Of a DNA stretch of 13,913 nt, positions 1 through 13,913 are shown one piece after another. Positions within the stretch are counted from its first letter, which is position 1; each line of letters starts with the position of its first letter. The translations under genes were made by a program, and so were the position numbers. This DNA is from Candidatus Heimdallarchaeota archaeon (GTDB taxonomy: Archaea > Asgardarchaeota > Heimdallarchaeia > Heimdallarchaeales > Heimdallarchaeaceae), in the NCBI GenBank assembly GCA_030668875.1, contig DAOVER010000068.1, positions 1 to 13,913 of the forward strand, read 5' to 3'. The notes beneath the pieces are model-generated. The model saw only the letters and a list, made by a program, of their open reading frames with translations. It ran no database searches and was not told where the DNA came from.

Positions 1-363
1 TTTAGATCCACACAATACAACTTCTGCACCATATCCTTTGGTAGCATCAATTTTGATTTTAGGTGCATTTTCTGGCATGACCACTACAGCTTTTACTTTA
101 GCTAAAGATGATGCTAAAGAGAGTGCTTGAGCAAAGTTTCCTGAAGAGTGTGTTGTAACTCCTTTAGCTTTTAGTTCAGGAGACATGTTAGTTAATGCAT
201 TGAGGGCTCCTCGAATTTTGAAAGAACCGGTTTTTTGGAAATTTTCAAGTTTGAAATAGCAATTACAGTTCAGCATTTCATTAATAGTTGAAGATTTCAT
301 GACTGGAGTTTGATTGATTCTATCTTTAATTCTATTATATGCTTCTTCTACCTTGTTTAACAT
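1..363 (-). CDS. PLP-dependent threonine/serine dehydratase (serine racemase-like), N-terminal part; runs off the window edge
   Basis: Not in the ORF track; manually translated from ATG at 363: MLNKVEEAYNRIKDRINQTPVMKS...FKLENFQKTGSFKIRGA...THSSGNFAQAL...VVMPENAP...KGYGAEVV. It has the PLP-lysine motif (K-x-E-x-x-Q-x-TGSFK-x-RGA) and the SSGN motif of fold-type II dehydratases. Confidence 0.93.
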   Translation of the reverse strand, partial: MLNKVEEAYNRIKDRINQTPVMKSSTINEMLNCNCYFKLENFQKTGSFKIRGALNALTNMSPELKAKGVTTHSSGNFAQALSLASSLAKVKAVVVMPENAPKIKIDATKGYGAEVVLCGSK

Positions 364-415
364 ACAAATCTAACTCTCTCTACTATAAATAACAAGTTTT
401 CCAATTTATCTAAAG

Positions 416-1801
416 TTAATGTGTACTTTTTCCTGTGAACTTAAATGAATTCAATTTCAATGTTGGACATCTAGTTGTTAAGCTTGTATCGAGAGTATCT
501 CCAATAAGAGGTACATTACTGAGGATGTCTGGTATTTTATCAGTAAATCTGAAGTTCCTTGCCGCAGAGACTACTTCACCATCTTCGATATAAAACAAAC
601 CATCTCTGGTAAGACCTGTAATTGCTCCTAATCTCCTATTTACGAAATTTGTATAATGTAATCGATTTATGAAAAAACCTTGCTTTGTCTCTTCATACAT
701 CTCAACAAGTGAAGAATCTCCTGTGTAAAGAGTAAGATTATTGGGCATTACCCACCCAAAAATATAGTCGGAAAAAGGTATAACCTGATGTCCTGTGTTT
801 TGATCCTTATCATTAAGGTATCTGGCTGAAGTGAAGCTGTTATAGATAATTGATTTAGGTACGCCCTCTTCTACAATATATAGTGGTTTCTTTGCTACTC
901 CTTCTCCATCAAATGGGGATGCTAGGATTGTTTCAGTATTTAGGGGATCATCTTGAAGAGTAATATTCTTATCGAATAATTGTGACCCTATTTGATCTGC
1001 TATAAAACTTTGAGATTCATGATACCCAGTTCCATTAAAACCAATAGCTAGAAACCGAACAAGTGTACTAACAGCTGCTGGAGATAAAATAACTTCATAA
1101 TCACCGGGTTCATAATCCTTAGCGGAACATGTACTAACAGAGAGTTCTGTAGCTTTTCTTGCCATTTCTTCTGGTTTTAATTCTGAAGGATTTCTTACTA
1201 CTTGTTTTTCTTTACCAAATCCCTTGTTCTCTTTTTCTGTTAACGAATTTACAGTCATTCCGTTGTATGTAAGCTGATGCGATAAATCAATACCATTTGA
1301 ATTAAGTATGCGAAACCGAAGATCTGTCATATATACTGAGCCTGCTAAATTAGCATCCTTATCTACCTCTTCAGCTGCATTTACAGCTGTTTCAACCATA
1401 TCTGCTCTCTGAAACTCATCCAATAGGTTTCCTGTGGCTATAACATTTGGCATCTGATCTTCTTTCACTTCTGGAAATCCTTGAAAGAAGGGAATTTCTG
1501 GAACAAATTCAAGCATATTAGTTAACTGATCTATTGTGTCATCAATTGATTTTTTTGTCAAAGCGGTTAAAGAATTAGATACAATACGTTTACCCTTTGA
1601 AGCGCGAAACATAAATTTGCAAGTATGATCTGATACATTCTGATGTATTGTTGAAGTAGCAAAACGTGTTAGGGAATGAAGCCTATCAATACAACTCATC
1701 TCATAAGAATCAAATGAACTAGCTTCAAGAGCTTTTGTTGCATAATTCATCAAGGTTTGAAAGCTTTCCGAAAACATGTAATCACTCATTTTTTTAGGCA
1801 T
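416..1801 (-). CDS. TldD/PmbA family protein, PmbA/TldE-type (non-catalytic subunit-like)
   Basis: Family motifs GDYEVILSPAAV, DDP..SPFDGEGV, TGH, PNNL, and TRDGLFYIEDGEVV..RNFRF. No HExxxH at the position where TldD has it. The track start is TTG at 1804; the in-frame ATG at 1801 is used here, and the exact start is uncertain. Confidence 0.88.
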   Translation of the reverse strand: MPKKMSDYMFSESFQTLMNYATKALEASSFDSYEMSCIDRLHSLTRFATSTIHQNVSDHTCKFMFRASKGKRIVSNSLTALTKKSIDDTIDQLTNMLEFVPEIPFFQGFPEVKEDQMPNVIATGNLLDEFQRADMVETAVNAAEEVDKDANLAGSVYMTDLRFRILNSNGIDLSHQLTYNGMTVNSLTEKENKGFGKEKQVVRNPSELKPEEMARKATELSVSTCSAKDYEPGDYEVILSPAAVSTLVRFLAIGFNGTGYHESQSFIADQIGSQLFDKNITLQDDPLNTETILASPFDGEGVAKKPLYIVEEGVPKSIIYNSFTSARYLNDKDQNTGHQVIPFSDYIFGWVMPNNLTLYTGDSSLVEMYEETKQGFFINRLHYTNFVNRRLGAITGLTRDGLFYIEDGEVVSAARNFRFTDKIPDILSNVPLIGDTLDTSLTTRCPTLKLNSFKFTGKSTH

Positions 1802-1929
1802 CAAGAACTCTAGCCTTAGATAATCTTAACGAGAAAACTTTGAATTTAAACGTTTCTCTGAACATTTGCATCTACCTGTAATTCCATTTAGCAAAAATTC
1901 AAATAGATATTCAGTATGATACTCTTTAT

Positions 1930-2589
1930 ATGGTTCTAGGACGAATAGAGGTTCATTGTAGTGAACAAGATATTCAAACTATCATGATGGAAGTTAAATC
2001 TAAACTTAAGGAGTTAGGTTACAAAGTAAAGAAACCAAAAGAAGATTATTTACAGTATCAAACCTTACGTGTAATCAAAAATTCCTACCAGTGGTTGCTT
2101 GATTTCCATATTAAACTAGATAGAACAGGTAATTTAGTTAATATTGAAATAACTCGCATTGAATTCTTTTCAATTGATAAACTCATCTCTGATAGATTGA
2201 AAAAGGCAAATCGAGGTAACCAACAAAGATCGTTTTTTGGATCAATTTTCCGTTTCTGGTGGCTATTTTTTATAATTAGTATAGTAGGTTCCATACTTCT
2301 AAGCTTTCTACCTGATACTGAGAACTCTATATCTACCGTTGGTTATGTCTTACTTGGTATTCTTGGAGCTTTCATGATTTTTTATTTTACGAGTGGTATA
2401 ATTCGCTCAGTTCAAAAGAAAAATGAAGTTGAAAAATCTGATGTGTTAACGGAACAGCTTAAAGCCATTCTACAATCTGTGAATGTTGGGCTTTCTGAAA
2501 CAACAATCATCTGTTGGAACTGTTTTAAAGAAATAACTCCTGTAGGCAGCAGATGTCCTGAATGTAAAAAAGAACTTGTTAAAATTTAA
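1930..2589 (+). CDS. Hypothetical membrane protein: soluble N-domain, two TM helices, C-terminal zinc ribbon
   Basis: 219-aa ORF with hydrophobic segments FWWLFFIISIVGSILLSFL and VGYVLLGILGAFMIFYFTSGII, and C-terminal CWNC-x10-CPEC. Confidence 0.8.
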   Translation: MVLGRIEVHCSEQDIQTIMMEVKSKLKELGYKVKKPKEDYLQYQTLRVIKNSYQWLLDFHIKLDRTGNLVNIEITRIEFFSIDKLISDRLKKANRGNQQRSFFGSIFRFWWLFFIISIVGSILLSFLPDTENSISTVGYVLLGILGAFMIFYFTSGIIRSVQKKNEVEKSDVLTEQLKAILQSVNVGLSETTIICWNCFKEITPVGSRCPECKKELVKI

Positions 2590-2612
2590 TTTTCCTTCTT
2601 TTCTTTTACTTC
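2590..2612 (+). terminator. Putative oligo-U/pyrimidine-rich archaeal terminator
   Basis: TTTTCCTTCTTTTCTTTTACTTC immediately after the stop at 2589. Confidence 0.4.
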
Positions 2613-2664
2613 TGCAAGTTGGTCACCACAACTGTTTTATTTCATTCATTTTCAATAGGTGATA

Positions 2665-3309
2665 ATGTCTGATGCTTCATATCCAGGGTTGTTTATTTGT
2701 TTCGAAGGTATTGATGGTTCAGGAAAAACAACTCAAGCACAATTAGTAGTTGAACGACTTTGCACTTTAGGATATGATGCAGTTTATACAACTGAGCCAA
2801 CAAAATGGTCTGAACCAGGCAAAAAACTTCGAGAAAGCTTTTTTGCTCCAATTCGATTACCCGTTGATGATGAATTTAGACTCTTTTTGGAAGACAGAAT
2901 ACTTCATTTGAAGAGTGAAGTAATTCCCTTACTTAATGCTGGAAAAATTGTTGTAACTGACAGATATTACTTCTCTTCGGTTGCTTATCAAGGGGCAAGA
3001 GGACTTGATTGGCAGTATATCTTAGAGGAGAATGAGAAAATAGCAATTGTACCTCACTTAGCAATATTTTTGGATTTACCGGTTAGTGTAGCTATTGATA
3101 GGATTGCCTCTGAAAGAACTGAAGGAGTAAATACTTTTGAGAAAGAGGAAAGTCTCAGAAAAGTTAAGGATATCTATTTACTCCTTGCAGATAAGTTCCC
3201 CAAGCTAATAACAAAACTTGATGCTTCTAAAGAAATTTCTGAAATCCAACAAAATGTTCTTAGGTTAATTATACAGTTATGGCAAAATAGTAGTAAAGTA
3301 GATAACTAA
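2665..3309 (+). CDS. tmk: Thymidylate kinase (dTMP kinase)
   Basis: P-loop FEGIDGSGKTTQ, TTEPT, and DRYYFSSVAYQG motifs. ATG at 2665 is preceded by SD-like AGGTGA; the track start is GTG 2659. Confidence 0.96.
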   Translation: MSDASYPGLFICFEGIDGSGKTTQAQLVVERLCTLGYDAVYTTEPTKWSEPGKKLRESFFAPIRLPVDDEFRLFLEDRILHLKSEVIPLLNAGKIVVTDRYYFSSVAYQGARGLDWQYILEENEKIAIVPHLAIFLDLPVSVAIDRIASERTEGVNTFEKEESLRKVKDIYLLLADKFPKLITKLDASKEISEIQQNVLRLIIQLWQNSSKVDN

Positions 3310-5499
3310 GCCCAATATCGCAAGAATTTTTATTATTAATGCAATATCTAGTATCTTTACGCGAACATCAACAATGTGATTTTTTCGTCTTTTGGGTTCG
3401 AATCCTTTTAGAGACATGGATTCTGCTAAATCTATTCCCCTGTTTATTGCTCCTGACATTAAAGGTCGAAGAGTTTTTTTTATTATATAATATTGCCTCC
3501 TCAAATTCATTCTTCTTCCTATCAACCCTTTCAATTTTCTGACAGAATTTATGTCTGCTGCTTCTTTGCTTAATACAGGGACAAATTGATAAATTGAGAT
3601 AATTAACCATACGAGTTTTGCGGGAAGATACATCTTTTCTAAAGCCACTGCTAGTTCATAAGGACTAACGGAATTGAAGAACCAAGTTATCAATAACAGT
3701 GAAACTACAAATCTTACCTCTATTTGGATAAATGTTGTAAATGGTGCACTAGTGATTTTACTGTAGAATGCAATGATTGTAGCAATTATAGAAAAAACTG
3801 TAACGAAAAATATAGCTTGACCTAGGAATTTTAGTTTTATCTCACCAGTAATGTAGATTGAAAATGCAAAGAGAAGCAACGTGATTAAAACATAAACATT
3901 GTTGGCGTAAAGCGATGAAATAAGCATTGCTAACACAATTATTACTCTTGTTCTAGGATCTAAGTGCCATTTATCTCCAAATTTAGGCAATGTCTTTTGC
4001 TCGCATTTTATCATAATTTGATCCAATTTTTCTTTGTTTTCAATGGTACTTAATGCTAAATTATCAAAATCCTCTATCTCTTTTATACAACCACTTTCCA
4101 AAAGGAATAATCTATCACAAAATTCTTTCAACCAAGTTGAATCATGTGAGATGATCACCACGGTTTTGTTTTCTTTCCTTAAATCACATATTTTGTTAAC
4201 TAACCACTCTTTATTCTCGTTATCTAAACCATTTGTGATTTCATCTAAAATGATAATGTCTGGTTCATGATATATTGCTGCAATAAAAGCTAACCTTCTC
4301 TTTTCACCATGGGAGAGAGATTGTGGATTCTGATCCTTGTACCTCGCTAGACCACTTTCTTTGAGCAAGGTGTTAACGTCTGTCCCTTTAGATTCAACCT
4401 CTAAACTTTCCTTAACTAATTCAACCTCTTGGTAAACTTTGTCTTCAAAGAATTGAATTTCTGGGTTCTGAAAAACCATTGAAACATGCTTAGCTTTTTC
4501 TTCCCAAGACAAATCTTTGAAATTCTCCCCTTTAATCTCAATAGCCCCCCTATTAGGTTTTAATATACCACACAGGAGTTTTGCTACTGTTGTCTTTCCT
4601 GATCCGTTGTCACCTAGAATGCCAACAACCTCTCCTTCGTTGAATGAAAAAGAAATGTTGTTTATTCTGAAACCTTCTGGAAACTCGAATTCGAGGTTTT
4701 TTACAGATAATATGGTTTTTTGAGTTAAAGTTTGACCATCTGTTGATTTGCCTCTTAATTCTTCATTCTCTTGAATGCTTGCAATTTCTCTTAGATCTGT
4801 ACTATCTTCTTTTATTGTAATTTCCCTTACAATCTTACCCTCATTAATTTCAATTACTCTTGTAGCAACACCCAAATAATGTGAAATATCATGAGTCGAA
4901 ACAATTATGGTTTTTCCTTCTCTATTCATTTTAGCTAAGAGAGAACAAATTACTTTCTTGTTGTTAGTATCAAGATTTGCTAAAGGCTCATCAGCTATAA
5001 ATATTTCCGGATCAGAAGTCAAACCACAAGCAATCGCTACTTTTTGCTTCTGTCCTTCTGATAATTTTTGTGGGTTACTTGCAAGCAAATTGTTTAAGTG
5101 TAATTTAGACGAAATTGCTTGAACCTTTTCATTAATAACCTCACTTTTTATAGCTCTATATTCCAATGGAAATGCTAATTCAGTTAGAACGAAAGGTGTA
5201 ACCAGGGTATTTTCAACGCGTTGGGGAACATATCCAATTCTTTTAGATAGATATAAAATAGAAGATTCTTGGACCTTCTGTTTTCCAATAAATACATCTC
5301 CCTTTGTTTTTCCAGCATAAAAAAATGGTATGAGACCAACTAGTGAATAACATAGAGAACTCTTTCCTGATCCACTTGAACCTGTGAGGATTATGAATTC
5401 ACCCTGTGAAATTGAGAGATTAATGTCTGAGAGGGTCCATTTGTCGCGAAAATGATATTGAAAAGAAAAATTCTCGAAAGAGATTATTGGTTCTTTCAA
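3277..5499 (-). CDS. ECF transporter energizing module as one polypeptide: two ABC ATPase domains (EcfA/EcfA') fused to a C-terminal EcfT/CbiQ membrane domain
   Basis: ATPase 1: GSSGSGKS, LSEGQKQKVAIA, IFIADEP, STHD. ATPase 2: GDNGSGKT, LSHGEKRR, IIILDE, ISHD. EcfT: HLDPRTR, several TM helices, ELAVALEKMYLP, RGIDLAESMSLKGF. TTG start with GGTGA SD 6 nt upstream. Confidence 0.9.
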   Translation of the reverse strand: MKEPIISFENFSFQYHFRDKWTLSDINLSISQGEFIILTGSSGSGKSSLCYSLVGLIPFFYAGKTKGDVFIGKQKVQESSILYLSKRIGYVPQRVENTLVTPFVLTELAFPLEYRAIKSEVINEKVQAISSKLHLNNLLASNPQKLSEGQKQKVAIACGLTSDPEIFIADEPLANLDTNNKKVICSLLAKMNREGKTIIVSTHDISHYLGVATRVIEINEGKIVREITIKEDSTDLREIASIQENEELRGKSTDGQTLTQKTILSVKNLEFEFPEGFRINNISFSFNEGEVVGILGDNGSGKTTVAKLLCGILKPNRGAIEIKGENFKDLSWEEKAKHVSMVFQNPEIQFFEDKVYQEVELVKESLEVESKGTDVNTLLKESGLARYKDQNPQSLSHGEKRRLAFIAAIYHEPDIIILDEITNGLDNENKEWLVNKICDLRKENKTVVIISHDSTWLKEFCDRLFLLESGCIKEIEDFDNLALSTIENKEKLDQIMIKCEQKTLPKFGDKWHLDPRTRVIIVLAMLISSLYANNVYVLITLLLFAFSIYITGEIKLKFLGQAIFFVTVFSIIATIIAFYSKITSAPFTTFIQIEVRFVVSLLLITWFFNSVSPYELAVALEKMYLPAKLVWLIISIYQFVPVLSKEAADINSVRKLKGLIGRRMNLRRQYYIIKKTLRPLMSGAINRGIDLAESMSLKGFEPKRRKNHIVDVRVKILDIALIIKILAILGLVIYFTTILP

Positions 5500-5519
5500 T
5501 TTAGATCACCAAAGTTGAT

Positions 5520-6530
5520 TTATTTCTGTTTTATTTCCTTAAGCAACATTTTTAGAAGCATTTGTACAATCTCATCTTTCTTCTTTGGAAACTCCTTTGG
5601 CTTGTTAAAATTTATCCCCGCAGCAGTTTGATGACCACCACCAGATCCTTCAAAATTTGCAGAAATCACATTTGCTAGAGTCCCAAGAGAAATTTTGTTT
5701 CTTTCTGCAAAAGTTTTGGTACATCTCATGCTGATACGATATTCCTTATCAGAGGGCACTGCTAATACGACTGCGAAGCTTGCCCCTAATCCAATTAGCG
5801 CTCTTGCTACTGACGATTCATAAGAGCTCACATGAGTAAGTGCATAAATGTCAGTTCCTTCTTTATGAATTAATGTTCTTGTTACTCCTTTTAATCTGGC
5901 AATTTTCTCTGAATTGCTTGGCTCTTTTTGCAAAATAGAAAGAGCTTCATCATAATTGCCTCCACTACGTATTAAAAACTGAACAGTATTGAAAGTTGAA
6001 GCTGTTCTATAGATAAATCTTCGAGTATCAAAAAGAATACCCGCAAGCAAAAATGTAGCGATATTTGGTTCTAATACTATCTCCAATTTTTCATATATTT
6101 TTCCTATCATTTCAGCTGTTGATGTCTCTGTATCAATTATTGAGTGAGTTATCTCTTCTGCTTGTTTTATCCTTTCATGATGATCTATAACGATGATAGG
6201 TTTCTTTTGAGAAATGAAATTATTTAATGAAATATTGCCGAGTTGCTGAATATTATTAGCATCACAGATGAAAATGATGTCCAGATCATTAGGTACCGTA
6301 TCACTTTGAAACACTTCATTTCCGGTCAAAAGCAGTTTTTTTGATATTAAATTTATTGACTGTGCAAATAATGTAAATCTCACCTTTGGAAAATATTGCT
6401 TCAGTATATATTTTAATCCAACTGCGCTTGAAATAGCGTCAGGATCTGCATTTTGATGAGCAAAGATTCCCACATGAGAAATTTTTTTCTTTTGATAGAT
6501 TTCTATAATATCTAGGAATTTTTCCGACAG
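5520..6530 (-). CDS. DHH/DHHA1 family phosphoesterase (NrnA-like)
   Basis: Motifs HQNADPDA, IFICDA, VIDHH, GILFDT and GGGHQTAAG. The frame is open upstream of the track's GTG (6473). An in-frame CTG at 6530 has a GGAGGAG SD 5 nt upstream, so the start is probably about 6530. Confidence 0.9.
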   Translation of the reverse strand: MSEKFLDIIEIYQKKKISHVGIFAHQNADPDAISSAVGLKYILKQYFPKVRFTLFAQSINLISKKLLLTGNEVFQSDTVPNDLDIIFICDANNIQQLGNISLNNFISQKKPIIVIDHHERIKQAEEITHSIIDTETSTAEMIGKIYEKLEIVLEPNIATFLLAGILFDTRRFIYRTASTFNTVQFLIRSGGNYDEALSILQKEPSNSEKIARLKGVTRTLIHKEGTDIYALTHVSSYESSVARALIGLGASFAVVLAVPSDKEYRISMRCTKTFAERNKISLGTLANVISANFEGSGGGHQTAAGINFNKPKEFPKKKDEIVQMLLKMLLKEIKQK

Positions 6531-6817
6531 AGTAACTCCTCCTTTAATACATCTTGTGCATATTCATAAGCCTCTTGTTGAAGTTCATCTAATTGCAAAG
6601 AAGATAAGCCGCCTGATATATCACAGTCGAGGATTAGGGTGAGAACACTGTCGGGAGACTGTGATAAACTTATTATAATCCCAAAGTCAGTTAAGAGTTT
6701 CCAAGACTTATGGTTTTGAAGGAATAAGTGTATCTTTGTTTCAACAATTGAAGCTATCTCTTCAAGCTCATCATCAGATAAAGGTTTAAGCCCAATATCG
6801 GTTATATCTGAAACCAT
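6512..6817 (-). CDS. DUF3194 family protein (conserved archaeal, typically between pfdB and a DHH gene)
   Basis: Acidic 101-aa protein (IGLKPLSDDELEEIASIVE...LDELQQEAYEYAQDVLKEEL) resembling the family, in its characteristic gene context. Confidence 0.75.
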   Translation of the reverse strand: MVSDITDIGLKPLSDDELEEIASIVETKIHLFLQNHKSWKLLTDFGIIISLSQSPDSVLTLILDCDISGGLSSLQLDELQQEAYEYAQDVLKEELLCRKNS

Positions 6818-6858
6818 AAACTTTCAACTCTTTTTGTATTTGAAAAATTTTGCCGGGA

Positions 6859-7200
6859 TTATTGACTCCCAGAAAGCTTTACTTGTAATTCTTTGAAAGA
6901 AGTGACTAATTTGTTCTGTCTTTTAGTCAATGAAGCAATTCTTACTTCAACCTTTTCATGTTCTTCTTCTACATATTTATTCACATCTTCAAGGTTTGTT
7001 TGAAATAATAATCTGCCTGCAGAACGATAAATAACTGCGGAATTATCCAGATTTTTTGTTTCCTTTTTGGCTATTTCTAAATCTCTTTTTTCCATCTCTA
7101 ATTGTTGGACTTGCCTACCAATTACATCTAATTGCTGAGCTAGTTGTTGGTACTGTTGAAGATCTTCTTGTTGTTCTGGGGTCATTTGTGGTTGTGCCAT
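6859..7200 (-). CDS. pfdB: Prefoldin subunit beta
   Basis: Coiled coil / beta-hairpin / coiled coil: QQYQQLAQQL...LEMEKRDLE...VIYRSAGRLLF...EKVEVRIASLTKRQ. SD-like GAGG upstream. Confidence 0.93.
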   Translation of the reverse strand: MAQPQMTPEQQEDLQQYQQLAQQLDVIGRQVQQLEMEKRDLEIAKKETKNLDNSAVIYRSAGRLLFQTNLEDVNKYVEEEHEKVEVRIASLTKRQNKLVTSFKELQVKLSGSQ

Positions 7201-7245
7201 TTTAAATCCTCTAATAATCTCTAAACAATGCTGATGAAGAGGAAA

Positions 7246-7260
7246 AATAAAGGTTTTGAT
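7246..7260 (-). promoter_or_regulatory. Putative BRE+TATA promoter of pfdB
   Basis: Minus strand reads ATCAAAACCTTTATT: a purine-rich BRE followed by a TTTA box, about 48 nt upstream of the ATG. Confidence 0.5.
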
Positions 7261-7304
7261 AAACGGGAAAGGAGTGAACCTACATTCAGTAGAAGGTTTA
7301 AGAT

Positions 7305-7332
7305 AATAAAGAAAAAGAGGGAAAAAGAGAAA
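7305..7332 (-). terminator. Putative oligo-U terminator of the actin gene
   Basis: Minus strand after the actin stop reads TTTCTCTTTTTCCCTCTTTTTCTTTATT, with two T5 tracts in a tandem 9-mer. Confidence 0.55.
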
Positions 7333-7339
7333 TTATGTC

Positions 7340-8476
7340 TTAGATACAGCGGTAAACTGCGGTTGGTCCAATTTCTTTGTATTCTTTCTTGGTAACCCAC
7401 AGTTTTGCGAATGTCTTAAGAGAACTTAAGATACTTCCACCAATCCAAACAGAATATCTTCTTTCAGGGGGGGCAATAATTTTTACTTCCATTGTTTCAG
7501 GTACTAATTCAGTAAGCTCCTTGTGGAGACGTTCTTTTAGACCTGGGTACATAGTTGATCCGCCTGATAATACGATGTTGGCATATAAATCTCTGCGAAG
7601 ATCGACATCACAGTTTTGAATAGATCTGTAAATTAGCTCATCTAATGCGTTTTCTTCAGAACCAATAGCTCCAGGATTGAAGAACAATTCAGGGGCCATA
7701 AATCTCTCTGCACCAATGGTTAATGTTTCACCATCAGGTAGAGTGTATGTCTTTTCCATTCCAGAAACTTTCTCAGCTAGCTTCAATTCTTTTTCAGGAT
7801 CTAAAGCTACATAGCAGAGTCGTTCCTTGATGTCACGGACAATTTCTCGTTCAGCACTGCTTGAGAGTGAATATCCACGTTGTCGGAGTAATCTTCTCAA
7901 ATAATCAGTTACATCACGACCGCCGATATCAGAACGATGAATAGCATGAGCAATTGCGAACCCTTCATAGACAGGAACAATGTGTGTAACTCCATCACCA
8001 GAATCTACAACTATACCAGTTGTACGGCCTGATGCATATAGAGATAGAATAGCCTGCATTGAGATGTACATTGCAGGTACATTGAATGTGTCAAACATCA
8101 ATTCTGCCATTTTCTCTTTGTTTTGATTTTTATTCAAAGGAGGTTCAGTTAACAGAATAGGATGTTCATTGGGGTTAACTCTTAAGTCATTATAGAAAGT
8201 ATAATGCCAAATGCGTTCCATAGCATCCCAGTCTTGAACTTGTCCATGCTCAACAGGATAAACAAGTTTCAAAACACCTCGTAGGTTAATAGCTTCTTCG
8301 CCTATATAATATTCGCGAACGTAATGTTCTACATCGGTCATGATTATCTGATATTTAGGATAACCAATGATCGTTGGAAAAACGCTTCTAGGTTGATCTT
8401 CTCCAGCAAAACCGTTTTTGGTAAAGCCCGTACCATTATCGATAACAAGCGGTTTGTTTTGTATCATCTCTTCCAA
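7340..8476 (-). CDS. Asgard actin (Lokiactin-type, eukaryote-like actin)
   Basis: 378 aa, collinear with actin: [95 protein letters not shown] start with GGTGA SD (8484-8488); an alternative ATG lies at 8467. Confidence 0.98.
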
Positions 8477-8536
8477 TTTTAAGTCACCAGATTAATTTTG
8501 TTTTTGTTATATAGTTTCACTACTCGTGTTTTTTTT

Positions 8537-8551
8537 CTTAAATGTTTTGAT
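8537..8551 (-). promoter_or_regulatory. Putative BRE+TATA promoter of actin
   Basis: Minus strand reads ATCAAAACATTTAAG, about 63 nt upstream of the TTG. A second candidate, GAAACTATATAA, lies at about 8507-8518. Confidence 0.45.
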
Positions 8552-8616
8552 TGTATTAGGCTAAATCTAGAATAAATTATCAACATCCTTATATGCCTTT
8601 CACCTTTTTTCATCTT

Positions 8617-9138
8617 TTATTCCATTCCTTCTCCTGCAAATGCATTTATCCATCTTGTGAATATGTTATATTTTGACATTTTCTTTATTTCTTCTCTTCT
8701 TTTCGCATCCAATGTTTGCCCTGTCTTCATTGAGTTTATTTCTTCCCAGTTATTGCTTAATCCTTCTAGTAGTGCTTTTATATCTGAATTTAGCGCTATT
8801 TGTTCCATTGGGTTATCTGTCATTATTGCACTTGGTATTAGTATTCTTGTATCAAATATTCTTGCTATGTCTGCTTCTTCAAATGTGAATGTTGTTAGTT
8901 TTGAGAATGAAATTTCTACACTTGCCGTTGACTCTATTTGTGGTATTTTTATTGCATAGCTTATTATGCTCCTACTTGTGCTCCTCTTAATATATTCAAT
9001 CTTACTTAGTCTTTTTAGTTGTTCCACTAAATCTTCTGAAAAGCCACTATTCCTCCCTATTCCTGTACTCGTTTTTATCATATCTTCTACTATTTCTCCT
9101 ATTGTTAGTTTTGATTTATATATAAAATCAAATGCCAT
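8617..9138 (-). CDS. Hypothetical soluble protein directly upstream of actin
   Basis: 173-aa ORF with ATG, partial SD (AAGTGA) and normal globular composition. No motif I recognise. Confidence 0.75.
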   Translation of the reverse strand: MAFDFIYKSKLTIGEIVEDMIKTSTGIGRNSGFSEDLVEQLKRLSKIEYIKRSTSRSIISYAIKIPQIESTASVEISFSKLTTFTFEEADIARIFDTRILIPSAIMTDNPMEQIALNSDIKALLEGLSNNWEEINSMKTGQTLDAKRREEIKKMSKYNIFTRWINAFAGEGME

Positions 9139-9289
9139 TTTATCACTTCAATTTTTGTAGTACAAAATACTCTCATTTGACTAAATAAATTGTTTGTAAT
9201 TGAGATGGACACATATTGTCAGTTGTATTCCTATCTAACAGAGAAAATTCTTTCAGAAGACAAGACATCTACAATGATTTGGAGGAAGA

Positions 9290-9370
9290 ATGAAGTTAAA
9301 GAACAAAAATAATTTGCTGAAATATCTTAGGAAAAAGAGAGATGGAAACAGTAATATATTGTGGAGCTAG
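9290..9370 (+). CDS. Putative 26-aa basic small ORF (MKLKNKNNLLKYLRKKRDGNSNILWS)
   Basis: GGAGG at 9281-9285, ATG at 9290, TAG at 9368-9370. Below the track's length cutoff; may be a gene remnant. Confidence 0.3.
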   Translation: MKLKNKNNLLKYLRKKRDGNSNILWS

Positions 9371-9436
9371 TTAACAATATTCTATATGTTAGTTGACGAA
9401 ACAATACAAATAAGAGTAAAGTTAGCCTAGCTCCAC
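9361..9436 (+). other. Long imperfect hairpin (candidate structured RNA, terminator or mobile-element end)
   Basis: Perfect 10-bp stem GTGGAGCTAG/CTAGCTCCAC, then TTAAC/GTTAG, TATTCT/AGAGTA and TATGTT/AACAATA stems. Two G-U pairs favour the + strand. Confidence 0.6.
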
Positions 9437-9611
9437 TTAAGTTTCTTGTTCCTTCTATAAAAAGATTTTAGAACTTCAACAAAATTTTGATTATTAGTTT
9501 AATTTTTTTAAAATAATTTGTATGGCATTTTGTATATGATTAGTTTAAATAGTCTTTTCTATCTTAATTAATGTCACATTATGTGAACAAATTAGAAGTT
9601 GACGAAACAAT
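9391..9611 (+). repeat. Exact 15-bp direct repeat AGTTGACGAAACAAT (9391-9405 and 9597-9611)
   Basis: Read directly from the sequence. Confidence 0.85.
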
Positions 9612-11124
9612 GAAAATGAATAAAACAAGAACTTTGTTCTTATTGAGTATGTTGTTTGCAAGTCTGTTTTTAGCAATCAGCTTACAAACAATTGATGTTA
9701 CAGCATCAGATCCTCCTGGGACTGTTACTATTAACTCTCCCTCTGGAACTAATGTGGTTGAATACTTCAATTATCTTACTATAGATTTTGAAGTTGAGAG
9801 AAATATCCCTTGGCTTTATACTGGTTCAGCCATCTACATAAGTGGAGTACTAGTAACAAACACTGGTAGCGATGATTATACTGGTTATTTCTATCCTGAA
9901 GCTTACGCAGGTTATCATTCAGTACATATCGAAGCCCATTTTATTGATCGATTTTTACAAACAAAAAATGTTGATGCTTATGCTTACTTTACAGTAACTA
10001 CAACCGGAAACATGACAAACATAGAAGATTTGCGAATTGATGAATTACAAGACTATGAAGCTGGAAAAGGTTATCTTGATGGTTCAGGAATTACTATTTG
10101 CATAATTGATGATCTCCTAGGGGCAGATGACAATTATGATGGTTTTCACAAATCTATGATCCGTTCAGGAAAAAATGATATTTATGGAGATCCTGAAAGA
10201 AAATACATTGACATAAAATATTACAAAGATACTAACTTAGATGGAGATTTCGAAGAAGATTGGGATGTAGATACAGATACAAAACAAGAGAAATGGCAAG
10301 AAATATTCGATGAAGGAGAAGCAAATTATAATGAATTAACTGACGTTCATGGCACATATTGCTTCGCAGGACTAAGACAAATTGCTCCAGGGGCAGATTT
10401 CATATTTATTGAAACAAATGGGAACATTCTTGATATTAGAAACTCCATTGATTGGTTACATGAAAATGAAAATTATAATACATTGGGAATTGATATTATA
10501 AGTATGTCTATGCCAGGTACCAAACAAAATGCTGATGAAATTGCAGATATGTATGATGACGGGGTAATATTTGTCAATGCCGCTGGAAATTCATATAAAG
10601 AGTTGACAGGATTTGAGGAGGACGAAACAGCCTATCCTGCTAGTTTAAACACAACAATTGGAGTTACAGGTGTCACTAATAGTTATTACTATAATTCATC
10701 CGTTCGATGGGAAAAAGAAGATGCTTCTGACTGGGGATATGGTATAGATATTGCTTGTATTTCAAATAGAACGATTCTTGACTGGGAACCAGTTGTTGGT
10801 ATAGATAATTTTGGTGGAACTAGTAATGCAGCGCCAATAGTTGCAGGAATTATTGCCCTAGTTGAACAGTATCAAGATAACTATAAATCTGGGACAGATC
10901 TAACAGTATCATTAGTTCAGACCTTATTTAAAGAAACTGGTGATGCCCCTGGTAGCGCTCCTAATGATCAAGGAACAGCAATCGGCGGATATTATGAAAG
11001 TGTTAGTGCAAATCATTCTCTCTTCCCATATGAGCGCTCAACTACATTATATGAAACATATACATATGGTTGGGGAATCATTGATGGATATGAGTTTTGG
11101 AAATATTTCAAACTAAATTACTAG
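9610..11124 (+). CDS. Secreted S8 (subtilisin-like) serine peptidase with N-terminal Ig-like domain
   Basis: Signal peptide MKMNKTRTLFLLSMLFASLFLAISLQTIDVTA. Catalytic motifs GSGITICIIDD (Asp), VHGT (His), AAGN (oxyanion Asn), GGTSNAAPIVAG (Ser). The start is more likely ATG 9610 or 9616 than the track's 9571. Confidence 0.9.
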   Translation: MKMNKTRTLFLLSMLFASLFLAISLQTIDVTASDPPGTVTINSPSGTNVVEYFNYLTIDFEVERNIPWLYTGSAIYISGVLVTNTGSDDYTGYFYPEAYAGYHSVHIEAHFIDRFLQTKNVDAYAYFTVTTTGNMTNIEDLRIDELQDYEAGKGYLDGSGITICIIDDLLGADDNYDGFHKSMIRSGKNDIYGDPERKYIDIKYYKDTNLDGDFEEDWDVDTDTKQEKWQEIFDEGEANYNELTDVHGTYCFAGLRQIAPGADFIFIETNGNILDIRNSIDWLHENENYNTLGIDIISMSMPGTKQNADEIADMYDDGVIFVNAAGNSYKELTGFEEDETAYPASLNTTIGVTGVTNSYYYNSSVRWEKEDASDWGYGIDIACISNRTILDWEPVVGIDNFGGTSNAAPIVAGIIALVEQYQDNYKSGTDLTVSLVQTLFKETGDAPGSAPNDQGTAIGGYYESVSANHSLFPYERSTTLYETYTYGWGIIDGYEFWKYFKLNY

Positions 11125-11131
11125 CTATTTG

Positions 11132-11152
11132 CTTCTTTTACTTTTTTTCTTT
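11132..11152 (+). terminator. Putative oligo-U terminator between the convergent genes
   Basis: CTTCTTTTACTTTTTTTCTTT just after the S8 stop. Confidence 0.45.
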
Positions 11153-11167
11153 ACACTTCTAAATAAT

Positions 11168-11815
11168 TCAAACACTCTTCTTTTTCCATAGATATAAAAC
11201 TACACCTATGAAAATTAATCCAAAACTACTTATTCCATAATTTATTGCTTCAAAAGGATAGAATTCCTCTCTATTATTATACTCAAAAAAATAGGTTATG
11301 TTATTTTCAGTTACGGTAATAATTAATTGTTCTGTTATAACTGGAACTGGTACAGTGCTACAATTGGTAAAATCAAACCATAGAGAATATTCGCCAACAG
11401 GTAAGGTCTCTTCGTTGTAATCTTTTACAATGATTAAAAATGGATAGGTTTTATTATAAATACCTGGAGGTTTCACTGATATCCCCGAAACCCACTCTAT
11501 CACGAAACCATGATAAACAACAATATTCTTGTTTTCCAGATTTGTTCTCAAGTAAGGGAAAGGATATGGACCACACACATAATCAACTGGGACATCATGA
11601 CCCGTTGGATTTTCTACTTGATAGACTAGATCAATTTGAAAATATGTTTCATTGGTGTCATCACTCTCTCTCGCAAGAGGAGGATAAGTAGCATCAATAA
11701 TACTCACAATTAGAGATTCCTCCAGACTCTCCATTTCAGCTGGAACAACAATCAGAGTGATTAGCGAGATTATTATCACAACTGAAATCGAAATTTGCTT
11801 GATTTTGTTGTTCAT
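11168..11815 (-). CDS. Membrane-anchored surface protein (signal peptide, beta-rich Ig-like ectodomain, C-terminal TM plus KKK)
   Basis: N-terminal hydrophobic ISVVIIISLITLIVVPA; N-glycosylation sequons NET, NKT, NCS, NIT; C-terminal FGLIFIGVVLYLWKKK. Confidence 0.8.
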   Translation of the reverse strand: MNNKIKQISISVVIIISLITLIVVPAEMESLEESLIVSIIDATYPPLARESDDTNETYFQIDLVYQVENPTGHDVPVDYVCGPYPFPYLRTNLENKNIVVYHGFVIEWVSGISVKPPGIYNKTYPFLIIVKDYNEETLPVGEYSLWFDFTNCSTVPVPVITEQLIITVTENNITYFFEYNNREEFYPFEAINYGISSFGLIFIGVVLYLWKKKSV

Positions 11816-12179
11816 TTGTAAATTCGTACTCCAATATTTACTATATGAAATTCATTTAAATATACAACGGTTCATGAAATCTACTAGCTTATCGTAATGG
11901 TTAGTTATTTGGAACTATTGTTCTTTTTATCCCCTTTTCCTTCTTTTCTCTCAGATTAGGTATGGCTTTCAATTTATGGGATAGTTCTGAAGAGGTTAGA
12001 GATTCTTCTTGGAGTTCTTTTGAGAATAGAGTTGAGTTGATCCTTAAGGAAAGAACAACTATCCATTTAGAACAATTACTCAAATAACTTCTTTAGTATT
12101 ATGCACTTAATTACACCTATGAGTGAGGAACAGAATTCTAAGCAAAAATCTTTGAAAGTCTACAAAAAGAAGTAATGTC

Positions 12180-12564
12180 TCAAGAATATAAGGTTACAAG
12201 AGTAATTATCAAGCTTTTGTTTTAAATCTATAGCAGAAATTTTCCTAGTTATAGAGAGATTGATTATTCAACAACTGTACTCGATGAAAGAGGTAATGAT
12301 TAAATCCTAGAAAGATTTGATAACATCATTAAGCAGTAGTTAATCACGTGAAAATTAGAACATAGCAAATAACTTCTCTGAATTTTGATAAGAATACCCT
12401 TTTATTGTATTATTATACAGTAAATCATAATCAATTTGTAATTTTGATATTTTCTCCATTCCCCGAGTTTCTTCCAAACCAAGTTTCTTTTCACCACTTA
12501 CAAATAATGTCAGTTTATCCTCTTCTATTTTAGTAGTTTTTTTCTTCAAAATATTTCCCTTCAT
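12180..12564 (-). pseudogene. Possible decayed LRR paralogue
   Basis: The 69-aa ORF starting 7 nt after the LRR stop contains KISKLQIDYDLL (compare KIKSINIDYNLI in the intact gene). Broken frames further downstream give IINLS...KISAIDLK (compare VINLQNNFLESIDLK). Confidence 0.35.
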
Positions 12565-12571
12565 CTTTTTC

Positions 12572-13435
12572 TTAGATTAATTTTCGTTGTGGATTTCTCT
12601 TAAGAAGTTCTTCTCTCCTTTCTTTTCTTTCTCTTTTCTCCTCTCTGAAAAACTTATCAAGCATCTTTTCTTGTTCTGCTGAATAGAACTCCCCCTTAGA
12701 ATATACTATCGTGGGTTTGTTTTTCGATTTAACTTCTGACATGCTTTGGATTTTTACATTTGGGTCAGTGCATAAAACGTATTTTTTCTTCTCTCCCATC
12801 CCCCTTAAATCGATATTTTTCAAGAGATTTCTTTCTAATGAAATTGCTGAAATCTTATTTTCTTTAGAAAGCGAATCAAGTTTTACTTCCCTAAGCTTAT
12901 TGTCACCCAAGTCCAACTCTCGAAGATTCCTGCTTTTTTCAAGAAATTTGAAATCTATCTTCTCAATCTCATTACTGAATAAACGAATTTCTTCTATGTT
13001 CTTCCACTCTGTTTCCTTTCTGAACCTTATTTCACTAATGAGATTATAATCTATGTTTATGCTTTTTATTTTAGTATTTTTGTAAAGGGGTTTGAGATCT
13101 ATACTTTCTAAGAAATTGTTCTGGAGGTTTATTACCCTTAGCTCTTTACAGTATTTTAGAGGACTAAGGTTTATCGACAAGAGTTGATTATTGCTCAAAT
13201 CTAGACTTCTAAGTTTTTTGCAATTGACAAGAGGTAGTAAATCAATACTAGTTAGATTATTAGTACTAATATCTATTTTCTTAATATCTTTACACTCCTC
13301 TAACGATTCTAGATTAATTTCATTTATGGATAAACAAGCAAGCTCAAGTTCTTCAATATCTGATTCGACATCAAAGTTATCTTCCTGTCCTTCTCTTTGA
13401 AGTCCCAACTTAATCTTCATACTTATCCCTGTCAA
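12572..13435 (-). CDS. Leucine-rich repeat protein (22-aa LxxLxLxxNxLxxIDLxPLxxC type) with a highly charged C-terminal tail
   Basis: Repeats such as IKKIDISTNNLTSIDLLPLVNC, LRSLDLSNNQLLSINLSPLKYC and LRVINLQNNFLESIDLKPL. Start is TTG 13435 or ATG 13420. Confidence 0.92.
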   Translation of the reverse strand: MTGISMKIKLGLQREGQEDNFDVESDIEELELACLSINEINLESLEECKDIKKIDISTNNLTSIDLLPLVNCKKLRSLDLSNNQLLSINLSPLKYCKELRVINLQNNFLESIDLKPLYKNTKIKSINIDYNLISEIRFRKETEWKNIEEIRLFSNEIEKIDFKFLEKSRNLRELDLGDNKLREVKLDSLSKENKISAISLERNLLKNIDLRGMGEKKKYVLCTDPNVKIQSMSEVKSKNKPTIVYSKGEFYSAEQEKMLDKFFREEKRERKERREELLKRNPQRKLI

Positions 13436-13720
13436 CCACTTTGCAACAAGTTTTGTTTCAATTTATATTATGTTAATACAAATAAAAATTCTGTGAACGC
13501 AACTTTTTCGTATCGGTTAGAAGTATTTTCTCTTCTAAAGAATTTGCTCTTAAACTGTGAGAATTGTTCTTTATAATGATTAAAACGAGTTCCTTTTTTT
13601 TGTGAAATGCTCTTTTGTGGCTCTGAAAGATTTGTTTTAGTATCAGTTATGCATTTCGATAATTAAAATGATAACAATCTAATTATTAAAATAACGGTAT
13701 AACCTTAATAAGTGCATATT

Positions 13721-13913
13721 GTGACGTACGTTTAATCTACTGAAAGGCTTTACACCTTCGGTAGAATATTTAACGCACGTTATGAAACTTGGTTAAACTT
13801 GCCAGAGGCGGTCTAACCGTCGTTTAAGTGGGTCCCCTCACGTGCGTTGAGGGGAAGAATCATGAGGATCATGATTGGGGAAGGAATGAAGGGAGTGCGC
13901 ATTTACTCCGACA
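13721..13913 (+). mobile_element. Probable 5' portion (domain I) of a group IIB (chloroplast-like class) intron RNA, truncated by the window end
   Basis: 13801-13913 is 61/113 GC. Five or more hairpins, plus a loop (13841-13847) complementary to 13773-13779. Motifs GAGGCGGTCTAACCGTCG and GGAAGGAATGAAGGGA match my recollection of group IIB domain-ID sequences. The 5' end GTGACGTACGTT only approximates the GTGCG consensus. Confidence 0.6.

Follow-up and report, generated by a model that had tools for sequence, protein, structure and literature searches.

An actin gene beside prefoldin beta in the Heimdallarchaeaceae: probably a lineage-specific rearrangement that joined separate transcription units

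Introduction

Eukaryotic prefoldin captures nascent actin and delivers it to CCT. On the Heimdallarchaeaceae contig analyzed here, the gene for an Asgard actin is followed, on the same strand, by the gene for the prefoldin beta subunit (pfdB), and the question arises whether this neighborhood says anything about the age of the relationship between actin and its chaperone. Were the adjacency functional, it would provide the first indication from genomes that the folding route from actin through prefoldin to chaperonin has archaeal roots, a question that bears on how the eukaryotic cytoskeleton came to depend on chaperones; the survey reported below shows this synteny hint to be weak. Within the literature searched, no paper was found to link Lokiactin or Asgard actin with prefoldin; the adjacency is real and reproducible and, as far as could be found, unreported.

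Gene Content of the Window

The window, that is, the whole stretch of DNA analyzed (13,913 nt), is the entire contig C78 of genome G000, a 3.2-Mb metagenome-assembled genome (MAG) in 99 contigs. Its host genus comprises AB_125-type Heimdallarchaeaceae, including "Heimdallarchaeota archaeon AB_125"; the same family holds two complete genomes, Ca. Heimdallarchaeum aukensis PM71 and Ca. H. endolithica PR6. The genera of the family are labeled g1 (the host genus), g2, g3, g4, and g5 (Ca. Heimdallarchaeum). The genes of the window were assigned from an open reading frame (ORF) listing and Pfam profile matches:

1-363, minus strand: PLP enzyme fragment (ORF listing and Pfam)
416-1804, minus strand: PmbA/TldD (ORF listing and Pfam)
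3277-5499, minus strand: fused ECF-type transporter gene (two PF00005 domains and PF02361, CbiQ/EcfT), 20 nt after the DHH gene
5520-6473, minus strand: DHH/DHHA1 phosphoesterase (PF01368 and PF02272), 38 nt after the DUF3194 gene
6512-6817, minus strand: DUF3194-like small protein (PF11419, 17.8 bits, below cut-off), 41 nt after pfdB
6859-7200, minus strand: prefoldin beta subunit pfdB, 113 aa (Prefoldin_2, PF01920, 70 bits, full length)
7201-7339, minus strand: actin-pfdB spacer of 139 nt, between the actin stop codon and the pfdB ATG
7241-7270, minus strand: BRE/TATA-like pfdB promoter motif tttcccgtttat-CAAAACCTTTATTT, starting 57 nt before the pfdB ATG
7311-7339, minus strand: oligo-T/C tract directly after the actin stop codon, with two T5 runs; probable archaeal intrinsic termination signal
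7340-8476, minus strand: actin gene of the Asgard "Lokiactin" type (PF00022, 451 bits, full length)
8617-9138, minus strand: 173-aa ORF without Pfam match, 140 nt upstream of actin and co-oriented with it

Pfam matches and coordinates bear out the arrangement given in a preliminary description of this DNA, with actin, a spacer of 139 nt, pfdB, DUF3194 and DHH all on the minus strand. The 173-aa ORF has an A-rich coding strand and its own BRE/TATA-like motif at 9195; it occurs in three very close relatives only, and the remaining genomes of the genus carry an LRR gene or another gene at its place.

The Actin Gene and Its Paralogs

The actin protein matches profile positions 4-407 of the 410 positions of PF00022 (cut-off 27 bits), and the MreB profile at only 16 bits; its closest solved chain is "HC1 actin" (PDB 9wc4; 648 bits), and the eukaryotic actins of animals and yeast follow at ~538 bits. 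With a full-length profile match, and with Asgard and eukaryotic actins as its closest relatives, it belongs to the Asgard Lokiactin type and shares the full-length actin fold family of 9wc4; compared to these Asgard actins the protein itself is ordinary, and the only family-specific feature is its downstream neighbor. The gene more likely starts with the ATG at 8467 than with the TTG at 8476 that the ORF finder had chosen, because the matches of its orthologs begin at the ATG. Actin identities reach 98-99% within the genus and 90-96% against genera g2-g5.

Three actin-family genes were found in G000: the window copy, one on contig C16 and one on contig C29. The C16 copy (G000:C16:2176-3294) is 83% identical to the window actin, occurs only in some genomes of the host genus and has an unrelated gene neighborhood; the C29 copy (G000:C29:32203-33435) is divergent, with 198 bits to PF00022, and is possibly Arp-like. 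The pfdB-adjacent copy is thus the main actin ortholog of the family. Elsewhere in the same order, an actin match (G040:C275:2884-4002) contains one in-frame TAG, which could reflect a sequencing error, a pseudogene or recoding. Actins of the Heimdall type were also found on contigs labeled Thorarchaeota (JBHLQZ010000021; 98%), Bathyarchaeia (DATKZI010000013; 79%) and Deferrimicrobium (DATKTP010000170; 76%), the first of which shows the actin-pfdB synteny as well; these three contigs are probably mislabeled or mis-binned.

Prefoldin Beta and Its Downstream Block

The pfdB product matches positions 1-100 of the 106 positions of PF01920 (cut-off 27.6 bits), which identifies it as a prefoldin beta subunit; it is the sole PF01920 gene of the genome, in single copy, and its closest solved relatives are archaeal beta chains only (2zqm, 2zdi, 1fxk). 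The genome further contains one alpha subunit gene, pfdA (PF02996, 79.6 bits), on contig C95 (43047-43388), unlinked to pfdB, and two thermosome (group II chaperonin) genes on contigs C17 and C91. One beta and one alpha gene imply a generalist archaeal prefoldin of alpha2beta4 composition, not the six-subunit complex of eukaryotes; from its family membership, the pfdB product would be expected to assemble into such a hexamer with holdase activity.

Downstream of pfdB, the genes DUF3194, DHH and ECF form one block with pfdB in all genera of the family, with gaps of 41, 38 and 20 nt in the window. The DUF3194-like protein falls below the Pfam cut-off of 21.5 bits; six of nine orthologs match PF11419 at E ≤ 0.01, and the positional ortholog after pfdB in genome G070 reaches 31.1 bits. 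The ECF gene is the last of the conserved block; it comes after DHH in every genus of the family and likewise in family f7. In the window its product is one protein of 740 aa in which two ABC ATPase domains are fused to the membrane component CbiQ/EcfT; two ORFs take the place of this gene in g2 (G011), g3 (G013), g4 (G014) and g5 (G015), and three genes in f7 (G079/G080), so that the full fusion seems limited to G000 and the genomes closest to it, for example G030. A hairpin followed by T5 (6853-6872, minus strand) overlaps the pfdB stop codon and might act as an attenuator ahead of the DUF3194 gene. A scan of sigma-70 promoter and hairpin-terminator models, which are bacterial-type models applied to an archaeal host, gave no enrichment over shuffled sequences; it flagged this hairpin (6872-6853).

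Distribution of the Adjacency

The positions of pfdB were compared in 399 Asgard genomes, and those of actin in 82 genomes of the class. Actin and pfdB are neighbors in the 21 g1 genomes (including G000), wherever both genes share a contig, and in g2; the spacer measures 131-289 nt in these two genera, extends to 760-834 nt in g3 and g4, and reaches 1530 nt in the g1 genome G030. In g3 and g4, actin and pfdB flank a NUDIX gene, which is on the opposite strand in g3 and split in g4. On the extracted loci, this NUDIX hydrolase occupies 485-1015 (minus) and 4947-5477 (plus), with opposite orientations in g3 and g4; in the g4 genome G014 it is divided into ORFs of 75 and 98 aa, which suggests a frameshift or decay. 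G030 (contig BPTK01000015) carries a 418-aa TnpB/IS605 gene exactly between actin and pfdB (locus 4545-5801, minus strand; OrfB_IS605 and Cas12f1-like TNB).

Outside of g1-g4 the pair is separated. In both complete Ca. Heimdallarchaeum genomes, actin (plus strand) and pfdB (minus strand) are convergent and ~21 kb apart, and in other families of the same order and class the two genes are found on different contigs. Among 80 named actin loci in which pfdB was sought within 4 kb, 22 have pfdB within this distance, all with actins at least 90% identical to that of the window; it is absent near actin in 46 informative loci, including those of Hodarchaeota, Borrarchaeum and Helarchaeota, and 12 loci end too early to tell. 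Conversely, none of 40 pfdB loci from ~20 further Asgard families has actin within 3.5 kb; the genomes behind these loci include single-contig genomes of 6.0 and 4.4 Mb, presumably of cultured Lokiarchaeia. Recurrence of the adjacency in distant lineages, or its independent origin, was not found in these surveys; it is confined to g1-g4 of one family.

Since the contig is short (13.9 kb) and belongs to a MAG of 99 contigs with 4.4% estimated contamination, it has to be weighed whether the gene order is an artefact of assembly or binning; the probability of this is negligible, as more than 22 MAGs assembled independently in several studies show the same order, on contigs of up to 701 kb (others measure 288 and 304 kb). 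An assembly chimera was rejected on the same grounds: the adjacency is seen on 22 named MAG contigs, and 21 genomes of the host genus have it.

The preliminary description had taken the adjacency as a hint that the actin-prefoldin client relationship predates eukaryotes; the survey across Asgard lineages shows it to be unique to one clade, an outcome that the same description had named as one part of what would count against its proposal. The pairing is confined to a part of the Heimdallarchaeaceae, its junction is interrupted by NUDIX or TnpB genes in some members, and it is missing in Ca. Heimdallarchaeum, Hodarchaeales, Lokiarchaeia and ~20 other Asgard families. Hodarchaeales are reportedly nearer to the eukaryotes. 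A shallow, family-restricted rearrangement that is absent from the nearest relatives of eukaryotes therefore has no bearing on whether the actin-prefoldin relationship predates eukaryotes. The same evidence weakens the proposal that the adjacency is functionally selected, such that pfdB, placed behind an abundant and aggregation-prone actin, has its expression coupled to that of actin by partial terminator read-through or by shared local regulation, with the client relationship already established in Heimdallarchaeia. The absence of the pairing from 46 and 40 informative loci elsewhere, Hodarchaeales included, the tolerance of TnpB and NUDIX genes between the two partners, and the persistence of Heimdallarchaeum with a convergent pair 21 kb apart all argue against selection, which we consider unlikely.

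The Ancestral Context of pfdB and Its Rearrangement

The archaeal exosome superoperon is said to run from proteasome or SBDS genes through Rrp4, Rrp41, Rrp42 and L37ae to Pcc1 and prefoldin beta. The preliminary description had stated that the pfdB block lies at the end of this exosome/KEOPS (pcc1) cluster in many archaea, and this holds for other Asgard archaea: in ~30 of 40 other Asgard loci, Rrp4-Rrp41-Rrp42-L37ae lies upstream of pfdB, often with Pcc1, and DHH lies downstream, with pfdB and DHH linked in 37 of the 40 sampled loci. By Pfam assignment, a genome of the same class has the order SBDS-Rrp4-Rrp41-Rrp42-L37ae-x-Pcc1-pfdB-DUF3194, and one of the same order has Rrp41-Rrp42-L37ae...pfdB-DHH. 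The window pfdB lacks this context and is preceded by actin instead. The absence of exosome and pcc1 genes from the locus is accounted for by another contig of G000, C64, where SBDS-Rrp4-Rrp41-Rrp42-L37ae-x-Pcc1 is followed by an M28 peptidase gene; on the long contigs of relatives, 59-87 kb separate L37ae from pfdB. The cut that severed the pfdB block thus lies behind Pcc1, where the exosome cluster of G000 ends. The proposal that a rearrangement joined actin and pfdB is sustained in this form: the block became detached from the exosome/Pcc1 cluster and now lies downstream of actin. The window retains pfdB, DUF3194 and DHH as the tail known from behind Pcc1 in most of the sampled Asgard genomes, with their tight spacing of 20-41 nt; in the Heimdallarchaeaceae this tail is severed and placed behind actin.

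In the most probable history, the block pfdB-DUF3194-DHH-ECF was severed behind Pcc1, its own promoter included, in the ancestor of all or most Heimdallarchaeaceae, and landed downstream of the main actin gene of the family; four genera then kept the pairing through the usual inertia of gene order, loosened by the insertion of NUDIX and TnpB genes.

The position of Ca. Heimdallarchaeum in this history can be read in two ways. Compared to g1 and g2, its genomes show an inversion of ~22 kb, extending from pfdB to a 312-aa gene, with one breakpoint exactly in the actin-pfdB spacer, and gene-order comparison with g1 and g2 indicates at least one further local change. In Ca. H. aukensis (G015:C1:1612868-1639630), the pfdB-DUF3194-DHH-ECF segment is inverted relative to g1 and g2, so that the 312-aa gene follows actin and a Dak2-domain gene precedes pfdB. 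The adjacency may accordingly have been ancestral to the whole family and lost in Ca. Heimdallarchaeum by inversion, still without functional meaning; this reading departs from the main explanation in polarity only. In a tree built from the four block proteins, g5 groups with g3 and g4, opposite g1 and g2, which would put the adjacency on both sides of the family root; in addition, a homolog of the gene that follows actin in Heimdallarchaeum occurs in a g1 genome at the far end of the would-be inverted segment. Yet the relevant nodes have only 56-67% bootstrap support, the four proteins are linked and fast-evolving, and the gene after actin in the outgroup G042 is unrelated to that of Heimdallarchaeum, as it is to that of the other state, and leaves the change unpolarized. 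On balance, ancestry to the whole family with later loss stands at even probability.

Transcription Signals in the Spacer

The preliminary description had cautioned that a terminator and a separate promoter appear to lie between actin and pfdB, and the comparison across genera upholds this caution for both elements. When the spacers of 22 g1 and g2 genomes were aligned, they were mostly unalignable, with two blocks kept: the T/C-rich tract after the actin stop codon, which is present in every g1 and g2 spacer despite divergence elsewhere, and a block tttcccttttat-CAAAAnnTTTATTT located ~57 nt before the pfdB ATG. This second block is better conserved across g1 and g2 than any other part of the spacer, and it is built like an archaeal BRE with a TATA box. 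Its position coincides with a genome-wide promoter peak, a five- to eight-fold enrichment of AAA-N2-3-TTTAWW at 30-60 nt ahead of ORF starts in G000. The motif CAAAAnCTTTATTT is found before pfdB also in Ca. H. aukensis, where the upstream neighbor is the Dak2-domain gene and not actin.

The oligo-T tract after actin is a probable intrinsic terminator. A shared operon would lack intergenic terminator and promoter signals, and the actin-pfdB spacer carries candidates for both; since the T tract is conserved and the BRE/TATA motif travels with pfdB, the two genes are most likely separate transcription units. Transcription of actin would end at the oligo-T terminator, and that of the pfdB block would start from its own BRE/TATA promoter ~57 nt before the ATG. 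Against a selected coupling of the two genes stand the conserved terminator-like tract and a promoter belonging to pfdB itself, which accompanies pfdB also where actin lies elsewhere. Archaeal oligo-T terminators are often leaky, and some read-through from a presumably strongly expressed actin gene into pfdB may occur. Seven metatranscriptome runs contained only 5-8% of the sequence words of window positions 5500-9200; Logan contigs of four of them yielded, from relatives, pieces that resemble the actin gene at 90-99% and one piece over pfdB (6918-7121), with none bridging 7201-7339, and do not resolve transcript boundaries.

Retention of the Pair and Background Synteny

The preservation of the junction in four genera could be taken as a sign of selection, the more so as the genes remain co-oriented and pfdB has itself diverged to ~50% identity. 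Within the genus, the region upstream of actin is variable, with the 173-aa ORF, LRR or other genes, and the actin-pfdB junction and its co-orientation are kept in every genome examined; this greater stability of the junction relative to the upstream flank could reflect weak selection, and is the only point in favor of selection from the comparison of gene order. The background has to be considered, however. In stretches of 20-40 kb around the locus taken from g2, g4, g5 and one distant g1 member, neighboring gene pairs still lie within 5 kb of each other in G000 in 15 of 28, 8 of 10, 12 of 23 and 11 of 17 cases, respectively, figures that are lowered by contig breaks. About half or more of neighboring pairs are thus kept between genera, and the retention of actin and pfdB needs no special explanation: it equals what background synteny predicts, and as a functional signal the adjacency does not go beyond chance. 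By a rough estimate, the chance of encountering one such eye-catching adjacency somewhere would be on the order of 10-20%, assuming a dozen or so "eukaryote-relevant" partners, ~3000 genes and tens of independent actin neighborhoods in the phylum.

Is Actin a Privileged Client of Heimdallarchaeal Prefoldin?

Established knowledge lends the idea of selection some appeal, given the hand-over of nascent actin from prefoldin to CCT in eukaryotes. Archaeal prefoldin is a general holdase and could well bind actin. G000 encodes homologs of each part of the eukaryotic prefoldin/GimC-actin-CCT system, namely actin, prefoldin alpha and beta, and two group II chaperonins; the system differs in that the eukaryotic prefoldin is a six-subunit complex against one alpha and one beta gene in G000, and in that the solved relatives closest to the window pfdB are exclusively archaeal beta subunits. 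A functionally selected cluster is further disfavored by the scattering of the other partners: pfdA and both thermosome genes show no linkage to actin in G000 or in any of 84 actin loci examined. A further version of the selective proposal holds that in AB_125-type Heimdallarchaeaceae the relocation of pfdB was kept by selection, with partial read-through of the actin terminator tying pfdB supply to actin synthesis and with actin already a privileged client; it would place actin among the clients of prefoldin in Heimdallarchaeia before the eukaryotic prefoldin-CCT pathway arose, and is even less probable than selection in general.

We consider it very probable that the adjacency is instead a real, lineage-specific product of rearrangement that joined separate transcription units and carries no detectable information on a client relationship. 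A relationship between actin and prefoldin in archaea remains reasonable because archaeal prefoldin is a generalist holdase; an Asgard prefoldin may thus handle an Asgard actin, which is a question for biochemistry and not for synteny, and any Asgard lineage would be equally suitable for it. The comparison is useful in itself in that it documents the ancestral Asgard context of pfdB, Rrp4-Rrp41-Rrp42-L37ae-Pcc1-pfdB-DUF3194-DHH, and places the break of this exosome-pfdB context in the Heimdallarchaeaceae after Pcc1.
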